DNA from: a phage
Sequence record: NC_135731.1
Strand: one strand, 5' to 3'
DNA length: 64,000 nucleotides
Shown: piece by piece, positions 1-64,000 of the stretch
Layout of the letters: each line of letters starts with the position of its first letter
Position numbering within the stretch: position 1 is the first letter of the stretch
Translations under genes and position numbers: made by a program
Notes under the pieces: model-generated
Told to the model about the DNA's origin: nothing
Seen by the model: only the letters and a program-made list of their open reading frames with translations
The model's database searches: none

Positions 1-357
1 TGGTCACGTTATCACAACGCTCTTCCAGCCATGCAATACAAGACTCTGCGTCAGCTTGCGCCCATTCCCAATCAGGATGCTCTTTAGCCCAAGCCTCCTC
101 TTCAATCTCAAAACCAAGCATGTGTGCAAGTGCTTTAGCATCATCATACCACATATCGAAGAAACGACGCAGGTATTCTTCAAAACTAAGCTCCACAGTA
201 ACTTGGCGAAGTGCCTTAACAATATCGTCTGTTAACTGCTCAGGCTTAAGATCACTCTTCATCAAAAGAGATACAGGTCTGTTGTTAGCGCTATAGCCTT
301 GCGCCTTGTGGCACAGGGCAATCCCCTTCTCTTTAATAGTAATCGTTTTTTCAGACA
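1..357 (-). CDS. hypothetical protein, N-terminal part only (gene runs off the window start); sits after the protease-like gene in the head block
   Basis: ATG at 355-357 on minus strand, open to position 1 (MSEKTITIKEKGIALCHKAQGY...); not in ORF track because no stop inside window. Confidence 0.45.
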
Positions 358-789
358 TTATTCATTGCCCTCTTCTACAACACTGATCCCGAAGTTTACG
401 TTGGTAATTTCACCAGTTTCTTCATCAACATTACCTGTTGCCTGAATGCTTAGGCCACCAACAATGCCAGCCTTCTTAGCTTCCCATAATTCAGGATTAT
501 TGTATTTAACTTTAGCAACCCAAGAGCCAGCCTTGATGACCTGCTCAGTGCCAATCACTACAACATCAAACTCTTCTTGAATCCACGTCTTTTCAATGGT
601 GAAAGCATCTGTAGAGGTCAAGTGGAAAAGGTTCTCAGAAACTAGGCCTGCGGCGTATGCTGCGTCCCAGTTATCTTTGGCCTTTTTGATGGTGTCTTTA
701 CTCATCCACTCACCGTGAGCATCTTTAGTGTCAGGTTCGTAGATGATTTCGTAGGAAATCATTTCTTCCTGTGGCATCTTATTCCCCAT
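358..789 (-). CDS. putative prohead protease-like protein (XkdF-like)
   Basis: Track ORF 358..933; start re-set to internal ATG after portal stop (MGNKMPQEEM...); motif YEPDTKDAHGEWMSKDTIKKA resembles XkdF-type phage protease; position after portal. Confidence 0.35.
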   Translation of the reverse strand: MGNKMPQEEMISYEIIYEPDTKDAHGEWMSKDTIKKAKDNWDAAYAAGLVSENLFHLTSTDAFTIEKTWIQEEFDVVVIGTEQVIKAGSWVAKVKYNNPELWEAKKAGIVGGLSIQATGNVDEETGEITNVNFGISVVEEGNE

Positions 790-844
790 GTGGATTATTT
801 TATCACGCCAAAGGAGGTTTTGCAACCCCCTGTGTTGATAATTT

Positions 845-2401
845 TTAATTTTCCATGTTGGATATGGAATTATCTCTGGTTGATGACATCTTAGAAGTGC
901 CGTTGCCAGTGGATCCTGCAGCCATTCCATCACCAGCCCTACTGATGTCCTGGCCCAAAAGCTTCATCAGCTCTTCCTGATCCATGTCCTCGTCAAATCT
1001 TTCATCAAACCCGCCTACTTCAAGAATCTTATTAATTACTGCAGGAGTTTTTGGCAAGTAACCTACAGCACCGATCCTCTGGACAAACTTGGAGAAGCTC
1101 TCCATATCCACTTCTTCAATCAGACCAGGTTTCAGTTTAGGCATATCATCATCTTCGAGGATGATACCATTCAATGCCAGAAGCTGTGGAATAAGATCTT
1201 TATTGAAGGCCTCAGTGATAATATCTATATCACGCTGAACAAAATGACCATGGATAGACTGTTTTGACTCAGACAGAGAGAAAGATCCGACGTTATCGTT
1301 ACCGAGGTTAATAAAGCCAGCACCGAAACGGTCAAGAATCGCCTTCTTACGGGCATCAATCAAATCTTTAGTGGAATACTGCTTACCCATACCGTCAACC
1401 CCTTTCAGGGTCATGGAGTAAAGCTCTTTACCAGACTTATCTCTATCAGACGGGAGTATAAAGAAACTTTGCTCACCACTATGGGCGTTTGCTGCGTCAA
1501 GCATAAGGTCTGCAACCATTCTCCCTTCCATTGAATTCGGGTCAATGCTGGCCTTGTTCAAAATATTGGAAGGAATTTTCAGCTCAAGCACACCACCAAG
1601 GTCTTTGGAACAGCCAACAACCTCAAGGTTTTCAATCAGAACTTTCTCACGGAAAGATCTGTAGCAACCTATCATCGGTGACACACCCGCAGGGTTAGAT
1701 TCTGTTCCTGACAGGGTCATGAGCATAAGCTTTTTAGCAGGGATGAAAATTTCAGGCTCATTAAAGCCTTTTGAAGGCATTGCAGCAAGAGGTCCAGCCC
1801 AGCGTGCATTCTGAGTGTTTAGAAATGCATTAGGTGACTGATAAATACCTGTCAGTGTTCTACTATTCTTGTCAAAGACAAACGGCTCTGATCTGGACAG
1901 ACTGGCCTGAGGTCGGAATGCAATTTTATCAATAAGAAGCATCCCGGCATATTTACCTTCTTTCTCTCTGCGGTATACTTTCTCAAACAGTGAAAAACCA
2001 TACTCGTTAAAGGTAGCTGCGCTTCTTGCAATATCCCGAAGGGTTTGTTGGTTTGCCAAATTACGCAAAGAATACTCTATAAGCTCGGCAGCTTTCTTAG
2101 AGTCTTCACTTTTAACATTATAAAGGATCTTAAAATCATTGAACGCTTTCGTGATGAAAACATATTTTGTATCTAAGGCAGTAGCAACTGTGGAATCACA
2201 TTTCATAGTCTCCACTGTGGCAATCAGCTGAGGCCAACGCAATTCCTCAACCATCATAGATTGCGATTCTGCCATAATTTGGGAAAGTGCGCCAGAACCG
2301 ATCTCACTCATACGAACATTATGAGTTGGTGCGCCTGCGTTCCCAGATTTATTCACAGTTTTGGCTGTGGCGTTGTGTTTCCTGCGGTTCTTTTTGGACA
2401 C
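845..2401 (-). CDS. portal protein (putative)
   Basis: 518 aa ORF directly downstream of large terminase, followed by protease-like gene; size and synteny typical of portal; no motif-level proof. Confidence 0.55.
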   Translation of the reverse strand: MSKKNRRKHNATAKTVNKSGNAGAPTHNVRMSEIGSGALSQIMAESQSMMVEELRWPQLIATVETMKCDSTVATALDTKYVFITKAFNDFKILYNVKSEDSKKAAELIEYSLRNLANQQTLRDIARSAATFNEYGFSLFEKVYRREKEGKYAGMLLIDKIAFRPQASLSRSEPFVFDKNSRTLTGIYQSPNAFLNTQNARWAGPLAAMPSKGFNEPEIFIPAKKLMLMTLSGTESNPAGVSPMIGCYRSFREKVLIENLEVVGCSKDLGGVLELKIPSNILNKASIDPNSMEGRMVADLMLDAANAHSGEQSFFILPSDRDKSGKELYSMTLKGVDGMGKQYSTKDLIDARKKAILDRFGAGFINLGNDNVGSFSLSESKQSIHGHFVQRDIDIITEAFNKDLIPQLLALNGIILEDDDMPKLKPGLIEEVDMESFSKFVQRIGAVGYLPKTPAVINKILEVGGFDERFDEDMDQEELMKLLGQDISRAGDGMAAGSTGNGTSKMSSTRDNSISNMEN

Positions 2402-2503
2402 AAGCTTTACCCCTCAAAACAGTATAACAAAATAGCCCTCGTGTTAGAGGGCTAGTATCTCCGATTACTCTATTCTACCACATCTAATTAAGATTGGCAA
2501 CAC

Positions 2504-3289
2504 TTAGATAAAACGCTTGAACATAGAAGGTGATGAGATTGATGGAATCACACAAGGAAGTGCTACCTCCTCTTTCTCCAGGAAATTAATCGCAGAAGCT
2601 ACACAGTCGGCCCAGTCGTCTTTTCTGTTAAATGTTGATCTTTCCCCGTTGAATTTTTCAAGTTCAGTCAGAAATGCTTCCAGAGTATCAGGATGGAAAC
2701 TGGATTTTACAATCCTCACCATTCCTTGTTGGGCAAGATTGGCAAAAGGTGAGAACCTTGTCAGTTTAGATTTGTTGGAAGGCATCGGGTCTTCTTCAAC
2801 CCTGAACCCTTCGGCGAGCAAGGATCTGGAGGAGGTTAAGAACTCACTCTTACCTGCCTGACCGGGGTCCACAGAGAATACGATTATACAATCATCACCA
2901 TCAAACTGCGCCTGTTTCCTGATGATCACATCTCGTTCACCAGCCTTTTTACAAAACTTACCTTCCAGACCTGTGGAATACCTCCCGTCATCCACGTTCT
3001 CAGGACAATAATCACCGGACAGGTAATAAAAGCCGTCACTATCTTTACTTACCTTAACACTGGCGGTAAAGTCAGGAAATTTATTACCGGAAGTTCTCTC
3101 GGTTCCTGCCTTATCCCATGCCCTGCAAGATACTGATCCAAGAGGTACTCTATCGGCATCACGAAGGAAAGATCTTTGAAAATAGTTTGCACCCTCAGGC
3201 TTTGCAAACCAGTTACCATGGAGAAGCTGAGCTTTTTCCAGCTCTGGTAGACCTTCGAGGAAAGCAAGGTATTCTGGGTTGTCTCTCAA
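2504..3289 (-). CDS. terL: terminase large subunit, C-terminal exon (nuclease domain)
   Basis: 261 aa fragment with no N-terminal ATPase motifs; frame open upstream to about 3310; separated from middle exon by HNH-containing insertion. Confidence 0.6.
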   Translation of the reverse strand: MRDNPEYLAFLEGLPELEKAQLLHGNWFAKPEGANYFQRSFLRDADRVPLGSVSCRAWDKAGTERTSGNKFPDFTASVKVSKDSDGFYYLSGDYCPENVDDGRYSTGLEGKFCKKAGERDVIIRKQAQFDGDDCIIVFSVDPGQAGKSEFLTSSRSLLAEGFRVEEDPMPSNKSKLTRFSPFANLAQQGMVRIVKSSFHPDTLEAFLTELEKFNGERSTFNRKDDWADCVASAINFLEKEEVALPCVIPSISSPSMFKRFI

Positions 3290-4280
3290 ACAGACAGGAT
3301 TATCGAATCCTTATATTCAAAGGTGGTCGCAACACCACCCTCCGCACCATTACGTGCTGCTGCATGTTACCATGCAGAGTAGACTATATCACCACCCATC
3401 TCAGGGTGCTTCGCTTTTCGAGCGCCATAAGCTTGCGCCCTACTCCCTCTCGGGATAGTCGTTGAACTACATTACCAATCGTAATTGTTTGAAATATAGG
3501 TGTAAGTCTTACGGTCTTTTATTCCTTTAACAACACTAAAACTTACTCCCCACTTCTTAGCTATTTTATTTACACACAAAACCCTATCACTAAGATCCTC
3601 GCAGATACCTATTATCTTGTGCTCACTTATCCTATTAGAGGTTGGCACTTTTCTAAAGTTAAACTCTTTAGAAATATCTGGGTATACTGAGCCATTCTTT
3701 ATACCACTTACAAGTGGTTGATTGACACCAAACATTTCACAAATGTCTTTTACCCTTGCACCTTGCTCTAACAGCCTACATATTTCAAGAGCAGTGGCAT
3801 CATCTAGGGACCTGTATTTATTGACATAGTCCTTTTTAAGTCCCATTTCATGAGCGTGATGTGTGTTTTCCTCAGGCGTTGTCCACTCAAGGTTCCATGC
3901 GGCGTTATTCAACTTATTACCATCCAGGTGGTTTACTTGAGTTTTCACGCTGGGATTATCATTATCAACAAAAGCCATAGCGATAACTCTATGGACTAGC
4001 ACTTGGAACTTTTTCCCGCCCTCGCACAAAGTGACCATAGCATAGCCAGTCTTTTTCTGCACATTAGGATGGAGGAATTTATTAGAATACAGACTGTAAA
4101 TTCTGCCATCGTATGTAGCACAATAATGATTGTAGCCTAAAAAGCCTAAATTTCTCATTTCAAACATCTCCCTACTACAGGTTCGGAAGGGTAATTATAG
4201 CTGCTGATTGTCCGTTTAGCAATCGGATTTTCCAGCAATTAACGAAGTTATTCGACGTGCATTTCTGCACGAAGCCACTA
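3290..4280 (-). mobile_element. putative group I intron 2 in terL, carrying HNH homing endonuclease
   Basis: Non-coding GC-rich flanks around HNH ORF; 3' core motif ccatgcaga..agactatatc (plus strand 3372-3395) shared with the other terL intron and, as GATAGTCTGG, with the nrdD intron; boundaries approximate. Confidence 0.5.
3472..4167 (-). CDS. HNH homing endonuclease (intron-encoded)
   Basis: HNH_3-type motif VHRVIAMAFVDN...VNHLDGNKLNNAAWNLEWTTPEENTHHA; located between terL exons. Confidence 0.8.
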   Translation of the reverse strand: MFEMRNLGFLGYNHYCATYDGRIYSLYSNKFLHPNVQKKTGYAMVTLCEGGKKFQVLVHRVIAMAFVDNDNPSVKTQVNHLDGNKLNNAAWNLEWTTPEENTHHAHEMGLKKDYVNKYRSLDDATALEICRLLEQGARVKDICEMFGVNQPLVSGIKNGSVYPDISKEFNFRKVPTSNRISEHKIIGICEDLSDRVLCVNKIAKKWGVSFSVVKGIKDRKTYTYISNNYDW

Positions 4281-4571
4281 TCATTTAATGGTTGCGCCTA
4301 TGAACGAGAATGACAACGGTCTTGGCTTGATCTCTACACCCAGTCCGTTAACCGTGGTGTATTTCTCTATCAACTCTTCCTTAGAGTCTCCCCAAATAAA
4401 TTCACCGTCGCGTCGGATAAAATATCTTTTCTTACCGCATTTTTCCGGATCTGGATACCCTTCATCGTCCAACCACCATCTAACCAGTTTGGCAAGCATG
4501 TGTTCTGAATCGGGGTTACAGCTGATAACCATTCTTGATGGATACTTTGACTGAGATCGCAGACGAGACAT
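4281..4571 (-). CDS. terL: terminase large subunit, middle exon
   Basis: SRMVISCNPD...LVRWWLDDEGYPD typical of terminase middle region; frame open upstream to about 4607; true splice junctions not determined. Confidence 0.55.
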   Translation of the reverse strand: MSRLRSQSKYPSRMVISCNPDSEHMLAKLVRWWLDDEGYPDPEKCGKKRYFIRRDGEFIWGDSKEELIEKYTTVNGLGVEIKPRPLSFSFIGATIK

Positions 4572-5484
4572 CAGGTAGTCTATCTGCTCCCATTCGAATT
4601 GTGTCGTTTATGTTCAGGCAAGGTCGCTAGTCTTGCCCCGCCATTTTCAGGCAGCTGCATGTCTCCATGCAGACCAGACTATATCTTATGAATGTGTAAA
4701 TACTCTGCCGCTCTAAGAATAGTTTCCTCATCTTCTTGGAAGAAACCTAAAGCTCTGTTGCATTTATCACAAAGCAACCCTCTTACAGCACCAGTTTTAT
4801 GGTCATGATCAACACAAAAGAAATCTCTGTACCCTTGCGTCCTATACTCATCGAGAGATATTCTACAAATGGCACACTTATGATCTTGATCTGAGAGTAG
4901 ACGATAGTATTCATCTTTTGTTATGTGAAATTTCTTCTCAATCTGATAAAACTTTTCACACATCTTACACCTGTTCGTAACCAGATATACTTTACCATAG
5001 TCACGTTTTGTGTAAAAACTATCAGCGAGCATACTTTCATGACAAGATTTGCATTCAAAAAGTTCACCTTTCTTCAGCAAGTCTTGAATAAATAATGCTG
5101 CGTCATCTCTCTTAACCATATTTTTGTTTTTACGAGATCCACCCTTCCTGTAGTACATATAGCATTCCTTGCATGTACCTGAGTATCCATCCTTGCTCTT
5201 AGATGATAAAAAGAAATCATCAATAGGTAGAACTCTTTGGCAATCCATACATTTTTTAGTATTACACATTCATCCTCCCGTTTCGAATCGCTTGATTCTA
5301 CGTCTTTCGACTAGTCGTTGAACGTTCATCCTCTCGGATGCTTCGCTGCGGATTATCTAAATTAACACACTGTTACCATACCTTCGATCTCTCTTCGAAG
5401 CCTCTATTATGTTACCATAGCAGGTTGGTGGTGTCAATAATAAAGATTTCCCCGCAATTAGGGAGGTTTTACGAGAGCTACAAA
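4572..5484 (-). mobile_element. putative group I intron 1 in terL, carrying EndoVII-like homing endonuclease
   Basis: Non-coding flanks around nuclease ORF; shared motifs gatatagtctgg and agactag (minus sense) just downstream of the ORF stop; boundaries approximate. Confidence 0.5.
4679..5269 (-). CDS. endonuclease VII-like (zinc-binding) homing endonuclease, intron-encoded
   Basis: Signature CVDHDHKTGAVRGLLCDKCNRALG matches the DHDH-TG-RG-LC-CN core of T4 endonuclease VII family; additional CxxC pairs. Confidence 0.75.
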   Translation of the reverse strand: MCNTKKCMDCQRVLPIDDFFLSSKSKDGYSGTCKECYMYYRKGGSRKNKNMVKRDDAALFIQDLLKKGELFECKSCHESMLADSFYTKRDYGKVYLVTNRCKMCEKFYQIEKKFHITKDEYYRLLSDQDHKCAICRISLDEYRTQGYRDFFCVDHDHKTGAVRGLLCDKCNRALGFFQEDEETILRAAEYLHIHKI

Positions 5485-5913
5485 TTAACCCTCATCGAAG
5501 CAAACCATGGTATACTCAAGCCCCTGGTGGTTAAGCTTATCTTGTACATACTCCATATGGCAGTATTTTACAACAGCTCCCTTTTTGCTTCTATCCCACT
5601 TACCAGTGTTCGGATCAAACCGTGGAAAAATGAACTTATGATCCTTCTCTCTGAACTTTGGCTTAATGTTTTCAGGCAGATCACTATAAATAGCTACTGC
5701 TTTAGGCCATAGTCCACCCTCACCTTCCAACTGTGGGGTTGTTCTTCGGAACATAACCACAGAACTATGGGGGTCATCAATAATTTTAAGTGGCATCAAC
5801 TGCAAGAGGAACGACTTGCCAGACCCTGCGGCACCGCCGATTACCAAAATATCTGCATCGTTTTCTAGGATCATCTTCTGCTTTTCAGAACACGGTCCGT
5901 AAATCTTAGACAT
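5485..5913 (-). CDS. terL: terminase large subunit, N-terminal exon (ATPase)
   Basis: Walker A VIGGAAGSGKSF; ends ...MVCFDEG (Walker B-like) immediately before in-frame stop, as expected at a group I 5' splice site. Confidence 0.65.
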   Translation of the reverse strand: MSKIYGPCSEKQKMILENDADILVIGGAAGSGKSFLLQLMPLKIIDDPHSSVVMFRRTTPQLEGEGGLWPKAVAIYSDLPENIKPKFREKDHKFIFPRFDPNTGKWDRSKKGAVVKYCHMEYVQDKLNHQGLEYTMVCFDEG

Positions 5914-6200
5914 TAACCTCTCTCCTTTGGAAACAGTGTTCTAATATAGTCTTGCAAAATGATCAATTTAGCTCTATCATTGCTACAAGACAGATTATTA
6001 TCCCTCATAATGCCAGAATTCACTGCATCTGGAGCACCTTTCTTCAAAGGCATAGCTTTAGCAGGTGGTTTCATGGCACCTTCCGGGGGTTTAACAATCA
6101 ACCTTCCTACATCCGGAGGGTCAATCTTGTATTCTCTCTCAACGCTGGTTGCACACCCACATAATAACAAGCACACAATAAACAGTGTAGCAACTCTCAT
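5913..6200 (-). CDS. putative o-spanin (outer-membrane lipoprotein, Rz1-like)
   Basis: Signal peptide with lipobox-like LLLCGCATS, proline-rich, 95 aa, overlaps upstream i-spanin-like gene by 4 nt. Confidence 0.4.
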   Translation of the reverse strand: MRVATLFIVCLLLCGCATSVEREYKIDPPDVGRLIVKPPEGAMKPPAKAMPLKKGAPDAVNSGIMRDNNLSCSNDRAKLIILQDYIRTLFPKERG

Positions 6201-6595
6201 CTATCCCCCTGATTGATACTCTCATTATAAATATCTATAAGCTGATCAGGAAGTGTTGACTTCTTACCTTCAGGTGATTGGAGGTAGATAATCTGCTTTT
6301 CTCTACCTGCCCTCTCAGCTATATTTAATTTATCCTGCAGATCAGAAAGAGATTTTTCAAGGTTTTTAACCTCCTCTGCGTGGCCCATTTTAATTTTGTC
6401 GGCCTGCTTTTGTTGCTGATCAAGGATCCGTTCCCACTTTAACTCTGTTGCTGACACACCATCTTGGTAGGCATCATTAAGCTTAGAGTTAAACCAATAC
6501 ACGGCCCCAAGATAAGCTGCACCTATAGCCGCTGCAAAAACTAAACCTTTTATGATCCCTCTATACCTACTCAGCCATGTTAAACCTGAAATCAT
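6197..6595 (-). CDS. putative i-spanin (Rz-like)
   Basis: N-terminal TM segment (LVFAAAIGAAYLGAVYWF) followed by charged coiled-coil-like region; paired with lipoprotein gene. Confidence 0.4.
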   Translation of the reverse strand: MISGLTWLSRYRGIIKGLVFAAAIGAAYLGAVYWFNSKLNDAYQDGVSATELKWERILDQQQKQADKIKMGHAEEVKNLEKSLSDLQDKLNIAERAGREKQIIYLQSPEGKKSTLPDQLIDIYNESINQGDR

Positions 6596-6604
6596 TTTAA
6601 GGCT

Positions 6605-6640
6605 CCAGAAACGAAAAAACCCCGCAGCTATACAGCTAAC
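6605..6640 (-). terminator. rho-independent terminator (minus strand)
   Basis: Minus-sense hairpin CCCCGTTAGCTGTATAGCTGCGGGG followed by TTTTTTCG, downstream of gene 6701..6970. Confidence 0.55.
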
Positions 6641-6700
6641 GGGGCGGGTTAAAATTGAGTAACCTAAATAGATCGAAACTAACTAAAAGGAGACTAATAC

Positions 6701-6970
6701 TTATCGAGGCACTCGGTGGATGATTCTAACAGTAACTGCATTTTCATTCATCAAGTATGCATCTACATCTCTGTAAATATAAAACTTCTGCTCACTATCA
6801 ACAACACAAGCTACCGCCCCTTCAGAGTTGTCTTCAAAAAAGACCACCACTGCATCGCAGCTGAGTTCATGATATGACTCTCGAAGATTTACAGCCAGAG
6901 GATTGAAATCGTCACGAAAATCTACAGTATGGGTTGGATTTACACGCTCTACAATTTTAAGTGTATACAT
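6701..6970 (-). CDS. hypothetical protein
   Basis: 89 aa ORF, minus strand, between tRNA cluster and spanins. Confidence 0.35.
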   Translation of the reverse strand: MYTLKIVERVNPTHTVDFRDDFNPLAVNLRESYHELSCDAVVVFFEDNSEGAVACVVDSEQKFYIYRDVDAYLMNENAVTVRIIHRVPR

Positions 6971-7016
6971 TTTAAAGGTTCCTTTCGTTTGTATATGTTT
7001 AAAGTATAACTAAAGG

Positions 7017-7093
7017 TGGTCTCCACGGAGTGATTCGAACACTCGACCTCCTGATCCCAAATCAGGCGCTCTACCAAGCTGAGCTACGCGGAG
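7017..7093 (-). tRNA. tRNA-Pro (anticodon UGG)
   Basis: Minus sense CTCCGCGTAGCTCAGCTTGGTAGAGCGCCTGATTTGGGATCAGG...GTTCGAATCACTCCGTGGAGACCA; cloverleaf hand-folded, anticodon loop TTTGGGA, encoded CCA. Confidence 0.7.
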
Positions 7094-7104
7094 TATTTAT
7101 AATT

Positions 7105-7179
7105 TGGTGGCCCTGGGTGGAATTGAACCACCGTCTGGCGATTATGAGTCGCTTGCTTGAACCTTCCAGCTACAGGGCC
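7105..7179 (-). tRNA. tRNA with CAU anticodon (Met, fMet or Ile-lysidine)
   Basis: Minus sense GGCCCTG...anticodon loop CTCATAA...GGTTCAATTCCACCCAGGGCCACCA; acceptor and T-arm pair well, D-stem weak. Confidence 0.6.
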
Positions 7180-7180
7180 A

Positions 7181-7256
7181 TGGTGCTGATGGCAGGACTT
7201 GAACCTGCAACCTATTGATTACAAATCAATTGCACTACCAATTGTGCTACATCAGC
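7181..7256 (-). tRNA. tRNA-Thr (anticodon UGU)
   Basis: Minus sense GCTGATGTAGCACAATTGGTAGTGCAATTGATTTGTAATCAAT...GGTTCAAGTCCTGCCATCAGCACCA; all four arms fold. Confidence 0.75.
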
Positions 7257-7262
7257 AAAAAG

Positions 7263-7360
7263 GTGCTAGGTGATGGAATCGAACCATCTATGTATTCAAC
7301 GACTACCTCGTCTATTTTCAGGATTAAAAATCCTCGCCCTTGCCAAAGGGCTTACCTAGC
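7263..7360 (-). tRNA. atypical tRNA-like element (about 98 nt; anticodon unresolved, possibly UUU)
   Basis: Perfect acceptor stem GCTAGGT/ACCTAGC, D-arm GCCC..GGGC and T-arm GATGGTTCGATTCCATC, but about 31 nt lie between anticodon stem and T-stem and CCA is not encoded. Confidence 0.35.
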
Positions 7361-7458
7361 TCAGTATGTTGACCATGTTGCTAGTCGGCGATGACGACTG
7401 TAACATTTGATAATCCGGTTCTGCTTCCGGCTTTCGCTTAATTACAAGGCCAACAATG

Positions 7459-7549
7459 TGGCGGAGAGTAATGGAATCGAACCATCATCGAGTCATCCTC
7501 AATGGGACGGTTTTCAAGACCGCTTGAGCACCATTGCTCCCTACCCTCC
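7459..7549 (-). tRNA. tRNA-Ser (anticodon UGA), type II
   Basis: Minus sense GGAGGGT...anticodon arm GCGGTCTTGAAAACCGT...long variable arm...GGTTCGATTCCATTACTCTCCGCCA; 91 nt; anticodon arm matches E. coli tRNA-Ser(UGA). Confidence 0.65.
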
Positions 7550-7663
7550 TTTATAAATTATACTGATAATGACACTGATTTTCGAGCAGTTAGTGACTAG
7601 TATAAACGACGATAAATATCAATGCCATTATCTGTATTATTTATGCATCTAAAAATATAAATT

Positions 7664-7750
7664 TGGTGGGGAGTGGTGGAGTCGAACCACCCGAGTCGCA
7701 ATGACAATAGATTTACAGTCTACACCGCTACCTCTACGGGATAACTCCCC
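7664..7750 (-). tRNA. tRNA-Tyr (anticodon GUA), type II
   Basis: Minus sense GGGGAGT...TAGACTGTAAATCTA...GGTTCGACTCCACCACTCCCCACCA; 87 nt; anticodon loop CTGTAAA. Confidence 0.65.
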
Positions 7751-7754
7751 AATT

Positions 7755-7829
7755 TGGCACCCCGTACTGGACTCGAACCAGTGTCAACGGCTTAGAAGGC
7801 CGCTGCTTTATCCACTAAGCTAACAGGGT
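7755..7829 (-). tRNA. tRNA-Arg (anticodon UCU)
   Basis: Minus sense ACCCTGTTAGCTTAGTGGATAAAGCAGCGGCCTTCTAAGCCGT...CTGGTTCGAGTCCAGTACGGGGTGCCA; A1:U72 acceptor pair. Confidence 0.6.
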
Positions 7830-7925
7830 ACTGGGTGGCTTTCTTTTACACCTTAGCCGCCAGAAAAGGTGGGAGACCATGTTTACAATATTACACTGTT
7901 AAGCAAAGTTTGTCAAGAAAATATT

Positions 7926-8264
7926 TTAGCTATTGCTAACAGGCTGTATTTCTGTAGTAAATGGCATAAAAGGTGCTGGTTTTTCAGCCTCTTCTACTAC
8001 CACCTCTTCCTCTTCACCAAACATCTCATCATATTCTTCCTGCATTCGGTCTGCCTTATCAAGAACATACTCTGCAATGCTTTGACGAATATTTTGTTTG
8101 GTTTTCGGGTCCAACATCAGCTCTCTTAAAACTTTGTGAGCTTCTGGAACCATCGCTATAAAAGATTCCTTCATATCAAGGATGTTCTTCTCTAGCTGAA
8201 TGGCGTTGGACTCCTCTTTCAGAGGTCTGCCTCTACGGCGACGCTTTTTAGTTGTATCCGCCAT
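7926..8264 (-). CDS. hypothetical protein (basic N-terminus, acidic C-terminus)
   Basis: Track ORF 7926..8384; start re-set to internal ATG (MADTTKKRRRRGRPLK...) after the GC-rich ORF-free segment. Confidence 0.4.
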   Translation of the reverse strand: MADTTKKRRRRGRPLKEESNAIQLEKNILDMKESFIAMVPEAHKVLRELMLDPKTKQNIRQSIAEYVLDKADRMQEEYDEMFGEEEEVVVEEAEKPAPFMPFTTEIQPVSNS

Positions 8265-8610
8265 GTTTCCTCCATTATCACGTGATAGGTGGATTTTATC
8301 ATAGCAAATACTGATTGTCAAGTTCGCCGCAGGGTGGTATTCCCTGCGACTTGTCCAGCGTCCTGGACCAGCAAGACCCAACAAGTGGGTTACCAGAGGC
8401 CTATTACCCGCGCTTCGGCTCGACCTTGTTACAGGTTGGCTGGGGTCACATCGTCATGTGCTGGCTGCCCCTACCATTTTAAGTGTGGTGCACTATCAAG
8501 CCCTCTAAGGGGAACTCAGTCTTCTCCGAACCCTGTTTCAAAGCATCCGGAGATAAAGCCATCAAATTCATCTTTAAATTGGATATTCATCATGATACAC
8601 GAAAACAACC

Positions 8611-8853
8611 TCATTGTAAAGCACAAATAAATAAAACATACTTAATTTGTTTGTTATCAGGCTCAGGGTAGAAGTAGAAGATCTTGCTATCACCGATCTG
8701 AACACCACCATCCCAACAACATAGCCCATAACCTGTATTCATACAAGCTAAGTCGTTGGCAAAATCTATTGCATCATCCAGTGCACGAAATTCACCTTCA
8801 TCTTCTAAATAATCCTCATTCATGGAACGAAAAACGAGCTTAACCTTAAACAT
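8611..8853 (-). CDS. hypothetical protein
   Basis: 80 aa minus-strand ORF. Confidence 0.3.
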   Translation of the reverse strand: MFKVKLVFRSMNEDYLEDEGEFRALDDAIDFANDLACMNTGYGLCCWDGGVQIGDSKIFYFYPEPDNKQIKYVLFICALQ

Positions 8854-8929
8854 AGCATTACCTGTAGACCTCGTAAGTTAAAATTGCATCACATCATATT
8901 GCAGATCTTATCAGGTAACACTATTTTTG

Positions 8930-9139
8930 TCAACAGATTCCGGCCTTATCCTTCCTGTCTGCGTATTCTTTAATCGCAACCTCATCTGCATTAGTGACCA
9001 GGTATTCAAAGTAACTCTCAAGCTCCTCGTCAATGTCAGGAGACCAGCTCTTTTTCCTGTCAGTGTGAATTGCAGACTTGTTGAACTTATTACAGTTCTT
9101 TGCTACCGGGTTGTTCATTAAGCGCTCCTCAGCGTTCAT
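8930..9139 (-). CDS. hypothetical protein
   Basis: 69 aa minus-strand ORF. Confidence 0.3.
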   Translation of the reverse strand: MNAEERLMNNPVAKNCNKFNKSAIHTDRKKSWSPDIDEELESYFEYLVTNADEVAIKEYADRKDKAGIC

Positions 9140-9707
9140 AGTAAATTTTATTTAACATTACCTCATCTTTTGCAGAAAGAATACCGAGATATGCATCACC
9201 GAATCTACCTGCAACAACCTCTGCATGATACATCACTTCGTTAATATCGTCAAGAGTGATAACTGGATGACCGTATCTCTCTGAGTATTGTCTCAGAGTG
9301 CGATGTAGAGAGTCATCATCATAGGCAGACTTTTTAATATCGCAAACACGACGAATAGCCTTGATGTCGAAAAACCCTGTACGATACCAACCAAGAAAAA
9401 GGTTTCGTGCAGTGTCAACATCTACATCAATACCATCAAGAACCTTATCTACAAGATAGCTGTCATCCTTTGGACCTGCTTCCTTAGTGCGAATGTAGTT
9501 GCCATCTTTTCCAGGTGACAGCTCCTTCTCATCACCAACCTGCATGCCATCATTTGGCGGTGTTAACCACTTATCCGGATGCTTACGATCACGAGCGTTA
9601 GAATGATTACGCTGGAAACCCGGCTTCCACTTGAAAGTTTTCTCCATCTGTTCTTCATTCTGATAACGTTTTGCAATCTTTTCACGGTCATCTTTGCGTG
9701 GACTCAT
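9129..9707 (-). CDS. hypothetical protein
   Basis: 192 aa minus-strand ORF, no recognised motif; AGGAGG-like RBS upstream. Confidence 0.45.
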   Translation of the reverse strand: MSPRKDDREKIAKRYQNEEQMEKTFKWKPGFQRNHSNARDRKHPDKWLTPPNDGMQVGDEKELSPGKDGNYIRTKEAGPKDDSYLVDKVLDGIDVDVDTARNLFLGWYRTGFFDIKAIRRVCDIKKSAYDDDSLHRTLRQYSERYGHPVITLDDINEVMYHAEVVAGRFGDAYLGILSAKDEVMLNKIYYER

Positions 9708-10209
9708 AGCTGCCTCCTCTTCAAGTTATAGAAAAACTCACTGTATCGCTTTGTAACGAGCTTTTCTATCAAACTGGTGCGATTGCCTTACTTGGTATAG
9801 TTTATATGGCTGTGGAGCGATTTAGGGGCCTCATTGTCCGTTTCCACACATAAACTTTATCCAAACTCGCTCGGGAGGCTCTCAACCGACTCCTTACGGC
9901 GCTGGCAAGCTTTCGTCGGTGGTCCACATTAGTGCTCGGCCTTTGGCCTGCGCTATCGCTTCGCTCCCACACATGTTAACAGACCTGCATGTATGCACTT
10001 CTGTTATTGTGTGCACTATGGAGGCCAGGCATCTCGCCCCTCGTAGGCGAGTGCCAATGAAGGGCCGACACTACCTATAGAATGTAATAAATTTAAAACA
10101 TGGTACTTAGGATCTAGTATATTCTACATAAGTTAAGTATATGTACTTAGTACCATAAGTACTAGATCTTTTATTTTTTATTATTTAGTTATTTTAGTTA
10201 TATTCTTTA

Positions 10210-10295
10210 TGTGTCCGTATCACGGACAGTTAGTGTCCGTATTACGGACAGATGTGTCCGCGTGACGGGCAGTAGTGTCCGTATCACGGACAGTT
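10210..10295. repeat. four tandem palindromic iterons TGTCCGTATCACGGACAG
   Basis: Copies at about 10212, 10234, 10255, 10276 (two identical, two with 1-4 substitutions); each has inverted half-sites TGTCCG/CGGACA; AT-rich palindromic tract 10085-10200 adjacent. Confidence 0.8.
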
Positions 10296-10367
10296 AATAG
10301 TTTCTGTTCCATGGTGAACATAAAACATACAAATCCTTATAGTACAGATATTTAAGTTTTTACTGGT

Positions 10368-10718
10368 CTAACCAGTTGTTGACATTCGAATAACTTCTTC
10401 TGGTGGCAAAACTTTGGAAAATGTGCATCTTTTACCTCTCCCTTGTGTGGATGTTTCAACAACTCCTGCACATTCTAAAGTTTTAACGCACGCTGCTGCT
10501 TTTGTTTTCTTTATCCCAACATCTGCTGCAATTTTCCTTGTGCTTGGTGTGAAGTGTGAATTTCCTCCAAGCTTATACCAGTTGTGCAGGTAGCAGTATA
10601 CAATCTTGTCATACAAGTCAAGAACAACAACCTCCCCAGTTGTGTCATTCAAAACTTTTGACATAGATAGTATTTCAAGGGGGACTTTAAGATATAGCAG
10701 CTTATCCCCATCTTTCAT
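10368..10718 (-). CDS. hypothetical protein, possible DNA-binding protein
   Basis: 116 aa ORF immediately upstream (minus sense) of the iteron array; HTH-like segment TRKIAADVGIKKTKAAACVKTL. Confidence 0.35.
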   Translation of the reverse strand: MKDGDKLLYLKVPLEILSMSKVLNDTTGEVVVLDLYDKIVYCYLHNWYKLGGNSHFTPSTRKIAADVGIKKTKAAACVKTLECAGVVETSTQGRGKRCTFSKVLPPEEVIRMSTTG

Positions 10719-10765
10719 ATCTCCTGATTCTCCTTGTGTGGCAATTTTCTTTAAAATAGCAGGGA

Positions 10766-11320
10766 TTACTCCCTGCTGTCAATATCAAAACTCATTGCAA
10801 TACGGTATGCCTCTTCTAATGGTAAGAGTCTCCCCCACACATCCCAACCGACATCAAGCTGCCTGCCAAACAACTGTTGTGTGGTTCCGTGAGCATGACC
10901 GAACAGTTGGACTGATCCGTGAGGCTTTCTGTTCCACTTTGCAAACTGGTAATGGCTCATACAGATCAAATTCTTGTTGTGGCGAAGCTCGTAATAATCT
11001 ACAACCTCATGACCGAACTCTTTCATAATTCTGACAGTCGTTCTTGTGTCATGGTTGCCACGAACAAGAATAATATGTCCGTTCAACATATTTAGAATAT
11101 CTGGAAGTAAGTTGTTGATATTCTTATCATTAGTGCACGCAATATCTCCCAGGTGGAACACAGTGTCTGCAGGTGACACAACAGAGTTCCACTCGGCGAT
11201 GATTCCAGCATTCATACTATCAAGATTGTGATCATACTGAGATCTGTGTTTTTGACATGACTCAAACTCCATGACCCGCTGGTGGAGAAAGTGTGTGTCG
11301 CTTGTTACAAAGTATTTCAT
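10766..11320 (-). CDS. calcineurin-like metallophosphoesterase (putative polynucleotide 3'-phosphatase)
   Basis: Track ORF 10766..11422; start re-set to MKYFVTSDTHF; motifs DxH (SDTHF), GDIACTND, GNHD. Confidence 0.6.
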   Translation of the reverse strand: MKYFVTSDTHFLHQRVMEFESCQKHRSQYDHNLDSMNAGIIAEWNSVVSPADTVFHLGDIACTNDKNINNLLPDILNMLNGHIILVRGNHDTRTTVRIMKEFGHEVVDYYELRHNKNLICMSHYQFAKWNRKPHGSVQLFGHAHGTTQQLFGRQLDVGWDVWGRLLPLEEAYRIAMSFDIDSRE

Positions 11321-11327
11321 ACATTCC

Positions 11328-11745
11328 TCATTTAAGTTTAATGCAGTTTTTAAGTTGGCGTTCCATACGATCCACAACCTCGTCTGAAGCATGAATGCTT
11401 TTATTACCGTGGCGGTTTTCAACCACGATCACGGTATAACTATACCCATAACTGATTGCCATGTCAACATATTCCTGCACATGTTTTTCTTTTGTAAAAG
11501 TATTACTTACCACGATACGGTCGTATCCCATACGCATCATATCTTCTACGTTATCTTTGCACCATTTTGCTGCGAGTGTTAATTTACTTGCATCCCAGTT
11601 GTAATTGCCGTCATCGTCATACCAGAACATGTCGTTCTCAAAATGTGGATACAGGCCTTCTAAAGATAGCGCATTTGCCAGTGTTGATTTGCCAGACCCC
11701 GGCAGACCACGCACGATATATAGCATTTTAGACATAGCAATCCTC
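11328..11745 (-). CDS. P-loop kinase (putative polynucleotide 5'-kinase)
   Basis: Track ORF 11328..11792; start re-set to MSKMLYIVRGLPGSGKST with RBS; Walker A GLPGSGKST; about 139 aa; adjacent to phosphoesterase and RNA ligase. Confidence 0.5.
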
Positions 11746-11835
11746 CGTTTTAATTTTAATGATAGTATACCTAACTGTTTTGTTAATTTCAAGTGTTGAC
11801 ACTAGGTTATTTGTGTGGCAGGATAGACTGACAAA

Positions 11836-12771
11836 ATGACAAATGAGGAACGTATGATGAAGTATTTTAATGCAGATGACCTAGTAGACAAAGGTCTTGT
11901 AACCAGTCGGTATTATCCAGATCTTGGATTAAAGATCTATAAATATGCCAGAAAAGTATTCTACAACAATCTGTGGCATTTGTCTCCGCGTTTACTGGAG
12001 TGCCGAGGTATTGTTGTTGGCAATGAGGGGAATGTTGTGGCATGGCCTTTCACAAAAGTATTCAACTTAGGAGAAAACTCCACCAACCTACCGGACAGTA
12101 AACTTGTTACTGCGGTAGAGAAAAAGAACGGATTCCTCGGTGTGGTATCATCTCATAAAGGTGAACTGTTGTTCTCAACAACCGGGTCTCTTGATTCCCC
12201 ATATTGTAACCTCGCAAAAGAAACCATCATGGAGCAATGTGGTAATTTAGATCTTATCAAGAAGGTTATGGGCAATGAAAACATGACATTCATGTTTGAA
12301 ATTTGCCACCCTTCAGATCCGCATATTGTTCAGGAAGATCATGGCGCATATTTGATAGGTTGCAGATATAATGATTCTGGAATAATGCTACCAGAAGCAG
12401 CTTTAGACGGGATTGCCAAATACCTTGGTGCAAAACGTCCTCACACTGTGCGTGAAATTCCGTTCAGCTATGCAAAAGAATTAGCTGCAGAAACAAGAGG
12501 TGAAGGGTATATGATTCGTAAGCCTTACTACCCTTATGATCTGCAGCTGAAGATCAAGTCTCCATACTATCTGGCACGGAAGGCTGTAATGAGGGGTAAA
12601 GCTTGGAAGATTTGGGATGATGATATCTTTAAACGTGTTGACGAAGAGTTTTACGGTATGGTAAAATTTATTCGTAGCAACTATACAGAAGATGTGTGGA
12701 ATTGCTTATTAGAGCAGGAGCGTCGTGAGATACTGGACTACTATTTCCACAACGAGGACTATATGCAATGA
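11836..12771 (+). CDS. RNA ligase (Rnl-type nucleotidyltransferase)
   Basis: Nucleotidyltransferase motif I KKNGFLG, motif IV EGYMIRK, motif V LKIKS; divergent from kinase/phosphatase pair. Confidence 0.55.
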   Translation: MTNEERMMKYFNADDLVDKGLVTSRYYPDLGLKIYKYARKVFYNNLWHLSPRLLECRGIVVGNEGNVVAWPFTKVFNLGENSTNLPDSKLVTAVEKKNGFLGVVSSHKGELLFSTTGSLDSPYCNLAKETIMEQCGNLDLIKKVMGNENMTFMFEICHPSDPHIVQEDHGAYLIGCRYNDSGIMLPEAALDGIAKYLGAKRPHTVREIPFSYAKELAAETRGEGYMIRKPYYPYDLQLKIKSPYYLARKAVMRGKAWKIWDDDIFKRVDEEFYGMVKFIRSNYTEDVWNCLLEQERREILDYYFHNEDYMQ

Positions 12772-13118
12772 AGAAGTGGATTGTGTGGCTTGATGATTTT
12801 AGAGATCCGTCAGATTATGGACTCCCAGACGCTCTGTGGCTAAAGAATTCTTCTGAGTTTATGGATTTTCTTAATGATAAGAGAAAGCTCTACAGACGCG
12901 TATCTGAGTGGTATTTTGACAATGATCTAGGTGAAGTTCTTGAAGGGTACGACTGCTTCTCTGCGCTAGAGGAGAAACTTGTATTCGGAAAGCCACCACT
13001 TATTGACAACGTGATTATTTTCGTGCATACTTCTAATCCATCGGCAGCTCGTAAATTTATGCTTGCTGCTGACTCATTCAAGAAGTTTGGAATAGAGATT
13101 AAACAAAACATCTACTGA
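12768..13118 (+). CDS. hypothetical protein
   Basis: 116 aa, ATGA overlap with RNA ligase stop; immediately precedes Sir2-like gene. Confidence 0.4.
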   Translation: MKKWIVWLDDFRDPSDYGLPDALWLKNSSEFMDFLNDKRKLYRRVSEWYFDNDLGEVLEGYDCFSALEEKLVFGKPPLIDNVIIFVHTSNPSAARKFMLAADSFKKFGIEIKQNIY

Positions 13119-13126
13119 GGACACTT

Positions 13127-13888
13127 ATGCGACGACTGATTATTATCTCCGGTGCTGGTTTGAGCGCTGAATCTGGTATCCCCACCTTCCGATCTGGTAG
13201 TACAGCAATGTGGGAGAATTTTAGCATCGATGAGGTATGCAACATCCACACCTTTGCCAAGAACTACGACAAGGTGCACGCATTCTATAATGCACGCCGT
13301 GCAGCTTTAGGGGGTGTTGAACCAAATATTGCCCATCTCCGCATCGCAGAATGGTATTCTCGTTGGTCTGGGCGTGTGATTAATCTTACAACCAACGTAG
13401 ATGATCTCTTGGAGCGTGCTGGTGTTAAACATGAAGATATCTTACATGTCCATGGGTATTTGCCTGAAATCACCTACGAAGATGCTGAAGGTAACGATGT
13501 AATTAAAAATATCGGATACACTGAGGTAGATACAGGCAAGTATATCTGGGTTAAGCCTAATGTGGTGTTCTTCGGAGAAGTAGCTCCGAAGTATACAGAC
13601 ATGTATGACCTGTTGACTTCTCTCACGAGCAATGATATGGTAATCCTGGTAGGTTGTTCTAACACAGTTATTAATTTTAACTGGGAATTGTTTCCTGCTA
13701 CTTGTAAAGGCACAAAACTGCTGATTGTAAACAAGTATGATTCGCAGAGTGCAGATGGAAGTGGCATTTCACGTAGCGACCTTTATCAATATGAGGATCG
13801 CGGGATCCCTGTATGGTTTAACGGTGCTGTTGACGCTTTCTCTGATAAAGCATTTATTGAAACTGTAGAAAACTTTATGGAACTGTAA
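13127..13888 (+). CDS. Sir2-like protein (sirtuin/NAD-binding fold)
   Basis: N-terminal motif GAGLSAESGIPTFRSG and HVHGYL His motif; no CxxC zinc-ribbon pairs seen. Confidence 0.65.
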   Translation: MRRLIIISGAGLSAESGIPTFRSGSTAMWENFSIDEVCNIHTFAKNYDKVHAFYNARRAALGGVEPNIAHLRIAEWYSRWSGRVINLTTNVDDLLERAGVKHEDILHVHGYLPEITYEDAEGNDVIKNIGYTEVDTGKYIWVKPNVVFFGEVAPKYTDMYDLLTSLTSNDMVILVGCSNTVINFNWELFPATCKGTKLLIVNKYDSQSADGSGISRSDLYQYEDRGIPVWFNGAVDAFSDKAFIETVENFMEL

Positions 13889-13902
13889 GAGGTGACCTTT
13901 TA

Positions 13903-14616
13903 ATGCTAAATACTAAACTGATCGACAACCTGGAAAAACTGTCTCAGCCTGAAAACTACCTTTGGTCTGCCAACTGGGTGGAAAACTGGAACCGTGTGGC
14001 AGCTAAAGTGAAAAAATCATACACACCATTCGAATTACAGCTTAGCTTCATTGAGGAAGAGTTCAATGAGGTTTTGGAAGAGCTGGAGAAAGGTGATGGT
14101 GGAGATCACCTGCTAAAAGAGGCCTGCGATCTTCACGTTGTCACAAGTTATGCAGCCTATCTCGTTAATGACAATCACGAAAAGTGGTCAAACCTGTTTG
14201 ATAATCCACGAGGTCTTAAGTTCAAGATCGGTGAGTTCTATGATACACTGATCGCTGCGAAAAACACATCCAAGCAAAGATCGTCAGCTTACCGCTTAGC
14301 GGAGTTGTCAACAGCTTTGCTGTTCCAGCTTCGCGGCGATGTGTGCGGGATGATGCGTAAGGTTCTCAAATCGAATGACAGCAAGTTTGCACGGGTAAAC
14401 CATCTACGGCATTCACACGGTGCCAGTGCAGATATGCCTGCTGAACAACTCATCGAGTTGGAGATTAAAGATCTTGAGCGTCGTTTTGGTGGTCGCTACG
14501 AAGGTTTCGTTGCTAAAGAGGAGTTCTACAACGGCAATAAAGTTATTATATTCCTTGACAGTAAAGGTAAGATTATGAAGCCTTCGAGCTTCAAGGATGT
14601 AACAGAGTATATTTAA
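13903..14616 (+). CDS. hypothetical protein, possible MazG-like NTP pyrophosphohydrolase
   Basis: Acidic helix pattern EEEFNEVLEELEKGD...LLKEACDLH reminiscent of MazG/HisE fold; weak. Confidence 0.3.
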   Translation: MLNTKLIDNLEKLSQPENYLWSANWVENWNRVAAKVKKSYTPFELQLSFIEEEFNEVLEELEKGDGGDHLLKEACDLHVVTSYAAYLVNDNHEKWSNLFDNPRGLKFKIGEFYDTLIAAKNTSKQRSSAYRLAELSTALLFQLRGDVCGMMRKVLKSNDSKFARVNHLRHSHGASADMPAEQLIELEIKDLERRFGGRYEGFVAKEEFYNGNKVIIFLDSKGKIMKPSSFKDVTEYI

Positions 14617-14619
14617 CAA

Positions 14620-14647
14620 CATAGCCGGGATTACCCGGCTTTACTTA
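14620..14647 (+). terminator. rho-independent terminator
   Basis: Hairpin AGCCGGGATTACCCGGCT followed by TTACTT after stop of 13903..14616. Confidence 0.5.
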
Positions 14648-14678
14648 TTATGGAAAGTATGCAGTGGGGTAGTTAGTT

Positions 14679-14987
14679 ATGTACAAGCATTCCAGAGATC
14701 TTGAAAAAGATGCTGTGTTTGGCGACCAGATGAAGGAGCTGATCAAACTTATTGGTAGAATGGAAGATAAGTTTGACACTAAAATCTACATCGATAGCAA
14801 GATCTTCAACCACAAAATATGGACAAATGTGTGTGTTGGGCTACATGGTGATAAAGATATTGTAAATTTGGTTGTAATAAAGTTCATAGTGTGGCAGAAT
14901 AAGACTATACGTTATTCCGATCCACACTTACTTGTTTATCCTATAAAAGACCTACTACAGAAGGAGGACTGCAATGCCGTTATTTAA
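14679..14987 (+). CDS. hypothetical protein
   Basis: 102 aa ORF. Confidence 0.35.
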   Translation: MYKHSRDLEKDAVFGDQMKELIKLIGRMEDKFDTKIYIDSKIFNHKIWTNVCVGLHGDKDIVNLVVIKFIVWQNKTIRYSDPHLLVYPIKDLLQKEDCNAVI

Positions 14988-15243
14988 TCTTGCTAAACCT
15001 GTAGAAGCCCACCAGTTTGACGGAAGCTCTTCATCAGTATCTGATCTGCAACGGTGGATTGATACAGGTGTGTTTACATCGTCACCTGTTCGGACCAGAG
15101 ATCTTCGTCGCATGTGTGAGCTTGTCGAGCCTTTTGGTAACCTTGTCTTGTACCAGGGAGATTGGCTAGTTGACTTTATGGGAGACTGGTTGGTAATGAG
15201 TAAAGAAGAGATGTTTAAAATTTTTAAGGAAGAGGACGAGTAA
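14974..15243 (+). CDS. hypothetical protein
   Basis: 89 aa ORF, ATGA overlap with ligase start. Confidence 0.35.
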   Translation: MPLFNLAKPVEAHQFDGSSSSVSDLQRWIDTGVFTSSPVRTRDLRRMCELVEPFGNLVLYQGDWLVDFMGDWLVMSKEEMFKIFKEEDE

Positions 15244-16526
15244 TGCATCAGATCAAAACAACACTGTACGCACTGAATAAAGATGGCAGCTACCAACAGT
15301 GGAAAGTATTCACGGATGGTGATAAGGTTATCGTAGAGTTTGGCAAGCTTGATGGTAAACTGCAATACAAAGAGACGATCTGCACACCTAAGAACGTGGG
15401 TCGTGCCAATGAAACTACAGCTGAGCAACAGGCCGAGCTGGAAGCGATCAGTAAGTGGGAAAAACAAGTCCGTCTGGGGTATGTTGAAAACATGGAAGAT
15501 TGCGAGCAGGGTGTTGATCTTTTACCCATGCTGGTGCATGACTACCTGAAGCGTGGCAAGGCACTTAAATTACCTTGCTGGATCTTGCGTAAGTTAGATG
15601 GCCTTCGTCTGCTTGTTGTTTTCCAAAATGGTGAGCCTAAATTTATTTCCCGTGGTAATAAGTCCTACCCTATTCAAGGAAAGCTTTTAGAGCAACTTCG
15701 TTCTTTCCATTCTACCACTGGGATTAAACAACTTGATGGGGAACTATACATTCATGGTCTTCCTTTGCAGAAAATAGTGTCTCTTGCTAAACGGTGGCGC
15801 ACACAGGAAGAGATTCAGGCCGAGATCGATAAAGACTATGAGGCAGATAAAAAACGCCGTCATGCCGCAATTAAGGCAGGCTTATCAACATACAAAAACT
15901 TCAACAAGGTAGATATTCCTGTCGATGTTGAGCCTGTTCGTGATGATTTGCGTTACGGTGGGTACTGTAGCTACGATCTGGAGTATCACATTTTTGATAT
16001 TCCTAGCGACAAGGTGTGGTGGGATCCAGAAACAGAGTCTGGACGCTGCAAGGATCTTATGGATGCAGGGGATACCGTTACCACTCTGATGCTTGACCAT
16101 ATCAAGGTTGTTGACGCAGAGCTTGCGTACACAGTTGATCATTGTGAAGAATCTGTTGGTATATTCATGTCCGAAGGATATGAAGGTACTATCATGCGTA
16201 ATTTCTGCGGTAAATACGAGTACGGTCAGCGAACATCTGAAGCATTGAAATGGAAAAAGTTCAACGACGCAGAGGTGAAAGTTATTGACGTTGAGAAAGA
16301 TAAGAATGACGAAGGTGTTCTTATCTGTGTTGACAAGGAAGGTGTTATTGTTAAAATGAAGATGAAAGGCACGCACGAGGAGCGTAGCTATGACAGGATG
16401 CAGGAAATGATCGGCAAGTTTGTCACCTTCAAATATCAATCAAGGACAGAAGACAACAACTACCAATTCCCTGTCGGTATCTGCGTCCGAAATGTTAACC
16501 CAGATACTTGGGAGGTGCTTGAATGA
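15243..16526 (+). CDS. ATP-dependent DNA ligase (T7-like) with N-terminal extension
   Basis: KxDG adenylation motif in ILRKLDGLRLLV; DGELYIHG and EGTIMRN blocks parallel T7 ligase; ends in OB-fold-like region. Confidence 0.65.
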   Translation: MHQIKTTLYALNKDGSYQQWKVFTDGDKVIVEFGKLDGKLQYKETICTPKNVGRANETTAEQQAELEAISKWEKQVRLGYVENMEDCEQGVDLLPMLVHDYLKRGKALKLPCWILRKLDGLRLLVVFQNGEPKFISRGNKSYPIQGKLLEQLRSFHSTTGIKQLDGELYIHGLPLQKIVSLAKRWRTQEEIQAEIDKDYEADKKRRHAAIKAGLSTYKNFNKVDIPVDVEPVRDDLRYGGYCSYDLEYHIFDIPSDKVWWDPETESGRCKDLMDAGDTVTTLMLDHIKVVDAELAYTVDHCEESVGIFMSEGYEGTIMRNFCGKYEYGQRTSEALKWKKFNDAEVKVIDVEKDKNDEGVLICVDKEGVIVKMKMKGTHEERSYDRMQEMIGKFVTFKYQSRTEDNNYQFPVGICVRNVNPDTWEVLE

Positions 16527-16650
16527 TGTAGGAAGGTTCAGTAGGTAACGGTAGCCAATCGAATGATGGTTTTTCAATTGGCACCTACATAACCACACTG
16601 TGTAGTGTTGTTGATCTGGTTAGTTATGAGTAAACTGGAGAGTATGAAAA

Positions 16651-17148
16651 ATGAAACTTGATAAAAATGTTCAACGAAAAGCTTTCTTGGATCTTATTGG
16701 CTGGGCAGAGGGAACAACAACCCACCCTGCCACCAAATGTGGAGGATACGATGTTGTAGCATACGGGATGGACGGAAAACCTGAAATCTTTACAGATTTT
16801 TCTACGCACCCTTTTGCAAACGGTCGCCCTGGTAAAGTGTTTAACTCAAAAGGGCAAAGAACTACAGCCTGCGGTAAATATCAATTTCTTGTCAAATACT
16901 GGGAACACTACAAAAAACAGCTTAAGTTGCCGGATTTTGGACCAGACAGTCAGGATAAGTGGGCGATCCAGTTGATCAGGGAACGTAAAGCACTTGAAGA
17001 TATAGATAACGGTCATATTAAATCTGCTATACGTAAGACCTCAAATATTTGGGCTTCGTTCCCCTACAACCAGTACGACCAAAATCCAAAAACCATTGAC
17101 AAGTTGCTTAAGAAATTTGTAGAGTTTGGAGGTGTTGTTCTGGATTAA
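16651..17148 (+). CDS. endolysin, lambda R-like lytic transglycosylase
   Basis: Near-collinear with lambda R: QRKAFLDLIGWAEGT...GYDV...CGKYQFL..YW..YKKQL.L.DF.P.SQD..A.Q.I.ER.AL..ID.G.I..AI...SNIWAS.P. Confidence 0.85.
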   Translation: MKLDKNVQRKAFLDLIGWAEGTTTHPATKCGGYDVVAYGMDGKPEIFTDFSTHPFANGRPGKVFNSKGQRTTACGKYQFLVKYWEHYKKQLKLPDFGPDSQDKWAIQLIRERKALEDIDNGHIKSAIRKTSNIWASFPYNQYDQNPKTIDKLLKKFVEFGGVVLD

Positions 17149-17202
17149 TGATTAAAAGGTAGGCCACTCGCCTACCTTGCTACACCAGAGGTGTGTTGAG
17201 AT

Positions 17203-17964
17203 ATGACGATACATTTCTTTTTTAATGATCACTACCCTTATTGGTACAAGGATGGTGATCTAATCTTTTGGAAACCTGGCTGCAGTAGGAATGGAAATAG
17301 GGCTGGACACTACAACAAAAAGACTGGATATTTCCAAGTGTACAATAAGCTGACAAATGTTAAACGTGGCAGACATAGGGAAATTTTTGACATGTTTTAC
17401 GGATGTGTCACAGATACTTGGCATATTGATCATATTATCTCTAAGAAAAATTCTACTAACGGAGTGCCTGTAGACAAGATAGAAAACCTTCAAATGTTGA
17501 AGCCTTGGGATAACTACTGTAAGAGAGCCTTGGAAAATGTGCAAAGCAATAACACCTCTACAGTGACTGGTGTGGTATGGCTGAAAAGAGAGGGTAAGTG
17601 GAGGGCAAGTAGAAGGATAAATAGGGTAAATGTTAGGTTGGGAGATTTTGACACTTTCGAAGAGGCTAAGTCTAGGGTTGAATGGTCAATAGCCAACCCG
17701 GAAGAGGCTTTAAAGATAGTTCCAAACCCGCACAAGAATAATATCCTGCCAGGTATTGATTGGTCTAAGAAAGATACCTGTTGGAGGGCACGAGATAACA
17801 AAGGAAGAAACTTAAGGTGCTTCAACGACAGGAAGTGGCTAAACCCCTGGTGGGAGGCAGTTTGTGCAAGAAAGTCTTGGGAAGTAAACTGTCTCTACGG
17901 AGGAATGTCACTAACTGAGTGGAAGTTATCCAGAGGCTATCCAAGACCTTGTGTTGAGGATTGA
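17203..17964 (+). CDS. HNH homing endonuclease with AP2-like domain (free-standing)
   Basis: HNH_3 motif WHIDHIISKKNSTNGVPVDKIENLQ; AP2-like GVVWLKREGKWRASRRINRVNVRLGDFDTFEEA. Confidence 0.7.
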   Translation: MTIHFFFNDHYPYWYKDGDLIFWKPGCSRNGNRAGHYNKKTGYFQVYNKLTNVKRGRHREIFDMFYGCVTDTWHIDHIISKKNSTNGVPVDKIENLQMLKPWDNYCKRALENVQSNNTSTVTGVVWLKREGKWRASRRINRVNVRLGDFDTFEEAKSRVEWSIANPEEALKIVPNPHKNNILPGIDWSKKDTCWRARDNKGRNLRCFNDRKWLNPWWEAVCARKSWEVNCLYGGMSLTEWKLSRGYPRPCVED

Positions 17965-18027
17965 TCATTGACATAACCACACGGACGTGGTATTGTTGCC
18001 TCATAGAATGTTCGAGAGGGTTTAACC

Positions 18028-18234
18028 ATGAAAGATTTTCTGTTGGCAATTTTGTTCATGGCAGCATGTCTGGCCTGTGGTGTCGTGTTTGCAGGTGAAA
18101 CAGCGTATCTTGTCGATGTATATCGGGACAATGGTAAACGTATTTGCCTTTATGAGACAAGCCAAGGTGAGCTCTACGAGCTTGTGAAACAAGGCGAGGC
18201 TGGATCTTGTCCTCGCACCCATTTCTTTGAATGA
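18028..18234 (+). CDS. small secreted protein or lipoprotein
   Basis: Signal peptide LLAILFMAACLACG (lipobox-like), 68 aa. Confidence 0.4.
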   Translation: MKDFLLAILFMAACLACGVVFAGETAYLVDVYRDNGKRICLYETSQGELYELVKQGEAGSCPRTHFFE

Positions 18235-18243
18235 GGAGAATAC

Positions 18244-18708
18244 GTGGAAGACGGACGTTTAATGAAGTCTGAACGCAGGCTTATTGTGCAACTGATCCCA
18301 GAAACAGCTTGGTATAATAACCTCCGAAACGCTGTGAAGAAGAGTGAGTGGGATAAGATCCGTAAGAAGTGCTACAGAGAAGCCAACTACACTTGTGAGG
18401 TGTGCGGAGGTAAAGGCAGCAAACATCCAGTGGAGTGTCATGAACTTTACACTTTCGAAGAGGGAGTGATCCGGCTTGTCGGACTGATAGCGTTGTGCCC
18501 AGATTGTCACACATCTGTGCATCCTGGGTTAGCAAATATCCGTGGAAAGTATGCTCAGGCAGTTAATCAGTTGGCTAAGGTGAATAAGATCACCAAGGGT
18601 ATGGCAGAGGCCTATTACCGAGACTGCTTTGCAGAGTGGCGTGAGCTTAGTAAAGTTCCAGAATGGAAGACTGACTTTTCGTGGATAGAGGGTTACCTTG
18701 ATGGCTAA
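18244..18708 (+). CDS. HNH-like zinc-binding nuclease (putative)
   Basis: CEVCGG...HPVECHE...CPDCHTSVH arrangement of Cys/His pairs typical of HNH fold. Confidence 0.4.
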   Translation: MEDGRLMKSERRLIVQLIPETAWYNNLRNAVKKSEWDKIRKKCYREANYTCEVCGGKGSKHPVECHELYTFEEGVIRLVGLIALCPDCHTSVHPGLANIRGKYAQAVNQLAKVNKITKGMAEAYYRDCFAEWRELSKVPEWKTDFSWIEGYLDG

Positions 18709-18997
18709 GAAACCTGCAAAAGAGAAATTTGATAAGACAGCTTTTGTATTCGATACACCTCTGGACGATATCATCAGAGGTATGCAAGCCTTGTATAGGA
18801 AGTCTGAATCTGAGCAGTTGTCGGAATCAGAGCTTTACTGGTTGGGTTGGTGGGAGCTTAATCTACCTAAAGCTGAAAGCTCTAATCTAAAAACCGTTAA
18901 AACTTGTGCCCAAGAAAATGCTGCACTTGGAATTTACCACAAAAGAAAAAGATCAACAAAAAGCTCTCCAAGAAAGACTAAAAGTCTTGACAAATGA
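18698..18997 (+). CDS. hypothetical protein
   Basis: 99 aa ORF with basic C-terminus. Confidence 0.35.
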   Translation: MMAKKPAKEKFDKTAFVFDTPLDDIIRGMQALYRKSESEQLSESELYWLGWWELNLPKAESSNLKTVKTCAQENAALGIYHKRKRSTKSSPRKTKSLDK

Positions 18998-19049
18998 GTC
19001 TATGATCTGATATTATCAGTTAACTATTTATTAACTAGGAGAACTAGGT

Positions 19050-19358
19050 ATGCTTAAAATTTTTATTGTTGAAGATAAAGATATCGTCCAGTTGTATGCA
19101 AATGAGAATCACAAAGGTATGATTCTGAAGAAGGCAAGCAACCTTCATGAAAACACAATTCAACCTGGCGATGTAATTAAGATCTGTGGCTATCTGATAC
19201 CAGACTCCTTGATGAAAATAACCCACCACTGGGGGTCTAATCTGTTCCTTTTTGAAAAGTATTGGGATGTTGAGTCACTTATTGCAGAAAGTGATGATGC
19301 ATTTCATTACAGCATCCAACCATCTTGCAGAATAACTAACAGGAGGGGCTTTGAGTAA
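19050..19358 (+). CDS. hypothetical protein
   Basis: 102 aa ORF preceded by GGAG RBS. Confidence 0.4.
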   Translation: MLKIFIVEDKDIVQLYANENHKGMILKKASNLHENTIQPGDVIKICGYLIPDSLMKITHHWGSNLFLFEKYWDVESLIAESDDAFHYSIQPSCRITNRRGFE

Positions 19359-20490
19359 AGAATATCCACTTATTGAATCTGTAGATTGTCTTGCTGATCT
19401 TCTCGAACCTGACGCTATAGTTTATTATGACTTCGACCAGGTTGCATATCAAGCTGCGGCAAGTTGTGAAAAAAGGACAATTGAGGTAACACACAAAGCC
19501 TCCGGACGCAAGAAGATGTTTAAAACACGAACAGAGTTCTGGGGGCGGCAGAAAAACACCGTTGGTGGTTGGTTAAAAGCTGAGAATACCAACCGTGAAG
19601 CCGCATGTAAAAAGGCTGGAAAGGAGTTTATTCCGTGGACACGCGAAGATTTCGATGTCTTGGATATCCAAACCCCTGATCCTGTAGAGAACTGCTTACA
19701 CACAATTAAGTGTAAAGCTAATGCAGTTCTTAACTATCTTGGTATTCCGGAAGAGCGATGTGTCGGGGTGTTGGGAGGCACAGGTAACTTCAGACTAGAT
19801 CTTCCAATGCCGGAAAGATACAAAGCCAACCGTAACAATACTCTTCGACCACTGCTGCTTGGAGATGCAAGACAGTATCTCCAAAAGCAGTATAATGCTC
19901 AAGTGATCAACGGTATCGAGGCTGACGACTGGTTAGCTATCCAGCAATTTGAAGGTTGGAACCACTACCAAAAAACAGGTAAGTTCAACAAGTTTATTAT
20001 CTCTATTGATAAGGACCAAAGAACACTACCTGGACTTGTGTTCGATCCCATGCGAAACGATAAGGGAGATTTTGTAAGGGAAACCCCTATGCTGATCGAT
20101 AACGGCATGGGAAACATCTTCATGAAGCCTAATGGAGAGGTTGGTGGTTACGGAATGCTGTTCTTCGGATACCAAATGCTGTGTGGTGACTCTGCTGACA
20201 ACATCAAGCCGTATCAAGGACTTATCGGTAAGGGTAAGTTCGGGGATGCCTCAGCATTCTACCTGCTGTCTCAGTGCAGCACTCCAAAGGAGATGTGGGT
20301 GGCTATTATTGATCAGTACAAGAAGTGGTTCCCGAAAGGTGTTGTTAAGTATACTGACTTCAATGGCATTGATCGTAGAATTTCCGTAGGTCAATGGATG
20401 AGTATAATTTTTGACTGTTTGTATATGAAGCGAACATTCAATGATCAAACAAAACTTGTTAACGTTCTTAGAAATGTTGGAGCAATTTGA
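19351..20490 (+). CDS. 5'-3' exonuclease / flap endonuclease (FEN-type)
   Basis: GIEADDWLA acidic motif and helix-hairpin-helix-like CGDSADNIKPYQGLIGKG. Confidence 0.6.
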   Translation: MSKEYPLIESVDCLADLLEPDAIVYYDFDQVAYQAAASCEKRTIEVTHKASGRKKMFKTRTEFWGRQKNTVGGWLKAENTNREAACKKAGKEFIPWTREDFDVLDIQTPDPVENCLHTIKCKANAVLNYLGIPEERCVGVLGGTGNFRLDLPMPERYKANRNNTLRPLLLGDARQYLQKQYNAQVINGIEADDWLAIQQFEGWNHYQKTGKFNKFIISIDKDQRTLPGLVFDPMRNDKGDFVRETPMLIDNGMGNIFMKPNGEVGGYGMLFFGYQMLCGDSADNIKPYQGLIGKGKFGDASAFYLLSQCSTPKEMWVAIIDQYKKWFPKGVVKYTDFNGIDRRISVGQWMSIIFDCLYMKRTFNDQTKLVNVLRNVGAI

Positions 20491-20822
20491 TGACTAAAAA
20501 TGCTGTAGATAATGCAATTATGGAAGCTGTTTTTGAGGATGATCATACAACAGGGACACTTAAAACAAAAAACACATTTATTGTTGCCACAGGTATGTGG
20601 CGGTTGTACGAAGATGACACTATTGCATACATCTTGTATACTGATGATTACGCAGATGACCGTGTATGGTCTGCTGTTTTAAAAGAGGATTGTGAGCTGA
20701 TTGAGGGCGAGCGGTTATGCATGTTCACCAGTGTGGAAACAGATGTTAAGCTTTGCTCTCTCGTCTTGTTCAAAGATAAGGCTTATGCTCCTGATGAAGG
20801 AGAGGAGGATGAGAGAGCATGA
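20487..20822 (+). CDS. hypothetical acidic protein
   Basis: 111 aa ORF, ATGA overlap with upstream gene. Confidence 0.35.
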   Translation: MMTKNAVDNAIMEAVFEDDHTTGTLKTKNTFIVATGMWRLYEDDTIAYILYTDDYADDRVWSAVLKEDCELIEGERLCMFTSVETDVKLCSLVLFKDKAYAPDEGEEDERA

Positions 20823-21448
20823 GAGAGCGTCTATTATCCATAGACCAGTCGTTGACACACACAGCTTGCGTTGTATGGGACGATGGAAAGCCTGTTCATA
20901 AGGTTGTGTTACGAACTCAAAGCTCATCTGCAAAAGAGAAGAAACCAGGGACGGTTTCTTTTGCAACAGCTGCTGAGCGCATTGACTGGATCTGCAAACA
21001 GGTCAGATATTATATCCACACGCACGGAGTTGACACCGTGGTTATGGAAGGGCTTTCCTTTGGATCACGCGGTGATGCCACACGTGAGCTGGCTGGGCTG
21101 TTTTACGGTCTTGAAATTATGCTTTGGGATGCCTTAGCTGATTGTGAAAATGACGGCCTGTTTAAGGTCCACACAGTGACACCAACAACTGCCAAAAAGT
21201 TTGCTCGTAGTCATCTTCCTGAAGAACTTGCTTTTGAGGAGAAGAAAAAGCTTGACAAAAAGACAGGTAAAGAGCATACTGTGAAGAAACCTGTTACAAT
21301 GGATAAAAAGTTGATGGTTAAGGCCTGCGAAGTATCTGAACCTGGGTTCCTAGATGGGATCAATTTGGTACAAGGTAAGGCCGATCTCGCAGATGCTTAT
21401 TGGATAGGCAGGGCTCATCTGGAGGGATTATCGCAAAGCGTAAAATAA
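20819..21448 (+). CDS. RuvC-like Holliday junction resolvase (putative)
   Basis: N-terminal LLSIDQSL..TACVV (RuvC-like first acidic residue), VVMEGLSF, C-terminal DLADAYWIGRAHL resembling RuvC DAADALAIA..H. Confidence 0.5.
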   Translation: MRERLLSIDQSLTHTACVVWDDGKPVHKVVLRTQSSSAKEKKPGTVSFATAAERIDWICKQVRYYIHTHGVDTVVMEGLSFGSRGDATRELAGLFYGLEIMLWDALADCENDGLFKVHTVTPTTAKKFARSHLPEELAFEEKKKLDKKTGKEHTVKKPVTMDKKLMVKACEVSEPGFLDGINLVQGKADLADAYWIGRAHLEGLSQSVK

Positions 21449-22005
21449 GAAAGAAAGCTGTCAAAGCCCCAGTTCATAACGGGTGGTTAAAAGATTCTAA
21501 GGACATAGCCAACTTTCGAAAAGAATTGTCAGAGGAGCAGGATGGTCTTGATCCGATCTTGTGCGAGCCACTTCGTAAGCCTTGTTTAGATCATGATCAT
21601 CTGACTGGTCGTTGCAGGGGTGTTTTGTCTCAATGCACTAATACCTTTGAGGGATATGTGCTTAAATACTGGATGAAATACTGTAACGAGTATACAGATT
21701 GCAGTTTATCAGAGGCGTTGCGCCGGATGGCTGACTATTTGGAGAAAGATTACAGCGACTTCCCGCTCCACAAAAACTACAGAGATGATATGACAAAGTT
21801 CTTGAGGAGATGCTCTAAAGCTACGATTATTGCACGAGCAGAATCAGATCTAAATCTTGTCATTAATCCGGAGTGCACCAAGCATGAGGCTATTGAGTTC
21901 TACATGCAGGAGTTTATAAAGAAAACTGAGGAGAGAGATTTCTATGGGGATGAAAAAGGTATTCAATCCTTGCGACTCAGTCCTGATCAGGATGAAATAC
22001 CGTAA
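21400..22005 (+). CDS. endonuclease VII-like nuclease
   Basis: Motif CLDHDHLTGRCRGVLSQCTN; track start overlaps upstream gene by 49 nt, true start uncertain. Confidence 0.55.
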   Translation: MDRQGSSGGIIAKRKIRKKAVKAPVHNGWLKDSKDIANFRKELSEEQDGLDPILCEPLRKPCLDHDHLTGRCRGVLSQCTNTFEGYVLKYWMKYCNEYTDCSLSEALRRMADYLEKDYSDFPLHKNYRDDMTKFLRRCSKATIIARAESDLNLVINPECTKHEAIEFYMQEFIKKTEERDFYGDEKGIQSLRLSPDQDEIP

Positions 22006-22177
22006 CTGGAAAGGTGTTGTTGCAGATCGCTGCGTTACTGAGCCTAATTTATGGTTTGGCTCTACAGAGTATCATAAAGAAGAGCAGTGGTTGATGCGTG
22101 CCTTCGATGTAGACAAGGGCGAATATCGTGACTTCGCTTTAAAAGACATTCTTCAGTTTTACTAAGGAATCTTAACG

Positions 22178-23161
22178 ATGATGACAAAGTTAACTCTTGA
22201 GCAAATTTTAACACTAAAGCAACAGGGATACACTAATAGACAAATTGCTCGTGAATTTTTAGGCCGTGAGTCACGTGAGAGCTGGATCCGACTACAGCTT
22301 AAACGTGCACAAGAGAATATGTCAGAGATTGTAGGAGAAGCAACGGAGCGCTTCCTTGAAGAACACAAAGGTGCTAAAGTTTGGGTGTATGATACAGAGA
22401 CATCCCCAACAAACGGCTGGTTCTTTGGGCACTATAAGACCAACATTCAAACCTGTGGTATTGAAGTTATGCCCTATATGCTAACTTTCGCAGGTAAGTG
22501 GTTAGACAGCCCTAGTGTAGTTGACTGCGCTCTTCCCGATTACAAAATGTGGGATGAGGATATTCACAATGATCTCGAATTGATTCAGGATTTGTGGTAT
22601 TATCTGGATAAATGCGATGTCGCAGTAGCCCACAATTCAGGTTTTGACTGCGGGTGGGCCAACCAACGATTTGCATTTCACGGGTTGCCTCCAACAAGCC
22701 CCTACAAAGAGGTTGATACCCTTAAAATGATCAAGAAGGCATTCCGTTTGAATGCAAACACTTTGGAGTATGCATGCAAATACTTCCAACTGGCCCGACA
22801 GAAACTGATTGATCACACATTTGAAATGTGGATCAAGTGTGTCCATGGCGATCTTGAGGCATTTAAACAGATGCGGGAGTATAATGTTGGTGATATCCTG
22901 TCTCTGGAAGGACTGTATTTGCTGGCTCGCCCGTTTGCTAAGCAGCACCCAAACATGTCATTGTACTACCAGGACGAGGAGCCAAAGGTTCGTTGCCCAC
23001 GCTGTGGTGGAGAACACTTTCACGAGGAAGAAGCTTTGGCATATACTCAGCTGAGTGCATTTAAAACATACCGCTGCGAAGGTTGTGGATCTGTTGTTCG
23101 TGACCGTAACAACATCCGTACCAGAGAAGAAATGAAAAACACCCTGATTCAGATAATCTAA
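22178..23161 (+). CDS. DnaQ-like (DEDD) 3'-5' exonuclease with C-terminal zinc ribbon
   Basis: Exo I VWVYDTETS, Exo II AHNSGFDCGW, Exo III YNVGD; C-terminal CPRCGG...CEGCG. Confidence 0.6.
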   Translation: MMTKLTLEQILTLKQQGYTNRQIAREFLGRESRESWIRLQLKRAQENMSEIVGEATERFLEEHKGAKVWVYDTETSPTNGWFFGHYKTNIQTCGIEVMPYMLTFAGKWLDSPSVVDCALPDYKMWDEDIHNDLELIQDLWYYLDKCDVAVAHNSGFDCGWANQRFAFHGLPPTSPYKEVDTLKMIKKAFRLNANTLEYACKYFQLARQKLIDHTFEMWIKCVHGDLEAFKQMREYNVGDILSLEGLYLLARPFAKQHPNMSLYYQDEEPKVRCPRCGGEHFHEEEALAYTQLSAFKTYRCEGCGSVVRDRNNIRTREEMKNTLIQII

Positions 23162-23167
23162 CAATTA

Positions 23168-23195
23168 TAGGGAGGCTTGCGCCTCCCTTTTCCTT
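23168..23195 (+). terminator. rho-independent terminator
   Basis: Hairpin GGGAGGCTTGCGCCTCCC followed by TTTTCCTTTT after exonuclease stop. Confidence 0.55.
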
Positions 23196-23206
23196 TTGGA
23201 GGCACT

Positions 23207-24025
23207 TTGAGCAAGAAAGAGTCCAACGACAAATATTACACAAACCCTGAGTATGCAGAATATCTTGTTGGTAAAGTAAAAGACAAGTATGGGAATTGTG
23301 CATACGTTGAGCCTTCTGCTGGAAGGGGTTCTTTTTCAAAACTATTTTCAGAAATACTGTCGTACGATTTAGTACCAGATCCTGAATTTGAAGGGCCAAC
23401 ACCGTGCATTCAGGCAAACTTCTTGGAGGTGCACCCCAAGGCAGATGTCTTCATAGGTAACCCACCATTTGGAAAGAATTCATCTTTGGCTTGCAAATTC
23501 TTCAACCATTGTGCATCATTGCTAGAGCTTGGAGGGGCCATAGCCTTCATCTTGCCACGGACATTTGAAAAAATATTTTTTGCAAACAAATTGGACATGT
23601 CGATGCACCTTGTCTACAGCGAAAGGTGCCCTAAGAATTCGTTTTTACTTAATGGCAAACCTTATGACGTGCCGTGTGTTTTCCAAATTTGGGAGAAAAA
23701 GGCGTGTAATAGGGATCCTGTAGAGATTGGAGAGAATAAGTTATTTTCTTTTAGCACTCCAGATGACTACGACTTCTGTGTAAGACGTGTTGGGTATAAT
23801 GCTGGAAAAGTATTGGTGGATGATGACCCAAAATCTGAAGAATCTACATATTTCATAAAATCTTTAGTTGACGGTGTTGACAGAGTGTTTGCTGAATGCT
23901 ATTCTTCTTTTCAAGAAGAAGCAGGTAAGACTGCTGGAATGAAGAGTATAGGCAAGAAAGAACTACAATACATTTTGGAGACCCGGTATGATCAAAAGCA
24001 TAGACTTGACCAAAGAACTTACTGA
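23207..24025 (+). CDS. N6-adenine DNA methyltransferase
   Basis: Motif I-like EPSAGRGSF and motif IV NPPF; track start 23177 lies inside the terminator hairpin, so start re-set to TTG at about 23207 with GGAGG RBS (uncertain). Confidence 0.6.
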   Translation: MSKKESNDKYYTNPEYAEYLVGKVKDKYGNCAYVEPSAGRGSFSKLFSEILSYDLVPDPEFEGPTPCIQANFLEVHPKADVFIGNPPFGKNSSLACKFFNHCASLLELGGAIAFILPRTFEKIFFANKLDMSMHLVYSERCPKNSFLLNGKPYDVPCVFQIWEKKACNRDPVEIGENKLFSFSTPDDYDFCVRRVGYNAGKVLVDDDPKSEESTYFIKSLVDGVDRVFAECYSSFQEEAGKTAGMKSIGKKELQYILETRYDQKHRLDQRTY

Positions 24026-24446
24026 TGCAAAAGCTTTTGGTGAGACAGCGGTACAAAGAGGCCAGGCGATGGGACTGGCACTACCTTTCGTCTTAAAAGA
24101 GCACTTTACAGATTTTCAACTTATCAAAGGTGATAAGGGAATGCTTATCCTGGAGCATAGGTTGAGTAAGAAACGCTACAAAGTTGTTTTTAATTCTAAA
24201 GCCCCAACAAAACTTGGATTCAGAACTTACAATCTCAACCCATCCTATACTAAGGGTGTTGGAAGGGTAGAACAACAGCATTTCAGTGCTAGAGCTTCTT
24301 TAGCCCCTTTGATGCTAAATTTCTCAGGTGTGGCTTTAGGATACCTTGATAAGAAAAGAGTTCTTCATGTCCGTTTCACAGACTTTGTAACGCTTTTAGC
24401 TAACAACGAAGTTGATGAAAAGGGACGTGTAAAAACAAACTTCTAA
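23988..24446 (+). CDS. hypothetical protein
   Basis: 152 aa ORF overlapping methyltransferase 3' end. Confidence 0.35.
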   Translation: MIKSIDLTKELTDAKAFGETAVQRGQAMGLALPFVLKEHFTDFQLIKGDKGMLILEHRLSKKRYKVVFNSKAPTKLGFRTYNLNPSYTKGVGRVEQQHFSARASLAPLMLNFSGVALGYLDKKRVLHVRFTDFVTLLANNEVDEKGRVKTNF

Positions 24447-24461
24447 TAACGCATAGTATGA

Positions 24462-24665
24462 TTGGAGACCGCAATGGCACTAAAGTTAACAATTCCAGAC
24501 AGCTTTTCAGAAAACTTTATCCCAGAAATGATGGGTAAGATGCGATCATTGCTTGATCAGATTGAGGAAGCTGTTTGGGAAGACGATGCTGTAGTGGCTA
24601 ACGAACTGGTAGATAAGTGTAAAAGTATTATTGATGCAGTTGAAGAATACCACGGAGGTTTTTGA
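24462..24665 (+). CDS. hypothetical protein
   Basis: 67 aa acidic ORF, ATGA overlap with downstream gene. Confidence 0.35.
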   Translation: METAMALKLTIPDSFSENFIPEMMGKMRSLLDQIEEAVWEDDAVVANELVDKCKSIIDAVEEYHGGF

Positions 24666-25279
24666 TGGATATTATTGTTCTTAACGCCCCACCCAGCAGT
24701 GGTAAGGATCACATTGCAGATCTCTTGTTGGAAGCTATTCCTAACTCACACCACCGTGAGGTTAAGGAGATGCTCTTCAGCGTGGCAATTAAGGCAGCTG
24801 GTGTAACTCCTCAACTCTGGAATGCACTTTATGACCGCCACTACAAAGAAGAGCCTTGCCCTTTCTTAATGATAGACGGCAAGCATGTTTCTCCGCGAGA
24901 ATGGATGATCCATTGTAGTGAAAATCTGATTAAACCTATCTTTGGTGAAGATGCTTTCGGTAAAGCCGCAGTCGCATCTTTGAAGAAAGATTTCCCTAAA
25001 GGTAAAGGGGTTGTTGTTTACTCTGATGGTGGATTCAAAGAGGAGCTGGCATGCCTTAGCGAGTACGCATACAGCACAGGTGGAGATCTGTTGTTGTTCC
25101 GTATTCACCGTGTCGGATATGACTGGGGAAATGATTCCAGAACCTATCTAAGTCTGGAAAAGAACGGAATAAAAGGGATTGAGTTCGATGTTGTAAATCC
25201 TGAAGGTGCACCTTGGGAATGTGCATCGGAGATTGTGTGCAAGTATATTGATGCTAAAGAGGCCCAAGAAGAATGTTAA
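24662..25279 (+). CDS. P-loop NTPase, possible deoxynucleoside monophosphate kinase
   Basis: N-terminal VLNAPPSSGKD resembles GxxxxGKD/T P-loop of phage dNMP kinases; nucleotide-metabolism neighbourhood. Confidence 0.4.
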   Translation: MMDIIVLNAPPSSGKDHIADLLLEAIPNSHHREVKEMLFSVAIKAAGVTPQLWNALYDRHYKEEPCPFLMIDGKHVSPREWMIHCSENLIKPIFGEDAFGKAAVASLKKDFPKGKGVVVYSDGGFKEELACLSEYAYSTGGDLLLFRIHRVGYDWGNDSRTYLSLEKNGIKGIEFDVVNPEGAPWECASEIVCKYIDAKEAQEEC

Positions 25280-25866
25280 TTGGAATTGATGTAGATTTGA
25301 CACTGGTAGATTCAGGAACAGCATGGTGGGAGTGGCTGGAGCGTTTGTATGGTCCAGCCAGTAAGACAGTCGTTAAACCTTCTAATGGGCTGATGTATTA
25401 CGATCTGTCAAAGTATTGGCCTGATCGCCCCAAAGAAAACATCATAGGACCTTTTGATTTCTGGAGTGATCCGTTCCTCTACGACTTTCTTAAGCCTGAA
25501 GAGGGGGCTATTGAGGTTATGAAAGATTTGGTGGCTCGCGGTCACAAGCTCGCATTTATCTCGGTATGCAAGAAAGGTCACCTTGCATCTAAATCAAGGT
25601 TCTTAAAGCGTTGGACCAGTGATTTTATGGATCTGGATGATCACACCCAGGGCCACGGCTTCTACGCCACACATTTCAAAGGAAATGTGGCTGTAGATGT
25701 TATAATTGACGACAGGCATGAATACCTAAACCAATTCGCTTCACGACCTGAAGTTATTAAAATCCTAAAAGATACGCCTTATGAGCAATTCGAGGAGTTA
25801 AAGGTCAGTGTTGACTATACCGCTAATAGCTGGTATAAAATAGGAAAGTTTTTAGAAGGTATTTGA
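25273..25866 (+). CDS. HAD-family hydrolase, putative 5'-deoxynucleotidase
   Basis: HAD motif I IGIDVDLTLVD at N-terminus; downstream DD motif (VIIDDRHE). Confidence 0.5.
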   Translation: MLIGIDVDLTLVDSGTAWWEWLERLYGPASKTVVKPSNGLMYYDLSKYWPDRPKENIIGPFDFWSDPFLYDFLKPEEGAIEVMKDLVARGHKLAFISVCKKGHLASKSRFLKRWTSDFMDLDDHTQGHGFYATHFKGNVAVDVIIDDRHEYLNQFASRPEVIKILKDTPYEQFEELKVSVDYTANSWYKIGKFLEGI

Positions 25867-25867
25867 A

Positions 25868-26068
25868 ATGGGTAGATGTTCTAAAGGTGGCGATCCTGTA
25901 GTCAGATACGGTGACTGGCTAGAGGTATATGATCTGGGAGGTAAGCTAGTGTATGCCTCCAGGATCACCCAAGACATGTGCTCTGATATGCTTAACAGAT
26001 ACCTTGCATTTAAGGCTAACATAAACCCAGACGAAATTTCCAAAATTAAAACAAGGAGAGCTAAATAA
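25868..26068 (+). CDS. hypothetical protein
   Basis: 66 aa ORF between nucleotidase and thyX. Confidence 0.35.
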   Translation: MGRCSKGGDPVVRYGDWLEVYDLGGKLVYASRITQDMCSDMLNRYLAFKANINPDEISKIKTRRAK

Positions 26069-27051
26069 TGCTAAAACTGTGCACTGCAAAGATCATTGCT
26101 GACAGTATTTCCGAGAAAGGTAAGCGTATCACCACTTTTGAGCTAGAGTATCCTCGAATTATTCACTCAGAGCTTATGACACATCGAGTGTTCAGCCGAA
26201 ACGCCATGTCTTCCCGTGCAGTGCCTGTCGGCAAGATGCTACAACAGATTGTGGAGAATCCGGCAATGCCAGTTCGCTTCGGTGTAAATAAGCGTGGGAT
26301 GGAAGATGGTGGGGAACACGATCAAAAGATCCGTGTAGAGTACACTGACATGGAGTTAACTCCTGAAGAGTTTTGGAAAGAAGCTGCAAAAAACGCCGCT
26401 TGGCATGCAGAGAAGTTCGCCCTTGCTGGTTACCATAAGCAAGTATGTAACCGCTTGGTGGAGCCGTTTCAGCGCATGAAAACAGTTGTAACAAGCACAG
26501 AGTGGAATAATTTCTTCCATCTCCGTTGCTGGCACGATGCTGACCCTACTATTCAGATGTTGGCTAATTGCATGTGGGAGGCTCTTATGAATAGCACTCC
26601 TGAAATCCTTAAACCTGGTCAATGGCACACACCATATGTAGAGCACGTTTATTTGGACGGCGAGTTTAACTATGCTGTACGTGACACAGAAGGAAAGCTT
26701 TGCATTCTCGATACTGGAGAAGCTCTGTCTATTAGTGCTAGTTGCTGTGCACAAGTATCTTATCGAAATATTGACAGCACGTTTGAAAAGGCAGACAGTG
26801 TGGCTAAAAAATTGATTGGTGGGGATCGTATTCATGCAAGCCCTTACGAGCACCAGGCAACACCTATGGATCACGATAACGCAATGGAACGTTTAAACTA
26901 CTATCTATCTTCATGTGAAATCACACAAGACAGCTGTGTTTGGCAGGAAGGTGTAACCCATCAAGACCGTGATGGTAAATTCTGGTCTGCCAACTTTTGT
27001 GGGTGGGTTCAGCACAGACAACTGCTTAATAACCACTTCGTGAAAGGTTAA
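26068..27051 (+). CDS. thyX: flavin-dependent thymidylate synthase
   Basis: ThyX signature RHRxxSxxxxSxR in HSELMTHRVFSRNAMSSRAVP; 327 aa. Confidence 0.8.
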   Translation: MLKLCTAKIIADSISEKGKRITTFELEYPRIIHSELMTHRVFSRNAMSSRAVPVGKMLQQIVENPAMPVRFGVNKRGMEDGGEHDQKIRVEYTDMELTPEEFWKEAAKNAAWHAEKFALAGYHKQVCNRLVEPFQRMKTVVTSTEWNNFFHLRCWHDADPTIQMLANCMWEALMNSTPEILKPGQWHTPYVEHVYLDGEFNYAVRDTEGKLCILDTGEALSISASCCAQVSYRNIDSTFEKADSVAKKLIGGDRIHASPYEHQATPMDHDNAMERLNYYLSSCEITQDSCVWQEGVTHQDRDGKFWSANFCGWVQHRQLLNNHFVKG

Positions 27052-27080
27052 TCCTATCACAGCGATAGGTAACTTCTGTG

Positions 27081-27109
27081 TTGACTAATAGTATTAGATA
27101 GTCTATAAT
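27081..27109 (+). promoter_or_regulatory. sigma70-like promoter
   Basis: TTGACT - 17 nt - TATAAT upstream of 27142 gene. Confidence 0.55.
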
Positions 27110-27141
27110 AATGGCTCACTTTCTTTGTTGGTGAGCCAGAA

Positions 27142-27615
27142 ATGGAGACAGATATGAGTAATGTTATGATTCCTAAAAAGACATTTATTTCAGTTACTTT
27201 AGATTTCCTAGCTACCGTCCCTGGGTTTAACGTTCGCACACGAAACGGTCTCCGAGCTGCACTTTTCGCCGTAGGGTTTGATTTAAAAAATATTGACGTT
27301 CTTCGTGGAAAAAACGTTAGATGCAAAAATAAGCCAACCCATTATCGAAAGGCAGATGTATTTGCTGGTGTCATGCGTGCAGACTTTAGATACCCACAAA
27401 TGTATAACGGTGTGGATATTTTAGATGTAGATAAAGCACCCGGTGAGGCAATGCTTGTTCAAGATCTTCCGTATGATATCCCTGTAGAGGATCGTGTTAA
27501 TGTAAGAAAGTATACAAAACAATCTGAAAAGGCTGAAGATATTCATATTGTTGATGAACCTTTCAATTTTGAAGATCTGCATCGCCTGGAAAAATTATTC
27601 GGTATTGAAAGCTAA
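27142..27615 (+). CDS. hypothetical protein
   Basis: 157 aa ORF downstream of consensus promoter. Confidence 0.45.
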   Translation: METDMSNVMIPKKTFISVTLDFLATVPGFNVRTRNGLRAALFAVGFDLKNIDVLRGKNVRCKNKPTHYRKADVFAGVMRADFRYPQMYNGVDILDVDKAPGEAMLVQDLPYDIPVEDRVNVRKYTKQSEKAEDIHIVDEPFNFEDLHRLEKLFGIES

Positions 27616-27625
27616 GGTGGTGAAG

Positions 27626-27856
27626 ATGAGTCATAACTCCAAGTGGAAGGATCTTGGTTTTGCAAGTCGGGCAGAGTATGTTGGTTGGCTTTGGTTCAAC
27701 GGCCTGACAAACGATATTAAAATGTATGATGATGTTTATTATGACGAGTATACAGGTAAAATTATAAATATCTCTGTAGAAGAGGATACCTTTATCCAGC
27801 AAGATACTGATACCTGCCTTGATAAATACGTTAATGAAGTGGAGGAAGCAAATTGA
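27626..27856 (+). CDS. hypothetical protein
   Basis: Track ORF 27548..27856; start re-set to ATG with AAGGTGG RBS (MSHNSKWKD...). Confidence 0.4.
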   Translation: MSHNSKWKDLGFASRAEYVGWLWFNGLTNDIKMYDDVYYDEYTGKIINISVEEDTFIQQDTDTCLDKYVNEVEEAN

Positions 27857-30168
27857 TCACTAAGGTAATTAAAAGCAACGGATGTGAAGTGGCATTCGAT
27901 CCAGAACGTTTAAATAAGGCAGCTATTTTCGGTGACGACGGTAACGGCAATTGGTCACACATTGCACTGGATGCATACAAACGACTGTATGATGGATGTA
28001 CGACCAAAGAAGTTAACCAAGCTATCATAGACTCCTGTGTTAGCCGTAAAGACGAAGCACATTCCCGTATGGCTGGTCGTGTTCTTATTGGTCAGATTTA
28101 TAAAGAGGCTTTTGGAGGGTTTACAAAGATCCCTTCCTTACCATCATTTTACAATACCATGGTTGAGAAAGGGTATTGGGAGGATATGGGTTATAGCTTT
28201 ACCGAGCTAAATACTTTAGGCGCTGTTATTGACCACAGTAAAGATCTCGGTTACGGCTATGCAGTCCTTAAACAGTTTCGCGACAAATACGGGATCAAGG
28301 ATACTCTTAAAGACACCCTGTTTGAATCTCCCCAGATGATGTTTATGGGGATAGCAATGGCTGTCATGAAGAATATGCCGAAAGAACGTCGTATCGACGA
28401 TGTTGTAAAACTATACAATTATCTGTCCGACTTAAAGATCAATGCTCCGACACCGTACTTAAACGGGCTGCGCACAGGTAAGACAGGGTATGCATCTTGT
28501 TGTGTAATAAAAGCTGACGATACAGCAAAATCTATTGGTGTGGCACGTGAAGTTGCGTACACGATGACGGTTAACCAAGCAGGCATCGGCTACTACTTAT
28601 CCTCAAGATCTGCAGGCGATGGTGTTCGTGGTAACACTATTAAACATATGGGTAAGATTCCGTATTATCGAGGTATTGATGCTGGTGTTAAGGAGAACAG
28701 ACAACAATCACGTGGCGGTTCTGCAACAGTATCATTCCTTGCACTGGACCCGCAGATTGATGAGCTAATCCGTTTGAGAAACCCTATGACTGTTGCTTCA
28801 AAAAGAATCAACACCATGGACTATTCCATCGGTATTAATAGGTCGTTTATCAACCGTGTGGCTAAGAATTTAGATTGGATGCTTGTTTCTTATAAGCACG
28901 CTCCTCAACTGCATGAGGGTATCTTCACCATGTCTATGGAGGAGTTTGATGCAGAGGTTGATCGTATTGCTAAAGATGACAGTATTCCTAAAACATGGAT
29001 CCGAGCCAGAGATCTTGCTGTTGAACTGATCACGCAGCGTACTGAGGTGGGTAGGCTGTATGTATACTGGACAGATGAGATGAATAGACATACACCTTTT
29101 AAAGATGTGATCTATTCAAGTAACCTGTGTGCAGAAATAGCCCTCCCGACAAAAGGCTATTCAGATATGCGTAATATCTTCAAGTACGATGCTGATGATG
29201 GAGAGGTTGCATTGTGCTTCCTGTCATCCCTTGTAGCTGGAAGGGTTACTCCAGAGGAGTATGAGGATGTTGCATACTACACGGTGCTTATGATTGACAA
29301 TGTTATGGAAATCATGACATATCCGTATGAAAATATGGAAAGCACAGTTAAAAAACGCAGATCCATCGGGGTTGGCCTTACCAATGTTGCACATTTTATT
29401 GCCAGCCACAAGATTACTTACGGATCTCCTGAAAGTAAACAGCTCGTTCACGATCTTGCAGAACTTCACAGCTACAGCTTGCATAAGGCAAGTTTACGGT
29501 TGGCAAAAGAGCGTGGTGTCTGCGAGTGGATGCATAAAACAAAATATCCAGAAGGTTGGTTACCAATAGACACCTATAACAAAGAGGTCGATAGCGTGGT
29601 GAAAGATCCTTCTCTTAAACAGGATTGGGAAGGGTTACGTAAAGAAATCATTGAAAATGGTGGGATACGTAATAGCGTTCTTGAAGCATATATGCCTAAT
29701 GAAAGCTCTTCGCTGGCAACAAACACCACTAACGGGGTTTATCCTGTCCGTGAGCACATTATCTTTAAAAAGTCGCCACAAGGGCAGGTGCTGTTTATCG
29801 TTCCTGACTATGATGAGTTGAAAGAGTATTACACTTCGGCTTGGGACGTTGATACTAACGACATGATCGATATGTATGCTGTGATTCAAAAATTCACAGG
29901 TCAGGCAATCAGCGCGGATTTATACATCGACTACACCAAGTTGAAAGATGGTAAAATTTCAATGAAGGAGCAGCTAGGGTACCTTATCCGTGCCACTAAA
30001 TTCGGGATGAAGACATGGTATTATTTAAACTCCAGGGTTGGTGCTGGTGACTCCTTGGCAGAGGAACTTCATGCCAAGAAACAAGCTGAAGATGAAACCA
30101 GAAAGAAATATCCTTTGATTGCAGATAGTTCAGTTGAAGATCCATATTGCGAAAGTTGTGCACTATAA
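27853..30168 (+). CDS. nrdA: ribonucleoside-diphosphate reductase alpha subunit (class Ia)
   Basis: N-terminal ATP-cone (VIKSNGCEVAFDPERLNKA), 771 aa, C-terminal CESCAL redox pair; TTG start with GGAGG RBS. Confidence 0.8.
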   Translation: MITKVIKSNGCEVAFDPERLNKAAIFGDDGNGNWSHIALDAYKRLYDGCTTKEVNQAIIDSCVSRKDEAHSRMAGRVLIGQIYKEAFGGFTKIPSLPSFYNTMVEKGYWEDMGYSFTELNTLGAVIDHSKDLGYGYAVLKQFRDKYGIKDTLKDTLFESPQMMFMGIAMAVMKNMPKERRIDDVVKLYNYLSDLKINAPTPYLNGLRTGKTGYASCCVIKADDTAKSIGVAREVAYTMTVNQAGIGYYLSSRSAGDGVRGNTIKHMGKIPYYRGIDAGVKENRQQSRGGSATVSFLALDPQIDELIRLRNPMTVASKRINTMDYSIGINRSFINRVAKNLDWMLVSYKHAPQLHEGIFTMSMEEFDAEVDRIAKDDSIPKTWIRARDLAVELITQRTEVGRLYVYWTDEMNRHTPFKDVIYSSNLCAEIALPTKGYSDMRNIFKYDADDGEVALCFLSSLVAGRVTPEEYEDVAYYTVLMIDNVMEIMTYPYENMESTVKKRRSIGVGLTNVAHFIASHKITYGSPESKQLVHDLAELHSYSLHKASLRLAKERGVCEWMHKTKYPEGWLPIDTYNKEVDSVVKDPSLKQDWEGLRKEIIENGGIRNSVLEAYMPNESSSLATNTTNGVYPVREHIIFKKSPQGQVLFIVPDYDELKEYYTSAWDVDTNDMIDMYAVIQKFTGQAISADLYIDYTKLKDGKISMKEQLGYLIRATKFGMKTWYYLNSRVGAGDSLAEELHAKKQAEDETRKKYPLIADSSVEDPYCESCAL

Positions 30169-30171
30169 TTT

Positions 30172-30195
30172 TAAAGGGGCTTCGGCCCCTGTCTT
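30172..30195 (+). terminator. possible terminator/attenuator hairpin
   Basis: GGGGCTTCGGCCCC hairpin after nrdA stop, weak T tract. Confidence 0.35.
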
Positions 30196-30207
30196 AGAGG
30201 TAGAATA

Positions 30208-31296
30208 ATGGCTGTATTTAATGCTGAGAACACCGCTCATAAAACTGGTGACTATCCGCTGTTTCTAGGACAGCAAATGGGTATGTACGACTCTATTAAC
30301 AAAAAATATCCACAACTGTTCGAACTGTACAAAAAACAAAAAGAACAAGACTGGGCAGAGGATGAAGTGGATTTGTCGCAATCTATTTCAGATTTTGTAA
30401 CATGCTCCAAGTCAACTTATGACGTGATGGTGCAAACCTTGATGTGGCAATGGGAGGCTGATAGCGTTGCGGCAAGATCGATCATCTGCCTCTTTTCACC
30501 ATTCATCACTAATAGTGAGCTTTTCACTCTATTGATGAAACAGTCGGAGATTGAAGTTCTTCACGCACTAACTTACTCAGAGATTGTTAGACAATGCCTC
30601 CCCAATGCCCGTGAGATTATAGAAGAGATTCAGGAAAACCAAAACGTTCTGAGCAGATCCGGCGTTATTGTCAAATACATGCAAGAGCTTGAGGTTATTG
30701 GTGCAAAATATCGATTGGATCCTTCTAGTGTTGAAGAAGATACTGTGCGGAAATGCATTCTTAGAGCGCTTTTTGCACTTTTAGCTCTAGAAAGTATTGA
30801 GTTTATTGCAAGTTTTGCATGCACTTTCGCAGTAGCTGAGCAAGGTATTTTTGTTCAAGTGGCACAACTTGTTCAAAAAATTATGCTTGATGAAATGCTG
30901 CATTCGAAAGGTGATTTTGCTATCATCGATATCCTGCTTGATGATCCTGCATGGGAGCAAAGCTTCCTTGAGATTAAGGGTGAGTTAAAAGAAATTCTTG
31001 ACGAAGTGCGGACCAAGGAGTACGGTTGGAGTGACTATATTTTCAGCGAAGGAAGAGCGATTATAGGTCTTAATTCACCGTTGCTTAAAGAATGGGTTGA
31101 CTATAACTGCTCACCGATTTATGATTATTACGACATCGACAAAGACTTTGTGCCGCCAACAAAAGACCCGCTACCGTTTATGCAGGTGTGGATGAAACCC
31201 TCACTGCAACAGACGGCTAACCAGGAAATGTCTAACACAGACTACCGCGTCAACACAACCGTTAACGACGCTGAAGAAGAAATTTGGGAGTTTTAA
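30208..31296 (+). CDS. nrdB: ribonucleoside-diphosphate reductase beta subunit
   Basis: 362 aa ORF immediately after nrdA; ferritin-like helices with conserved E/H positions; synteny. Confidence 0.7.
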   Translation: MAVFNAENTAHKTGDYPLFLGQQMGMYDSINKKYPQLFELYKKQKEQDWAEDEVDLSQSISDFVTCSKSTYDVMVQTLMWQWEADSVAARSIICLFSPFITNSELFTLLMKQSEIEVLHALTYSEIVRQCLPNAREIIEEIQENQNVLSRSGVIVKYMQELEVIGAKYRLDPSSVEEDTVRKCILRALFALLALESIEFIASFACTFAVAEQGIFVQVAQLVQKIMLDEMLHSKGDFAIIDILLDDPAWEQSFLEIKGELKEILDEVRTKEYGWSDYIFSEGRAIIGLNSPLLKEWVDYNCSPIYDYYDIDKDFVPPTKDPLPFMQVWMKPSLQQTANQEMSNTDYRVNTTVNDAEEEIWEF

Positions 31297-31299
31297 TAT

Positions 31300-31578
31300 A
31301 TGAGCTGCGAAAAATCTTTTTTCATCATCATTTACGGTAAGGATAACTGCCCACATTGTGTAAGAGCAAAAGAATTTGCAGTCAGCAAAGGCATACCTTT
31401 CGTATACAAGACGCTAGGTGAAGGATATACAAAAGAAGAGCTTATCGAGAAGTGTAGCCCATTTGTTCCCAGAACGTTGCCTCAGATTTTCTTAGAAAGC
31501 GACCTTGACAGTGTCCATATCGGAGGTGCTGACGATTTCATCTCTTTTGTTAAGAATGGTTTTGGAGAGAAAAAGTGA
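31300..31578 (+). CDS. glutaredoxin/thioredoxin-like protein (NrdH/NrdC-like)
   Basis: CPHC active site in YGKDNCPHCVRAKEF; 92 aa; between nrdB and nrdD. Confidence 0.65.
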   Translation: MSCEKSFFIIIYGKDNCPHCVRAKEFAVSKGIPFVYKTLGEGYTKEELIEKCSPFVPRTLPQIFLESDLDSVHIGGADDFISFVKNGFGEKK

Positions 31579-32438
31579 AAGTTGTAAAACGGGACGGTAG
31601 AGAAGAGTTTTATAACGGAATTAAGGTGATCAAGGCGGCAGAGTCCGCCTTACTTGAGTCTGGACATACTGAAGAAGAAGCTTACCGGATTGCCTGCGCG
31701 GTTAATGAAGTTGTTGCCAATAATCTGCCAACCGACCAGTGCACGATTTCTGTAAAAAATATCCATATCCTTGTTGAAGATGCTCTTATGGATATGGGTT
31801 TAAAATGTGCAGCCCGAGAATACATCCAGTATAGACAGACAAGAGATAATAACAGAGAGGCAGGTGGAAAGCTGCTTGCAGATATTAGTGGCTTCTTGGA
31901 TCGTACTTGTGATGAATTTACAAAAGAAAACGCAAATAAGCCTACTAATCATGTACACACTCATCGTGACCTGCTTGCAGGCATCCTTAGCAAACACCTT
32001 GCGTCAACACAGATCCTGCCAGATCGTGTCTCAGAAGAGCACAACAAGGGCTTCATCCATGTGCATGATCTTGACTACTTGATCAGTCCGTTAACAAACT
32101 GTTGTTTGGTAAATTATCCGGATATGCTGGAAAACGGATTCAACATTGGCAACGCCCATGTCAGTAAGCCGAAGTCAATAGGGGTTGCAACAACAATCCT
32201 TAGCCAAATCTCTAGTGCAGTAGCTAGTGCTCAATATGGCGGTCAGACCATGAGCCATATTGATCATTATCTGGCACAGTATGCTGAAGCAACCTATGAG
32301 AAGAACCTTAAATTTTGTCAGGAACATTGGTTGCCAGATGCTGAGACTGTTGCAATGCAAATGACAGATAAAGACGTGTTTGATAGTATGCAAACTTTGC
32401 TCTACCAAATCAATACGTTAACTTCTGTCAACGGTTAA
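31575..32438 (+). CDS. nrdD: anaerobic ribonucleoside-triphosphate reductase, 5' exon
   Basis: ATP-cone VVKRDGREEFYNGIKV; FIHVHDLDY block; GTG start; ORF ends at stop where intron-like insertion begins. Confidence 0.7.
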   Translation: MKVVKRDGREEFYNGIKVIKAAESALLESGHTEEEAYRIACAVNEVVANNLPTDQCTISVKNIHILVEDALMDMGLKCAAREYIQYRQTRDNNREAGGKLLADISGFLDRTCDEFTKENANKPTNHVHTHRDLLAGILSKHLASTQILPDRVSEEHNKGFIHVHDLDYLISPLTNCCLVNYPDMLENGFNIGNAHVSKPKSIGVATTILSQISSAVASAQYGGQTMSHIDHYLAQYAEATYEKNLKFCQEHWLPDAETVAMQMTDKDVFDSMQTLLYQINTLTSVNG

Positions 32439-33286
32439 CAAACTGGCCGTTGTAAAACTCTCCTAACCTCATAAGAGGGGTCGGTAAATCCGGCTAACGG
32501 GGAACGCTAAGGCGAAAGCTATGCCAATCCCGTGACTAGTTCTTACAGGAGTTGGAACGGTTGTAACGACTAACGAAAGGCAGAGATGCTTGACAAACAT
32601 TTCTGAACCAAGTAGTGTAGGGGTTAGTTGAAATACTAACTTCGAAATGGAGAGGCTCTATGAAAAAGATCATTCTTAATGGTGAAGAATCAAACTATGT
32701 GATTGATGAGGTTGGAAACGTATACGGAAAACGTGGAATGCTACACCCAATATTGTGGGGAGGTTATGGAAAAGGTAACAAGCATGTTAAACGCCGTTAT
32801 ATGTACTCTTTCAACCACAAAGGTAAAAAGATTCGAATCCAAACCTCAAGGATTGTTGCCTTGTATTGTTTGCCAGATGTCCCAGAAGACCCTGAAAACT
32901 GGGAAGTGAATCATAAAGACGGCAATACATTGAATGATCATCCGTCTAACCTAGAGTGGGTTTTGCCGGAAGATAATAAGAGACATGCTTTCCGAACAGG
33001 GCTTTGCCCAGGTAAGTGCTATAGGAAAGTGCAGGCATACAAAGGGAAAACCTTGGTTGGTGAATATCCTTCACTCTATGCCTGTGCAAAAGCCTTAAAT
33101 TTGAACGTAGGTAACGTTCATAGGGCTATCGAAGGAAATGCCGAAGGTAAGCATCTCACAATAAAGGGTTATTATCTTATTGAAGTAGAGTAAGAGATAG
33201 TCTGGCCCTGTGGAAACACAGGGAGGAGACAGCAGACTCCATTCATCACATTAAGTTTAGGTCTGGACACCTCAGTATTTGGTAGA
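32439..33286 (+). mobile_element. putative group I intron in nrdD, carrying HNH homing endonuclease
   Basis: About 220 nt structured non-coding 5' segment, HNH ORF, then 3' segment with GATAGTCTGG...CAGACTC shared with terL introns; boundaries approximate. Confidence 0.55.
32660..33193 (+). CDS. HNH homing endonuclease (intron-encoded)
   Basis: HNH_3 motif VNHKDGNTLNDHPSNLEWVLPEDNKRHA; 177 aa. Confidence 0.8.
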   Translation: MKKIILNGEESNYVIDEVGNVYGKRGMLHPILWGGYGKGNKHVKRRYMYSFNHKGKKIRIQTSRIVALYCLPDVPEDPENWEVNHKDGNTLNDHPSNLEWVLPEDNKRHAFRTGLCPGKCYRKVQAYKGKTLVGEYPSLYACAKALNLNVGNVHRAIEGNAEGKHLTIKGYYLIEVE

Positions 33287-34495
33287 ATGATTACCAAAAA
33301 CTACTTGAAAGTCCACAAAATGGGTCTTGGTGAAGAACGTATCACACCTGTGTTCCCTAAAGTGCTGTTCTTCCTAGAAGAGGGTGTCAACATGAACCCT
33401 GGAGATCCTAACTATGATTTGAAACGATTAGCTCTGGAATGCTCTGCAGAGCGGATTTATCCTGACTTTGTTTCTGTTCCACTAAATCGTAAAGTGACAG
33501 GCTCGACAGATGGCAAAGTAACGAGCATGGGTTGCCGGAGTTTTCTTAGCAAATACAATGACTTGGAAACAGGTGAGGAGAAATACCTCGGCAGATTCAA
33601 CTTGGGTGTTGTTAGTCTTAACCTACCAATGATTGCGGCAAAAGCTAAGACGGAAGGTGTTGATTTCTTTGCCGTTCTTGACGAATACCTGGATCTTGCA
33701 TACGAGGCTCACCTTGTAAGGGTTAACCGTCTAAAAGGAACAAAGGCAGGGCAGAACCCTATCATGTGGTGTGAAGGCGCTCTTGCTCGCCTGGATCCTG
33801 AAGAGAGTATTGATAAACTCTTCTATGACGGGTACGCTTCCATCAGTATTGGGTATATTGGTGTGTATGAAACCTGTCAGATTTTGGGCAGGGAGGGTGA
33901 CAAGGCTTTAGCTCTTGGAATACTCCAGCACATGAGAGATGCTTGTGAGCGATACAAGAAGGAAAGTGGACTAGCATTTAGCTTGTACGGAACCCCTTCT
34001 GAGAGTCTATGCTATAAAGCTGCAACCTGTCTGGATCGTGAATATCCTGAAGTGTTGAAGCACGAGCATGAATATCTCACCAACAGTTTCCATCAGCCAG
34101 TATGGATCAATAGCTCTCCTTTTGATAAGTGGAAGTATGAGGAAGGTTTTGCTATGATCTCCTCTGGTGGCAACATCGGATATGTAGAGACACCAAATCT
34201 GAAAAACAACTTAGATGCTTTAGAGGCTCTTGTTGACTTCGGGTATAAACACATTATGTATTTTGGTATTAACCAACCTGTGGATAAATGTCTCAAGTGT
34301 GGTTTCTCTGGTGAGTTTAGTGCAACAGCTAAAGGCTTTGTATGCCCAGAGTGTGGAAACCATGAAGAGGGAACGATCAGTGTAATTCGACGTGTGTCTG
34401 GATACCTTTCCAGTCCTAACTCCCGTCCTTATAATAAAGGTAAGCAAGCGGAAGTTATCGAGAGAGTTAAGCACTATGGAAGTTGTAGTTGCTGA
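33287..34495 (+). CDS. nrdD: anaerobic ribonucleoside-triphosphate reductase, 3' exon
   Basis: Glycyl-radical motif RRVSGYL and C-terminal zinc ribbon CLKCG...CPECG; frame open upstream to 33194, exact exon start undetermined. Confidence 0.75.
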   Translation: MITKNYLKVHKMGLGEERITPVFPKVLFFLEEGVNMNPGDPNYDLKRLALECSAERIYPDFVSVPLNRKVTGSTDGKVTSMGCRSFLSKYNDLETGEEKYLGRFNLGVVSLNLPMIAAKAKTEGVDFFAVLDEYLDLAYEAHLVRVNRLKGTKAGQNPIMWCEGALARLDPEESIDKLFYDGYASISIGYIGVYETCQILGREGDKALALGILQHMRDACERYKKESGLAFSLYGTPSESLCYKAATCLDREYPEVLKHEHEYLTNSFHQPVWINSSPFDKWKYEEGFAMISSGGNIGYVETPNLKNNLDALEALVDFGYKHIMYFGINQPVDKCLKCGFSGEFSATAKGFVCPECGNHEEGTISVIRRVSGYLSSPNSRPYNKGKQAEVIERVKHYGSCSC

Positions 34496-34826
34496 TACTT
34501 GACAAAAGCCACAAGGATGTGGCATATTATTGACACACAGCGAGCTAGGAGGTACAGTATGTCTAAAGGTATTTATAAAATTTGCAAGTGTGGTTGTCGT
34601 TGCAATCTTCGTTGGTGCAAGGCACTGGACGATTTTATTTGGCATTGTCCTGAATGCGACGCGGAGTACTTATAAGCATAAGGGGTCGAAATGCGGAAAT
34701 CTATCAAGAAAATCAAGATAAAATTGTTAGCACTGAAGCGTAAGTATAAAAAGTTATACGGCTTCATCAAATGGACTTTTATAGGTCTATCTTGAATAGA
34801 AGCGCACCACAGAAGAGAGGTTCCTT

Positions 34827-35072
34827 ATGATAGGTGTCTGTGTAAAAGCTAACAGATGGTTTACACTCGGTAAGGATTACGAAATTATCTTTCATTCGGA
34901 CAGAGCCACAACAGTAGAAAGCGATGATGGGTGCTACTGGTTCGTTAGTTACCATGGTGATGGGTATTATAGATCTACCGATTCCAGAGGGGAAGAAGCT
35001 GTTTTCTTAGATCGAGCTTATTGTGGCCTGAATATCCCTACCTCAAAGAGGATAAGGAATGAATGTTGTTAA
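34827..35072 (+). CDS. hypothetical protein
   Basis: 81 aa ORF between nrdD and nrdG. Confidence 0.35.
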   Translation: MIGVCVKANRWFTLGKDYEIIFHSDRATTVESDDGCYWFVSYHGDGYYRSTDSRGEEAVFLDRAYCGLNIPTSKRIRNECC

Positions 35073-35532
35073 TATTATAGAGTGTAGTATGGTTGACGGC
35101 CCAGGCATTAGGACAACGGTGTTCTGTTCTGGTTGCCCACATCACTGCGTCGGTTGCCAAAACAAAAGTGTTTGGTCACCAGCTAAAGGGGAACCGTTAA
35201 CAAATGACACTATTGAGAGTATACTTCACTCTGTAGAGCCGAAACATATTACTGGCGTTACATTATGCGGTGGCGAACCTTTAGCGCCTTATAATATTGA
35301 TGGTATGTACTCGATTATTCGCGCTATCCGTGAACGCTTCGGCAACACAAAAACTATCTGGGTGTACACAGGGTATTTGTTTGAAGAGGTTCCCGATCAC
35401 ATTAAAGATAGTGTCGATTACATTATGGATGGTAAGTACGAGAAAGATAACCCAACCAAAAAACCCTTCAGAGGTAGTGATAACCAAAGAATGTTTAAAA
35501 AGACAGCAGGCGGTTGGGTTCAGGTTGACTAA
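35059..35532 (+). CDS. nrdG: anaerobic ribonucleotide reductase activating protein (radical SAM)
   Basis: DGPGIRTTVFCSGCPHHCVGCQN cysteine cluster; 157 aa. Confidence 0.8.
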   Translation: MNVVNIIECSMVDGPGIRTTVFCSGCPHHCVGCQNKSVWSPAKGEPLTNDTIESILHSVEPKHITGVTLCGGEPLAPYNIDGMYSIIRAIRERFGNTKTIWVYTGYLFEEVPDHIKDSVDYIMDGKYEKDNPTKKPFRGSDNQRMFKKTAGGWVQVD

Positions 35533-35535
35533 TTG

Positions 35536-35565
35536 TTGACAAAGCTTTGTTAAGTTGGTTATAAT
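35536..35565 (+). promoter_or_regulatory. sigma70-like promoter
   Basis: TTGACA - about 18 nt - TATAAT. Confidence 0.5.
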
Positions 35566-35704
35566 TAGCGTAATGAAAGCAGAGGAGGTGCCAAATGGCT
35601 AAAAAAGCCTTGAAGAAGGCGTACAAAAAAGAGATTGCGCTTGAGCTTAAGAAAAAACACAAGCGTGAAAAGAAACATTATGAGGATGAAGAGGGGGTGC
35701 AACA

Positions 35705-36055
35705 GTGACACAAGAACGTATCGATTTAGCTAATAAGTTTGTAGATCTCATTTTGCCACGGTTAGTTACTCAACATGCAGACGCTATTTCCACTAATCTT
35801 GATGGTTTACGCCTAATGCTGAATCGCACAGATGACCCTCGTATTCGGGCTGATTTAGAAGCCTCTGCCAACAAACTGGAAAAGTTCTTGCAAGTAGACA
35901 CGCAAGAAGCCTTGCACAAGATTATGGTGGAGGGTTTCTCTAAAGAATTTACCATTAAAGAGCTTAAGGAGCTGATCCACCAAGAAGAGATGAATATCCG
36001 AGTTCAGGCTGTTGCAAGCAGCATGGAAGCGGCTATTGAAAAACTGTTGCAGTAA
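35705..36055 (+). CDS. hypothetical protein
   Basis: 116 aa helical ORF; a 37-aa basic ORF (about 35595-35708) precedes it. Confidence 0.4.
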   Translation: MTQERIDLANKFVDLILPRLVTQHADAISTNLDGLRLMLNRTDDPRIRADLEASANKLEKFLQVDTQEALHKIMVEGFSKEFTIKELKELIHQEEMNIRVQAVASSMEAAIEKLLQ

Positions 36056-36093
36056 AAGTTCCAGACACATCTCAATCTGAAAGGAGTCCCAAC

Positions 36094-36882
36094 ATGGGTC
36101 GAGCTAAAGAAACAAAACGCATGCGTGATGAAGCTAAAGAGGCTCGCAAATCTGATCGCCTGCGTAAAGCTGCTGAGAAATTTGCTGACGAACGAGAGCA
36201 CACCGCTCCAGCTCTCCGACCGATGAATAAAAAGCAGCAAAAGTATCTTGATTATCTAGGGTCACGTAAGATTATTATTGTAAACGGTGTGTTTGGATCC
36301 GGTAAGACATTCATGGCATCTGCATATGCAGGTGATCTTCTGCGTAAGAATGAGATTGATAAGATCATTGTTGCACGTCCTTATGTACAGACCGGAAAAT
36401 CAAGCGGATACAAACCGGGAACGTCAATGCAGAAGCTTTGGCCTTACCTTCGTAGCATGATGGACACGATTTGTCGTCGTGTTGGCAAAGGTGCTTTTGC
36501 CGCAATGCTGGGAGACGGTCAGAACAGCCGTATCGAGATTTGTGAAGTTGAAAGCATTCGTGGTCGTAGTTTCGATGAGCGGTGCTTTGTCCTGATTGAC
36601 GAGGCACAGCAAACTAACCCTGAAGAAATGTTGTCAATTATCACAAGGATCTCTGATCAGGCCACCCTTGTAATTATGGGCGATAATAGCCAACGTGACA
36701 TCCCTGGTAAATCTGGCCTTGCATGGGTGACGGATTTCTTTACTCGTCATCCAGATCCTGAGGTTGGAATGATCAGCTTTGATAGTCCAGACGATGTCGT
36801 TCGTTCCGGGTTGGGCCGTCAGATCGCACTCAATCTTATTGAGGATCGTGCAAATCATATTTGGACCCCTGTTTCCGAGTAA
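36094..36882 (+). CDS. phoH: PhoH-like ATPase
   Basis: Walker A GVFGSGKTF and overall PhoH-like layout, 262 aa. Confidence 0.75.
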   Translation: MGRAKETKRMRDEAKEARKSDRLRKAAEKFADEREHTAPALRPMNKKQQKYLDYLGSRKIIIVNGVFGSGKTFMASAYAGDLLRKNEIDKIIVARPYVQTGKSSGYKPGTSMQKLWPYLRSMMDTICRRVGKGAFAAMLGDGQNSRIEICEVESIRGRSFDERCFVLIDEAQQTNPEEMLSIITRISDQATLVIMGDNSQRDIPGKSGLAWVTDFFTRHPDPEVGMISFDSPDDVVRSGLGRQIALNLIEDRANHIWTPVSE

Positions 36883-36980
36883 TGCAGAAGGGTGGTTATT
36901 CCACCCTTAAATATCGAAAACAGTTGTTGACAAACAGGTAAAGCTTTAGATATTATTATCGGACAAGAGAAGGAGATAGT

Positions 36981-37292
36981 ATGGCTACAATACAAGAGAG
37001 ACTGAATAAAATATACTGCCTGTTTGTCTATAACGGCGAGACAATTTTGGCATATAAAGGATCCAAGAATGTATGGATCAAGGACAGTGGTGGTAATATA
37101 ATCAACTTAGCGTTGCTACGTGAGCGCCGACACAGATTCTTTATCGAGTCTCGGATTATTGAAAGCAGCACCTGCTACAGAACAGGCGATAAAGTAATTG
37201 TTGACAATGATACGTGGTATGTGGTAGACTGGCAATCATTGAGCTGTGATGCTTCTGACAATCGTAAGTACTCTATAGTGATTGCTAAATAA
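36981..37292 (+). CDS. hypothetical protein
   Basis: 103 aa ORF, GGAG RBS. Confidence 0.4.
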   Translation: MATIQERLNKIYCLFVYNGETILAYKGSKNVWIKDSGGNIINLALLRERRHRFFIESRIIESSTCYRTGDKVIVDNDTWYVVDWQSLSCDASDNRKYSIVIAK

Positions 37293-37352
37293 AGGTAAAT
37301 GTGAATCAGGTTTAAATAAATAGCTTTCAACTTCCAATATTAAGGATTTCTC

Positions 37353-38402
37353 ATGAATTTAACACCTCGCAGCACCATGGTACACGGCATGAAAGAAAAA
37401 CAGAATGGTTTCGAACCTATGAGTAATAAAATGTTTGGTATGCCGGGTGGTATTATGGAAACATACAGCTACCCAACACCTGTTGTTGACCACGTTCTTT
37501 ATATCGACGATTTGGAGGACCTGCAGGATCATATGTCTCGTCTGCAGACGATCCGTATGGCTCAGCCGGAAGAAAGCATTCGGGTGATCATCAATAGCCC
37601 TGGGGGTTGCGTGCACATTGCAATGGCTTATCTGCAGGCATTCCGAGAGTCTCAGGCAAGCGTTGTTGCACATGCTGAAGGGATGTGCTGCTCTGCTGGA
37701 ACAATCTTATGGCTTGGTTGTAAAGAACGTACTGTGGCTCCGGACACGGAGTTTATGTTCCACTACTATCAAGGTGGCACTTATGGTAACGGTGTGAACA
37801 TGAATACTCAGGTCAGCTACTGGAAAAAACGTTTTGAACGCCTGATCGAAAAATACTACGGTGGGGTGCTGACAGAAGATGAGATCGCATCCATCACAGC
37901 TGGTGGCGAAGTGTGGTTGGACGGAGAAGAGCTGGCAGCACGCACTGGAGCTATTATTCTGGATGAAGGCAACATACAACGCATCCAGAACGGACAAAAA
38001 CCGAAAAAGCTTCTGGCAAAAGGTGATGAAGAAGGCGTGTTAGGTGAAGCAGGTCTTCCGGAGATTCATCAGTGCACATCTTTAGATGAGTTAGTTCATG
38101 CTGTTGAATCTGCAAAAGCGGGTGGTTCGAAAGGTGATGTTCACACTGTGTTCCTGAATCTGCAGATGGAAAGTGGCGAGACCGTCCGAATTGCCCTTGG
38201 TGAGATTACTTCAGAAGATCTGCAGAGATTCTCTGTCGTCGAACTTCAGGATATTCTGTCTCAATTGAAGACTACTCTGAACGGCGGTGAAGAGGTTAAG
38301 GTGAAAGACAAGACCCGCAAGCGTCTGATGGACAATATCATTAAAACAGCAAAAGAGCTCAATGAAAAAATCCTGGGTGCAGGAATTGTCGAAGAAGCTT
38401 AA
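37353..38402 (+). CDS. ClpP-like serine peptidase with C-terminal extension
   Basis: ClpP-like blocks INSPGG, AMAYLQAF, HAEGMCCSAGTILWL (Ser motif), FMFHYY (His); 349 aa versus about 200 for ClpP. Confidence 0.5.
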   Translation: MNLTPRSTMVHGMKEKQNGFEPMSNKMFGMPGGIMETYSYPTPVVDHVLYIDDLEDLQDHMSRLQTIRMAQPEESIRVIINSPGGCVHIAMAYLQAFRESQASVVAHAEGMCCSAGTILWLGCKERTVAPDTEFMFHYYQGGTYGNGVNMNTQVSYWKKRFERLIEKYYGGVLTEDEIASITAGGEVWLDGEELAARTGAIILDEGNIQRIQNGQKPKKLLAKGDEEGVLGEAGLPEIHQCTSLDELVHAVESAKAGGSKGDVHTVFLNLQMESGETVRIALGEITSEDLQRFSVVELQDILSQLKTTLNGGEEVKVKDKTRKRLMDNIIKTAKELNEKILGAGIVEEA

Positions 38403-38409
38403 ACATTAA

Positions 38410-38438
38410 TTCTAAAGCCCTCTTCGGAGGGCTTTTAT
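38410..38438 (+). terminator. rho-independent terminator
   Basis: Hairpin AAGCCCTCTTCGGAGGGCTT followed by TTATGA, after ClpP-like stop. Confidence 0.55.
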
Positions 38439-38453
38439 GATCTGGAGATTTGC

Positions 38454-38987
38454 ATGACTTGTGCTAGAAAACCTGATGAACAACGTAACGCCTACGATGA
38501 GTATGTGACACCGGAGTGGTGTGCAGAAGGGCTGTATGACCTTATTCCGTTCCCAGAAGACTGGACCTACTTAGAGCCTTGCAGGAATAGTGCCTCAGGT
38601 GTGTTCTACTCCCGTATGCCGTTAGGATCTGCATGGGGAGAAATACAAGAAGGTGTTGACTATCTGAATACAGAATACAACCATGTTGACTGTATTATCA
38701 CCAACCCACCATACAGCCTGGCTCGTGAGTTTGTAGACAAGGCGTTGAAAGATGCTGACGTAGTTATTATGCTTTTGCGTCTTAATTTTCTGGAAAGCAA
38801 AGCCAGATTTGAATGGTGGCTTGATAATGCACCTACTACTGTGATCACAATATCTAAGCGTCCATCATTTCAATCAAACGGCAGAACTGACGGGCAAGCA
38901 TATGCATATTTTGTGTGGGATAAGAAAAACCGTTTAGACTTGCCGCCGTTTATGTGGTTGGCACCCCCAGAGGTAGACCTGAAATGA
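38454..38987 (+). CDS. N6-adenine DNA methyltransferase (small)
   Basis: Catalytic motif IV NPPY (CIITNPPYSLA), 177 aa. Confidence 0.55.
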   Translation: MTCARKPDEQRNAYDEYVTPEWCAEGLYDLIPFPEDWTYLEPCRNSASGVFYSRMPLGSAWGEIQEGVDYLNTEYNHVDCIITNPPYSLAREFVDKALKDADVVIMLLRLNFLESKARFEWWLDNAPTTVITISKRPSFQSNGRTDGQAYAYFVWDKKNRLDLPPFMWLAPPEVDLK

Positions 38988-39268
38988 AAATGAGTGCTAA
39001 GGACAAATTACACCAGCTAGCGCTAAAACGCCCTGTAACGCTCCCTGACGAGCTTAACTCCATTTATGATGCGATTGTAGGGGAGATACAAAATAAAGCG
39101 TTAGCAGGCTTTCTGGGGTGCGGATTTTCGATAAATCTACCCTCGCATCTCTCAGATTACTTCCCGCACATTGTTGGAGATTTAAGGGCAGGAGGTCTGC
39201 AGGTAGATGTTGTTGGCATCTCCCCAGAGAAAAATAATACGGTTGCCTACTTGACAGTAACCTGGTAG
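38984..39268 (+). CDS. hypothetical protein
   Basis: Track ORF 38954..39268; start re-set to ATGA-overlap ATG (MKMSAKDK...). Confidence 0.35.
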   Translation: MKMSAKDKLHQLALKRPVTLPDELNSIYDAIVGEIQNKALAGFLGCGFSINLPSHLSDYFPHIVGDLRAGGLQVDVVGISPEKNNTVAYLTVTW

Positions 39269-39306
39269 TTGTGTATTGTTGTTTTCAACAAGAGGGGGGG
39301 TCATTT

Positions 39307-39546
39307 ATGTACAAGTCATTTTCAATCTACTCAAGACAGGCGAAACACTACACAGAGATCCTGATCACTCAGAAAAAATCTGTGGAAGGTGAGTGGGAAT
39401 ATCACCATAAAATGTTGCGTCCAGACTGGGTTTTTGATAGACTTATTGCTATGATCCCTCTCGGAGAAGTATACCCTCTGACAGCCCATCGCGATGCTTG
39501 GGATTTAATTGATTACATAGATTCATTTAAGGAGCCTAGATTATGA
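39307..39546 (+). CDS. hypothetical protein
   Basis: Track ORF 39271..39546; start re-set to ATG after G-rich RBS (MYKSFSIY...). Confidence 0.35.
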   Translation: MYKSFSIYSRQAKHYTEILITQKKSVEGEWEYHHKMLRPDWVFDRLIAMIPLGEVYPLTAHRDAWDLIDYIDSFKEPRL

Positions 39547-39941
39547 AGATTGAGATTACTAAAGAAGGTAAGAAAGTGTCCGGCAACTATGCAACAGTAA
39601 TTCGGGATTTAATGTTTGAAGCCACCAAGATCGGTACATCTAAAGTTGGTCAAACTGTTAGTGTGAAAAGTAATATCTCCACAGGAGAGAAGGTATTCAT
39701 TGTGGTCAAAGGGCAGGATCCCGTGGAAGGAACAGTGGGCCGAGGTGGCTACCTGTGCATTTCTGAAGAGCCGCGTATGTTAGTGGCTGACGCTACTATG
39801 GGTGGGAAACGTGTGTGCGAGGCGGATGAGGTAATGATTATCCAACCTGTTGATCCAGATGACCCAGCAACTTGGGTGGTAGGAAATGAAATCTTCTCTT
39901 TAGAAGAGTTATCCTTCCCAGCACCGCGCTCTGTTCAGTAA
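39543..39941 (+). CDS. hypothetical protein, MK[IV]xI-start small-protein family
   Basis: 132 aa; begins MKIEITKEG; ATGA overlap with upstream gene. Confidence 0.4.
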   Translation: MKIEITKEGKKVSGNYATVIRDLMFEATKIGTSKVGQTVSVKSNISTGEKVFIVVKGQDPVEGTVGRGGYLCISEEPRMLVADATMGGKRVCEADEVMIIQPVDPDDPATWVVGNEIFSLEELSFPAPRSVQ

Positions 39942-39978
39942 TAATTTATCTTACCAGGGACGGTAGGTAGGAGGTAGC

Positions 39979-40212
39979 ATGAAAGTTAAATTTCTTACAG
40001 ATTTAGGGTACCCTTCCTTAGTTGACTGCGTTGGTAAAATTGTGGAAGCAAAACGACTATCTGCAAACGATAATGTTGTCATGGTTAAGGGAAAAGATTT
40101 ACTATCTGCAGGTGCAGAGTCTGGCAGGATCTCTCCTGATTATATGTATTACCTATCTTTAAGTAATCTGCCAGAGCGAGGCGGTAAAGGCCTTGAAGTT
40201 GTGGAGGAGTGA
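39979..40212 (+). CDS. small acidic protein, paralog family member A
   Basis: MKVKFLTD...VVMVKGKDLLSAGAESG...LEVVEE; shares the [VI]xx[VI]KGxDLxxxGA core with four other ORFs. Confidence 0.5.
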   Translation: MKVKFLTDLGYPSLVDCVGKIVEAKRLSANDNVVMVKGKDLLSAGAESGRISPDYMYYLSLSNLPERGGKGLEVVEE

Positions 40213-40742
40213 CAGGTATGCTTCTGATTAACTGGGAAGACCTCTATGGGGACAAAGACCCTGTTGTGTTTGTTGATCGTAGGTGGAGATACACTGAAGA
40301 ACAACTGGCGGCAAAAAATTTAACTGCAAAACGCAGAAAGATCATCCAGTGCAAATACAAATACGCACAGTTTGCTGCAAAAGTGTCTCCACAAATCGAG
40401 AGCTTTGTGCTTAAATTGTATGACGAATACCTCGAATTCAAATTGGATTTTGTACAGGTATACCGTGCACAGATACGCCCAGATACCAACATATGTAGAT
40501 GGAAGGTTGTTTGTGACGGTAAAGATTTGCCGCTCAGCTTGACAATTGAGCGGCGTTATGGATATCATGAGTGTGGTCTGTATGATATTTGGGATGTCAT
40601 TGTAGATCCTGCTAAGTACCTGAACACAGAGGAGCTGGAATATATCAATAAGGTTATTCTAGATATGTTTTTCAACTACACCCGTGAAAACTCCGAGAAA
40701 GAACGAGATAATTTTCTTGACACCATCAGCAACCGTCTGTAG
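40209..40742 (+). CDS. hypothetical protein
   Basis: 177 aa ORF, overlaps upstream stop. Confidence 0.4.
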   Translation: MTGMLLINWEDLYGDKDPVVFVDRRWRYTEEQLAAKNLTAKRRKIIQCKYKYAQFAAKVSPQIESFVLKLYDEYLEFKLDFVQVYRAQIRPDTNICRWKVVCDGKDLPLSLTIERRYGYHECGLYDIWDVIVDPAKYLNTEELEYINKVILDMFFNYTRENSEKERDNFLDTISNRL

Positions 40743-40772
40743 TATATAATCTAACCTACAAAGGGAGGACTA

Positions 40773-41009
40773 ATGAGTATAAATGTTGTGCTAATAGGTT
40801 ACCTGGTAATAGCCGTTATAACGGCGGTATTCTTGACAGGTGTATGCATCGTGTTCACACGAAGGGTGAAGTTTGATGATTTTATCATTATCATCACTGC
40901 TGCACCTTTTTGGCCTGTTGTTATCCCCATCGTGATAATGTGCCTGGTGGATTACTACAAGAATATCCGTAAGGAGAAAAAGGAGAGTAGGGATGGAGAC
41001 CGCACCTAA
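40773..41009 (+). CDS. small membrane protein (two predicted TM helices)
   Basis: Hydrophobic stretches VVLIGYLVIAVITAVFLTGVCIVF and IIIITAAPFWPVVIPIVIMCLV. Confidence 0.45.
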   Translation: MSINVVLIGYLVIAVITAVFLTGVCIVFTRRVKFDDFIIIITAAPFWPVVIPIVIMCLVDYYKNIRKEKKESRDGDRT

Positions 41010-41210
41010 AACTGTTTATACTGTTCTTAAAGAGATTGCGTTCTACGCAGATCTTAGCCAGGCACCTTTATGGGAAAAGAGCATGTATTTAAAATGGTGC
41101 GTTAATTTAGGGAGACCTTCCAGTGTTTCAAGCCATGTTTATTGAGATGCTATCTGGGGTATTGTTACTGGTAGCCATCTTAGGTGGTGCAGTTCTGATG
41201 TATAACTATC

Positions 41211-41414
41211 TTGAAAAAGGAGACAGCAATGGCAAAAAATAAATCTTTAGAGCAGGCTGAAAACCTTCTCCACGAGCTGGTAAAGGAGTGGAAAGTTGAA
41301 TACTCAGATTTTAATGCACGGGAGGGTGAAGATTATTGGCCTACGGAGCGATCAGAGGGCGAATGGTATCAAGATTTTATAGAGTGGCTATATCAGACGT
41401 GTGATGAGGGGTGA
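41211..41414 (+). CDS. hypothetical protein
   Basis: 67 aa ORF. Confidence 0.35.
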   Translation: MKKETAMAKNKSLEQAENLLHELVKEWKVEYSDFNAREGEDYWPTERSEGEWYQDFIEWLYQTCDEG

Positions 41415-41872
41415 CGATGTTTGTTAAATATGTAAAAACGTGCCTCAACAATCTTGGTAGAGAGCATTGGTACACCTTGCTTGAAAAAGGAGAAATTCTA
41501 ACAAAATCCGGAAAGATAACTTTGATACCTTTGGACGATAAAGACCCGTCACTCCTTGTCATAGATGATTACGTTACAGGTGTGTCGTACGAGGTCTCTG
41601 TGGAGAGGTTAATACGCAGATCTGGAGGTCCTTATGACCGAAGAGAGTATGTTTTCGATTCTGTTACAGAGAAGGAAGATCCGTCTCTAATGTTCAGGAT
41701 GGTAATCAGAGATATGAGGTCATCTATAGACAGGATCGTAAAGGACATTAAGGAGCCTTTTAGGGTAAAAGTTAAGAAGTTTTTTGATTCTAAGATTAAC
41801 ATACTTGCCGTTGTGCTAGGCGTAATTCAACTTCTGTTAATTTTGCACTATCTTGAACTGTTGTTTAAGTAG
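41411..41872 (+). CDS. hypothetical protein (C-terminal TM segment)
   Basis: 153 aa, ATGA overlap; C-terminal hydrophobic LAVVLGVIQLLLILHYL. Confidence 0.4.
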   Translation: MTMFVKYVKTCLNNLGREHWYTLLEKGEILTKSGKITLIPLDDKDPSLLVIDDYVTGVSYEVSVERLIRRSGGPYDRREYVFDSVTEKEDPSLMFRMVIRDMRSSIDRIVKDIKEPFRVKVKKFFDSKINILAVVLGVIQLLLILHYLELLFK

Positions 41873-41932
41873 TGTGCAATAAGGCACAAAGGATGTGCCA
41901 TAACTAAATAAACTAAGAAAGAGGTAGAGAGA

Positions 41933-42280
41933 ATGCCAAAGATTAAATCGATATTAATGTGGGTAGCTGTTGTAGCTTTTGTAGGATACTGGACTTGGGA
42001 AACTGAATTAAAAGATATTGGATATACCAGTCTTGAGAACAAGGCGTGCATTGGCATAACCGATGCATTCAGGCAAAATGCTATGGATCACGAATGTGTC
42101 GATGCAGACATAGATGAGAAACTGTCTAAGGACAAAGACTTCTACCACGGGTATGCTTTGCTTGATAGTGGGGACACTGTAGAGTTCTGGTCGTGGTTCC
42201 GTAAAGATGGAACAATAAAAACAGCAGTAAAGATCTCTAACAAAGAGTTAATGCTGTTGCAGCAGAAGGAGGCTCAATGA
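41933..42280 (+). CDS. hypothetical protein with N-terminal TM/signal segment
   Basis: 115 aa; N-terminal ILMWVAVVAFVGYW. Confidence 0.4.
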   Translation: MPKIKSILMWVAVVAFVGYWTWETELKDIGYTSLENKACIGITDAFRQNAMDHECVDADIDEKLSKDKDFYHGYALLDSGDTVEFWSWFRKDGTIKTAVKISNKELMLLQQKEAQ

Positions 42281-42564
42281 TCTGGATATCCTATGCTGAT
42301 GGCACCATGCTGTATACTGCAGGTACCAGATATGAAGTTCAGGAGAACGATAAAAAATTTATCGTAAGAACATTTGACAAGGACGACAACCTTTTGCTAG
42401 AATTAACTTACAAGGTTGGGGATGTATCTAGCATCCAATTGGATTGTGGTCATAAAGATAACCCCCTCAAAAAACCTGGAATAGGCAAGGCTTCAGAAGA
42501 ACGTTTGTCTCGTATTGCAGAAAGCGTTTCTAACCAAAAACCCAAAAAGAGGACCAGAAAATGA
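42277..42564 (+). CDS. hypothetical protein
   Basis: 95 aa, overlapping stop/start. Confidence 0.35.
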   Translation: MIWISYADGTMLYTAGTRYEVQENDKKFIVRTFDKDDNLLLELTYKVGDVSSIQLDCGHKDNPLKKPGIGKASEERLSRIAESVSNQKPKKRTRK

Positions 42565-42761
42565 GTGACAAAATTCTTAAATTTAATACCTACTACGAGA
42601 ATGATTTGAACGATCTGTATTATATAGTGCGTAGCGAAAACCCGAATGTAGTGCTGTTTTGCAGAGAACCTTTCAAAAGAGAGGAGATTGAATCTACCAT
42701 GGATGTGGATCAGATTTCACACCTGCTGCTCCTTGGATCATTAAAAGAGGCAGTATTCTAA
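42561..42761 (+). CDS. hypothetical protein
   Basis: 66 aa. Confidence 0.3.
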   Translation: MSDKILKFNTYYENDLNDLYYIVRSENPNVVLFCREPFKREEIESTMDVDQISHLLLLGSLKEAVF

Positions 42762-42780
42762 ACCAGGGTGGAGGGTTTTT

Positions 42781-42966
42781 ATGAAGCACTATTGTCTATC
42801 TGGTAGAATGGGTGCAGATTGTGATTGGGTTTTCTTAAAACTTGTCAGCATTCGAGAGTTCATCCCGGAGGAAGAGCAAGAAAGCGAGCTGATGTCATGG
42901 ATCAACCATTACGGTAACACTTTTCGGCATGTTAAGGTGGAAGAGTTGCCAAGCGAGGCTGATTGA
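42781..42966 (+). CDS. hypothetical protein
   Basis: 61 aa. Confidence 0.3.
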   Translation: MKHYCLSGRMGADCDWVFLKLVSIREFIPEEEQESELMSWINHYGNTFRHVKVEELPSEAD

Positions 42967-43061
42967 CTATGATTGCATCAATATTAACGTTTATGGGCGG
43001 CGTGGCATTCGGATTCATTGTTTGCCTGTTTATAGTGATTATGTCTATGCGAGGCTGAATT

Positions 43062-43358
43062 ATGAAACTTTTTGAGTGGTTTAAAAAGTTTAAATATAAA
43101 GCTGTAGCCATCGTGCCATGGTCCATTCAATGGGTGGACGATGAGGGATTACCAATTCCAGGTGATAAAGACACGGGATACTGGATCATGCTTGAAAACG
43201 GGTTTGGAAAGCGAAAATATACGTGCACAAACTCTACTCGATCTGCACTTAATAGAGTGCCTGGTTACAAACTTATGGTTGTGTGGAAAATGTCAGGCGT
43301 GCCTCCAGCTAACGCTCAATTTCTTACTGACAATCCAACCACGGTGGAGGGAGATTGA
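43062..43358 (+). CDS. hypothetical protein
   Basis: 98 aa. Confidence 0.35.
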   Translation: MKLFEWFKKFKYKAVAIVPWSIQWVDDEGLPIPGDKDTGYWIMLENGFGKRKYTCTNSTRSALNRVPGYKLMVVWKMSGVPPANAQFLTDNPTTVEGD

Positions 43359-43642
43359 CAATGAAAAAGATTAACAGTGGTGAAGTTGAGTTTAAACTTG
43401 TCGGGAAAGGCACTTACTGGGAAGTTCGTCAAAAGGTATATTTGTTCGGTCTTATTCCCTATTGGTCTAAATTCTACTGGGGAGCTAACGAGTGGGGAAG
43501 ATACGCCACCAAATCAATGGCACTTATTGGTATAGCAGAGTACATTGCAGCCAGAGATAGGGTTGGAGACACTTATTACTATACTGCGGACGATATTCGT
43601 AACAGTGTTTACGTCCCACAACCACCTGATGGAGACCGTTGA
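43355..43642 (+). CDS. hypothetical protein
   Basis: 95 aa, overlapping stop/start. Confidence 0.35.
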   Translation: MTMKKINSGEVEFKLVGKGTYWEVRQKVYLFGLIPYWSKFYWGANEWGRYATKSMALIGIAEYIAARDRVGDTYYYTADDIRNSVYVPQPPDGDR

Positions 43643-43866
43643 TGAAAGTTAAAGTTTTAGATTCAAGCTTCTATATTGGTCAGGAGCCTTTAGTAGGAAA
43701 AGTGTTTACTGCTATCCCTAACGAAGATTACCCTGACCTTTTAAAAATAAAAGGAGCAGATCTTATTGCCGCTGGTGCATCTCAGGACTGCTTTGACAGT
43801 CAGTGGACCTACAACTTTGCCCTAGGCGAGGATGTAGAGGTAGTGGAGGACGATCATGAAGGTTAA
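43639..43866 (+). CDS. small acidic protein, paralog family member B
   Basis: MMKVKVLDS...LLKIKGADLIAAGASQD...VEVVEDD; first gene of cassette copy 1. Confidence 0.5.
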   Translation: MMKVKVLDSSFYIGQEPLVGKVFTAIPNEDYPDLLKIKGADLIAAGASQDCFDSQWTYNFALGEDVEVVEDDHEG

Positions 43867-44110
43867 AATTCTTGATTCTAACGTCTACTTGGGACAATCC
43901 TTCCTGAAGGGAAAGGTCGTTCCTGCGGTATACTTTGAAGGGTTGCCGTGGGATGATCCTGTGCGGCAACATCACAGTTATGTAGGCCACAACGTGGTGT
44001 TTATCTTGGGATCAGACCTGATCACCGTTGGTGCACCTGAATATTATTTCGGGGAAGAGTCCTATTATGCCTTTGGGGTAGGGTCAGATGCGGATATTGT
44101 AGAGCTGTGA
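43856..44110 (+). CDS. small acidic protein, paralog family member C
   Basis: MKVKILDSNVYLGQ...VVFILGSDLITVGAPEY...DIVEL; second gene of cassette copy 1. Confidence 0.5.
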   Translation: MKVKILDSNVYLGQSFLKGKVVPAVYFEGLPWDDPVRQHHSYVGHNVVFILGSDLITVGAPEYYFGEESYYAFGVGSDADIVEL

Positions 44111-44122
44111 TGGGTAACTGTT

Positions 44123-44521
44123 GTGAAAAATAAACTGTTTAAAGTTACAATGAAAATTCGCGGAGCTTGGAGCGTAAAGCAAGGGCGTATTCCGGAATTT
44201 GAGAAAGACTTCTACGTAGTCTCCACCTCGGAGGAGGCTGCATGCTGGCAGGCTGGCTATGCCTATGCAAGAACCTGGTACGAAGGATACCAGACTGGGG
44301 GCTATGACGGAGAAATTATCAGCAAGGGTGTAGAAGAAATTAATGTGTTGACAAGTGAAAAAGTTTTTGTTATAGTGCATCCAGATTCCAGAGTGAAGCA
44401 TTACTGGAATGCCAGAACAAAAACTTGGACACCGTTTGCAGATTCTGCTACACCACTTTTAAACCAAAAAGCTCTTGACTCTGCCCCAAGCTATGGGGTT
44501 GTTGAAGAAAAGCTAAACTGA
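44123..44521 (+). CDS. hypothetical protein, X-type (paralog of 46330..46725)
   Basis: Shares VxxHPxSxxxxYWxxxxxxWTP...AT.L block with 46330..46725; third gene of cassette copy 1. Confidence 0.45.
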   Translation: MKNKLFKVTMKIRGAWSVKQGRIPEFEKDFYVVSTSEEAACWQAGYAYARTWYEGYQTGGYDGEIISKGVEEINVLTSEKVFVIVHPDSRVKHYWNARTKTWTPFADSATPLLNQKALDSAPSYGVVEEKLN

Positions 44522-44538
44522 AACAGTGAGGTGTCACT

Positions 44539-44829
44539 ATGATGGATTTAGTTCTGAATATTGATAACGCAGGAGAGGTTAAAGACGATGGTGTAACAAG
44601 CATGGACCAACCATGCCCTGCCAAGATTGACTCAAAATGGACATATAAGTTTGACGGAGAGATCTTTGCAAATGATGAAAAGGTTGTAGATGCTGCAGCC
44701 ATTTTGAACGCTCTAGGGTACGACCCTGTGAATTCTTTGATCAAGGATCCTGTTGAGTTTGCAGAGTATGTTCGAAAAATGGCAGATCTTGCTGTAGATA
44801 TTTTAAGAACTATCGACAACAAGCTGTAA
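44539..44829 (+). CDS. hypothetical acidic protein
   Basis: 96 aa. Confidence 0.35.
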   Translation: MMDLVLNIDNAGEVKDDGVTSMDQPCPAKIDSKWTYKFDGEIFANDEKVVDAAAILNALGYDPVNSLIKDPVEFAEYVRKMADLAVDILRTIDNKL

Positions 44830-44834
44830 AACTG

Positions 44835-44863
44835 TTGACACAACGCTTCAGATTTAGTATCAT
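44835..44863 (+). promoter_or_regulatory. sigma70-like promoter upstream of HPF-like gene
   Basis: TTGACA - 17 nt - TATCAT. Confidence 0.5.
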
Positions 44864-44910
44864 TGTTTTCAAAGAGGGTTTGGTTCCCTCTTCTTTAAAA
44901 GGAACACGTT

Positions 44911-45228
44911 ATGCAAATTGAAATCACTGGCAACGTAGAAATCACTGAAGGTATGGTGTCTTTCATTTCCCACAAAATGTCTAAGCTGGAGCGTTTGCAC
45001 CCATCTGCCAACTATGCACGTGTGAGTGTAAAAGTTGAAAATGATCACCAGGAAGTTATGGCGTTCATTTTTGACAATTCTGGAAAAGAAGTTATTGCCA
45101 AGGCTAAAGGCAGTGATGCTTACGAGGCAACTGACCGTATGGTAGATGTTGCAGCACGTCAGCTGGCTAAATGCGGTGGAAAGAAAGGTAAGGGGAAAGG
45201 CAAAGTAAAGATTGACTTTGGAGAATGA
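44911..45228 (+). CDS. ribosome hibernation promoting factor / YfiA (RaiA) homolog
   Basis: N-terminus MQIEITGNVEITEGM...KLERL aligns with E. coli HPF MQLNITGNNVEITEAL...KLEQ; internal SVKVEN and C-terminal GSDAYEATDRMVDVAARQLAK versus GQDMYAAIDGLIDKLARQLTK; lysine/glycine-rich tail. Confidence 0.7.
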   Translation: MQIEITGNVEITEGMVSFISHKMSKLERLHPSANYARVSVKVENDHQEVMAFIFDNSGKEVIAKAKGSDAYEATDRMVDVAARQLAKCGGKKGKGKGKVKIDFGE

Positions 45229-45365
45229 GGTGCTACAATGGGTGTGATTAAGAAATTAGTCCCAAATGTAGAGATTGCATGCTTTGAAATTATGTTTGCA
45301 ATCGCAGTTGTAGTTAATGTGTTAGGTTACGGCTATTAATATCAAATAATTGAGGAGACCTCTAA

Positions 45366-45635
45366 ATGAAAATTAAATTATTCAAAACCGAGCTGGCAGA
45401 CAAAAACTGTGGACTGGTTGAAGGCATGATCGTTGAAGCACAACCAGTAGACTACATGAAGGTAGTTCGTGATGCCTTGGGTGAAGGTTTTGATCTGATG
45501 GAACCAGCTCTGCGAGAAGATGTTATCGAGATGGCTAAAAAGCACACACCTGAAGGCATGGTGGTGTTTGTTGCACCGGGTAACGGAGAAGAGTTGATTG
45601 TAACCCCTGATGTGTATAAGATTGTAGAAGAGTAA
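45366..45635 (+). CDS. small acidic protein, MKIK-start family
   Basis: MKIKLFKTE...ends YKIVEE; similar architecture to the paralog family. Confidence 0.4.
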   Translation: MKIKLFKTELADKNCGLVEGMIVEAQPVDYMKVVRDALGEGFDLMEPALREDVIEMAKKHTPEGMVVFVAPGNGEELIVTPDVYKIVEE

Positions 45636-45729
45636 TCCTGCTTGGATTAGCATGCTTCCTCAATAAAAAGAGAAGTTTGTAATTATTTGTGGGAAAGGAA
45701 TCCCAATCTCTTACCAGAGGTGATACTAT

Positions 45730-45993
45730 ATGATTGTTTATTTTAAAACTTCAGGTGGATACCCTGATTCTCAAAGCTTGATTGGAAAAACGTGCACAGC
45801 ATACTCGCCTCTAGATGATGAGGTAAGTGATACCCTACGAAATATGTACCGGATTGATCCACAAGAAGCTTTTGATCAAAACCTTGTATTTGTTAAAGGC
45901 TCAGACATGAAGGCTTTGGGGGCATTTCCTGAAGCAGATGATGATGCTGTTTATTCGTTTATGACTCCTTTTGAAGCTATGGTTGTTGGGTGA
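45730..45993 (+). CDS. small acidic protein, paralog family member D
   Basis: ...LVFVKGSDMKALGAFPE...; first gene of cassette copy 2. Confidence 0.45.
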   Translation: MIVYFKTSGGYPDSQSLIGKTCTAYSPLDDEVSDTLRNMYRIDPQEAFDQNLVFVKGSDMKALGAFPEADDDAVYSFMTPFEAMVVG

Positions 45994-46007
45994 TAATATG
46001 AAAGTAC

Positions 46008-46330
46008 GCTTTATTGGTGAAACAATTCCTGTGCATCTTCGGTCGCCTGAGGATTCTGCAGATCTTGCATCTCAAAAGGCCAGAGGGTATGATAAGAAAG
46101 TAACCTCAACCGATGTAGTGCTTGAGGCTACTAGTCTGCCCGACCCTGCTGCATTCTTTAATCATTATGGATACTATTTCAGCAATCTGATGAATATCGG
46201 TGAGCTTGTGTTTATTAGCGGTGGAGAAATTGTTAGCAAGCTTGGCGGCGATCCGGATGTCTTTCATGAAACCTGTCCTTTTGCATTTGTGGTTGGTTCA
46301 GATGTGGAAGTTATTGAGGAGGTGCGGTAA
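46008..46330 (+). CDS. small acidic protein, paralog family member E
   Basis: Track ORF 45971..46330; start re-set to ATG (MKVRFIGET...); LVFISGGEIVSKLGGDPD...VEVIEEVR; second gene of cassette copy 2. Confidence 0.45.
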
Positions 46331-46725
46331 TGGTAAGCCTATACCGTGTTGAGTATAGCTCAGATACTGTGTACAACGTAAGAAGCAAAGATCGCAGCGA
46401 CAGAGTGCAAGAAATGTATGTTCTTGCCGACAGTCCGTTATCTGCAGCGTTCAAGGCAGGGGCTCTTGCATCTCGTTGGAAATTTGAAGGCGGATCTTTC
46501 TATGAAGAAACCCTTGAAGATTCTGTTGTTATTTCTTCTGTAGAGGTTTCAGATGACTACGAAGGGAAAAAGTTCGTAATGCGGCACCCGCACAGCAACA
46601 TTGCGTACTACTGGGATGTTCTTAACAACGAGTGGACCCCAGATCTTCAGAAGGCTACTGTGCTAACACCGTTTTTGGCAGATAAGTTCCCACCAGAAGG
46701 TAATTTATCCGCACTGTTTCAGTAA
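46330..46725 (+). CDS. hypothetical protein, X-type (paralog of 44123..44521)
   Basis: FVMRHPHSNIAYYWDVLNNEWTPDLQKATVLTPFLADK; third gene of cassette copy 2. Confidence 0.45.
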   Translation: MVSLYRVEYSSDTVYNVRSKDRSDRVQEMYVLADSPLSAAFKAGALASRWKFEGGSFYEETLEDSVVISSVEVSDDYEGKKFVMRHPHSNIAYYWDVLNNEWTPDLQKATVLTPFLADKFPPEGNLSALFQ

Positions 46726-46801
46726 TTTTCTTGCACACAGGTGTTGACAACGCCAACCCTGTGTGAAATAATACCTTCATCTTAACAAGACAGGAGACCG
46801 A

Positions 46802-47062
46802 TTGATGAAGATTAAATTGAAAAACCTTGAAACGGCAGAGATTCAGGACGGTGTTGATTTCCGTTCTAAAGATGGTGACATCTTAGAGGTAAATATTCCA
46901 ACCTACGAGCTGATCAAAGGTTTTGGCAACGTCCCAGAGGAAGGTATCGCAGACGTTCTTCTAATGTTAATCGTTAGTGGGACAGTGTTCTTGGGTGAAG
47001 GTGAGAACGCTATTGCAATCCCAAGCCATTTTTATGAAGTAGTTGACGAAGAGGTGCTGTAA
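46802..47062 (+). CDS. small acidic protein, MKIK-start family
   Basis: MMKIKLKNLE...ends YEVVDEEVL; consensus-like promoter at about 46744-46773. Confidence 0.4.
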   Translation: MMKIKLKNLETAEIQDGVDFRSKDGDILEVNIPTYELIKGFGNVPEEGIADVLLMLIVSGTVFLGEGENAIAIPSHFYEVVDEEVL

Positions 47063-47413
47063 ATGAAAGTAGAAATTACTGGTTTTGATGTTAGTGTGGT
47101 TCCGGAAGATATTTTAGCTAACTTGCCGGAAGGTTTTGGTAATGGTGTTGTGGTGGATGCTGTTCCTCCTACCAAAGACATTCTGCTGCAGTATGGTGTA
47201 GCAGAGGAGGATGTCGATAAAGTTCTTACAATGATGGCAATCGATCGTGTTGTCGTTGTTAAAGGTCTCGATAATTTTGAGAGTGATCCTCTGATTATTC
47301 GCGGGGATGACTACCGAATCATTGATAATGAAGGCCAGGAGTTCTATGAGCCTTGTGCAGAAGATATTCTTAACTTGTTACTGGAAGCAGGCACCGCAGA
47401 GGAGAACGAATAA
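47063..47413 (+). CDS. small acidic protein, MKVEI-start family
   Basis: 116 aa, MKVEITGFD..., very acidic. Confidence 0.4.
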   Translation: MKVEITGFDVSVVPEDILANLPEGFGNGVVVDAVPPTKDILLQYGVAEEDVDKVLTMMAIDRVVVVKGLDNFESDPLIIRGDDYRIIDNEGQEFYEPCAEDILNLLLEAGTAEENE

Positions 47414-47742
47414 TGAAGATTGACCAGTTACTGAAGGCTCGTGCAGAAAAAGCGTACACCATTAAGCTGACCAACCTGGTTCCTACTTGTCATCCAGATG
47501 TAGGTTGGCCCGAAGGTTTGGTGGAGGGAACTGTAACAGCTGCATATCTTCCTAACATCAAATACCTTATGGAAATCTTGGAGCTGGATGAGGAAACGGC
47601 AGAAGAGTTCCAGTTGGACATGAAACAAAGTGGGACTCTGGTTATTCATGGGTGGTACAATACTAAAGATGCAGAAGATCCTCTGGTAACTTCTAATCTG
47701 GCATATGAAATCTTAGGGCCTTTGAACCTGGAGGAAGACTAA
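47413..47742 (+). CDS. small acidic protein
   Basis: 109 aa, overlapping stop/start. Confidence 0.4.
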   Translation: MKIDQLLKARAEKAYTIKLTNLVPTCHPDVGWPEGLVEGTVTAAYLPNIKYLMEILELDEETAEEFQLDMKQSGTLVIHGWYNTKDAEDPLVTSNLAYEILGPLNLEED

Positions 47743-48029
47743 TGAAAGATCTGGTTAAGATTAAGATTAAAGATACCAATGGAGAACTCAGCCATTTTGG
47801 AATTAATGATGGTGACGAGCTGATCGCACACCTGCCTACCAAGGAGGTTGTAAGCAAAGCAGTTGCCGGAGAAGAAGCTGCAATGCAGGCTGCAGGTGTG
47901 GATGAAAACTATGTAGCTATGTGCATGTGCCGAGATCAGGTTGTTCTGTACAAAGCGTATCGACCAAACGGAGCCACGGAGTGGCTTGTATTCCGACCCG
48001 AAGGATATGAAATCTTAGAGGCACTATGA
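47742..48029 (+). CDS. small acidic protein
   Basis: 95 aa, overlapping stop/start. Confidence 0.4.
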   Translation: MKDLVKIKIKDTNGELSHFGINDGDELIAHLPTKEVVSKAVAGEEAAMQAAGVDENYVAMCMCRDQVVLYKAYRPNGATEWLVFRPEGYEILEAL

Positions 48030-48118
48030 TAAATCTTGCCAAGGTTGCAACGGCACTGTTAATTATTTGCTGGTCAGTAACCTTAACACTGTGTCTTGTA
48101 TTTCAGTAAGGTGCTTGT

Positions 48119-48382
48119 ATGAACATCCTGATGTGGGTTATAGCAGTGGCGTTTGTTGCATGTTTTTGCTGCTGGGTTGCGGTGAGGATTTCTGTAGCTA
48201 CCCTTCGGAAGTTGGGGTTCTCAGAATGGGATATTAATATCCTTTCTTTTCGCAATGAAACAATCTCAGCCGCCCTGCTTTGTAAGAAATTCAAGTGGGA
48301 ACCTTGTGAGGTCATGAACTATCTAAGAACAGGTGATATTCCTGAAAGATTTAAAAAAGTTCTTGACGGCAAGGATAAATGA
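48119..48382 (+). CDS. small membrane protein
   Basis: N-terminal TM ILMWVIAVAFVACFCCWVAV, 87 aa. Confidence 0.4.
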   Translation: MNILMWVIAVAFVACFCCWVAVRISVATLRKLGFSEWDINILSFRNETISAALLCKKFKWEPCEVMNYLRTGDIPERFKKVLDGKDK

Positions 48383-48537
48383 CAGTATAGTGACTAACAA
48401 GAGGTGAGGAGTGACTGATTTTACTGAAGCTTTAATGATGGCCTTGTCTGTTTTAGCGCTATCGGTGTGTTTTGGGGCGTTATTCACATCTCTGGTTAAA
48501 GTTTTACATACAGTATTATTACCCAAGGAGCGCAGTA

Positions 48538-48789
48538 ATGACGAAGATTGACTTGAATGCTGGCGACCATGTTGTTGTCAAATGCATCGGAGATTATCTT
48601 GGATTCACAATCGGCAATACTTACGAGGCGGTAGTGGCGAAGGTTTATCATGATAAAGTCCTCAGTCTTGTATTTGACTGCGATGATGATGGGGATGACC
48701 GATACGTCTGTGAGGTGCTGGCACGAGACGATAGTGAAGACCAGAAATTCCTGGTTATTGAACTGAACGGTATTTTTGTAGAACGTTAA
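48538..48789 (+). CDS. hypothetical protein
   Basis: Track ORF 48472..48789; start re-set to ATG (MTKIDLNAGDH...) with GGAG RBS. Confidence 0.4.
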   Translation: MTKIDLNAGDHVVVKCIGDYLGFTIGNTYEAVVAKVYHDKVLSLVFDCDDDGDDRYVCEVLARDDSEDQKFLVIELNGIFVER

Positions 48790-48817
48790 TTTAAAACAAC
48801 ATAAGGAGACTCTTACT

Positions 48818-49123
48818 ATGGCTAAATCTAAAGTTGAACTGTTCACCTCTCTTCCTTCTGACACTGCAGAACGTGATCGCCTTCGCAAAACAATCGAAGA
48901 ACTGGTGGAACTCCAGCTTCAGATTAAAGATCTGAAAGATGCCATCAAGGATATCATTCTTGTTGAGAAGCAGGATCATCTGTATTCTCCTAAATTCATC
49001 AAATCTTTGGTGGCTACAGAGTTTGATATCCGCTACGAAGCTGAAAAACGTCGCGCTAAGATTGAAGAAGAGGTTGAGCACATGTCTGAGGCAGACATTC
49101 TGTTCAAACGCTCTGTAGAATAA
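48818..49123 (+). CDS. hypothetical coiled-coil protein
   Basis: 101 aa, AAGGAG RBS, charged helical sequence. Confidence 0.45.
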   Translation: MAKSKVELFTSLPSDTAERDRLRKTIEELVELQLQIKDLKDAIKDIILVEKQDHLYSPKFIKSLVATEFDIRYEAEKRRAKIEEEVEHMSEADILFKRSVE

Positions 49124-49129
49124 TATGGC

Positions 49130-49153
49130 AGAGGGGCTACGGCCCCTCTTTCA
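49130..49153 (+). terminator. rho-independent terminator
   Basis: Hairpin GAGGGGCTACGGCCCCTC followed by TTTC after stop at 49123. Confidence 0.5.
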
Positions 49154-49175
49154 CTATTTGCAAAAGGAACCAGCT

Positions 49176-49502
49176 ATGAGAATGCCAATCACTGTGAAAG
49201 AGCTAAATGAACGTGATGCAGGTGGTCTATGGCCTGCACGAAAAATCCGCTGCGTCTATATGAAAGAGAATCTTGAACATCTTGATCAACAGATCAAGGT
49301 CGGTGATATTTTCGAGGTCTTCTATTCCAATCGTCGCAACTGGGAAACCATTCAGCCTTCTGGTTTTGTTCTTGCCAAACTTGACACTGGAGAAGTGATT
49401 ATCCCTGGGTTGGATATTGTCTTCGAAATTATCCAGGAGTGGGATCCGGATAAGATTAGATACGAAGAATTATTCGGTAAAGGTATTATCAAACCTGTGT
49501 GA
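49176..49502 (+). CDS. hypothetical protein
   Basis: Track ORF 49125..49502; track start lies in terminator hairpin, so start re-set to internal ATG (MRMPITVKE...). Confidence 0.4.
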   Translation: MRMPITVKELNERDAGGLWPARKIRCVYMKENLEHLDQQIKVGDIFEVFYSNRRNWETIQPSGFVLAKLDTGEVIIPGLDIVFEIIQEWDPDKIRYEELFGKGIIKPV

Positions 49503-49510
49503 GGTGGATT

Positions 49511-49810
49511 ATGTCTACAAAGGCGGCTAAATACTCATATATGCCATCAACCTCTGCAGAGGTAGACTTTAGTTTCGATGTATTTCCACTGTTTGAGGTG
49601 GTTCTGGCATACCCTGCAATACTATCTACTCCTGAATCACTTGTGCCTGTTAAGTTGCAGAACGCTATGCATTCCATGCACTACAACAATAAATGTAGGC
49701 ACAGATGGTGTCAGGACGAGGGAAAAGATTTGGATAGTTTGAGGGATTTTGACAGTCACCTTTTGACACCTTTCAGCTACTCCAACCTTGATAAGCCCTC
49801 ATGGGTATAG
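49511..49810 (+). CDS. hypothetical protein
   Basis: Track ORF 49499..49810; start re-set to MSTKAAKY. Confidence 0.35.
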   Translation: MSTKAAKYSYMPSTSAEVDFSFDVFPLFEVVLAYPAILSTPESLVPVKLQNAMHSMHYNNKCRHRWCQDEGKDLDSLRDFDSHLLTPFSYSNLDKPSWV

Positions 49811-50032
49811 AAAATATCAAATTTAAGACACCTAGGACGCTCTGTGGCGTCCTTTTCTTTATCTGGTGCACGATTGCATACCTTGGACAGATAATCTCAT
49901 TACAGAGCGTTTAAGAGCTTCCTACAAACAACTCCATATTTCGAGCGTAGCGAGAACGCACGTCCGTTTTGACCCAAATCACCATACGCTCGGATTTTAA
50001 CCAAACCCTCGCGGCGTTTCTGTTGACACATT

Positions 50033-50061
50033 GCCACTCTCGTGATAGTATCCACACATAG
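50033..50061 (+). promoter_or_regulatory. sigma70-like promoter
   Basis: TTGACA - 17 nt - TAGTAT, upstream of a 29-aa hydrophobic ORF (about 50085-50174) and 50170..50382. Confidence 0.45.
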
Positions 50062-50169
50062 TTTGGAGAATATGAGGTACACAATGAGAACATTGTCCGA
50101 AGTTTTGGTGGTGATCCTGATGATCATTATGTCCATAGCGGCTGTTGCCGGAATACTCACGGGTGGAAC

Positions 50170-50382
50170 ATGATAAACACACATGCATCTGAAGATACAT
50201 CCAAAGGAGTGACTATATGTCCCTTGGCTGAGCCAGTGAAAGAGGAAAACTTCGATTCTGAAGATTCTCCATCTTCGCTCCAGGTAGATCCTGAGGCTGA
50301 CGACCTAACGTGGGAAGACATCGTAGATATCTGGTTCTCTATTATGCCTGAGCACGAAGAGTTCAGGGGTGGTAGACTATGA
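50170..50382 (+). CDS. hypothetical acidic protein
   Basis: 70 aa. Confidence 0.3.
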   Translation: MINTHASEDTSKGVTICPLAEPVKEENFDSEDSPSSLQVDPEADDLTWEDIVDIWFSIMPEHEEFRGGRL

Positions 50383-50503
50383 AGCACCGAGCCCACACAG
50401 GTTCCTCATGCTAAAGCATGGCCTGAAGAGGCAAACGTGTATAATTCTAGCGTATTGGAACGTATAAAACCCTGTTCACACTCTCATTCCCAGAGGAGAT
50501 TTC

Positions 50504-50719
50504 ATGAAGATAGAAATATTTGGTGGAGCTGACAACACTCGTGGCCTGATTTACCTTGAATTCGATGAATCATACCTGCCAGAGGTGTTAAATATAGACT
50601 CTGTTGCTGAGGCTTTGGGAGTAAACCCTAAAGAACTTCACTCTTGTGCTGAGATTGATGGTTGGGAGGAGACCATGAACATCGATTTTAGTGAAGTAGG
50701 GGATGAACCACTGGACTGA
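50504..50719 (+). CDS. small acidic protein, MKIEI-start family
   Basis: MKIEIFGGADN..., 71 aa, last plus-strand gene before the non-coding region. Confidence 0.4.
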   Translation: MKIEIFGGADNTRGLIYLEFDESYLPEVLNIDSVAEALGVNPKELHSCAEIDGWEETMNIDFSEVGDEPLD

Positions 50720-51480
50720 CACACAATTAGCTGCCTGGCTAAAGTGCTGGAGCACCTATAGCACATCTTTCAACTAAATTTCCTACCACCACAATCACTT
50801 ACCTCCCACACATGACTGTTTGCTTGTTTAGTGAGCAGTCATGCCTTGACATTCTTGTCTATCCTGATAAAATTAAGTTCTTCTCTTTTCTTTTACCGAG
50901 TAATTCGGGTTTTCTGTTCTCTTCGGTTTGAAGGGGTATGGAGATACACCTGAGTGAACAGGGTGAACAACCGAACCATTGGCTATGGCATTAGCATGGC
51001 GAAGCGGACGGGTGACGAAAGAGGGGCCGGAGGACACTAGTCACTGCCATATGATATATGGGTGATAACCTGAAGAGTCTGAATAAGTGTTTAAGTACCA
51101 GTCAGAGGAAAAGGTGAATGGTAGCCGAAGGGGGAGGGGGGTTTCTTGTATCTTTAATTTGTATATTATGCATACACTTGTAAACCAATCTCATCTGAAT
51201 CTGTTTACCACACAAAGTGGATTGAGACAAATATTACCTATTAAACCTGAATTATTTATAGAAAATACCACAACACCACTTAAGTCTTTGATTTTACACA
51301 TAAATCCTACAGATATTCACCCTCCATATTTAACATACTTGTAACATATCCCATACTCTACCTGTCTGATCAATTTCCCCAACCACATCCCCATATTTTC
51401 CCTTCCTGTACTACCCCTGCCCCGCCGGGAGTCCCGTCATATCTGGCTTTCCAGCAAATATCACACCCACAAATATCATT

Positions 51481-51631
51481 GCCTGAAGAGGGTTTCATCC
51501 CATAATACATGCCTTACCTGAAGAGCGCTTCATATACCCCGTAAATTTTTTAATTGACCCCCCTCCCCGCCGCCGGAGAGGTTGGCTTTTCCCACACAGA
51601 CCTGAAGAGTCAGCCAGAAATATCTGAAGAG
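51481..51631. repeat. cluster of CCTGAAGAG direct repeats
   Basis: Four copies ((C/T)CTGAAGAG) at about 51481, 51517, 51601, 51623; two more at about 50422 and 51069. Confidence 0.6.
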
Positions 51632-52189
51632 GGTCCAGTTCTACCCTGTCAGGAGCCGGTAGCGACTGGAGTGCTGCCAGGCGGACGAAATGGGAATACT
51701 TCTCATTCTTATAACAATTCTCAAATATCGAGGCAGTGAGGCAAATTAATAGGTTAGGCCGTTCACACAGTGGCACAACATTTGCAACCTATCTTGTGGG
51801 AGTGAATGAGAATACCTATCATTGTGAGAATAGTTATCATTACGGGCAATTTAACATAATACCCATTATGCGCACCACTGGCGATACATACAGGGATTGA
51901 TAACATGAGTTACTGTTTACACACATAACAATTATATTTCTTACTATTTGTGTGGGATATAGTTAGCAGCCGATAGATTAGATATTGACCTGCGGACTTC
52001 TGACCATCTAGACGTCTAAACGCCCACACAACAAGGCTTATACATACATCGCTGAATGTAAACAGGGCCGCAAAAATGCTACCATACAAGCTTGTAAATT
52101 TTTCATGCAGCACTTGACAAAGAGGAGAAAAACTTGTCTGACACAATATGACTTAATTGCCACAACATGACACTTTTGCACACCTGATT

Positions 52190-52575
52190 GTTTGCATATC
52201 TAATAGTTTACATGGATAACTGTTCACATACTTATCATTTACATGATTGACTGTTTACACAGAGATGATAAGCCATGCCATTCGTTTGCATGATAACAAT
52301 TAACCAGTTTACAATTAACAAGTTAATAATCTTTCGCTGGCTATGCCAGGTGACTAGGTCACCCCTTCAGGTGTTTCTATGACATAATATAAAAGCAGGG
52401 CAACTATTAGCAGATCTATAGTTGCCTTGCTTGTCATGTCATGATTAACTAAATACAAGGCAACTATGATCTGATTAATAGTTTGCAGACAAACTATCAC
52501 GGGGGTGATGGTTACTGCTTTTATATTATGTCGCGACTCCGTCGCGCCATGCCATTCGTTTGCATAGTTGCCTTA
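52190..52575. repeat. complex repeat region (GTTTACA-like iterons, 19-bp inverted repeat, GCAACTAT palindromes)
   Basis: Repeated (A/T)GTTTACA(T/C) and CGTTTGCAT units 52205-52315; CCATGCCATTCGTTTGCAT at about 52273 and 52548; inverted repeat TGACATAATATAAAAGCAG (about 52379) / CTGCTTTTATATTATGTCG (about 52515); GGCAACTAT...ATAGTTGCC palindrome. Confidence 0.65.
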
Positions 52576-53179
52576 TTGTTACGAATAAAACAATTGCATT
52601 GTTAATGATTTCTTATCTTTCTCTTAGTCATCTAATGATTCCAGTCAGTATAGTAATGTACAGTAAACATTAGACGACTAAAGATTTCTCTGTTTATTAT
52701 AACTTACCGTTACAATTTCGGACTGTTTACCAAGAATGTTGACACATAAGCTGATTTATGTTATGCAGTTTACACGAATAATTATTTTATGCAGGTATTG
52801 ACTATTCCGTTATTCCATGGTTGGAATAAATACTTAGCAGACTATAGAATGGTGAGCGTACGTAAATTCTGAGATCTGGCGGCTATAGTTATACTCGATT
52901 TTTCACGTAGAACACGCTTTTGTGAGTGTGTAAGTGTATGACTTATAAAGATTTTTAGTTGTTGACAAGATATTGAAGATGTGCATCAGGTTAAATTTTG
53001 TGCAATAGCGGCATTACGTGCAATCTTGAGAGAGAAAACGGGTAAAAATGGCCCTGCTACCACACAATGAAAAATTATGCAATAGTTATTTTACATGTAT
53101 GTTTGTACAGTGTGTGGGATTGATGGCTAGTCAATTATTCCACTTGCCAGGCTGGGCCGTTTGTGGTAGGAGAAATACA

Positions 53180-53215
53180 GACAAAAAGAAAGGGGCCTTT
53201 TAAAGCCCCTGATAG
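53180..53215 (-). terminator. rho-independent terminator (minus strand)
   Basis: Minus-sense hairpin GGGGCTTTAAAAGGCCCC followed by TTTCTTTTT, immediately downstream of 53229..53648. Confidence 0.55.
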
Positions 53216-53228
53216 TTTAGTTAAGAAA

Positions 53229-53648
53229 TTATAATGATTCGTATATTTCATAGATTCGATTTGCCAGGTCGTTACGGTAGCGGAATTTTTCCTCACGTTT
53301 GATCATCAGATCTTTAAAGCCATATTCTTTAAGCACTTCATTAACTTTATGGCGGCATACCTTCATATTATCCTGTGCGTCACCAATAAACCTGTTGCTA
53401 TGGTGCATGGCTTTAATTTCTTCTTCCAGGACCAGGGCAACTATGCGGACCGGATCAAGCTGATAGGCGGTAACATCAATGCGGCATTGTAAACGGCTTT
53501 TTACGTCTGCCACCGGATATACTGCAACCTCTTCCCCGTCAACATTGACAATAATTAGTTTACCATCGATTTCGAATCCTTTCGCCGCCGGACCGTGACA
53601 AAAAGCGTTATCAAAGCTATATGCCGGATTATTAGATTTAATGTTCAT
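53229..53648 (-). CDS. hypothetical protein
   Basis: 139 aa; AGAGG-type RBS. Confidence 0.45.
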   Translation of the reverse strand: MNIKSNNPAYSFDNAFCHGPAAKGFEIDGKLIIVNVDGEEVAVYPVADVKSRLQCRIDVTAYQLDPVRIVALVLEEEIKAMHHSNRFIGDAQDNMKVCRHKVNEVLKEYGFKDLMIKREEKFRYRNDLANRIYEIYESL

Positions 53649-53793
53649 GGTGTTTTTACCTCTTAGTTAATTTTCTTACAACTTCCCTTCAAAAAAGAAT
53701 ATAGCAAAACTGCCGATCCTTGTCAACCAAGGATAGCATAATTTTTATGTGATCAAGGGGCTTTATTGCCCCCTGATCGTGCAACTTGTTGTA

Positions 53794-54057
53794 TTATTTG
53801 TTGCTCATCCAGTTTTCCCAGGCTGCCTGATAATCTGCCTCACTGCGGCGGATCTCTTCTTGCTCTTCAAGTCGGATCTCTTCTTCCAGGTACCCCAAGA
53901 TATCGGCTTTTTTGGTCTGGCGTAACATCCAATCATCTTTTTTACGGGTAAAGATCTTGTACGCTTTCTCGCAAACCTCTTTTTTGCTACCTTTTTGGAC
54001 TTCAAGAACTTTGTAGGCCATGTACTGAACTAGTTTAAGCTGATCAAGACGTTTCAT
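53794..54057 (-). CDS. hypothetical protein
   Basis: 87 aa, charged; RBS and GC hairpin in leader. Confidence 0.4.
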   Translation of the reverse strand: MKRLDQLKLVQYMAYKVLEVQKGSKKEVCEKAYKIFTRKKDDWMLRQTKKADILGYLEEEIRLEEQEEIRRSEADYQAAWENWMSNK

Positions 54058-54117
54058 GATGTTTACCTCTTTGTGTGGTTCTGATTAGTGGGCCTCCCGG
54101 CCCGTGTCATTATCTTA

Positions 54118-54390
54118 TTACTTACGGCGGCAGAATTCAAGCGTTTTTAATTGATAATCTTCCTCAGCCTGGAGTACAACCGCCTCGATCATTTCGTTGG
54201 CATTGTTGAAGCCATACCCTTTAGCGAACTCGTCCGCACCACCTTCGTGATCATGTTCTGCGTTCATCGCTTCCACAAAATGGAATTCCAAATTGTTGAG
54301 GTAGGGGCTTGATGTGCCGTCTTCTTTTTCGATGAGATCCCAAATAGCATTAAAACGTGATTCGACTTCTTGATTAATCCAGCTTGACAT
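54118..54390 (-). CDS. hypothetical acidic protein
   Basis: 90 aa; RBS and GC hairpin (GGGCACCTTTGCCC) in leader. Confidence 0.4.
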   Translation of the reverse strand: MSSWINQEVESRFNAIWDLIEKEDGTSSPYLNNLEFHFVEAMNAEHDHEGGADEFAKGYGFNNANEMIEAVVLQAEEDYQLKTLEFCRRK

Positions 54391-54608
54391 AGTGTTTTCC
54401 TCTCTTCTGGTTGTTGTGTGGGCACCTTTGCCCCTTCAAGATAAATGTTACCCCACCCCCCTGGCAGATGTCAACGGTTTTTATAGTTCTTATATGACAG
54501 GCAGGCCCGGTGATTGTCTCCCCCTGTTCCCAAGTGCCGCCCGTTTAATAAGAATAGCAAAAGGGGCCGAACAAGTCAACCCCAAAATCAGTACCAAAAC
54601 ACTTTTAT

Positions 54609-54920
54609 TTATACGGTCCGATCATTGGCCTTTGTCCAGGACCTGGCGATCCGTTTCCCGGTCACCTGGAACGGAGGCTGCATTGTGTGTAATGAGTCCA
54701 GAGTAAGGGAGGACCGTTTACGGCGTATCTTCAGGATCGCCAATGTATTGTCCATCTCACGGCCAGGTCCTGGGCGGTATGGTGTGCCTCCAGCGTTAAG
54801 GTTGATGATCTCATGTATTGAGATCCGGCGTTGTTTTGCTTCCGCATCTTTGAAGATAGCCAGCGGAGGCGCTATGCGTTGCCGATACCAATCTAAAACG
54901 GTTGGCGTAATAGCGATCAT
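54609..54920 (-). CDS. hypothetical protein
   Basis: 103 aa; G-rich RBS; overlaps plus-strand ORFs judged spurious. Confidence 0.3.
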   Translation of the reverse strand: MIAITPTVLDWYRQRIAPPLAIFKDAEAKQRRISIHEIINLNAGGTPYRPGPGREMDNTLAILKIRRKRSSLTLDSLHTMQPPFQVTGKRIARSWTKANDRTV

Positions 54921-55108
54921 ATTTTACCCCCTATGTAGTCCGGTCGGTTTTTCTCTGTCATACGCTTAAGCAATTCTTGCATGTTGCTTATGGCTTGTAG
55001 TGTATCCTCTTCAAGGGATGAATCAAGATAATCAGGATCATTCTTCACCTTGCAATGATTATGATAACGCAGTACCGCCAGTACTTTTTTAACTTCTTCC
55101 GCTGTCAT
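54917..55108 (-). CDS. hypothetical protein
   Basis: 63 aa; weak RBS. Confidence 0.3.
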   Translation of the reverse strand: MTAEEVKKVLAVLRYHNHCKVKNDPDYLDSSLEEDTLQAISNMQELLKRMTEKNRPDYIGGKI

Positions 55109-55253
55109 TATCGCGCCTAAAACAATGAGTTAATATATAACACCAGATCGCTGACTACCAGGACAACATTAATCAGCACATACCTAACCATAAAGGGAAA
55201 GATCGCCAGCATTGCCGCCACGATCCCCATGGTAATAATTATCTTTCTTATGG

Positions 55254-55538
55254 TTAACGGTTCACGTAAGTTTTCCCGTTCACGGTTATGGGCAGATCCT
55301 CCAGGTCTGGATCTTCCTTAAGGTCGCGAGCAAGCTCACCGCACCGGATACCCTCGAATCCGTAGTACTCTGTTGTGCCGTCCTTAAAAGTTTTAGCGGC
55401 AAGGCATAAGCGATAAGTAACCCCGATTTGATTGACGGCATGAATATCCGTTAGATTAACCTCTTTTGCCAGCTCTTTAGCCATTACAGGCGCATTAAGT
55501 CCAACAACCAGGGTAACCACTGCGATCATCTTTTTCAT
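55254..55538 (-). CDS. small secreted/periplasmic protein
   Basis: Signal peptide MKKMIAVVTLVVGLNAPVMA; 94 aa with two Cys. Confidence 0.45.
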   Translation of the reverse strand: MKKMIAVVTLVVGLNAPVMAKELAKEVNLTDIHAVNQIGVTYRLCLAAKTFKDGTTEYYGFEGIRCGELARDLKEDPDLEDLPITVNGKTYVNR

Positions 55539-55629
55539 TGTGTCTATCCTCTTTCTGCTACGTTTAAGGCGGCGGTAACCGCCTGTTTATGCTTTGTTGG
55601 TTAATTTTCAGGTATCTGTATAAATTAAA

Positions 55630-55869
55630 CTATGCTGTACGCTCAACTATAACAACGGTTTGGGGGATCTCCCCTTCCACCACTAGTAAGGCCTTTTTCT
55701 GCGTGATAGATATCTTTACCCGTTGCAGCGTGGCGGTGAAGTCTTTCATTTCGTCACGCGGTGTTTTAGTGCAGTACCAGATCTCAGGCTTGCCGATCTG
55801 TAAGTTGCGTAAAAATTCCGTTTTGCCTGTTTTGTTTTTGTAACCGTTATAACCTTTATTGCTTTTCAT
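55630..55869 (-). CDS. hypothetical protein
   Basis: Track ORF 55630..55950; start re-set to ATG with AGAGG RBS (MKSNKGYNGYKNK...). Confidence 0.4.
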   Translation of the reverse strand: MKSNKGYNGYKNKTGKTEFLRNLQIGKPEIWYCTKTPRDEMKDFTATLQRVKISITQKKALLVVEGEIPQTVVIVERTA

Positions 55870-56211
55870 GGTGTTTACCTCTTCTTTGTTCCAGGTGGCG
55901 GACCATTCCACCGCCTTATGTATTATGCTTTGTAAGATGGCTGTTGTCAAACTATTTTAACGATAATCATCGTACGCTTTATTAACCTGGCGGATATAAC
56001 ATTCAAAAGCCAGATCAATAGATTTATATTCACGGCTATACTCACCATAGGAAACCACATACATTTCTATAGCTTCCTCATATGCGAGGAGAATAGAATC
56101 TAAGCCTACGATCTCGGTCTTTGCAATAATAGCCATGATTTTTATCCTCTTTGTGGTTGGTGGGGCTTGTTGCTCCCTTTGATTTATATATTACAGTTTT
56201 ATATGGTCATG

Positions 56212-56445
56212 TCAACTATTTTCAAAAAATTTTTCTGCTGTGATATTCTTCCCGGTAGGGTTCGCTACTTTCAAAATTCTATCATGCACCGGACGCCCGA
56301 AAGAATAAGATCCGTATACAGTAAACCAATAATCACCGTCAGGCTGTACTATTACCGCCGCATATGGTACGCCTTTCTCGTTATTGCTAACAAAATAGAT
56401 CACATTGCCATTAATAGCCTCGGTGCGTTTAATTTGTTCCATCAT
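56212..56445 (-). CDS. hypothetical protein
   Basis: 77 aa; RBS. Confidence 0.4.
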   Translation of the reverse strand: MMEQIKRTEAINGNVIYFVSNNEKGVPYAAVIVQPDGDYWFTVYGSYSFGRPVHDRILKVANPTGKNITAEKFFENS

Positions 56446-56509
56446 GATGATTTACCTCTCTTTATTTTCATAATTTTATGCTGTAGGGGCCTTTTCGGCC
56501 CCGCCAGGT

Positions 56510-56794
56510 TTATTTATTGATAGCGTGCAGCGGGAAAGCTACGCCAGGTTGATAAATAACCTTTACAACCTCATCAGGACAAAAGAAGTTGCAGAACTCA
56601 CCGCAGTAGGCCTCATCCTCTTTCAACTCTTCATTAACATACTCAAAAAAGTAGTCGATGCTTGGATAATCCTGGCCGGGATTATAGTCAACCATCGTTA
56701 ATAATAACTCTTGATCATTCCGTAGGATATGCATACCCGCTTTTAAGTATTTTGCTTCCATTTCTACTACATCGCCAGCGGTAACAATAGCCAT
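56510..56794 (-). CDS. hypothetical acidic protein
   Basis: 94 aa; GGGGGCCTCCCCC hairpin in leader. Confidence 0.4.
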   Translation of the reverse strand: MAIVTAGDVVEMEAKYLKAGMHILRNDQELLLTMVDYNPGQDYPSIDYFFEYVNEELKEDEAYCGEFCNFFCPDEVVKVIYQPGVAFPLHAINK

Positions 56795-56926
56795 GATTTT
56801 AACTCCTATCTATCTGGTCAATGATTGGGGGCCTCCCCCTCGACAACTCTTATTATCCATATTGTCGGGAATGATGCAAGTACTTCTTTAAAAATTTTTT
56901 AAGCTCCTTAGGGCCGTTGTAACGTC

Positions 56927-56958
56927 AAAACAATAAAGGCTATGCGATTGCATAGCCT
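56927..56958 (-). terminator. rho-independent terminator (minus strand)
   Basis: Minus-sense hairpin AGGCTATGCAATCGCATAGCCT followed by TTATTGTTTT, downstream of 56996..57346. Confidence 0.5.
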
Positions 56959-56995
56959 GCTAGTGTTTAGGTCGCTGTAGGCCCTGCCTGGGGCC

Positions 56996-57346
56996 TTATT
57001 TTGCATTCTTGCCTGTATTGCCGCCACGGTACCAGCGTTTGCGGTGAAAATGGTAATAATCACCCTCGGCATTAAACATCAGATGATTTTCAATAACCAG
57101 CTTACGAAGGTGGGCCGGATCTTGTTCCATTCTTGCCAGATTCCGGCGGCTGTTACGTAAACGGATAAATTCCATATTCAGGCCGTTGATTGCAGCATGG
57201 ATGTTAAAGTAACCACCTTTGAGACGTTCACGCATGGTGTTAAGCTCAACACAATATACAGATTTCTCACAAATCAAGGTATTAGCTAGGGCGCGGACCT
57301 GGGCAAGGTGGTTAAGCTCATTAAGGTAATATAATTTAACTTTCAT
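56996..57346 (-). CDS. hypothetical basic protein
   Basis: 116 aa. Confidence 0.4.
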   Translation of the reverse strand: MKVKLYYLNELNHLAQVRALANTLICEKSVYCVELNTMRERLKGGYFNIHAAINGLNMEFIRLRNSRRNLARMEQDPAHLRKLVIENHLMFNAEGDYYHFHRKRWYRGGNTGKNAK

Positions 57347-57363
57347 AAAATCACCTGTTGAAA

Positions 57364-57672
57364 TTAGTTTGAGAAAACATCGTTCACAATAGCGATCACA
57401 ATGCCGCCCACCTTGTCACGGTCAACAATGCACAAATCACCATAGATCATGTGGTAGTCTGGATGATCTTTCACAGAATAGTCAATAAGTGTTTTCTTGT
57501 CATCCAGCTTCGTAACTTCCATTCTCATAACGATATGAGAATCATCAAAGGCATTATTCCGAAAAGTCATAGCCTGACCGCCAGGGCACCCAGTGATCTC
57601 CACTTCCACACCATCTACGATCTGACCATCAAAGAAATAAAGATTATTAGCCTGGATAAACATGTCTATCAC
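57364..57672 (-). CDS. hypothetical protein
   Basis: 102 aa; AAGGAG RBS; preceded by the 45-bp palindromic element. Confidence 0.4.
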   Translation of the reverse strand: MIDMFIQANNLYFFDGQIVDGVEVEITGCPGGQAMTFRNNAFDDSHIVMRMEVTKLDDKKTLIDYSVKDHPDYHMIYGDLCIVDRDKVGGIVIAIVNDVFSN

Positions 57673-57709
57673 TCCTTGTTAACTGCGTGGTATTTTAACA
57701 GGGTTTAAA

Positions 57710-57759
57710 TTTACTTTATTGATGGCCCTGGAGTCAAGGCCATCTAAAAATAAATTTTA
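57710..57759. repeat. conserved palindromic intergenic element, copy 1
   Basis: TTTACTTTATTGATGGCCCTGGAGTCAAGGCCATCTAAAAATAAATTTTA; stem GATGGCC/GGCCATC; minus sense contains TTGACT. Confidence 0.7.
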
Positions 57760-57764
57760 CAGGC

Positions 57765-57947
57765 CTACAATCTCTTTGATTCGTTTAACCGCTGCTGGGG
57801 GTAAAAATTATGGTAACCAATCACGCGAGTGATACTAATCGCCGTTTGATGATCTTCATAGTCGCCCTTGAAGATTTCTTGACCGTCAAGCAGCACGGCA
57901 ATTTTTTCTTCTTTTTTGAAGTTAATAACGCGGATATTGTTGCTCAT
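57765..57947 (-). CDS. hypothetical protein
   Basis: 60 aa. Confidence 0.3.
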   Translation of the reverse strand: MSNNIRVINFKKEEKIAVLLDGQEIFKGDYEDHQTAISITRVIGYHNFYPQQRLNESKRL

Positions 57948-58429
57948 TTTGTTTCTCCTTTCTGGTTTTTGTGGTGGTGGGGATTAGCTCCACCGTTGAT
58001 TGTTATTATCCACATTCCGGACCGGATTGCAACACCCCGGAAGAAAAAATTTTTTTTTAAAAGATAGGCCCCCATGATCGGGGGCCGTTATCAGTTACTT
58101 ACAGCGATAAAATACATCCCTACGCCTAACAATATTTCAAGGGCGATGATCTCAAGCCATACCATAGCACGGCGCGCCTTATCGGTGCGGGGCTTATCCT
58201 TGGTTGTCATCGTCTCCCTCTTCCCTCCTGTTAGCAGTTACGTGGTTTGCAATGGCCCCCAGGAGTATTATCACCACGCACATTGCAAGAAAAATTATCT
58301 CTGTCGTTGTTCGATCCATTGTTATAAAATTCCTCAAGATCAGGCCTGAAAATAAAGCGTTCGTTATTGAATCCGTCACGCCAGGCGGCTGGCTTCAAAT
58401 CTTCACTAAAGGGATTAATTAACGTGGCA

Positions 58430-58801
58430 TTATTTAAACGGTTGGCCCACATATTTTCTATTCCTCTCAAATAGGCGATCCGCCTCAGTTAAACATATCT
58501 CATGGGCTTGATCTCTGGTTTTAGCCTCATCAAAAACCTGTTGTGCCAGGCTGCAGCGTAGGGAGACTGGAAGATCACTATAATAGGCGTTGACAAACGT
58601 TTGAGCGTCGTACAGGTCTGAAAATACTTTACCCTTTCTATTATTCCCCTTGTCAACAATTGCAAGGATAACCAATACAGTAGTTGCGACTACCCCCAGG
58701 AAAATAGATATAATAAACCATAAAAAGGCGGATCTTCCCATCTTGCCAGCGATCCAGGCGTTAAACAAGGCAACCAATACAGCCAAAATAATAAATTCCA
58801 T
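58430..58801 (-). CDS. small membrane protein (two TM helices)
   Basis: Track ORF 58430..58834; start re-set to MEFIILAVLVALFNAWIAG with AGAGG RBS; second TM FLWFIISIFLGVVATTVLVILAIV. Confidence 0.45.
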   Translation of the reverse strand: MEFIILAVLVALFNAWIAGKMGRSAFLWFIISIFLGVVATTVLVILAIVDKGNNRKGKVFSDLYDAQTFVNAYYSDLPVSLRCSLAQQVFDEAKTRDQAHEICLTEADRLFERNRKYVGQPFK

Positions 58802-58865
58802 TCTATGTACCTCTTTTACAGTTCTGATTAACAATAAGGCGGCAAATATGCCGCCTGTTACCTGA

Positions 58866-59246
58866 TTAAAAATTATCGCCGTAAATCTTTCCGCTTTCTA
58901 CCCATACCACCACGCGAGGCATACTATCCCACACGTCTTGTTTTAGATTGAGCGCGTGCAATTCTTCGGTGGTGCTCATACCGGGCACGGGCTGATTGTA
59001 TACTGCAAAACGACCGCCTGCATAATCATAGGCCAGGGTTAAATCACACTGGATCATCTTTTTGATCATGGCATTAAGCATGGCGTTAGCCGCATATTGA
59101 TCACGTTTTAAAGGCAACTCTTTGATTAGTTTGCGATAGTTTTCGATATGGTCGCACACTGTTTCACGTGGAAGATCTTTCATATCCTCGCGAAAGGTAA
59201 CCAGGTTAAACATAACGGTGTCAATAGCTTTAGTAGTGTTTTTCAT
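58866..59246 (-). CDS. hypothetical protein
   Basis: 126 aa; promoter, 5' hairpin and AGAGG RBS upstream. Confidence 0.45.
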   Translation of the reverse strand: MKNTTKAIDTVMFNLVTFREDMKDLPRETVCDHIENYRKLIKELPLKRDQYAANAMLNAMIKKMIQCDLTLAYDYAGGRFAVYNQPVPGMSTTEELHALNLKQDVWDSMPRVVVWVESGKIYGDNF

Positions 59247-59299
59247 AATGTTTACCTCTTTGTTTTGTGTGGGGGCAAACGTCTTGCCCCTTGAGTTTT

Positions 59300-59327
59300 A
59301 ATATAGCAGGTTTTTAGATTATTGCAA
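59300..59327 (-). promoter_or_regulatory. sigma70-like promoter (minus strand)
   Basis: Minus sense TTGCAA - 16 nt - TATATT, then GGGGCAAGACGTTTGCCCC hairpin at predicted 5' end. Confidence 0.5.
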
Positions 59328-59335
59328 CACTTTAT

Positions 59336-59959
59336 TTATGAAAAACTCATCTCTCCATATTCATCCACATCAAACCGCCAATCATTGGCCTCAATAAGGC
59401 CGATCAGGTTTTCGGTAGAGAACTGTTCTAGATAGGCCTCCTCCAGGTCTACGTAAACCTTGCGGGATAGCTCCCGTACCGTCTCGGTGATCAGCTCTTC
59501 CAGATCTTCCACTTTATTTTCTTGTTTGGCGGTCAGGTATAGCCATGTAGTATCGATGTACCCGCTTACAGTGTTTTCGTGACTATAGCGGCTATATGGA
59601 TCACGCTCAACGCTTGCGGATAGTTCGCCATCGTGCATTGTGCCGAACAAGTGACGAATTGATCGGAACTTGGTCAGGGCCTTTACTTTACGCAAGAATT
59701 TTTCTAAATCCACGTTTTCCGCACTGATTGACGCGCCGTCACCCTGGCACCAAAAGCCTGACCAATGTACTTCGGTATCTTCAAGGCCATACTCTGGAAA
59801 AACATATTCTTTATAGTATTCAATTACACTTTCTGCAAAAAAGTTATCCCCGCTGTGTTCTTCTCTTTCGCGTACCATTTCAATGGCTTTTTCTTTTTGT
59901 TCGTCGGTCAGCACGTCGAAAGATAAATTGTAACCTGTGGTAATGTTAACGGTGGTCAT
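59336..59959 (-). CDS. hypothetical acidic protein
   Basis: 207 aa, largest gene of this block, very acidic; no motif recognised. Confidence 0.45.
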   Translation of the reverse strand: MTTVNITTGYNLSFDVLTDEQKEKAIEMVREREEHSGDNFFAESVIEYYKEYVFPEYGLEDTEVHWSGFWCQGDGASISAENVDLEKFLRKVKALTKFRSIRHLFGTMHDGELSASVERDPYSRYSHENTVSGYIDTTWLYLTAKQENKVEDLEELITETVRELSRKVYVDLEEAYLEQFSTENLIGLIEANDWRFDVDEYGEMSFS

Positions 59960-60016
59960 GATATTTTCTCCTGTTTTCTTTGTTAGTGGCGGGAAGTTTT
60001 CCCGCCTATGTTTTTA

Positions 60017-60044
60017 ATTATACTTATTGAGATTTACTTGTCAA
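60017..60044 (-). promoter_or_regulatory. sigma70 consensus promoter (minus strand)
   Basis: Minus sense TTGACA - 16 nt - TATAAT, then AGGCGGGAAAACTTCCCGCC hairpin and AGGAG RBS. Confidence 0.6.
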
Positions 60045-60046
60045 CA

Positions 60047-60295
60047 CTATTTTTTTAAATTATTGTGGCGCAAAATGTTTAAAATCTCCTCAACGTCATC
60101 AACACGGCGGCAATTTTTAAACGCTACCAATTGCCCCATGATTTTAATCACTGGGCGGCCTTGCCAGTGCCCCTGAAGAAAGCGCGCCTTGACTTTATCG
60201 GTGGAACTATCGCGCCACCAAATAGCCTTGTTGTTGCAGCAGTAAAAATTATTCAGGATAACATCAACTTTATCAAAATTTTTTAATTTACGCAT
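60047..60295 (-). CDS. hypothetical protein
   Basis: 82 aa. Confidence 0.4.
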   Translation of the reverse strand: MRKLKNFDKVDVILNNFYCCNNKAIWWRDSSTDKVKARFLQGHWQGRPVIKIMGQLVAFKNCRRVDDVEEILNILRHNNLKK

Positions 60296-60327
60296 GGCGT
60301 TTACTCCTTTCTCTCTTTGATGTGGTT

Positions 60328-60355
60328 AGTATAGCTAACCTGTTGACGATGTCAA
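60328..60355 (-). promoter_or_regulatory. sigma70-like promoter (minus strand) with palindrome over the -10
   Basis: Minus sense TTGACA - 16 nt - TATACT; palindrome GGTTAGCTATACTAACC spans the -10. Confidence 0.55.
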
Positions 60356-60479
60356 TGATATTTTTAACGCCATAAAACGGCCCTGGGCGATGTTTTCAGG
60401 TTAAAGGGGGGCGATTGCATAGGTGGGGGCCTTTTTGGCACTTATAGGGCCAACCAGGGGCGCTATTCGTAGGATAGAA

Positions 60480-60512
60480 ATAAAAAGCCCCGCCATTGTG
60501 CGGGGCGTTGGT
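60480..60512 (-). terminator. rho-independent terminator (minus strand)
   Basis: Minus-sense hairpin GCCCCGCACAATGGCGGGGC followed by TTTTTATTTC, downstream of 60515..60712. Confidence 0.55.
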
Positions 60513-60514
60513 TG

Positions 60515-60712
60515 TTATTTGTCTTTATGGCGGTATCGTTCCGCCTGTCGTTCACGTTCCAAAAGCAGGCCCGGTAATTTGCGATCATAGTGATTCCTCC
60601 AGATCTTCCCGAACCTTTTCGGCTTATTCAGTTTATTGTTACGCTGGCGGCGTTCCGGCAGCTCTTCGGAATCGTGGGGGCGCTTTACAATTTTTTCGAA
60701 ATTAATTTTCAT
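60515..60712 (-). CDS. small basic protein
   Basis: 65 aa, Arg/Lys-rich. Confidence 0.35.
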   Translation of the reverse strand: MKINFEKIVKRPHDSEELPERRQRNNKLNKPKRFGKIWRNHYDRKLPGLLLERERQAERYRHKDK

Positions 60713-61056
60713 AAATTTCCCCCTTTACTGATTTCAATATTTGCCTGAATCGCCCGGATACGCCGTTTTATAACCTCCTGATCCTTGCAATCATATCCCC
60801 AAAAGTCTACGATCTTTGCGCCTCCGGCCTTTAGGCGGTATAGTGTTTCTTGCATCTTGTAAGCTGGGATCGGTCGCGGTGTTACCTGGTCGCCTCTCTC
60901 ATCTTTGTACTTGATTATGCAGTCTTCGTTGTCGTTGAATACCCAAAATGGGTATTCTGTGAGCGCGTTGCTATCTTTTTCGTTTTTAGATTGGATCTTG
61001 TTTACAATTAAAGCCGTAGCAATAGCGCCAATAATAAAACTAGCCCCGCTGATCAT
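60709..61056 (-). CDS. hypothetical protein with N-terminal TM segment
   Basis: 115 aa; N-terminal FIIGAIATALIV. Confidence 0.4.
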   Translation of the reverse strand: MISGASFIIGAIATALIVNKIQSKNEKDSNALTEYPFWVFNDNEDCIIKYKDERGDQVTPRPIPAYKMQETLYRLKAGGAKIVDFWGYDCKDQEVIKRRIRAIQANIEISKGGNL

Positions 61057-61129
61057 GTACTTTCTCCTTTCATGGTGTTAATAAATTATCTTTATAGACG
61101 GCCCTGCAGCCAGGACCACCGAAAAATAA

Positions 61130-61375
61130 CTATTTCACAATGCCTACAAAACAGATCCCGCCTTCACCTATATAAGCAATGTCGGTAATTTTATAATTTG
61201 TTAAGATCCGCGTATTCAGCTCGTTAATAAAATCGGTCATCGCGTTGGTGTAGTTGTCTTCCATGTCCAGGGAATAATCCCAGGTGTAAACCTTTTTACG
61301 TCCGAAGCCTTTTACCATGATCCGGGCGCTTTTGGTGTTGGTGGGCGCATAATATTTTGTGATTAGTGCTGCCAT
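61130..61375 (-). CDS. hypothetical protein
   Basis: 81 aa. Confidence 0.4.
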   Translation of the reverse strand: MAALITKYYAPTNTKSARIMVKGFGRKKVYTWDYSLDMEDNYTNAMTDFINELNTRILTNYKITDIAYIGEGGICFVGIVK

Positions 61376-61415
61376 GGTTTTAACTCCTCATTAGTTCAGT
61401 GTTAACAGTGTAAAG

Positions 61416-61465
61416 TTTACTTTATTGATGGCCATGGAGTCAAGGCCATCTGAAAATAAATTTTA
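61416..61465. repeat. conserved palindromic intergenic element, copy 2
   Basis: TTTACTTTATTGATGGCCATGGAGTCAAGGCCATCTGAAAATAAATTTTA. Confidence 0.7.
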
Positions 61466-61804
61466 CTCGTTTTCTTCCAGCTCTGAAAGCTCTTCTTTCA
61501 CTTCTTCCAGCTCTGTCTGCAATTCCTGGTATTCTTCATCGTCCTCAATATCCAGGCTGTCGATGTAGTCGCTAAATCCGCAGCGGTAAGCGATAGGATC
61601 TAACTCCTTGAGGATACGCGACGGAAGAAAAGAAATGTTTCCGATCATAATTTCGCCGTAGATCTCGTCTAACCATTCATCATAGTTTTCGTCGTACTTG
61701 TCCTCGTCGATTTCAAAGTTATCGATCTTGTTCTCAAGGTCTGCGATCTGTTTTTTCAGCGCGGCGATCTGCATAGCTTTTTCTGCGGCGGTCATAGTAG
61801 TCAT
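61463..61804 (-). CDS. hypothetical acidic coiled-coil protein
   Basis: 113 aa, E/D-rich heptad-like sequence. Confidence 0.4.
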   Translation of the reverse strand: MTTMTAAEKAMQIAALKKQIADLENKIDNFEIDEDKYDENYDEWLDEIYGEIMIGNISFLPSRILKELDPIAYRCGFSDYIDSLDIEDDEEYQELQTELEEVKEELSELEENE

Positions 61805-61855
61805 GGTGTTTTCTCCTTTTGTGTGTTCTGGGAAGTTTTCCCGTTTACGTGTTTA

Positions 61856-61883
61856 AGTATACCGATTTGGGTTAGCTTGTCAA
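61856..61883 (-). promoter_or_regulatory. sigma70-like promoter (minus strand)
   Basis: Minus sense TTGACA - 16 nt - TATACT, followed by GGGAAAACTTCCC hairpin. Confidence 0.55.
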
Positions 61884-62037
61884 TTAAAAATTTAAGAAAA
61901 ATTTTGCAAAACTGTTGGCGCTACTCATTAACATTTGCGCCAGGATGTAACCGACAATGCAAACGATAATAGTTACCTTTGTGTATTGGCGTGCAGTGCT
62001 CATCTTAAAGCCCCCTTTTTCGCTTAGTTGAGACTAG

Positions 62038-62085
62038 TTTACTTTATTGATGGCCCTGGAGTCAAGGCCATCTGAAAATAAACTT
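62038..62085. repeat. conserved palindromic intergenic element, copy 3
   Basis: TTTACTTTATTGATGGCCCTGGAGTCAAGGCCATCTGAAAATAAACTTA. Confidence 0.7.
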
Positions 62086-62488
62086 AATAAGTTTTCAGTA
62101 CTTTCCCGTCCAACCTGTCAAGCTGGATCTCGATAGCTGTAGAAAACCTATTGTACACCACGTCGCCCATAGAATCCAACCAGTCTATGACATTATACAC
62201 TTGCTCTTTGTTCTTGCAGGTCCGGATCCGTTTCATGATGTAAGCCGGATCAATATTGGTACTCTCGTTGGTGTTCCCCTGTACCTGGTTTGCCGTATTA
62301 GTTACATCTTTAATGGCCTTTACCACCACCTGGAATGGCTTTAAGGTGCCTTTTGCGTTCATCTCACGCGCTTTTGCGGCGCGGTTGTTATATGTTACAC
62401 AACGGCGGCAAATGTTGATCAAATGCATGTCAATAATTTTTTCATCGTTTGCCAGTTCGTTCATGATGCGGCGTACGTTCTTATTCAT
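62084..62488 (-). CDS. hypothetical protein
   Basis: 134 aa; promoter, 5' hairpin, RBS upstream. Confidence 0.45.
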   Translation of the reverse strand: MNKNVRRIMNELANDEKIIDMHLINICRRCVTYNNRAAKAREMNAKGTLKPFQVVVKAIKDVTNTANQVQGNTNESTNIDPAYIMKRIRTCKNKEQVYNVIDWLDSMGDVVYNRFSTAIEIQLDRLDGKVLKTY

Positions 62489-62536
62489 GATCTTTTTCCT
62501 TCGTGTTGGCGGGAAACATTCCCGCCTTTTGTGTAT

Positions 62537-62564
62537 AGTTTACTTAAATTTTGCAGCGTGTCAA
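62537..62564 (-). promoter_or_regulatory. sigma70-like promoter (minus strand)
   Basis: Minus sense TTGACA - 16 nt - TAAACT, followed by GGCGGGAATGTTTCCCGCC hairpin. Confidence 0.5.
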
Positions 62565-62570
62565 CAATTT

Positions 62571-62969
62571 TTATTCGTGGGCGCATGTTACAATGTGCTT
62601 TTTATAGCCCAGGCGGTCAGCAAGTGCCGACAAAAACTCTTCTTCATAGATCCAGCCGTTGGCAGTGATCCCCATAGCATTTAATGCGCTCTCAAGTGCT
62701 GCGTTAGCTTTATCATAACCGTGACCGCTCGCCTTCCCGCCAGTATAGCCGTACTTATTGTTCTTGTTGTCGTGTATCCAAAAAACGCAGTAGTGAGTGT
62801 TCCCGCTGGCGGCGGCATAATACCGGATCTCAGCTACTTCGTGCAAATTATTGTCATCGTCCAGGCCCACCAGATTATAAGCCTTATAAAATCCACGATC
62901 ACGGCGGCAGTTCTTGACATCAGAAAAAGAAAAGTCCGCATTATCAAAATTAAAGGTGGTGGTTTTCAT
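62571..62969 (-). CDS. hypothetical protein
   Basis: 132 aa, Gly/Tyr-rich. Confidence 0.4.
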   Translation of the reverse strand: MKTTTFNFDNADFSFSDVKNCRRDRGFYKAYNLVGLDDDNNLHEVAEIRYYAAASGNTHYCVFWIHDNKNNKYGYTGGKASGHGYDKANAALESALNAMGITANGWIYEEEFLSALADRLGYKKHIVTCAHE

Positions 62970-63033
62970 GATTTTATCCTCTTGGTGTCTTTTGTGCTTT
63001 TAGTGTATTTGGTGTCGTACTATATGTCAATAC

Positions 63034-63231
63034 TTATTTTTTATTAAACCAGTGGTTGATCTGGCCTTTTGTCAGGGCGCAACGATTAAGCTGTTGCCGG
63101 GTATAGCTCTGACCACGACGGAATTTATAAAGGCCTTGCCCGTTGTTGATGGTTACATCCACCCGGCAAATCACTTGATCCGTGACCACCTGGCGAGTGT
63201 TGCGACGTACTTTGATTCCGTAGGCGTTCAT
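63034..63231 (-). CDS. hypothetical protein
   Basis: 65 aa, AGAGG RBS. Confidence 0.35.
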   Translation of the reverse strand: MNAYGIKVRRNTRQVVTDQVICRVDVTINNGQGLYKFRRGQSYTRQQLNRCALTKGQINHWFNKK

Positions 63232-63469
63232 GATTTTTTATCCTCTTTGTTAATTAGTGCGGTGTTGTTCACCTTGCGATAATAAGAATAACAAGAACTG
63301 CCCGAGCTGTCAACCATTATGTAAAATTATTTTTTGGGTAGAATTCTCCAGCCGCCACCCCCTGCCAGGTTTGCAAGCTTTCACTCTCCCACCTGGTCAG
63401 TTAGGTCCTGCTAGGGCTGGCCCCGCCAGGTTGCAGCGGTTGACGCACTATGTTAGAAAAATTTTTTGA

Positions 63470-63730
63470 AAAGTGTTGACAACGGCCCCACCAGGTGGCA
63501 CAATATACATATCGAAAGGACGGCAGGCACCGGTGACGGGGGAGACAACCACCGGGGATGGGCGCTGCATAAAATGAGAACGGTTATCATTATCATTTAA
63601 AAATTTATGCAAAAAGTCCTTGCTTTCTTTGTCCTGTGTGATACTATAATAACAAGCCGGGGCAGTAGGGGCCGGGAGACAATCACCGGGCCTGCCCGTT
63701 ATTCTGCAAACGAGAATGATTATCATTCAA
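63470..63730 (+). repeat. two tandem promoter-plus-structured-GC units (possible small RNA genes)
   Basis: Unit 1: TTGACA...CACAAT then GGCAGGCACCGGTGACGGGGGAGACAACCACCGGGG...GAGAACGGTTATCATTATCATT; unit 2: TTGCTT...TATAAT then GGGGCAGTAGGGGCCGGGAGACAATCACCGGGCC...GAGAATGATTATCATT. Confidence 0.4.
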
Positions 63731-63829
63731 AATTCTAAATGAGAACTCCTCGCATTTAATAAATTTAATTAGCATGCTAATTACCCTCCGTAACAATTTC
63801 CTATAAAACAGTATCCCATAAAATATTCC

Positions 63830-64000
63830 CATATAGAAATTTTAAAAATCCATTTCTGAAAACGAAAAATCGATTTCGTCCCCAAAAATTTTAGGTCGAG
63901 AGCCGGAACGATTTCCAGAAAATCCGATTCAGAAAACGAAAAACAAATCGAGTACTGAGAAATTTATCGAGAAAAATTTTCAGAAAATTCAATCTTTGAA
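63830..64000. repeat. AT-rich tandem direct repeats at window end
   Basis: Recurring TTTCTGAAAACGAAAAATCGATTT / TTCAGAAAACGAAAAACAAATCGAG / TTTTCAGAAAATTCAA units. Confidence 0.5.

Follow-up and report, generated by a model that had tools for sequence, protein, structure and literature searches.

A probable mobile group I intron encoding an I-HmuI-like HNH endonuclease interrupts nrdD in an rV5-like coliphage

Overview

The nrdD gene in the 64,000-nucleotide stretch of phage DNA analysed here (the window, 100% identical to the rV5-like coliphage phiWec196) is, with a probability that we put at about 0.88 from sequence comparison, interrupted by a group I intron of the phage type IA2 that is mobile, splices itself and carries the gene of an I-HmuI-like HNH endonuclease. 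An earlier sequence-only reading had proposed an HNH-bearing group I intron at this place, and the proposal is sustained by the exact joining of the exons, by a ribozyme core with covariation and by the presence/absence polymorphism of the element among related phages.

Reading frame of nrdD across the insertion

The first open reading frame of the gene (31575..32438) terminates, as had been read from the letters, at a TAA codon (32436-38) and matches the Pfam ATP-cone and NRDD families; exon 1 comprises the ATP-cone and the N-terminal NRDD domain. The second frame (33287..34495) matches Pfam NRDD and Gly_radical, and exon 2 holds both the Cys loop SMGCRSF (33524-33544) and the anticipated glycyl-radical motif RRVSGYL (34388-34408). 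Exon 2 in fact begins 54 nt before the ATG at 33287, which makes the residues QTPFITLSLGLDTSVFGR part of NrdD; the bases CAGACTC are the first of this exon. An insertion is present as proposed, although its length is 797 nt and not 850 nt, the latter value being the gap from one open reading frame to the other.

Joining of the exons yields a NrdD of 707 aa that could be aligned end to end with the T4 enzyme (1H78, E=2.5e-168) and also with 9D3X, in both cases free of gaps at the segment tsvNGQTPFitl. The junction is located between the codons of Gly287 and Gln288, within the conserved motif NGQTPF (NG|QTPF), and the predicted ligated sequence reads ...GTCAACGGT|CAGACTCC... (AACGGU|CAGACU). The joined-exon construct matched intronless Vequintavirus alleles over 400/400 nt in a single match, and the nrdD of phage LL12, intronless and 707 codons long, is annotated from a start equivalent to that of exon 1. 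Excision of the insertion thus gives back one conserved continuous NrdD frame, with the exons contiguous on T4 NrdD and on the alleles of sister phages, in agreement with the sequence-only reading.

Table 1. Coordinates of the nrdD exons, the intron and its structural elements in the window.
Feature	Coordinates	Strand	Remarks
nrdD exon 1	31575..32435	+	GTG start overlaps glutaredoxin stop; ends ...AAC GGT
P1	32429..32452	+	exon CAACGGU 32429-35 with internal guide GCCGUUG 32446-52
Group I intron, 797 nt	32436..33232	+	starts with in-frame UAA, ends with omega-G 33232
P3 5' strand CUCUCC	32458..32463	+	pairs with GGAGAG 32649-54
hpA and hpB	32467..32494	+	hpA 32467-70 with 32475-78; hpB 32480-84 with 32490-94
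P4-P5-P4' (ACGGGG AA ... CAA UCCCGU)	32497..32533	+	J3/4 UAA just 5'
P6 hairpin GUUCU/GGAAC	32539..32558	+	
P7 5' strand GACUA	32568..32572	+	J6/7 GUAAC just 5'; pairs with UAGUC 33198-202
P7.1 and P7.2	32579..32643	+	P7.1 32579-32609; P7.2 32620-28 with 32635-43
P3 3' strand GGAGAG	32649..32654	+	doubles as Shine-Dalgarno of the HNH ORF
P8 5' strand GCUCUA	32655..32660	+	pairs with UAGAGU 33186-91; its final base doubles as the A of the HNH start codon AUG
HNH homing-endonuclease gene, 177 aa	32660..33193	+	occupies the P8 loop
P8 3' strand 33186-91, J8/7 AAGAGA 33192-97, P7 3' strand UAGUC 33198-202	33186..33202	+	
P9 hairpin CCCUGUG GAAA CACAGGG	33206..33223	+	
nrdD exon 2	33233-34495	+	begins CAG ACT CCA (QTP)

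Architecture of the ribozyme core

The limits of the intron are set by the intronless alleles (AACGGG|CAAACT), which leave no possibility of sliding, and its 3' end (...GAGACAG|CAGACU) shows the terminal guanosine. A U32435•G32446 wobble, read from the sequence, is placed at the 5' splice site within P1, and a possible P10 could be formed between CUG 32443-45 and CAG 33233-35 of exon 2. All core helices could be placed in the window copy, with every core pairing intact (Table 1).

Comparison of 10 homologues showed P3, hpB, P4 and P7 to be 100% paired, with eight pairs changed on both sides, and the resulting covariation score was matched by none of 500 shuffles. P3 is paired in 10/10 of these homologues, with two-sided changes at five of its six pairs, and the 5' strand of P7 is invariant in 10/10 sequences. 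Over the full structure, pairing reaches 94.6% in six independent IMG/VR relatives, where 27 pairs show two-sided changes; the P4-P5-P4' motif is common to 42 IMG/VR loci. With respect to an ORF-less variant of the intron (see below), the P6 stem presents compensatory differences (GCUUCAC/GUGAGGC in the variant), P9 has CCUUGUG/CAUAAGG as its counterpart, and P7.1 is of ~10 bp, compared with 3 bp in the ORF-less form. The placement of P7.1 and P7.2 between the 5' strand of P7 and the 3' strand of P3 is the feature that defines subgroup IA2.

Several other assignments were considered and rejected. A P3 formed with the 3' strand of hpB, as in the Infernal alignment, is limited to 3 bp and lacks conservation, whereas CUCUCC/GGAGAG covaries in all the homologues; the first GACUA (32535-39) was discarded as 5' strand of P7 in view of the GUAACGACUA that relatives keep at the second position; and a promoter-like TTGACA-N17-TAGTGT in P7.1 was not reported by the promoter scan and matches three of the six positions of the -10 hexamer.

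A two-hairpin insertion between P3 and J3/4

In the canonical models of group I introns, as in the Rfam model, only a 3-nt joiner separates the 5' strand of P3 from J3/4. Here that strand is not joined directly to P4 by a short J3/4; hpA and hpB, both backed by covariation across the members of the intron family, lie between P3 and the UAA. These hairpins are placed outside the canonical group I topology and are the one unusual feature of the intron. They are present neither in the T4 nrdD intron nor in the Listeria LP-114 intron, both of which have the direct P3-J3/4 join, and our search of the literature on extra P3-region hairpins in group I introns found no relevant description.

The presence of hpA and hpB causes the RF00028 model to mis-assign P3, and explains the low scores of this intron family in Rfam. 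The Infernal scan did match RF00028, with 27.7 bits (E=9e-5) for the window copy and 29.8 bits (E=6.8e-6) for the ORF-less allele, but both values are below the gathering score of 50 bits; at the gathering threshold the scan returned tRNAs only, the group I matches appearing only at E-value thresholds. More tentatively, and with the balance against it, these introns may constitute a sub-class of IA2 for which we found no description, characterized by a conserved GAA-hpA-GU-hpB-UA module, common in uncultivated phages, found among isolates mainly as this Vequintavirus intron, and transferred, HNH gene included, between rV5-like and T4-like phages at a single nrdD site.

The HNH endonuclease gene

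The open reading frame inside the intron encodes the HNH endonuclease that had been expected there, with a Pfam HNH_3 match of 29.3 bits (cut-off 24.8) and a motif region that reads ...VNHKDGNTLNDHPSNLEWVLPEDN. A match to the I-HmuI NUMOD-like Pfam family (18.4 bits) is under its cut-off of 27. Among solved structures, that of I-HmuI (1U3E) alone was matched at E<0.001, in a weak alignment (E=2.7e-4) that nevertheless covers residues 8-160 of 177 against residues 8-159 of 174. No close relatives came up in IMG/VR when the HNH protein was the sole query, and a profile of two HNH sequences gave at least three HNH loci, all of them distant among the matches listed; no use was made of either outcome.

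The AUG of this gene is located 5 nt downstream of GGAGAG 32649-54 and its UAA stop spans the end of P8 and J8/7. The overlap with P8 and J8/7 could in principle hinder folding. Since the ribosome binding site coincides with the 3' strand of P3 and the AUG lies in P8, folding of the ribozyme and translation of the HNH protein should exclude each other.

Alleles in related phages and mobility

About 120 related records were compared, of which roughly 80 are intronless, 14 contain an ORF-less intron of 257 nt at the identical site and 27 contain the HNH-bearing form. The junction reads GGG|CAA in the intronless alleles (7/7), GGT|CAG in the HNH-bearing ones (3/3) and GGT|CAA in the ORF-less ones, so that T at position -1 is seen in intron-bearing alleles only, with G in its place in the intronless. 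Each allele class has its own exon-flank haplotype. The ORF-less alleles differ from the window by 11-12 extra changes within ±30 nt, all in codon third positions, as are all the differences between alleles within ±60 nt of the junction; from phage to phage the exons are 94-96% identical overall. Related genomes therefore present polymorphism of the element at a single site together with a signature of flank co-conversion. The intron itself matches that of phage WalterGehring at 792/797 positions (99.4% identity), with exon identities of 96.3% and 96.0%, and this excess of identity in the intron fits recent homing. In addition, the T4-like IMG/VR contig L040 contains a homologous ribozyme with a 46%-identical HNH protein at the NG|Q site.

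It is improbable, if less so than the readings discussed below, that the intron splices while its HNH protein no longer homes, being inactive or a helper of splicing, and that the alleles reflect vertical descent and ordinary recombination. The defective intron HNH I-TevIII of T4 (PMC2988022) is a precedent, and the persistence of ORF-less alleles would agree with it. However, the protein is 98.9-100% identical across the 27 records and keeps its likeness to I-HmuI over nearly the full length, the identity of the intron relative to the exons is that expected for recent lateral spread, and an HNH homologue occupies the matching site in a different phage family, all of which speaks against this reading.

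A decayed element, with a ribozyme that splices poorly or not at all and an nrdD that is effectively a pseudogene, is very improbable: the low Rfam score, the enlarged P7.1 and the ORF that overlaps P8 and J8/7 point in its direction, but the exons carry neither frameshifts nor stops, differences around the junction are confined to third positions, nrdG is intact downstream, no core pairing has been lost, and the allele is retained at 99% identity in ~27 independently isolated phages. Equally hard to sustain is a gene split by a free-standing HNH gene, whose halves would be translated separately and assemble as is reported for the nrdA/mobE of Aeromonas phage Aeh1 (PMC7344957, PMC3653736); both halves of nrdD are intact reading frames and the Rfam score is under the gathering threshold, but the second half has its first ATG (33287) 18 codons into conserved NrdD, which would cost it QTPFITLSLGLDTSVFGR, the insertion has a full ribozyme core backed by covariation, a free-standing endonuclease does not explain the ORF-less version in 14 records, and U is fixed at -1 solely in the alleles with the insertion.

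Proposed mechanism

For the mobile intron preferred here, the anatomy of the core suggests that the pre-mRNA would fold into the ribozyme, in which an external guanosine in P7 would attack after U32435, which its U•G wobble with the internal guide holds in P1. The 3'-OH of exon 1 would then attack after G33232, joining the exons into an mRNA for the 707-aa NrdD. The in-frame UAA formed by intron bases 1-3 would halt ribosomes at the splice site. When an rV5-like phage with an intronless nrdD infects the same cell, the HNH protein is expected to nick or cut that gene close to where the intron inserts, and repair off the intron-bearing copy would transfer the intron, and with it a short stretch of exon flank, to the recipient.

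Relation to the terL introns of the same genome

The sequence-only reading had assigned the nrdD intron to the same family as two terL introns of the window on the basis of its 3' segment. The likeness of this segment (AGATAGTCTGG at 33195-33205) is real, GATAGTCTGG in the nrdD intron having TAAGATATAGTCTGG as its counterpart in terL-A, and all three introns are IA2-like with P7.1/P7.2. Beyond the subgroup, however, the nrdD intron has in common with those of terL only a core segment of 15 nt (TAAGAGATAGTCTGG, the single blastn match, E=0.18), which corresponds to the near-universal J8/7-P7 consensus of group I introns. The two terL introns match each other over 35 nt at 86% (E=4e-7) and have P4 and J6/7-P7 segments in common. 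The endonuclease cargos do differ as described (I-HmuI-like HNH in nrdD, HNH_3 plus HTH in terL-B and EndoVII-type in terL-A). Because the three introns are of separate lineages, their co-occurrence in one genome is no proof of spread between sites, and the claim of active spread drawn from it is not upheld; the evidence of mobility comes from the comparison of genomes.

Significance

In the phiWec196 record the three ORFs of the nrdD region appear as hypothetical proteins, and the annotation should read as one spliced nrdD with an intron-encoded endonuclease. The nrdD intron adds a further case of a mobile intron in a conserved ribonucleotide reductase motif, a pattern known since T4. Modestly useful are the homologous intron with its HNH gene at the matching site of a T4-like phage, the explanation of the Rfam under-scoring by the P3-J3/4 hairpins, and the coexistence of intronless, ORF-less and HNH-bearing alleles in one genus, a natural series that could serve for work on the gain and loss of homing-endonuclease genes.

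Comparison with known systems

I-HmuI, encoded in the DNA-polymerase intron of Bacillus phage SPO1, is like the window protein a product of a phage group I intron, but the similarity is weak and host gene and target are different. I-HmuI is a strand-specific nickase.

The T4 nrdD (sunY) intron shares with that of the window its host gene, an IA2-type core and the placement of P7.1/P7.2, and its P4-P6, J6/7-P7, GAAAC-P3' and J8/7-P7 segments are very close to those described here. It is mobile and encodes its own endonuclease, I-TevII (PMC2988022). Its insertion site, however, is 32 nt upstream, in the Tyr codon of AYE|YEV instead of at NG|Q, and the endonuclease it carries, 3' of P9, is of the GIY-YIG type, whereas the HNH gene of the window intron lies in P8.

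The terL introns of rV5 (Kropinski et al. 2013, PMC3606486), copies of which are present in the window, likewise belong to Vequintavirus; they too are group I introns of the phage type, have P7.1/P7.2 and contain endonuclease ORFs, and the ORF of terL-A is also placed in P8 and also extends into J8/7-P7. They differ in a P4 of the UUGCGGGG type and in the lack of hpA/hpB, the P4-P6 of the nrdD intron being of the td/sunY type.

In Aeh1 a ribonucleotide reductase gene is likewise broken by an HNH gene; there is no ribozyme and no splicing in nrdA/mobE, and two polypeptides assemble, in contrast with the full ribozyme core of the window insertion.

BASEL Vequintavirus genomes such as WalterGehring (MZ501111) and AlexBoehm (MZ501048) have the same intron at 99% identity. 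The nrdD intron is already annotated in their GenBank records, where a join of two pieces represents nrdD, the ORF inside is called a 'putative homing endonuclease' and the boundaries were assigned by comparative genomics (Maffei et al. 2021, PMC8594841). Their treatment stays at the level of annotation and includes neither a structure model nor data on splicing or cleavage. The nrdD start in these records is 213 nt downstream, and the ATP-cone is thereby omitted.

The nrdD gene carries an HNH-bearing group I intron

The interruption of nrdD (anaerobic ribonucleotide reductase) by an HNH-carrying group I intron, proposed by the sequence-only reading, is real and is borne out by the joining of the exons, the ribozyme core and the HNH_3 match. 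The ORF at 31575-32438 encodes the ATP-cone and NRDD up to profile position 154 (Pfam); the ORF at 33287-34495 resumes the profile at position 180, follows it to 562 and adds the Gly_radical domain, with RRVSGYL at 34388-34408. Between these halves, ORF 32660-33193 matches Pfam HNH_3 above the cut-off, and the motif AGATAGTCTGG is found at 33195-33205; all items named in that reading were located in the sequence.

A query joining 32435 to 33233 (200 nt per side) matched the intronless Vequintavirus alleles over 400/400 nt as a single piece. At the junction these alleles read ...GTCAACGGG|CAAACTCC... and the window reads ...GTCAACGGT[797 nt]CAGACTCC...; because the flanking bases at each boundary differ, the boundary cannot slide, and the intron occupies 32436-33232 (797 nt). 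Aligned over its whole length to T4 NrdD (1H78, E=2.5e-168) and to 9D3X, the spliced protein (707 aa) runs ungapped through ...tsvNGQTPFitl... in either case, and therefore the comparison with intact NrdD does not speak against the intron. The nrdD gene of the intronless phage LL12 is uninterrupted (707 codons) and begins at the same GTG, which overlaps the stop codon of glutaredoxin. BASEL records (L001, L003 position 514) begin nrdD 213 nt downstream of GTG 31575, a start that leaves out the ATP-cone domain (Pfam E=4.4e-14), while the LL12 annotation uses the longer one.

The finding is correct but ordinary, being already on record. In GenBank records of the BASEL collection nrdD is annotated as a join of two pieces around a putative homing endonuclease, the ORF-less form likewise appears there as a join, and comparison was used in the BASEL paper to set intron boundaries (PMC8594841). 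FFH2, FV3 and other records name an 'H-N-H homing endonuclease' ORF between two nrdD fragments. Splicing and homing are very likely; no experiments on this particular intron were found among the searchable papers.

Over the 2.9-kb nrdD region, identity reaches 100% with Escherichia phage phiWec196 (LC739542.1) and 95-97% with many rV5-like phages (genus Vequintavirus). About 20 GenBank records titled 'Campylobacter phage' (MG0656xx, with C. jejuni as host) share 95-99% identity across nrdD with rV5-like phages of E. coli; this points to wrong host labels in that data set or to its contamination by coliphages. The small ORF downstream of nrdD encodes 58 aa with a CxxC...CPEC spacing; this spacer varies among relatives, with a 38-aa ORF in AlexBoehm and an additional 993-nt putative homing endonuclease gene in WalterGehring. 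Elsewhere, a tRNA gene cluster (7020-7829, minus strand) includes a match at 7264-7360 with a ~26-nt insertion after the anticodon arm, and two stretches (7463-7549 and 7668-7750) scoring best as tRNA-Sec yet below threshold; these are probably long-variable-arm tRNAs.

Features of the nrdD neighbourhood, the nrdD intron core and the terL introns
Feature	Position	Strand	Remarks
nrdB	30208-31296	+	
glutaredoxin	31300-31578	+	
nrdD	between glutaredoxin and small ORF	+	
small ORF	between nrdD and nrdG (34499-34675)	+	
nrdG	35059-35532	+	
P1	CAACGGU 32429-35 with GCCGUUG 32446-52		U32435•G32446 at splice site
P10 (possible)	CUG 32443-45 with CAG 33233-35		
P3	CUCUCC 32458-63 with GGAGAG 32649-54		
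P4-P5	32497-32533		
P6	32539-58		
P7	GACUA 32568-72 with UAGUC 33198-202		
P7.1	32579-609		
P7.2	32620-43		
P8	GCUCUA 32655-60 with UAGAGU 33186-91		
J8/7	AAGAGA 33192-97		
P9	33206-23		
terminal G	33232		
terL intron A	~4655-5487	-	Rfam 47.6 bits
terL intron A ORF	4679-5269	-	Endonuclease_7 (Endonuclease VII) type; in P8; stop codon is UAG of P7 3' strand
terL intron B	~3360-4297	-	Rfam 34.9 bits
terL intron B ORF	3472-4167	-	HNH_3 + HTH; in P6

Ribozyme structure and covariation

A group I scan of the window gave a match to Rfam RF00028 at E=9e-5, although the score (27.7 bits) stays under the gathering score of 50, as does that of the 257-nt ORF-less allele (29.8 bits, E=6.8e-6). Every core element could be placed by hand. 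Between the P3 5' strand and P4, members of this intron family carry two hairpins, hpA (32467-78) and hpB (32480-94), followed by UAA. Both covary, and the module GAA-hpA-GU-hpB-UA (32464-32496) is conserved also at seven further loci (L010, L013, L016, L032, L041, L045 and L008); at this position, canonical group I topology and the Rfam model provide for a joiner of just 3 nt. The Infernal alignment puts a wrong P3 on hpB, a probable cause of the low Rfam score.

Scanning IMG/VR for the P4/P4' pattern returned 42 loci; the introns from isolated phages that stand closest to the IMG/VR members are those in Vequintavirus nrdD. When six ORF-less relatives taken from unrelated contigs are aligned, pairing over the full structure is 94.6%, with both sides changed at 27 pairs and a covariation score reached by 0/500 shuffles. 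A second alignment added four nrdD-site introns: that of L040 (an IMG/VR contig), two ORF-less variants from Vequintavirus, and the window intron, from which the P8 loop and the greater part of P7.1 were trimmed. Here P3, hpB, P4 and P7 are paired in 220/220 cells and both sides changed at 5/6 P3 pairs. Hand-trimming, partly steered by the structure model, biases both alignments in its favour. Sliding the 3' partner by 1-3 columns lowers pairing in the six-relative alignment to 36-44%, and these controls argue that the covariation signal is real.

The endonuclease and its placement

The 177-aa intron protein aligns over residues 8-160 with I-HmuI (PDB 1U3E, E=2.7e-4) and combines Pfam HNH_3 with a weak I-HmuI NUMOD-like match. 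Its ORF occupies the P8 loop. The Shine-Dalgarno GGAGAGG is the P3 3' strand, the AUG overlaps the P8 5' strand and the UAA spans the end of P8 and J8/7, and because of these overlaps ribozyme folding and endonuclease translation may compete. The P7.1 hairpin has ~10 bp in the HNH-bearing intron vs 3 bp in the ORF-less one. Inside the enlarged P7.1, just 5' of the HNH gene, lies TTGACA-N17-TAGTGT (32590-32618), which might be a promoter brought in with that gene; a promoter scan did not report it, and its -10 hexamer is weak.

Allele distribution and mobility

Among ~120 related records, ~80 are intronless, 14 have the 257-nt ORF-less intron and 27 the HNH form, all of these numbers including RefSeq/GenBank duplicates. 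The HNH protein is 98.9-100% identical across all 27, the next-best phage matches being at ~32%. Compared with WalterGehring, which bears the HNH form, the window is 99.4% identical in the intron (792/797), 96.3% in exon 1 and 96.0% in exon 2. Against the ORF-less AlexBoehm, the shared ribozyme parts are less identical (86-88%) than the exons (94-95%), and therefore the two intron forms are separate lineages and not the outcome of a recent ORF loss. The flanks read GGG|CAA in intronless alleles (7/7), GGT|CAG in HNH-bearing ones (3/3) and GGT|CAA in ORF-less ones, these last with 11-12 further changes relative to the window within ±30 nt, all at third codon positions. Such allele-sorted haplotypes look like co-conversion tracts. 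The T at position -1 of the intron-bearing alleles is the base needed by P1.

In L040 (IMGVR_UViG_3300033120_000502), a T4-like uncultivated phage, the NG|Q site of nrdD likewise carries a homologous ribozyme, with a 46%-identical HNH in P8 (reverse strand, ~3540-4300). The same contig has a second HNH-bearing intron (~4580 onward, reverse strand), which follows ...SPMG and immediately precedes the active-site Cys. Some Vequintavirus genomes (phita32, L002; JEP1; 'Campylobacter phage C2'; navn, L005) carry a second nrdD insertion (~760 nt, 170-aa ORF) in the active-site Cys loop SMG|CRSF, at a site matching that of the second L040 intron; the equivalent window position (33532-33542) is free of it.

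Comparison with the terL introns and with known systems

The minus-strand terL has three exons and two group I introns, the three segments of rV5 terL having been reported (PMC3606486). By blastn, terL introns A and B show similarity to one another, and the nrdD intron has just TAAGAGATAGTCTGG, the general group I consensus, in common with them; thus the proposed common family is right only insofar as all three are phage-type, IA2-like group I introns, and not as a recently shared origin. The nrdD and terL-B HNH proteins are 38% identical over the 68-aa catalytic region. Co-occurrence of three introns in one window, taken earlier as active spread, is not by itself proof of spread.

What remains of modest interest is the hairpin module between P3 and J3/4, together with the natural allele series. 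A literature search found no description of the two-hairpin feature, the specialist literature being outside its reach. The P4-P6 sequence type of the window intron recurs in the T4 nrdD intron and in the DNA-polymerase intron of Listeria LP-114, but both show the canonical layout, with P3 joined directly to J3/4. The T4 intron, as read from the T4 genome, has a parallel layout (...GAAAC GGCAGA [P8] AAGAUA UAGUC UGAAC [P9]...), but is located 32 nt upstream of the window intron's site and carries a GIY-YIG enzyme; the P9 of the terL introns, CUGCAUGG(A/U)(G/A)ACAUGCAG, is almost identical to the P9 of this T4 intron.

Follow-up and report, generated by a model that had tools for sequence, protein, structure and literature searches.

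The 64,000-nucleotide stretch of phage DNA analyzed here (the window) encodes a short member of the HPF/YfiA family of ribosome hibernation factors that is host-derived and fixed in the coliphages of the genus Vequintavirus. As far as identity alone is concerned, it is practically certain that this 105-amino-acid (aa) protein is the known HPF-family protein of the rV5 type. We infer that the protein most likely acts early, by binding in a salt-labile manner to the decoding site of idle host ribosomes, and the explanation as a whole, in which a known rV5-type HPF would park or protect such ribosomes, is modestly favored by our analysis. No new kind of element is added, given that the existence and identity of the protein are established and widely annotated; what is new here is the selection on the core of the protein, the second, divergent phage lineage that carries it, and the pattern of lost and kept ribosome-contact residues.

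The gene occupies positions 44911..45228 of the plus strand, from ATG to TGA, exactly where the initial annotation had placed its open reading frame (ORF), and the sequence quoted there was recovered without change. The window matches Escherichia phage phiWec196 (LC739542), an rV5-like member of Vequintavirus, with 100% identity, and in the annotation of that record the HPF gene appears as 'hypothetical protein'. An identical 105-aa protein, also catalogued as P0001, is the product of rV5 ORF144 (ABI79209), and the rV5 record (DQ832317) lists the gene as ORF 144 and its promoter as P144; with the same locus, the same promoter and the same genus, we find no difference between the two. About 118 phage records encode the 105-aa HPF at the same locus and at an identity of at least 94% (tblastn), under many GenBank and RefSeq names that include 'sigma 54 modulation factor', 'ribosome hibernation promoting factor', 'HPF' and 'RaiA'; the RefSeq label 'RaiA' is family-level and does not denote orthology. 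The phage HPF was already known, by annotation since the rV5 genome of 2006 and by publication and experiment since 2019, when Mizuno et al. (Nat Commun 10:752, PMC6375957) described the 105-aa protein ABI79209 of rV5 as a virus-encoded ribosomal protein and placed it among the gammaproteobacterial HPFs in their tree. The hpf gene was again noted in rV5-like phages in a virome paper of 2020, and our literature search found no functional study of the phage HPF after 2019/2020.

The true HPF gene is called 'ATP-dependent protease La type I' in records OR062525, OR062528, OR062530, MT884009 and MT884011, and the name 'sigma 54 modulation factor' is attached in APCEc02, nomo, nom and ECP32 to an 89-aa ORF two genes downstream (window 45366-45635, plus strand). 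Because Pfam returned no match for this ORF, we do not regard it as another HPF, and the label is an annotation slip. In the regions that were searched, eighteen records of 'Campylobacter phage' share 96-99% identity with rV5-like coliphages; one of them, MG065662, with C. jejuni as the host, is marked UNVERIFIED, and the host assignment of all 18 looks doubtful. The window spans the ends of record LC739542, at about 39150-39300, and coordinate arithmetic implies that ~148 bp are present at both ends of that record and once in the window; this duplication may represent either a terminal repeat or an overlap left by the assembly. Elsewhere in the window, the minus strand carries seven tRNA-like genes at 7017-7829, namely those for Pro, Met, Thr, Ser, Tyr and Arg together with a 99-nt element (7262-7360) to which ARAGORN assigns a four-base anticodon and which reaches an Rfam tRNA score of only 37.5 bits. 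This element may be a degenerate tRNA or one that carries an insertion.

The homology to HPF/YfiA that the initial annotation had proposed, together with the profile comparison to the S30AE family that it had called for, is borne out by curated profile models, by the closest solved structures and by the fold. The protein reaches 48.3 bits with Pfam PF02482 (Ribosomal_S30AE; gathering score 23.7; E 1.8e-12), with residues 3-88 on profile positions 1-83 of 88, and 45.9 bits with TIGR00741 (HPF/YfiA; cut-off 40.9), and thus exceeds the curated threshold in both cases. Among solved structures, its closest relatives are chains of E. coli HPF (2rql, 4v8h and 6h4n; E 5e-12 to 2.5e-11), with residues 1-89 of the phage protein aligned to residues 1-89 of E. 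coli HPF, and the block-for-block correspondence described earlier holds with respect to HPF, with MQIEITG.NVEITE/MQLNITGNNVEITE and DAYEATDRMVDVAARQLAK/DMYAAIDGLIDKLARQLTK lining up. The residues that are near-invariant in a 20-sequence alignment, T12, K22, E43, A63, D69, Y71, D75 and Q84, are all kept. The core domain (residues 1-88; 44911..45174, plus strand), delimited by Pfam and by the AF2 model, has the arrangement beta1-alpha1-beta2-beta3-beta4-alpha2. In the AF2 model, the mean pLDDT is 85 and exceeds 90 over most of the core, and the elements are E2-7, H13-29, E33-43, E46-55, E60-67 and H70-89. When the model was compared to the PDB by Foldseek, the top matches were V. cholerae HPF (4hei; TM 0.93, rmsd 1.0 A) and the 100S-bound HPF of E. 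coli (6h4n_x; TM 0.90, rmsd about 1 A), and each of the 36 matches with E <=0.001 is an HPF, RaiA or pY chain. The fold, as modeled, is that of the HPF family and, taking thresholds, fold and conserved residues together, we assign the phage protein to the HPF/YfiA family.

Within this family, sequence comparison identifies the phage protein as HPF-like rather than RaiA-like. Its identity is 41-43% to E. coli HPF (residues 1-87/89) vs 23% to YfiA/RaiA. The best-scoring NCBIfam model is still that of the enterobacterial short HPF (NF007780), at 55.8 bits vs an equivalog cut-off of 125, whereas the RaiA model (NF007654) yields 17.6 bits vs an equivalog cut-off of 158; by these scores, the protein is the equivalog of neither. 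It is not a long HPF either, given that alpha2 is followed only by a disordered tail of ~17 residues and not by the ~60-aa C-terminal dimerisation domain.

The short HPF of E. coli (YhbH, 95 aa; 2rql, 6h4n, 6y69) belongs to the same family, has the same fold and shares with the phage protein the contacts K23, K26, E60, D75, R83, K87 and K91. Compared to E. coli HPF, the phage protein is shorter by one residue in the beta1-alpha1 loop and longer by one in the beta3-beta4 loop, differs by replacement of Y30, D51, T53, H55, K80 and K89, and carries a tail that is ~10 residues longer and Lys/Gly-rich. The genes differ in context as well: that of the phage is under an early-type sigma-70 promoter, whereas that of E. 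coli HPF is in the rpoN operon. The E. coli protein RaiA (YfiA, protein Y; 113 aa) shares with the phage protein the fold, the binding-site family and a C-terminal extension past alpha2; however, the RaiA tail is longer, with an acidic end (net -3), whereas the phage tail is basic and unrelated in sequence. The phage tail, GGKKGKGKGKVKIDFGE (residues 89-105, with the stop codon at the end of 45175..45228, plus strand), is the added Lys/Gly-rich stretch that had been recognized at the outset. It has a net charge of +4, is predicted to be disordered (pLDDT <50 at residues 93-103 of the AF2 model) and makes the phage protein basic, with a pI of 8.7 vs 6.5 for E. coli HPF. Because nearly all of the ~118 records align across the full 105-aa query, tail included, the tail can be considered to be kept in nearly all of them.

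The gene is clearly maintained by selection, and its core is subject to strong purifying selection. Among 13 distinct rV5-like coding sequences, codons 1-88 show a mean dS of 0.33 (up to 0.8) and a mean dN of 0.017; the dN/dS of the core is about 0.05 vs 0.25 in the upstream neighbor, and that of the tail is about 0.23. Several natural variants depart from the common form. In phage YP-6 (L015, OQ376695; 401-412), a stop is found at HPF codon 4, and the CDS in the record starts at Met15; unless this is a sequencing error, the gene may be dispensable in culture. The Lys/Gly tails are frameshifted or shortened in Murica, APCEc02 and a few others, the start codon is GTG in JES2013, and some rV5-like sequences have the E. 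coli-like GNN in place of GN at residues 7-9. The variants in L015, L017, L018 and L014 may be real or may be errors in an A/G-rich low-complexity stretch.

We detected a second, divergent version of the gene in vequintavirus-like contigs (L004-L007; 124-137 kb) that stem from metagenome and run assemblies and are absent from the cultured-phage collection. In each of these, positions 5001-5312 encode a 103-aa HPF (P0004) that is 64% identical to the rV5-type protein and ends in a different, also basic tail with a similar K-W-D-Y terminus. This gene occupies the same position in a related small-gene array, in which the DNA is only partly alignable (65-85% identical there); since the divergent lineage has the gene at the same position, the capture of HPF predates the split of the two lineages. 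No P0004-like protein was found among 50,697 cultured-phage records in a tblastn search with the window protein, and P0004 was the sole representative with more than 50% identity among the 1.84 billion entries covered by an exhaustive HMMER search. The next matches in that search were HPFs of cellular origin (27-45% identity, E 2.5e-7 to 1e-3), with P0006 (1160 aa, 8 stretches) as the top cellular-looking match; a word-indexed protein search returned the phage clade only, and a scan of IMG/VR contributed just two further loci. HPF-family genes of large myoviruses are also represented by Cronobacter phage GAP32, Xanthomonas phage XaC1 and phrog_8990, and their S30AE proteins are separate from the rV5 type and much more distant. 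Because the rV5 type has its own PHROG, phrog_12469 (E 7.5e-71, the match to phrog_8990 being only 1.5e-6), the sequences are distant, and GAP32 groups elsewhere in the tree of Mizuno et al. 2019 (PMC6375957), these genes and those of the rV5 type probably were acquired independently.

The HPF gene is part of a long array of small genes, in which it is the first to follow a near-consensus sigma-70 promoter. The predicted promoter, TTGACA-17-TATCAT (44835..44863, plus strand; P144 of rV5), matches the consensus at 11 of 12 positions and is located in the 81-nt gap between the stop of the upstream gene (44829) and the HPF ATG. The claim that the gene has a promoter of its own is supported not only by the presence of this site and its annotation as P144 but also by its conservation: the site is kept in 14/14 rV5-like sequences examined, and a TTGACA element is present at the equivalent place in L004-L007. 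The window contains 8 sites with no more than one mismatch from TTGACA-N17-TATAAT vs 0.55 expected, whereas a general promoter scan of the region gives about the same result as shuffles (9 found vs 7.8 expected). The ribosome-binding site, read from the sequence as AAAAGGAA (44897..44904, plus strand), with AGGA ending 7 nt before the ATG, is conserved across the rV5-like upstream regions. Between the promoter and this site, at the predicted 5' end of the transcript, the sequence AAGAGGG-N7-CCCTCTT (44872..44892, plus strand) can form a stem-loop with a 7-bp stem and an energy of -9.9 kcal/mol. We rejected it as a regulatory element of the 5'-UTR, given that it is weak (z-score only -0.73 vs shuffles) and not conserved, being eroded in L008 and L011 and absent from the L004 lineage. 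A literature search found no published data on expression timing in vequintaviruses.

With respect to the surrounding array, the extended -35 context xxTGTTGACA is enriched in the window (19 vs 5.8), and one near-consensus promoter (44348-44376, plus strand) lies inside the coding sequence of a 132-aa ORF (44123-44521). This ORF forms a paralogous pair with 46330-46725 (plus strand; 28% identical, E 8e-10), and a second pair near the HPF gene consists of 43639-43866 and 43856-44110 (plus strand; 37% identical, E 3e-15). Pfam matches were found neither for the paralogs within 43639-44110 nor for 44123-44521 and 46330-46725.

The residues through which HPF and YfiA touch 16S rRNA, uS9 and uS7 were taken from a preprint on cryo-EM of the gammaproteobacterial proteins (bioRxiv 10.1101/2025.10.07.680626). 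In E. coli numbering, the phage protein keeps K23, K26, Q29 (present as R), E60, a hydrophobic residue at 62, D75, R83, K87 and K91; of these, K23, K26, D75, R83 and K87 are kept in both phage lineages. The replacements found in both lineages are L for Y30, M or S for E/D51, F or R for T53, V or T for K80 and G or S for K89. [quoted passage not shown] Given that the replaced contact positions are common to both lineages, the comparison suggests that ribosome binding by the phage HPF may be weakened or redirected; with two alpha2 lysines and the aromatic residue at position 30 gone, weaker, salt-labile binding is plausible.

The single published test of binding bears directly on this point and is a partial negative with respect to the 70S binding that the initial annotation, which suggested that host ribosomes could be silenced or protected, had named as a check. 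Mizuno et al. 2019 (PMC6375957) expressed the rV5 HPF in E. coli and detected it in the crude extract; however, after high-salt washing, the protein was missing from the 70S and 100S fractions, and the 100S fraction was unchanged. The authors call this result inconclusive and suggest that the growth phase may have been inadequate, that binding may truly be lost or that the protein may have been washed off under the stringent salt conditions (PMC6375957). Moreover, almost all ribosomes in their test were 70S, so that a decrease of 100S would be hardly visible. Weak, salt-labile binding would plausibly fit the negative result.

Under the mechanism that we favor, the gene would be transcribed early by the host RNA polymerase, to which the near-consensus, conserved promoter points, and the protein would dock on vacant ribosomes at the place used by cellular HPF and RaiA, namely the channel that separates the head of the 30S subunit from its body. 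Docking would involve the retained K22, K25, R28, E60, D75, R83, K87 and K91, and the Lys/Gly tail would run from the end of alpha2, where HPF contacts uS7, towards the region in which the RaiA tail comes close to the RMF site. As a result, idle ribosomes would be parked as 70S in a reversible and salt-labile manner, which resembles the effect of RaiA more than the formation of 100S by HPF together with RMF, and ribosomes would be preserved, or withheld from the hibernation pathway of the host, until they are needed for phage mRNA. A tblastn search of the 64-kb window (the phage genome is ~139 kb) with an approximate RMF query sequence revealed no RMF-like ORF (E >2). Several observations speak against the docking model, namely the negative result of Mizuno et al. 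2019, the replaced contacts, the NF007780 score of 55.8 vs 125, and the stop in YP-6.

The main rival to parking or protection of 70S ribosomes is an anti-hibernation role, an idea put forward by Mizuno et al. 2019 (PMC6375957). In this case, the phage protein would act as a competitor, either through weak occupancy of the HPF/RaiA site or through a tail that blocks the RMF site, and would keep the ribosomes of a slow-growing or stationary host available for phage mRNA. We consider such a role possible, though hardly probable. The extra ~10 residues of the phage tail relative to that of E. coli HPF are found where the YfiA tail heads to the RMF site, the contact remodeling common to both lineages is compatible with low-affinity, easily displaced binding, and the strong selection implies that the gene matters in nature. 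However, no visible change of the 100S fraction followed from expression in E. coli, albeit in a test with nearly all ribosomes in the 70S form.

A more doubtful alternative is that ribosome binding has truly been lost and that the HPF fold now serves to bind something else, for example a different RNA or a defense protein. The absence of the protein from washed ribosomes (PMC6375957) would be accounted for in this manner. The same holds for the loss of the Y30, E51, K80 and K89 contacts in both phage lineages, for the conserved phage-specific motifs DAYEATD, DHQEV and C-terminal K-[IW]-D-[FY], and for the shift of the pI from the 6.5 of E. coli HPF to 8.7-9.4. Nevertheless, most of the basic contacts of alpha1/alpha2 (K23, K26, R83, K87 and K91) as well as D75 are retained under very strong purifying selection, high salt is generally known to strip cellular HPF and RMF as well, and an alternative partner is indicated by none of the results.

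Less likely, and in our estimation improbable, is the classical function of HPF, that is, promotion of 100S dimers jointly with host RMF, which would shut down host translation at takeover. The phage protein is indeed closer to HPF than to RaiA (55.8 vs 17.6 bits, 41% vs 23% identity), and its best structural matches are HPFs. However, 100S levels did not respond to expression of the protein, and the 100S fraction did not contain it (PMC6375957). Furthermore, a global block of translation would also affect phage mRNAs, RMF is a stationary-phase protein with no homolog in the window, and the added tail resembles the arrangement of RaiA, which is tied to 70S rather than to 100S. Finally, the notion of a decaying, host-derived passenger gene without function, to which the premature stop in YP-6 and the frameshifted tails of Murica and APCEc02 might point, was rejected as effectively refuted by the dN/dS analysis, with a core value of about 0.05 despite dS up to 0.8, and is further contradicted by the single locus in ~118 genomes, by the lineage that is 36% diverged in protein sequence and by the conserved promoter and ribosome-binding site.

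Phage genes whose products touch the ribosome are rare and, across 50,697 phage records, HPF-like genes are almost confined to one coliphage genus. The very strong purifying selection on this gene contrasts with the finding that the protein was not on ribosomes in the only published assay. Along with the parking and protection of idle 70S ribosomes that we favor, we tentatively entertain the possibility that the protein is a remodeled, low-affinity HPF that serves as an anti-hibernation or ribosome-shielding device and not as a plain hibernation factor. The remodeling would consist of the shared loss of Y30, E51, K80 and K89 and the acquisition of a new basic tail ending in K-[IW]-D-[FY]; a protein so altered might displace host HPF, RaiA or RMF, or else might cover the decoding center against ribosome-targeting defense nucleases. 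If this is the case, the absence of the protein from salt-washed ribosomes would reflect weak, transient binding by design, and the remodeled HPF would enable rV5-like phages to make use of hosts that grow slowly or are under stress.

Follow-up and report, generated by a model that had tools for sequence, protein, structure and literature searches.

Phage T7 has a terminal repeat of 160 bp flanked by arrays of imperfect CCTAAAG heptamers (SRL and SRR), and a promoter near the concatemer junction reportedly reads towards that junction. Outside T7, the recognition, cutting and duplication of the ends of large myoviruses with short direct terminal repeats (DTRs) are poorly understood. DTRs of vequintaviruses have been published for EdH4 and HdK5 (458 bp) and for Gotham (459 bp) (PMC6563267, PMC7471380), and hence the repeat itself is already known for close relatives of the phage considered here. 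KPP-1 has a DTR of 514 bp, assigned to the T7 type by PhageTerm, with twofold coverage reported (PMC9862379), and PBES-2 has a DTR of 443 bp (PMC5557969); DTRs are generated when staggered nicks are extended (PMC5557969). In the 2013 rV5 paper, positions 104013-106618 of the rV5 genome were described as having 'no observable ORFs' and drawn as a 'non-coding' box. In the literature searched, we found no paper linking the DTR to this box, and none that describes the palindrome, the conserved block or the arrays beside the repeat, all of which are reported below.

The window analysed here, a stretch of 64,000 nucleotides, is from Escherichia phage phiWec196 (Vequintavirus, rV5-like; 100% sequence match), and its region 50720-53230 corresponds to the rV5 box. 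A blastn search with the region at 'distant' sensitivity yielded no relative beyond the genus Vequintavirus, and no Pfam domains were found in the proteins encoded beside it. The features of the region are listed in Table 1.

In GenBank, no fewer than eight independent records from close relatives have a terminus exactly at window position 51680 or 52138. The former is the first base of the records of Gotham, HdK5, EdH4, YN3, ECP2309 and bov11CS3, the latter is the start of the Pr121LW record and the end of the ECP2303 record, and in five GenBank records the segment delimited by these positions occurs twice, at both ends. The annotated repeat_region of Gotham (1-459 and 136567-137025) maps onto this segment, and the published DTRs of EdH4, HdK5 and Gotham have the same boundaries and are 95.7-97% identical to it. 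DNA packaged by this phage group begins at the left position (GGCGGACG...) and ends at the right one (...CTTGTC), so that the 459 bp between the two cuts form the DTR, found at either end of the virion DNA. As the record ends coincide with the published repeat, the region is very probably the genome terminus, or concatemer junction, of a Vequintavirus. A packaging or terminal signal had been among the options offered in the preliminary description, and the repeat and both virion ends of close relatives do map here.

For phiWec196 itself, the ends are predicted by homology to relatives with mapped ends, to whose repeats its DTR is 95.7-97.6% identical; across 119 records, the identity of the DTR is 95-97.6%. 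Both boundary motifs are intact, GTGCTGCCA/GGCGGACG at 51671-51687 on the left and CTTGTC/TGACAC at 52133-52144 on the right (here and below, the slash denotes the cut). The phiWec196 record is permuted, and the DTR is not annotated in it. We also considered headful (pac) packaging with circular permutation and rejected it, since both boundaries are fixed in independent records. The rV5 genome has been called circularly permuted (2013 rV5 paper), and a 2026 paper reported a PhageTerm assignment of 'headful, partial permutation' for another vequintavirus, in which CheckV flagged a DTR; the rV5 statement was derived from the circularity of the assembly, and the other one from a single PhageTerm run.

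The same layout between two converging small-gene arrays recurs in other genera of the Vequintavirinae, where the left-cut motif GTGCT../G.CGGAC and the right-cut motif, TTGACA followed by a purine run and TTGT(C, G or T)/T, are both kept. The left junction is GTGCTA/GACGGAC in KPP-1 and GCTGCCA/GGCA in A73, and the KPP-1 DTR sits in the same convergent position between small-gene arrays. The start and end of IMG/VR contigs coincide with the homologous boundaries, one contig (L030) beginning exactly at GACGGAC and another (L021) terminating at ...AAAAGTGTT. The genera with this layout and these cut motifs share no similarity detectable by blastn. The DTR and its boundaries are conserved, while the arrays directly outside them are hypervariable in copy number.

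Table 1. Features of the region and its borders in phiWec196 (window positions; virion ends and DTR as predicted by homology).
Feature	Position	Strand	Details
Left small-gene block	ends 50719	+	transcribed into the region
Sigma-70-type promoter	50846..50873	+	TTGACA, 16-nt spacer, TAAAAT, extended -10 (TGaTAAAAT)
Hyperconserved block, candidate structured ncRNA of ~270 nt	50880..51150	+	97-100% identity, 14 genomes
C-rich, G-poor spacer	51200..51600	+	GC skew -0.33 to -0.78
(C)CTGRAGWG array, same strand	51482..51673	+	51482, 51517, 51601, 51624, degenerate 51666
Left virion end / left terminase cut	51679..51680		...GTGCTGCCA/GGCGGACG...
DTR, 459 bp	51680..52138		single copy in the permuted phiWec196 assembly
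Fur-box-like 7-1-7 palindromes TGAGAAT-N-ATTCTCA	51691-51705, 51709-51723, 51807-51821, 51825-51839		at most 2 mismatches
Subfamily-wide 27-mer ATTTAACATAATACCCATTATGCGCAC	51849..51875	+	3' part TTATGCGCA matches 8/9 of the DnaA-box consensus
Right DTR/virion end	52113..52139		CTTGACA-purine-rich-CTTGTC/TGACAC, cut between 52138 and 52139
TGACAY(AAT) tandem array, period ~10	52139..52180	+	begins with the base following the right cut
Iterons (A)CTGTTYACRY, period 15-16	52174..52315	+	'GTTTACA' run of the preliminary description
20-mer GCCATGCCATTCGTTTGCAT	52272..52291, 52546-52565	+	second copy directly after the GC clamp
Conserved palindromic element	52381..52532		18-nt perfect arms round GCAACTAT/ATAGTTGC hairpins
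GC clamp	52533..52548	+	hairpin GCGAC-TCC-GTCGC, then GCC
AT-rich stretch	52570..52800		lowest GC of the region, 28-31% at 52600-52799
Intrinsic terminator closing the minus-strand array	53191..53210	-	8-bp stem, 5 GC pairs, then TTCTTTTTGT
Right small-gene block	stop at 53229	-	transcribed into the region

Outside the left cut, six copies of CCTGAAGAG had been counted between 50422 and 51631. Five of them are exact (50422, 51069, 51482, 51517 and 51601) and the sixth is not; the word at 51624, CTGAAGAG, is CCTGAAGAG without the first C, and the degenerate word at 51666 is CTGGAGTG. In the entire window there are eight exact copies versus 0.43 expected, the three copies beyond the region being coding, as Pro-Glu-Glu codons. 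The copies at 50422 and 51069 lie apart from the same-strand array next to the cut, in which the words at 51482, 51517 and 51601 are invariant in the genus and the one at 51624 varies. Analogous arrays are formed by five copies of CCACAGAG in A73, by CTGAAGKG in KPP-1 and by CCTGAAGAG/CCTAAAGAG in the lineage L041. Two other interpretations of CCTGAAGAG were rejected: a -35-type promoter box, as its spacing to -10-like hexamers is inconsistent, and a hammerhead-like core, as no ribozyme was found by Rfam. The C-rich spacer, which may be a Rho-utilisation tract, contains two AAATATCA words (51456, 51471), and in KPP-1 and A73, too, a AAATATCA pair and a C-rich tract precede the left cut. A 12-nt pairing of a G-run (51131-51142) with a C-run (51557-51568) was discarded, the C-run varying in the genus and the G-run being invariant.

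Beyond the right cut, the TGACAY array is hypervariable, with three to six copies that differ in sequence among the genus members. The GTTTACA-like iterons noticed earlier are real and comprise six KTTYRCAY copies, all on the plus strand, at 52174-52291 with a phasing of ~16 nt, although the motif is not enriched window-wide (57 occurrences vs 47.7 expected). Relatives have between 2 and 11 of them, and this is the least conserved segment, with many indels and an identity of only 47-76%; such low conservation of the right-hand arrays speaks against their being terminase-binding sites. Read in reverse complement, the iteron (GTGAACA) is also found at two sites of the hyperconserved block (50954, 50963). 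The repeated word taken initially for a 19-mer is indeed duplicated, but it is 20 nt long (GCCATGCCATTCGTTTGCAT at 52272 and 52546); it is conserved in all genus members, and other genera have their own lineage-specific word at the same two places. The possibility that these 20-mers are transposon-like target-site duplications was dismissed, as they do not abut the inverted-repeat arms.

The perfect inverted repeat also exists, with arms of 18 rather than 19 nt (52381-52398 and 52515-52532) set 116 nt apart, and the internal palindromes are present as GCAACTAT/ATAGTTGC copies at 52400, 52418, 52460, 52478 and 52564. The palindromic element, which additionally encloses the hairpin AACTATCAC-GGGG-GTGATGGTT, is 97-100% conserved in the genus and, as single-stranded DNA, has a folding energy of -47.7 kcal/mol (z = -11.6). 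Each of the 14 lineages has a perfect inverted repeat of 16-22 nt at this place, to the right of the DTR, the arm sequences differing and all 268 arm pairs being Watson-Crick; apparently, it has been undescribed so far. The element resembles ssi and cruciform palindromes (plasmid sso/ssi, the phiX/G4 priming hairpins) in that a stretch of 150 nt folds this strongly and is kept by compensatory change across genera, and differs from them in the perfect pairing of its arms and in its fixed position relative to the genome end. The clamp pattern GTCGC..N..TCGCGCC is kept across genera, and in KPP-1 and in the L041 lineage the clamp is likewise followed by an AT-rich tract. This tract beyond the palindrome and the clamp may serve replication initiation or end processing.

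Packaging of the T7 type would proceed from head-to-tail concatemers carrying the DTR once per junction. The terminase would recognise signals around the DTR and make staggered cuts at the two fixed boundaries, and extension of the 3' ends would duplicate the repeat, leaving a copy at both ends of each packaged genome. The likeliest loading sites for the terminase or its small subunit would be the same-strand CCTGAAGAG-type words outside the left cut and, equally, the TGACAY and CTGTTYAC arrays starting from the right cut, both kinds of repeats thus being putative terminase-binding sites. The similarity to T7 includes an exact DTR that is short and has fixed ends, short repeats in tandem directly outside both boundaries, a promoter reading towards the repeat, the resemblance of CCTGAAGAG (or CCTAAAGAG in A73 and L041) to CCTAAAG, and the T7-type class of the relative KPP-1. 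Unlike T7, the vequintaviruses are ~137-kb myoviruses without a phage RNA polymerase, their flanking arrays are built from two distinct words, the repeat has three times the length of that of T7 and contains Fur-like and DnaA-like boxes, and a large conserved palindrome lies inside the left end of the genome.

The left third of the region contains a promoter that scores 11/12 with TG and points towards the DTR; the divergent L040-L042 lineage retains its -10 box in the form TGcTATAAT. The hyperconserved block downstream is more conserved than the flanking genes (88-96% identity) and occurs in 117 of the 118 vequintavirus records, with an identity of at least 96.4%. Its features are a CU-rich leader at the 5' end, a small 5' hairpin with a U-run after it, the tandem GTGAACA, one CCTGAAGAG copy (51069) and a G-run (51130-51141). 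No match to the block was found in 5,426 E. coli genomes, its covariance model detected no copy at the terminus loci of other genera, a metagenome scan returned only the same two lineages, and no Rfam family matched it. For the region as a whole, an Rfam 15 search at permissive thresholds gave nothing credible, the best matches being far under the gathering score (e.g. suhB, 22.5 vs 41 bits; sR1, 11 vs 45 bits); the weak suhB match falls on the terminator hairpin. The block and its promoter have apparently not been described so far.

Several other functions could be assigned to the region instead of, or together with, that of a terminus. If it were a divergent promoter or control region driving both flanking gene arrays, the large intergenic gap between oppositely oriented gene blocks would be explained; this is, however, very improbable. 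The blocks, called divergent in the preliminary description, are convergent, and its suggestion of a 'major divergent control region' is unsupported because both arrays are transcribed towards the region and none outward; moreover, a terminator closes the minus-strand array, and it was terminators, not promoters, that the rV5 authors expected here (2013 rV5 paper). There is likewise hardly any chance that the region encodes small unannotated proteins: hypothetical ORFs are annotated here in several GenBank records, but their positions and strands are inconsistent between the records. The ORFs of 85, 93, 61 and 78 aa are intact in 1, 0, 0 and 7 of the 13 related genomes, compared with 11-12 of 13 for the control genes, and in the sister lineage frameshifts affect the ORFs of the hyperconserved block, in agreement with the earlier statement that no convincing ORF spans the region. 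The promoter and the block could, with a probability only slightly short of even, constitute a gene for a structured non-coding RNA (ncRNA) of ~270 nt, independent of the terminus or auxiliary to it, e.g. a regulator, a primer or an end-processing factor. As is generally expected of an ncRNA gene, the block has its own promoter, a conservation above that of its coding neighbours throughout the genus, and no coding potential, a 5-nt indel and other frame breaks separating the lineages; the strong extended -10 is retained in a lineage that is only ~75% identical. The pairing of the 5' hairpin survives three double changes, a long-range stem changes from UAUGGCA/UGCCAUA to UAUCGCA/UGCGAUG, and many U-G pairs are compatible with the plus strand only. 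In total, double changes are seen in nine pairs, and paired cells make up 99.2%, vs 51-60% in slid controls, but these values come from effectively two independent lineages and from a structure derived from the same alignment. Besides, the folding energy is no better than that of shuffles on either strand (z = -0.77), the block has no clear terminator and no homologue in other genera, and its conservation could equally reflect protein binding at the DNA level, given the two GTGAACA words and the CCTGAAGAG copy.

Since the inverted repeat is followed by the GC clamp and the AT-rich stretch, a replication origin, besides or in place of packaging signals, is possible too, though less likely than not. 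In this case, the phased iterons and the lineage-specific words would be the binding sites of an initiator positioned by the palindrome and the GC clamp, and the adjacent AT-rich tract would unwind, possibly with the help of host DnaA. As in iteron origins such as lambda ori and plasmid oriV, phased direct repeats (CTGTTYAC, 15-16-nt period) occur near an AT-rich tract; the perfect palindrome is conserved in 14 lineages, the GC minimum lies just past it, lineage-specific words of 15-20 nt are repeated around it, and the cumulative GC skew peaks in the region. Four DnaA boxes, versus 0.07 expected, lie in the DTR of the L041 sister lineage, three of them being perfect TTATCCACA, and the conserved 27-mer ends in a DnaA-box-like 9-mer. 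The 27-mer pattern matches 21 IMG/VR loci on contigs of 120-152 kb from several genera and adjoins eight DnaA boxes in two unrelated loci (L014 and L029), where a Pfam search of the nearby ORFs yielded only an AlgH-like protein. On the other hand, the DTR of phiWec196 has no canonical DnaA box, so that the DnaA-box hypothesis fails for this phage, the only box, TTTTGCACA at 52174, lying outside the repeat. The iteron array is hypervariable, unlike those of iteron origins, no initiator gene was identified nearby, and the GC-skew switch coincides with the change of gene orientation, to which the rV5 authors likewise tied it. Within the DTR, four of the nine window matches to the 7-1-7 palindrome (with at most two mismatches) cluster together. 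They may be operators recognised by host Fur or by a phage regulator of the same specificity, tying some terminus-proximal activity to the iron status, but this seems unlikely. The 19-bp Fur consensus of E. coli is GATAATGATAATCATTATC. The DTRs of another genus (L018, L031) match it at 17/19 positions, and another promoter-rich intergenic region (63570-63730) has similar boxes; however, the sites in the phiWec196 DTR reach only 13-14/19, and AT-rich palindromes are common, with 56 window-wide matches of at least 13/19 vs ~26 in shuffles. Fur-box-like palindromes within the DTR are apparently undescribed so far.

Reading the region as a genome terminus assigns a function to the 2.6-kb 'non-coding' box that has been drawn on maps of the rV5 type since 2013: it would hold the true genome ends. 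Most of the ~120 related records, including that of phiWec196, have been deposited permuted, and two carry the DTR twice in tandem; for genomes to be compared, their ends must be correct. When these therapeutic-candidate phages are engineered, the terminus must be left undisturbed. Cheap and well-defined experimental targets are offered by the palindrome, the Fur-like boxes and the conserved block. More speculatively, and with a rather low probability, the terminus of the Vequintavirinae would be a composite cis-acting module and more than two cut sites, in which a promoter-driven, hyperconserved structured RNA reading towards the DTR, the subfamily-wide palindrome inside the left end, or both, have roles in end processing, repeat duplication or replication priming, and the Fur-like boxes and the sister-lineage DnaA boxes in the DTR may couple this module to the physiology of the host.

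Across the 3 kb around the region 50720-53230, identity is 100% to Escherichia phage phiWec196 (LC739542.1) and 92-95% to about 120 rV5-like phages in the genus Vequintavirus. In rV5 the equivalent region (positions 104013-106618) was described as having "no observable ORFs" and drawn as a grey "non-coding" box, its function being left blank (PMC3606486). Six records (HdK5, EdH4, Gotham, YN3, ECP2309 and bov11CS3) start at the base equivalent to 51680, and the base equivalent to 52138 is the first of the Pr121LW record and the last of the ECP2303 record; five records carry the segment 51680-52138 at both ends, and the 459-bp repeat annotated at the start and end of the Gotham record maps to it. 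Since the relatives' records start and end at these bases, both physical ends of packaged DNA map, for phiWec196 by homology, to the central part of the "non-coding" box, and the packaging or terminal signal proposed in the preliminary description was the correct reading. Both boundary motifs are intact in phiWec196, whose record, like most, is a permuted form with a single repeat copy. The repeat is better conserved (95-97.6% identity) than the whole region (88-94%).

There are two reports at odds with a terminal repeat: rV5 was described as circularly permuted (PMC3606486), and one 2026 paper gives a PhageTerm "headful" result. Papers later than that on rV5 report short terminal repeats in vequintaviruses, of 458 bp in EdH4 and HdK5 (PMC6563267), and eight records with identical ends count for more than either the circular permutation or the "headful" assignment. 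In Shigella phage CM1 (MK962749.1) the terminal repeat with 64 nt downstream is present twice, in tandem and internally, and in Escherichia phage I29 (ON286975.1) the repeat match is split into two pieces over 1,052 bp; both cases are probably assembly artefacts of terminal redundancy. We also observed that 19 GenBank records (MG0656xx) named "Campylobacter phage", with C. jejuni as the host, are 93-96% identical to E. coli vequintaviruses across the region, and this host label looks doubtful.

Apart from the word "divergent", what the preliminary description observed is real. The left small-gene array is on the plus strand and the right one on the minus strand, hence both are transcribed into the region and converge, and a divergent control region is the wrong reading. 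The rV5 authors expected terminators at this stretch (PMC3606486). The absence of a convincing ORF holds, as the larger ORFs are disrupted in most of the 13 related genomes, the flanking control genes being intact, and the "hypothetical proteins" annotated here disagree in position and strand between GenBank records. The repeated word CCTGAAGAG, reported in six copies, is present in five exact ones (50422-51609), the others being variants, CTGAAGAG at 51624 and the degenerate CTGGAGTG at 51666; the window contains eight exact copies (0.43 expected), three of them outside the region as Pro-Glu-Glu codons within genes. The GTTTACA-like iterons were found as six plus-strand words inside 118 nt with a phasing of about 16 nt, with no enrichment of the word across the whole window, and the internal palindromes GCAACTAT/ATAGTTGC in five copies.

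Features in and around the region, and the tRNA gene cluster
Feature	Position	Strand	Remark
Cluster of seven tRNA genes	7017-7829	-	
Strong extended -10 promoter	50846-50873		upstream of the conserved block
Conserved block, candidate RNA gene	about 50880-51150		97-100% identity in 14 genomes
Terminator	53191-53210		closes the minus-strand gene array
139-aa gene	53229-53648	-	directly right of the region

In a comparison of 14 genomes (the window and 13 other vequintaviruses) three of the CCTGAAGAG copies on the left of the cut do not vary, and indels occur between the last copy and the left cut. A tandem TGACAY(AAT) array begins at the first bases past the right cut and is followed by (A)CTGTTYACRY iterons (period 15-16 nt, 2 to 11 copies). 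No part is less conserved than the segment 52120-52370, which is only 47-76% identical; therefore, the iterons are real but fast-evolving.

The terminus architecture is retained beyond the genus despite the lack of blastn matches to the region outside Vequintavirus. In Klebsiella phage KPP-1 (Mydovirus) the repeat is 514 bp long, T7-type by PhageTerm (PMC9862379), and situated, as in the window, between converging small-gene arrays; PBES-2, another member of the subfamily, has one of 443 bp (PMC5557969). By eye, we found in KPP-1, phage A73 of another genus and the window a common left-junction motif GTGCT../G.CGGAC (the slash is the cut) and a right-junction motif TTGACA + purine run + TTGT./T; on the left of the cut they also share a C-rich tract and a pair of AAATATCA words, and within the repeat a 27-mer. 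A pattern search with the 27-mer yielded 21 IMG/VR loci on contigs of 120-152 kb; one contig starts exactly with GACGGAC and ends exactly with ...AAAAGTGTT, the homologous boundaries. The words left of the cut are analogous to those of the window and different from them in A73 (CCACAGAG, five copies) and in the sister lineage (that of L041; CCTGAAGAG/CCTAAAGAG).

The data show where the ends lie and that the junction motifs are conserved. Beyond this, we infer that two fixed sites on concatemers would be the targets of the terminase, as in other phages with direct terminal repeats, and that the repeat would be duplicated via extension from staggered nicks, as described for such phages (PMC5557969). 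As loading sites of the terminase or its small subunit, the best candidates are the short words that lie immediately beyond the two boundaries. In its layout the region is similar to the concatemer junction of T7, where the terminal repeat lies between arrays of the CCTAAAG heptamer and a promoter points towards the junction. In some genera (loci L011 and L021) the left cut is preceded by ...TCTGATCTGTTA/GACGGAC, containing ATCTGTT, the class II pause signal of T7 RNA polymerase at the T7 junction; the match is probably a coincidence, because these phages have no T7-type polymerase.

Left of the repeat, the conserved block surpasses the neighbouring genes in conservation across the 14 genomes and is present in 117 of 118 vequintavirus records (identity at least 96.4%). 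Its sister-lineage counterparts (three loci and metagenome contigs) are about 75% identical and retain the -10 element, the 5' hairpin (via three double substitutions), a 7-bp long-range stem despite a GC-to-CG swap, and the CU-rich 5' end opposite the G-rich 3' end. The consensus structure, derived from the same alignment of two independent lineages, has 99.2% of cells paired vs 51-60% in slid controls, and nine double-change pairs vs 0-3. The fold energy is not unusual, no Rfam family matches the block, and no homologue was found in other genera. The block with its promoter is a candidate RNA gene, although DNA-level binding could explain part of the conservation, because GTGAACA, which is the iteron in reverse complement, occurs in the block twice and CCTGAAGAG once. 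L041 (IMGVR_UViG_3300045988_140627) has an insertion between the RNA-like block and the CCTGAAGAG array: a 236-aa HNH_3 homing-endonuclease gene (1818-2528, E = 2e-17) on the opposite strand.

The perfect inverted repeat first described as 19 bp long has 18-nt arms (52381-98 and 52515-32). A perfect 16-22-nt inverted repeat with a 71-204-nt loop occurs in all 14 lineages examined, at about 110-400 nt in from the left end, and is followed by GTCGC..N..TCGCGCC. The arm sequences vary among the lineages, all 268 pairs being Watson-Crick with no G-T; this lack of wobble pairs points to a constraint at the DNA rather than the RNA level. As single strands, the palindromic elements fold far better than shuffles (z = -11.6, -9.3 and -5.8). 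Directly to the right, GC content falls to 28-31%, the lowest of the region, and each lineage has its own 15-20-nt word repeated around the palindrome, in the window the duplication at 52272 and 52546, which is 20 nt long and not 19 as initially given. The sister-lineage repeat contains four DnaA boxes, three of them perfect TTATCCACA (0.07 expected), and that of the window none. The area looks origin-like, and a replication origin is possible.

Two apparently unrelated contigs, L014 (IMGVR_UViG_3300026097_000876, 262 kb) and L029 (IMGVR_UViG_3300007609_000041, 44 kb), carry related 27-mer copies (ATTTAACATAATA..ATGCGCAC) amid eight DnaA boxes, surroundings that look like a replication origin; AlgH-like is the sole Pfam match among the neighbouring ORFs. 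This recurrence suggests that the 27-mer may be a host-factor or initiator site.

Fur-box-like TGAGAAT-N-ATTCTCA palindromes cluster in the terminal repeat, which holds four of the window's nine best matches; against the Fur consensus these sites reach 13-14 matching positions of 19, and those in the repeats of another genus reach 17 of 19. Similar boxes lie at 63570-63730, and the window's best consensus matches (16/19 at 63576, 15/19 at 63712) fall within a second gene-poor, promoter-rich region, 63300-64000. It has TTGACA...ACAATAT, an extended -10 (TGATACTATAAT) and two copies of GGGAGACAAnCACCGGG within GC-rich hairpin-like segments, and may encode small RNAs or be a regulated early promoter cluster.

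Of the 13 other vequintaviruses in the alignment, about 38% lack the 139-aa gene, and in these the non-coding region adjoins an 87-aa gene; as the 139-aa gene has no Pfam domain, we call it an accessory gene beside the genome end. In the tRNA cluster, the gene at 7262-7360 has a 4-base anticodon (atcc) by ARAGORN, which assigned no identity to it.

For close relatives the terminus is already known from the literature and GenBank, in scattered form, and the window's own record is without it. In an incomplete literature search we found no paper linking the repeat to the rV5 non-coding box, and no description of the flanking arrays, conserved block, palindrome or Fur-like boxes. There is nothing unusual or new in the terminus itself; the parts that deserve experiment are the conserved RNA candidate and the palindrome.
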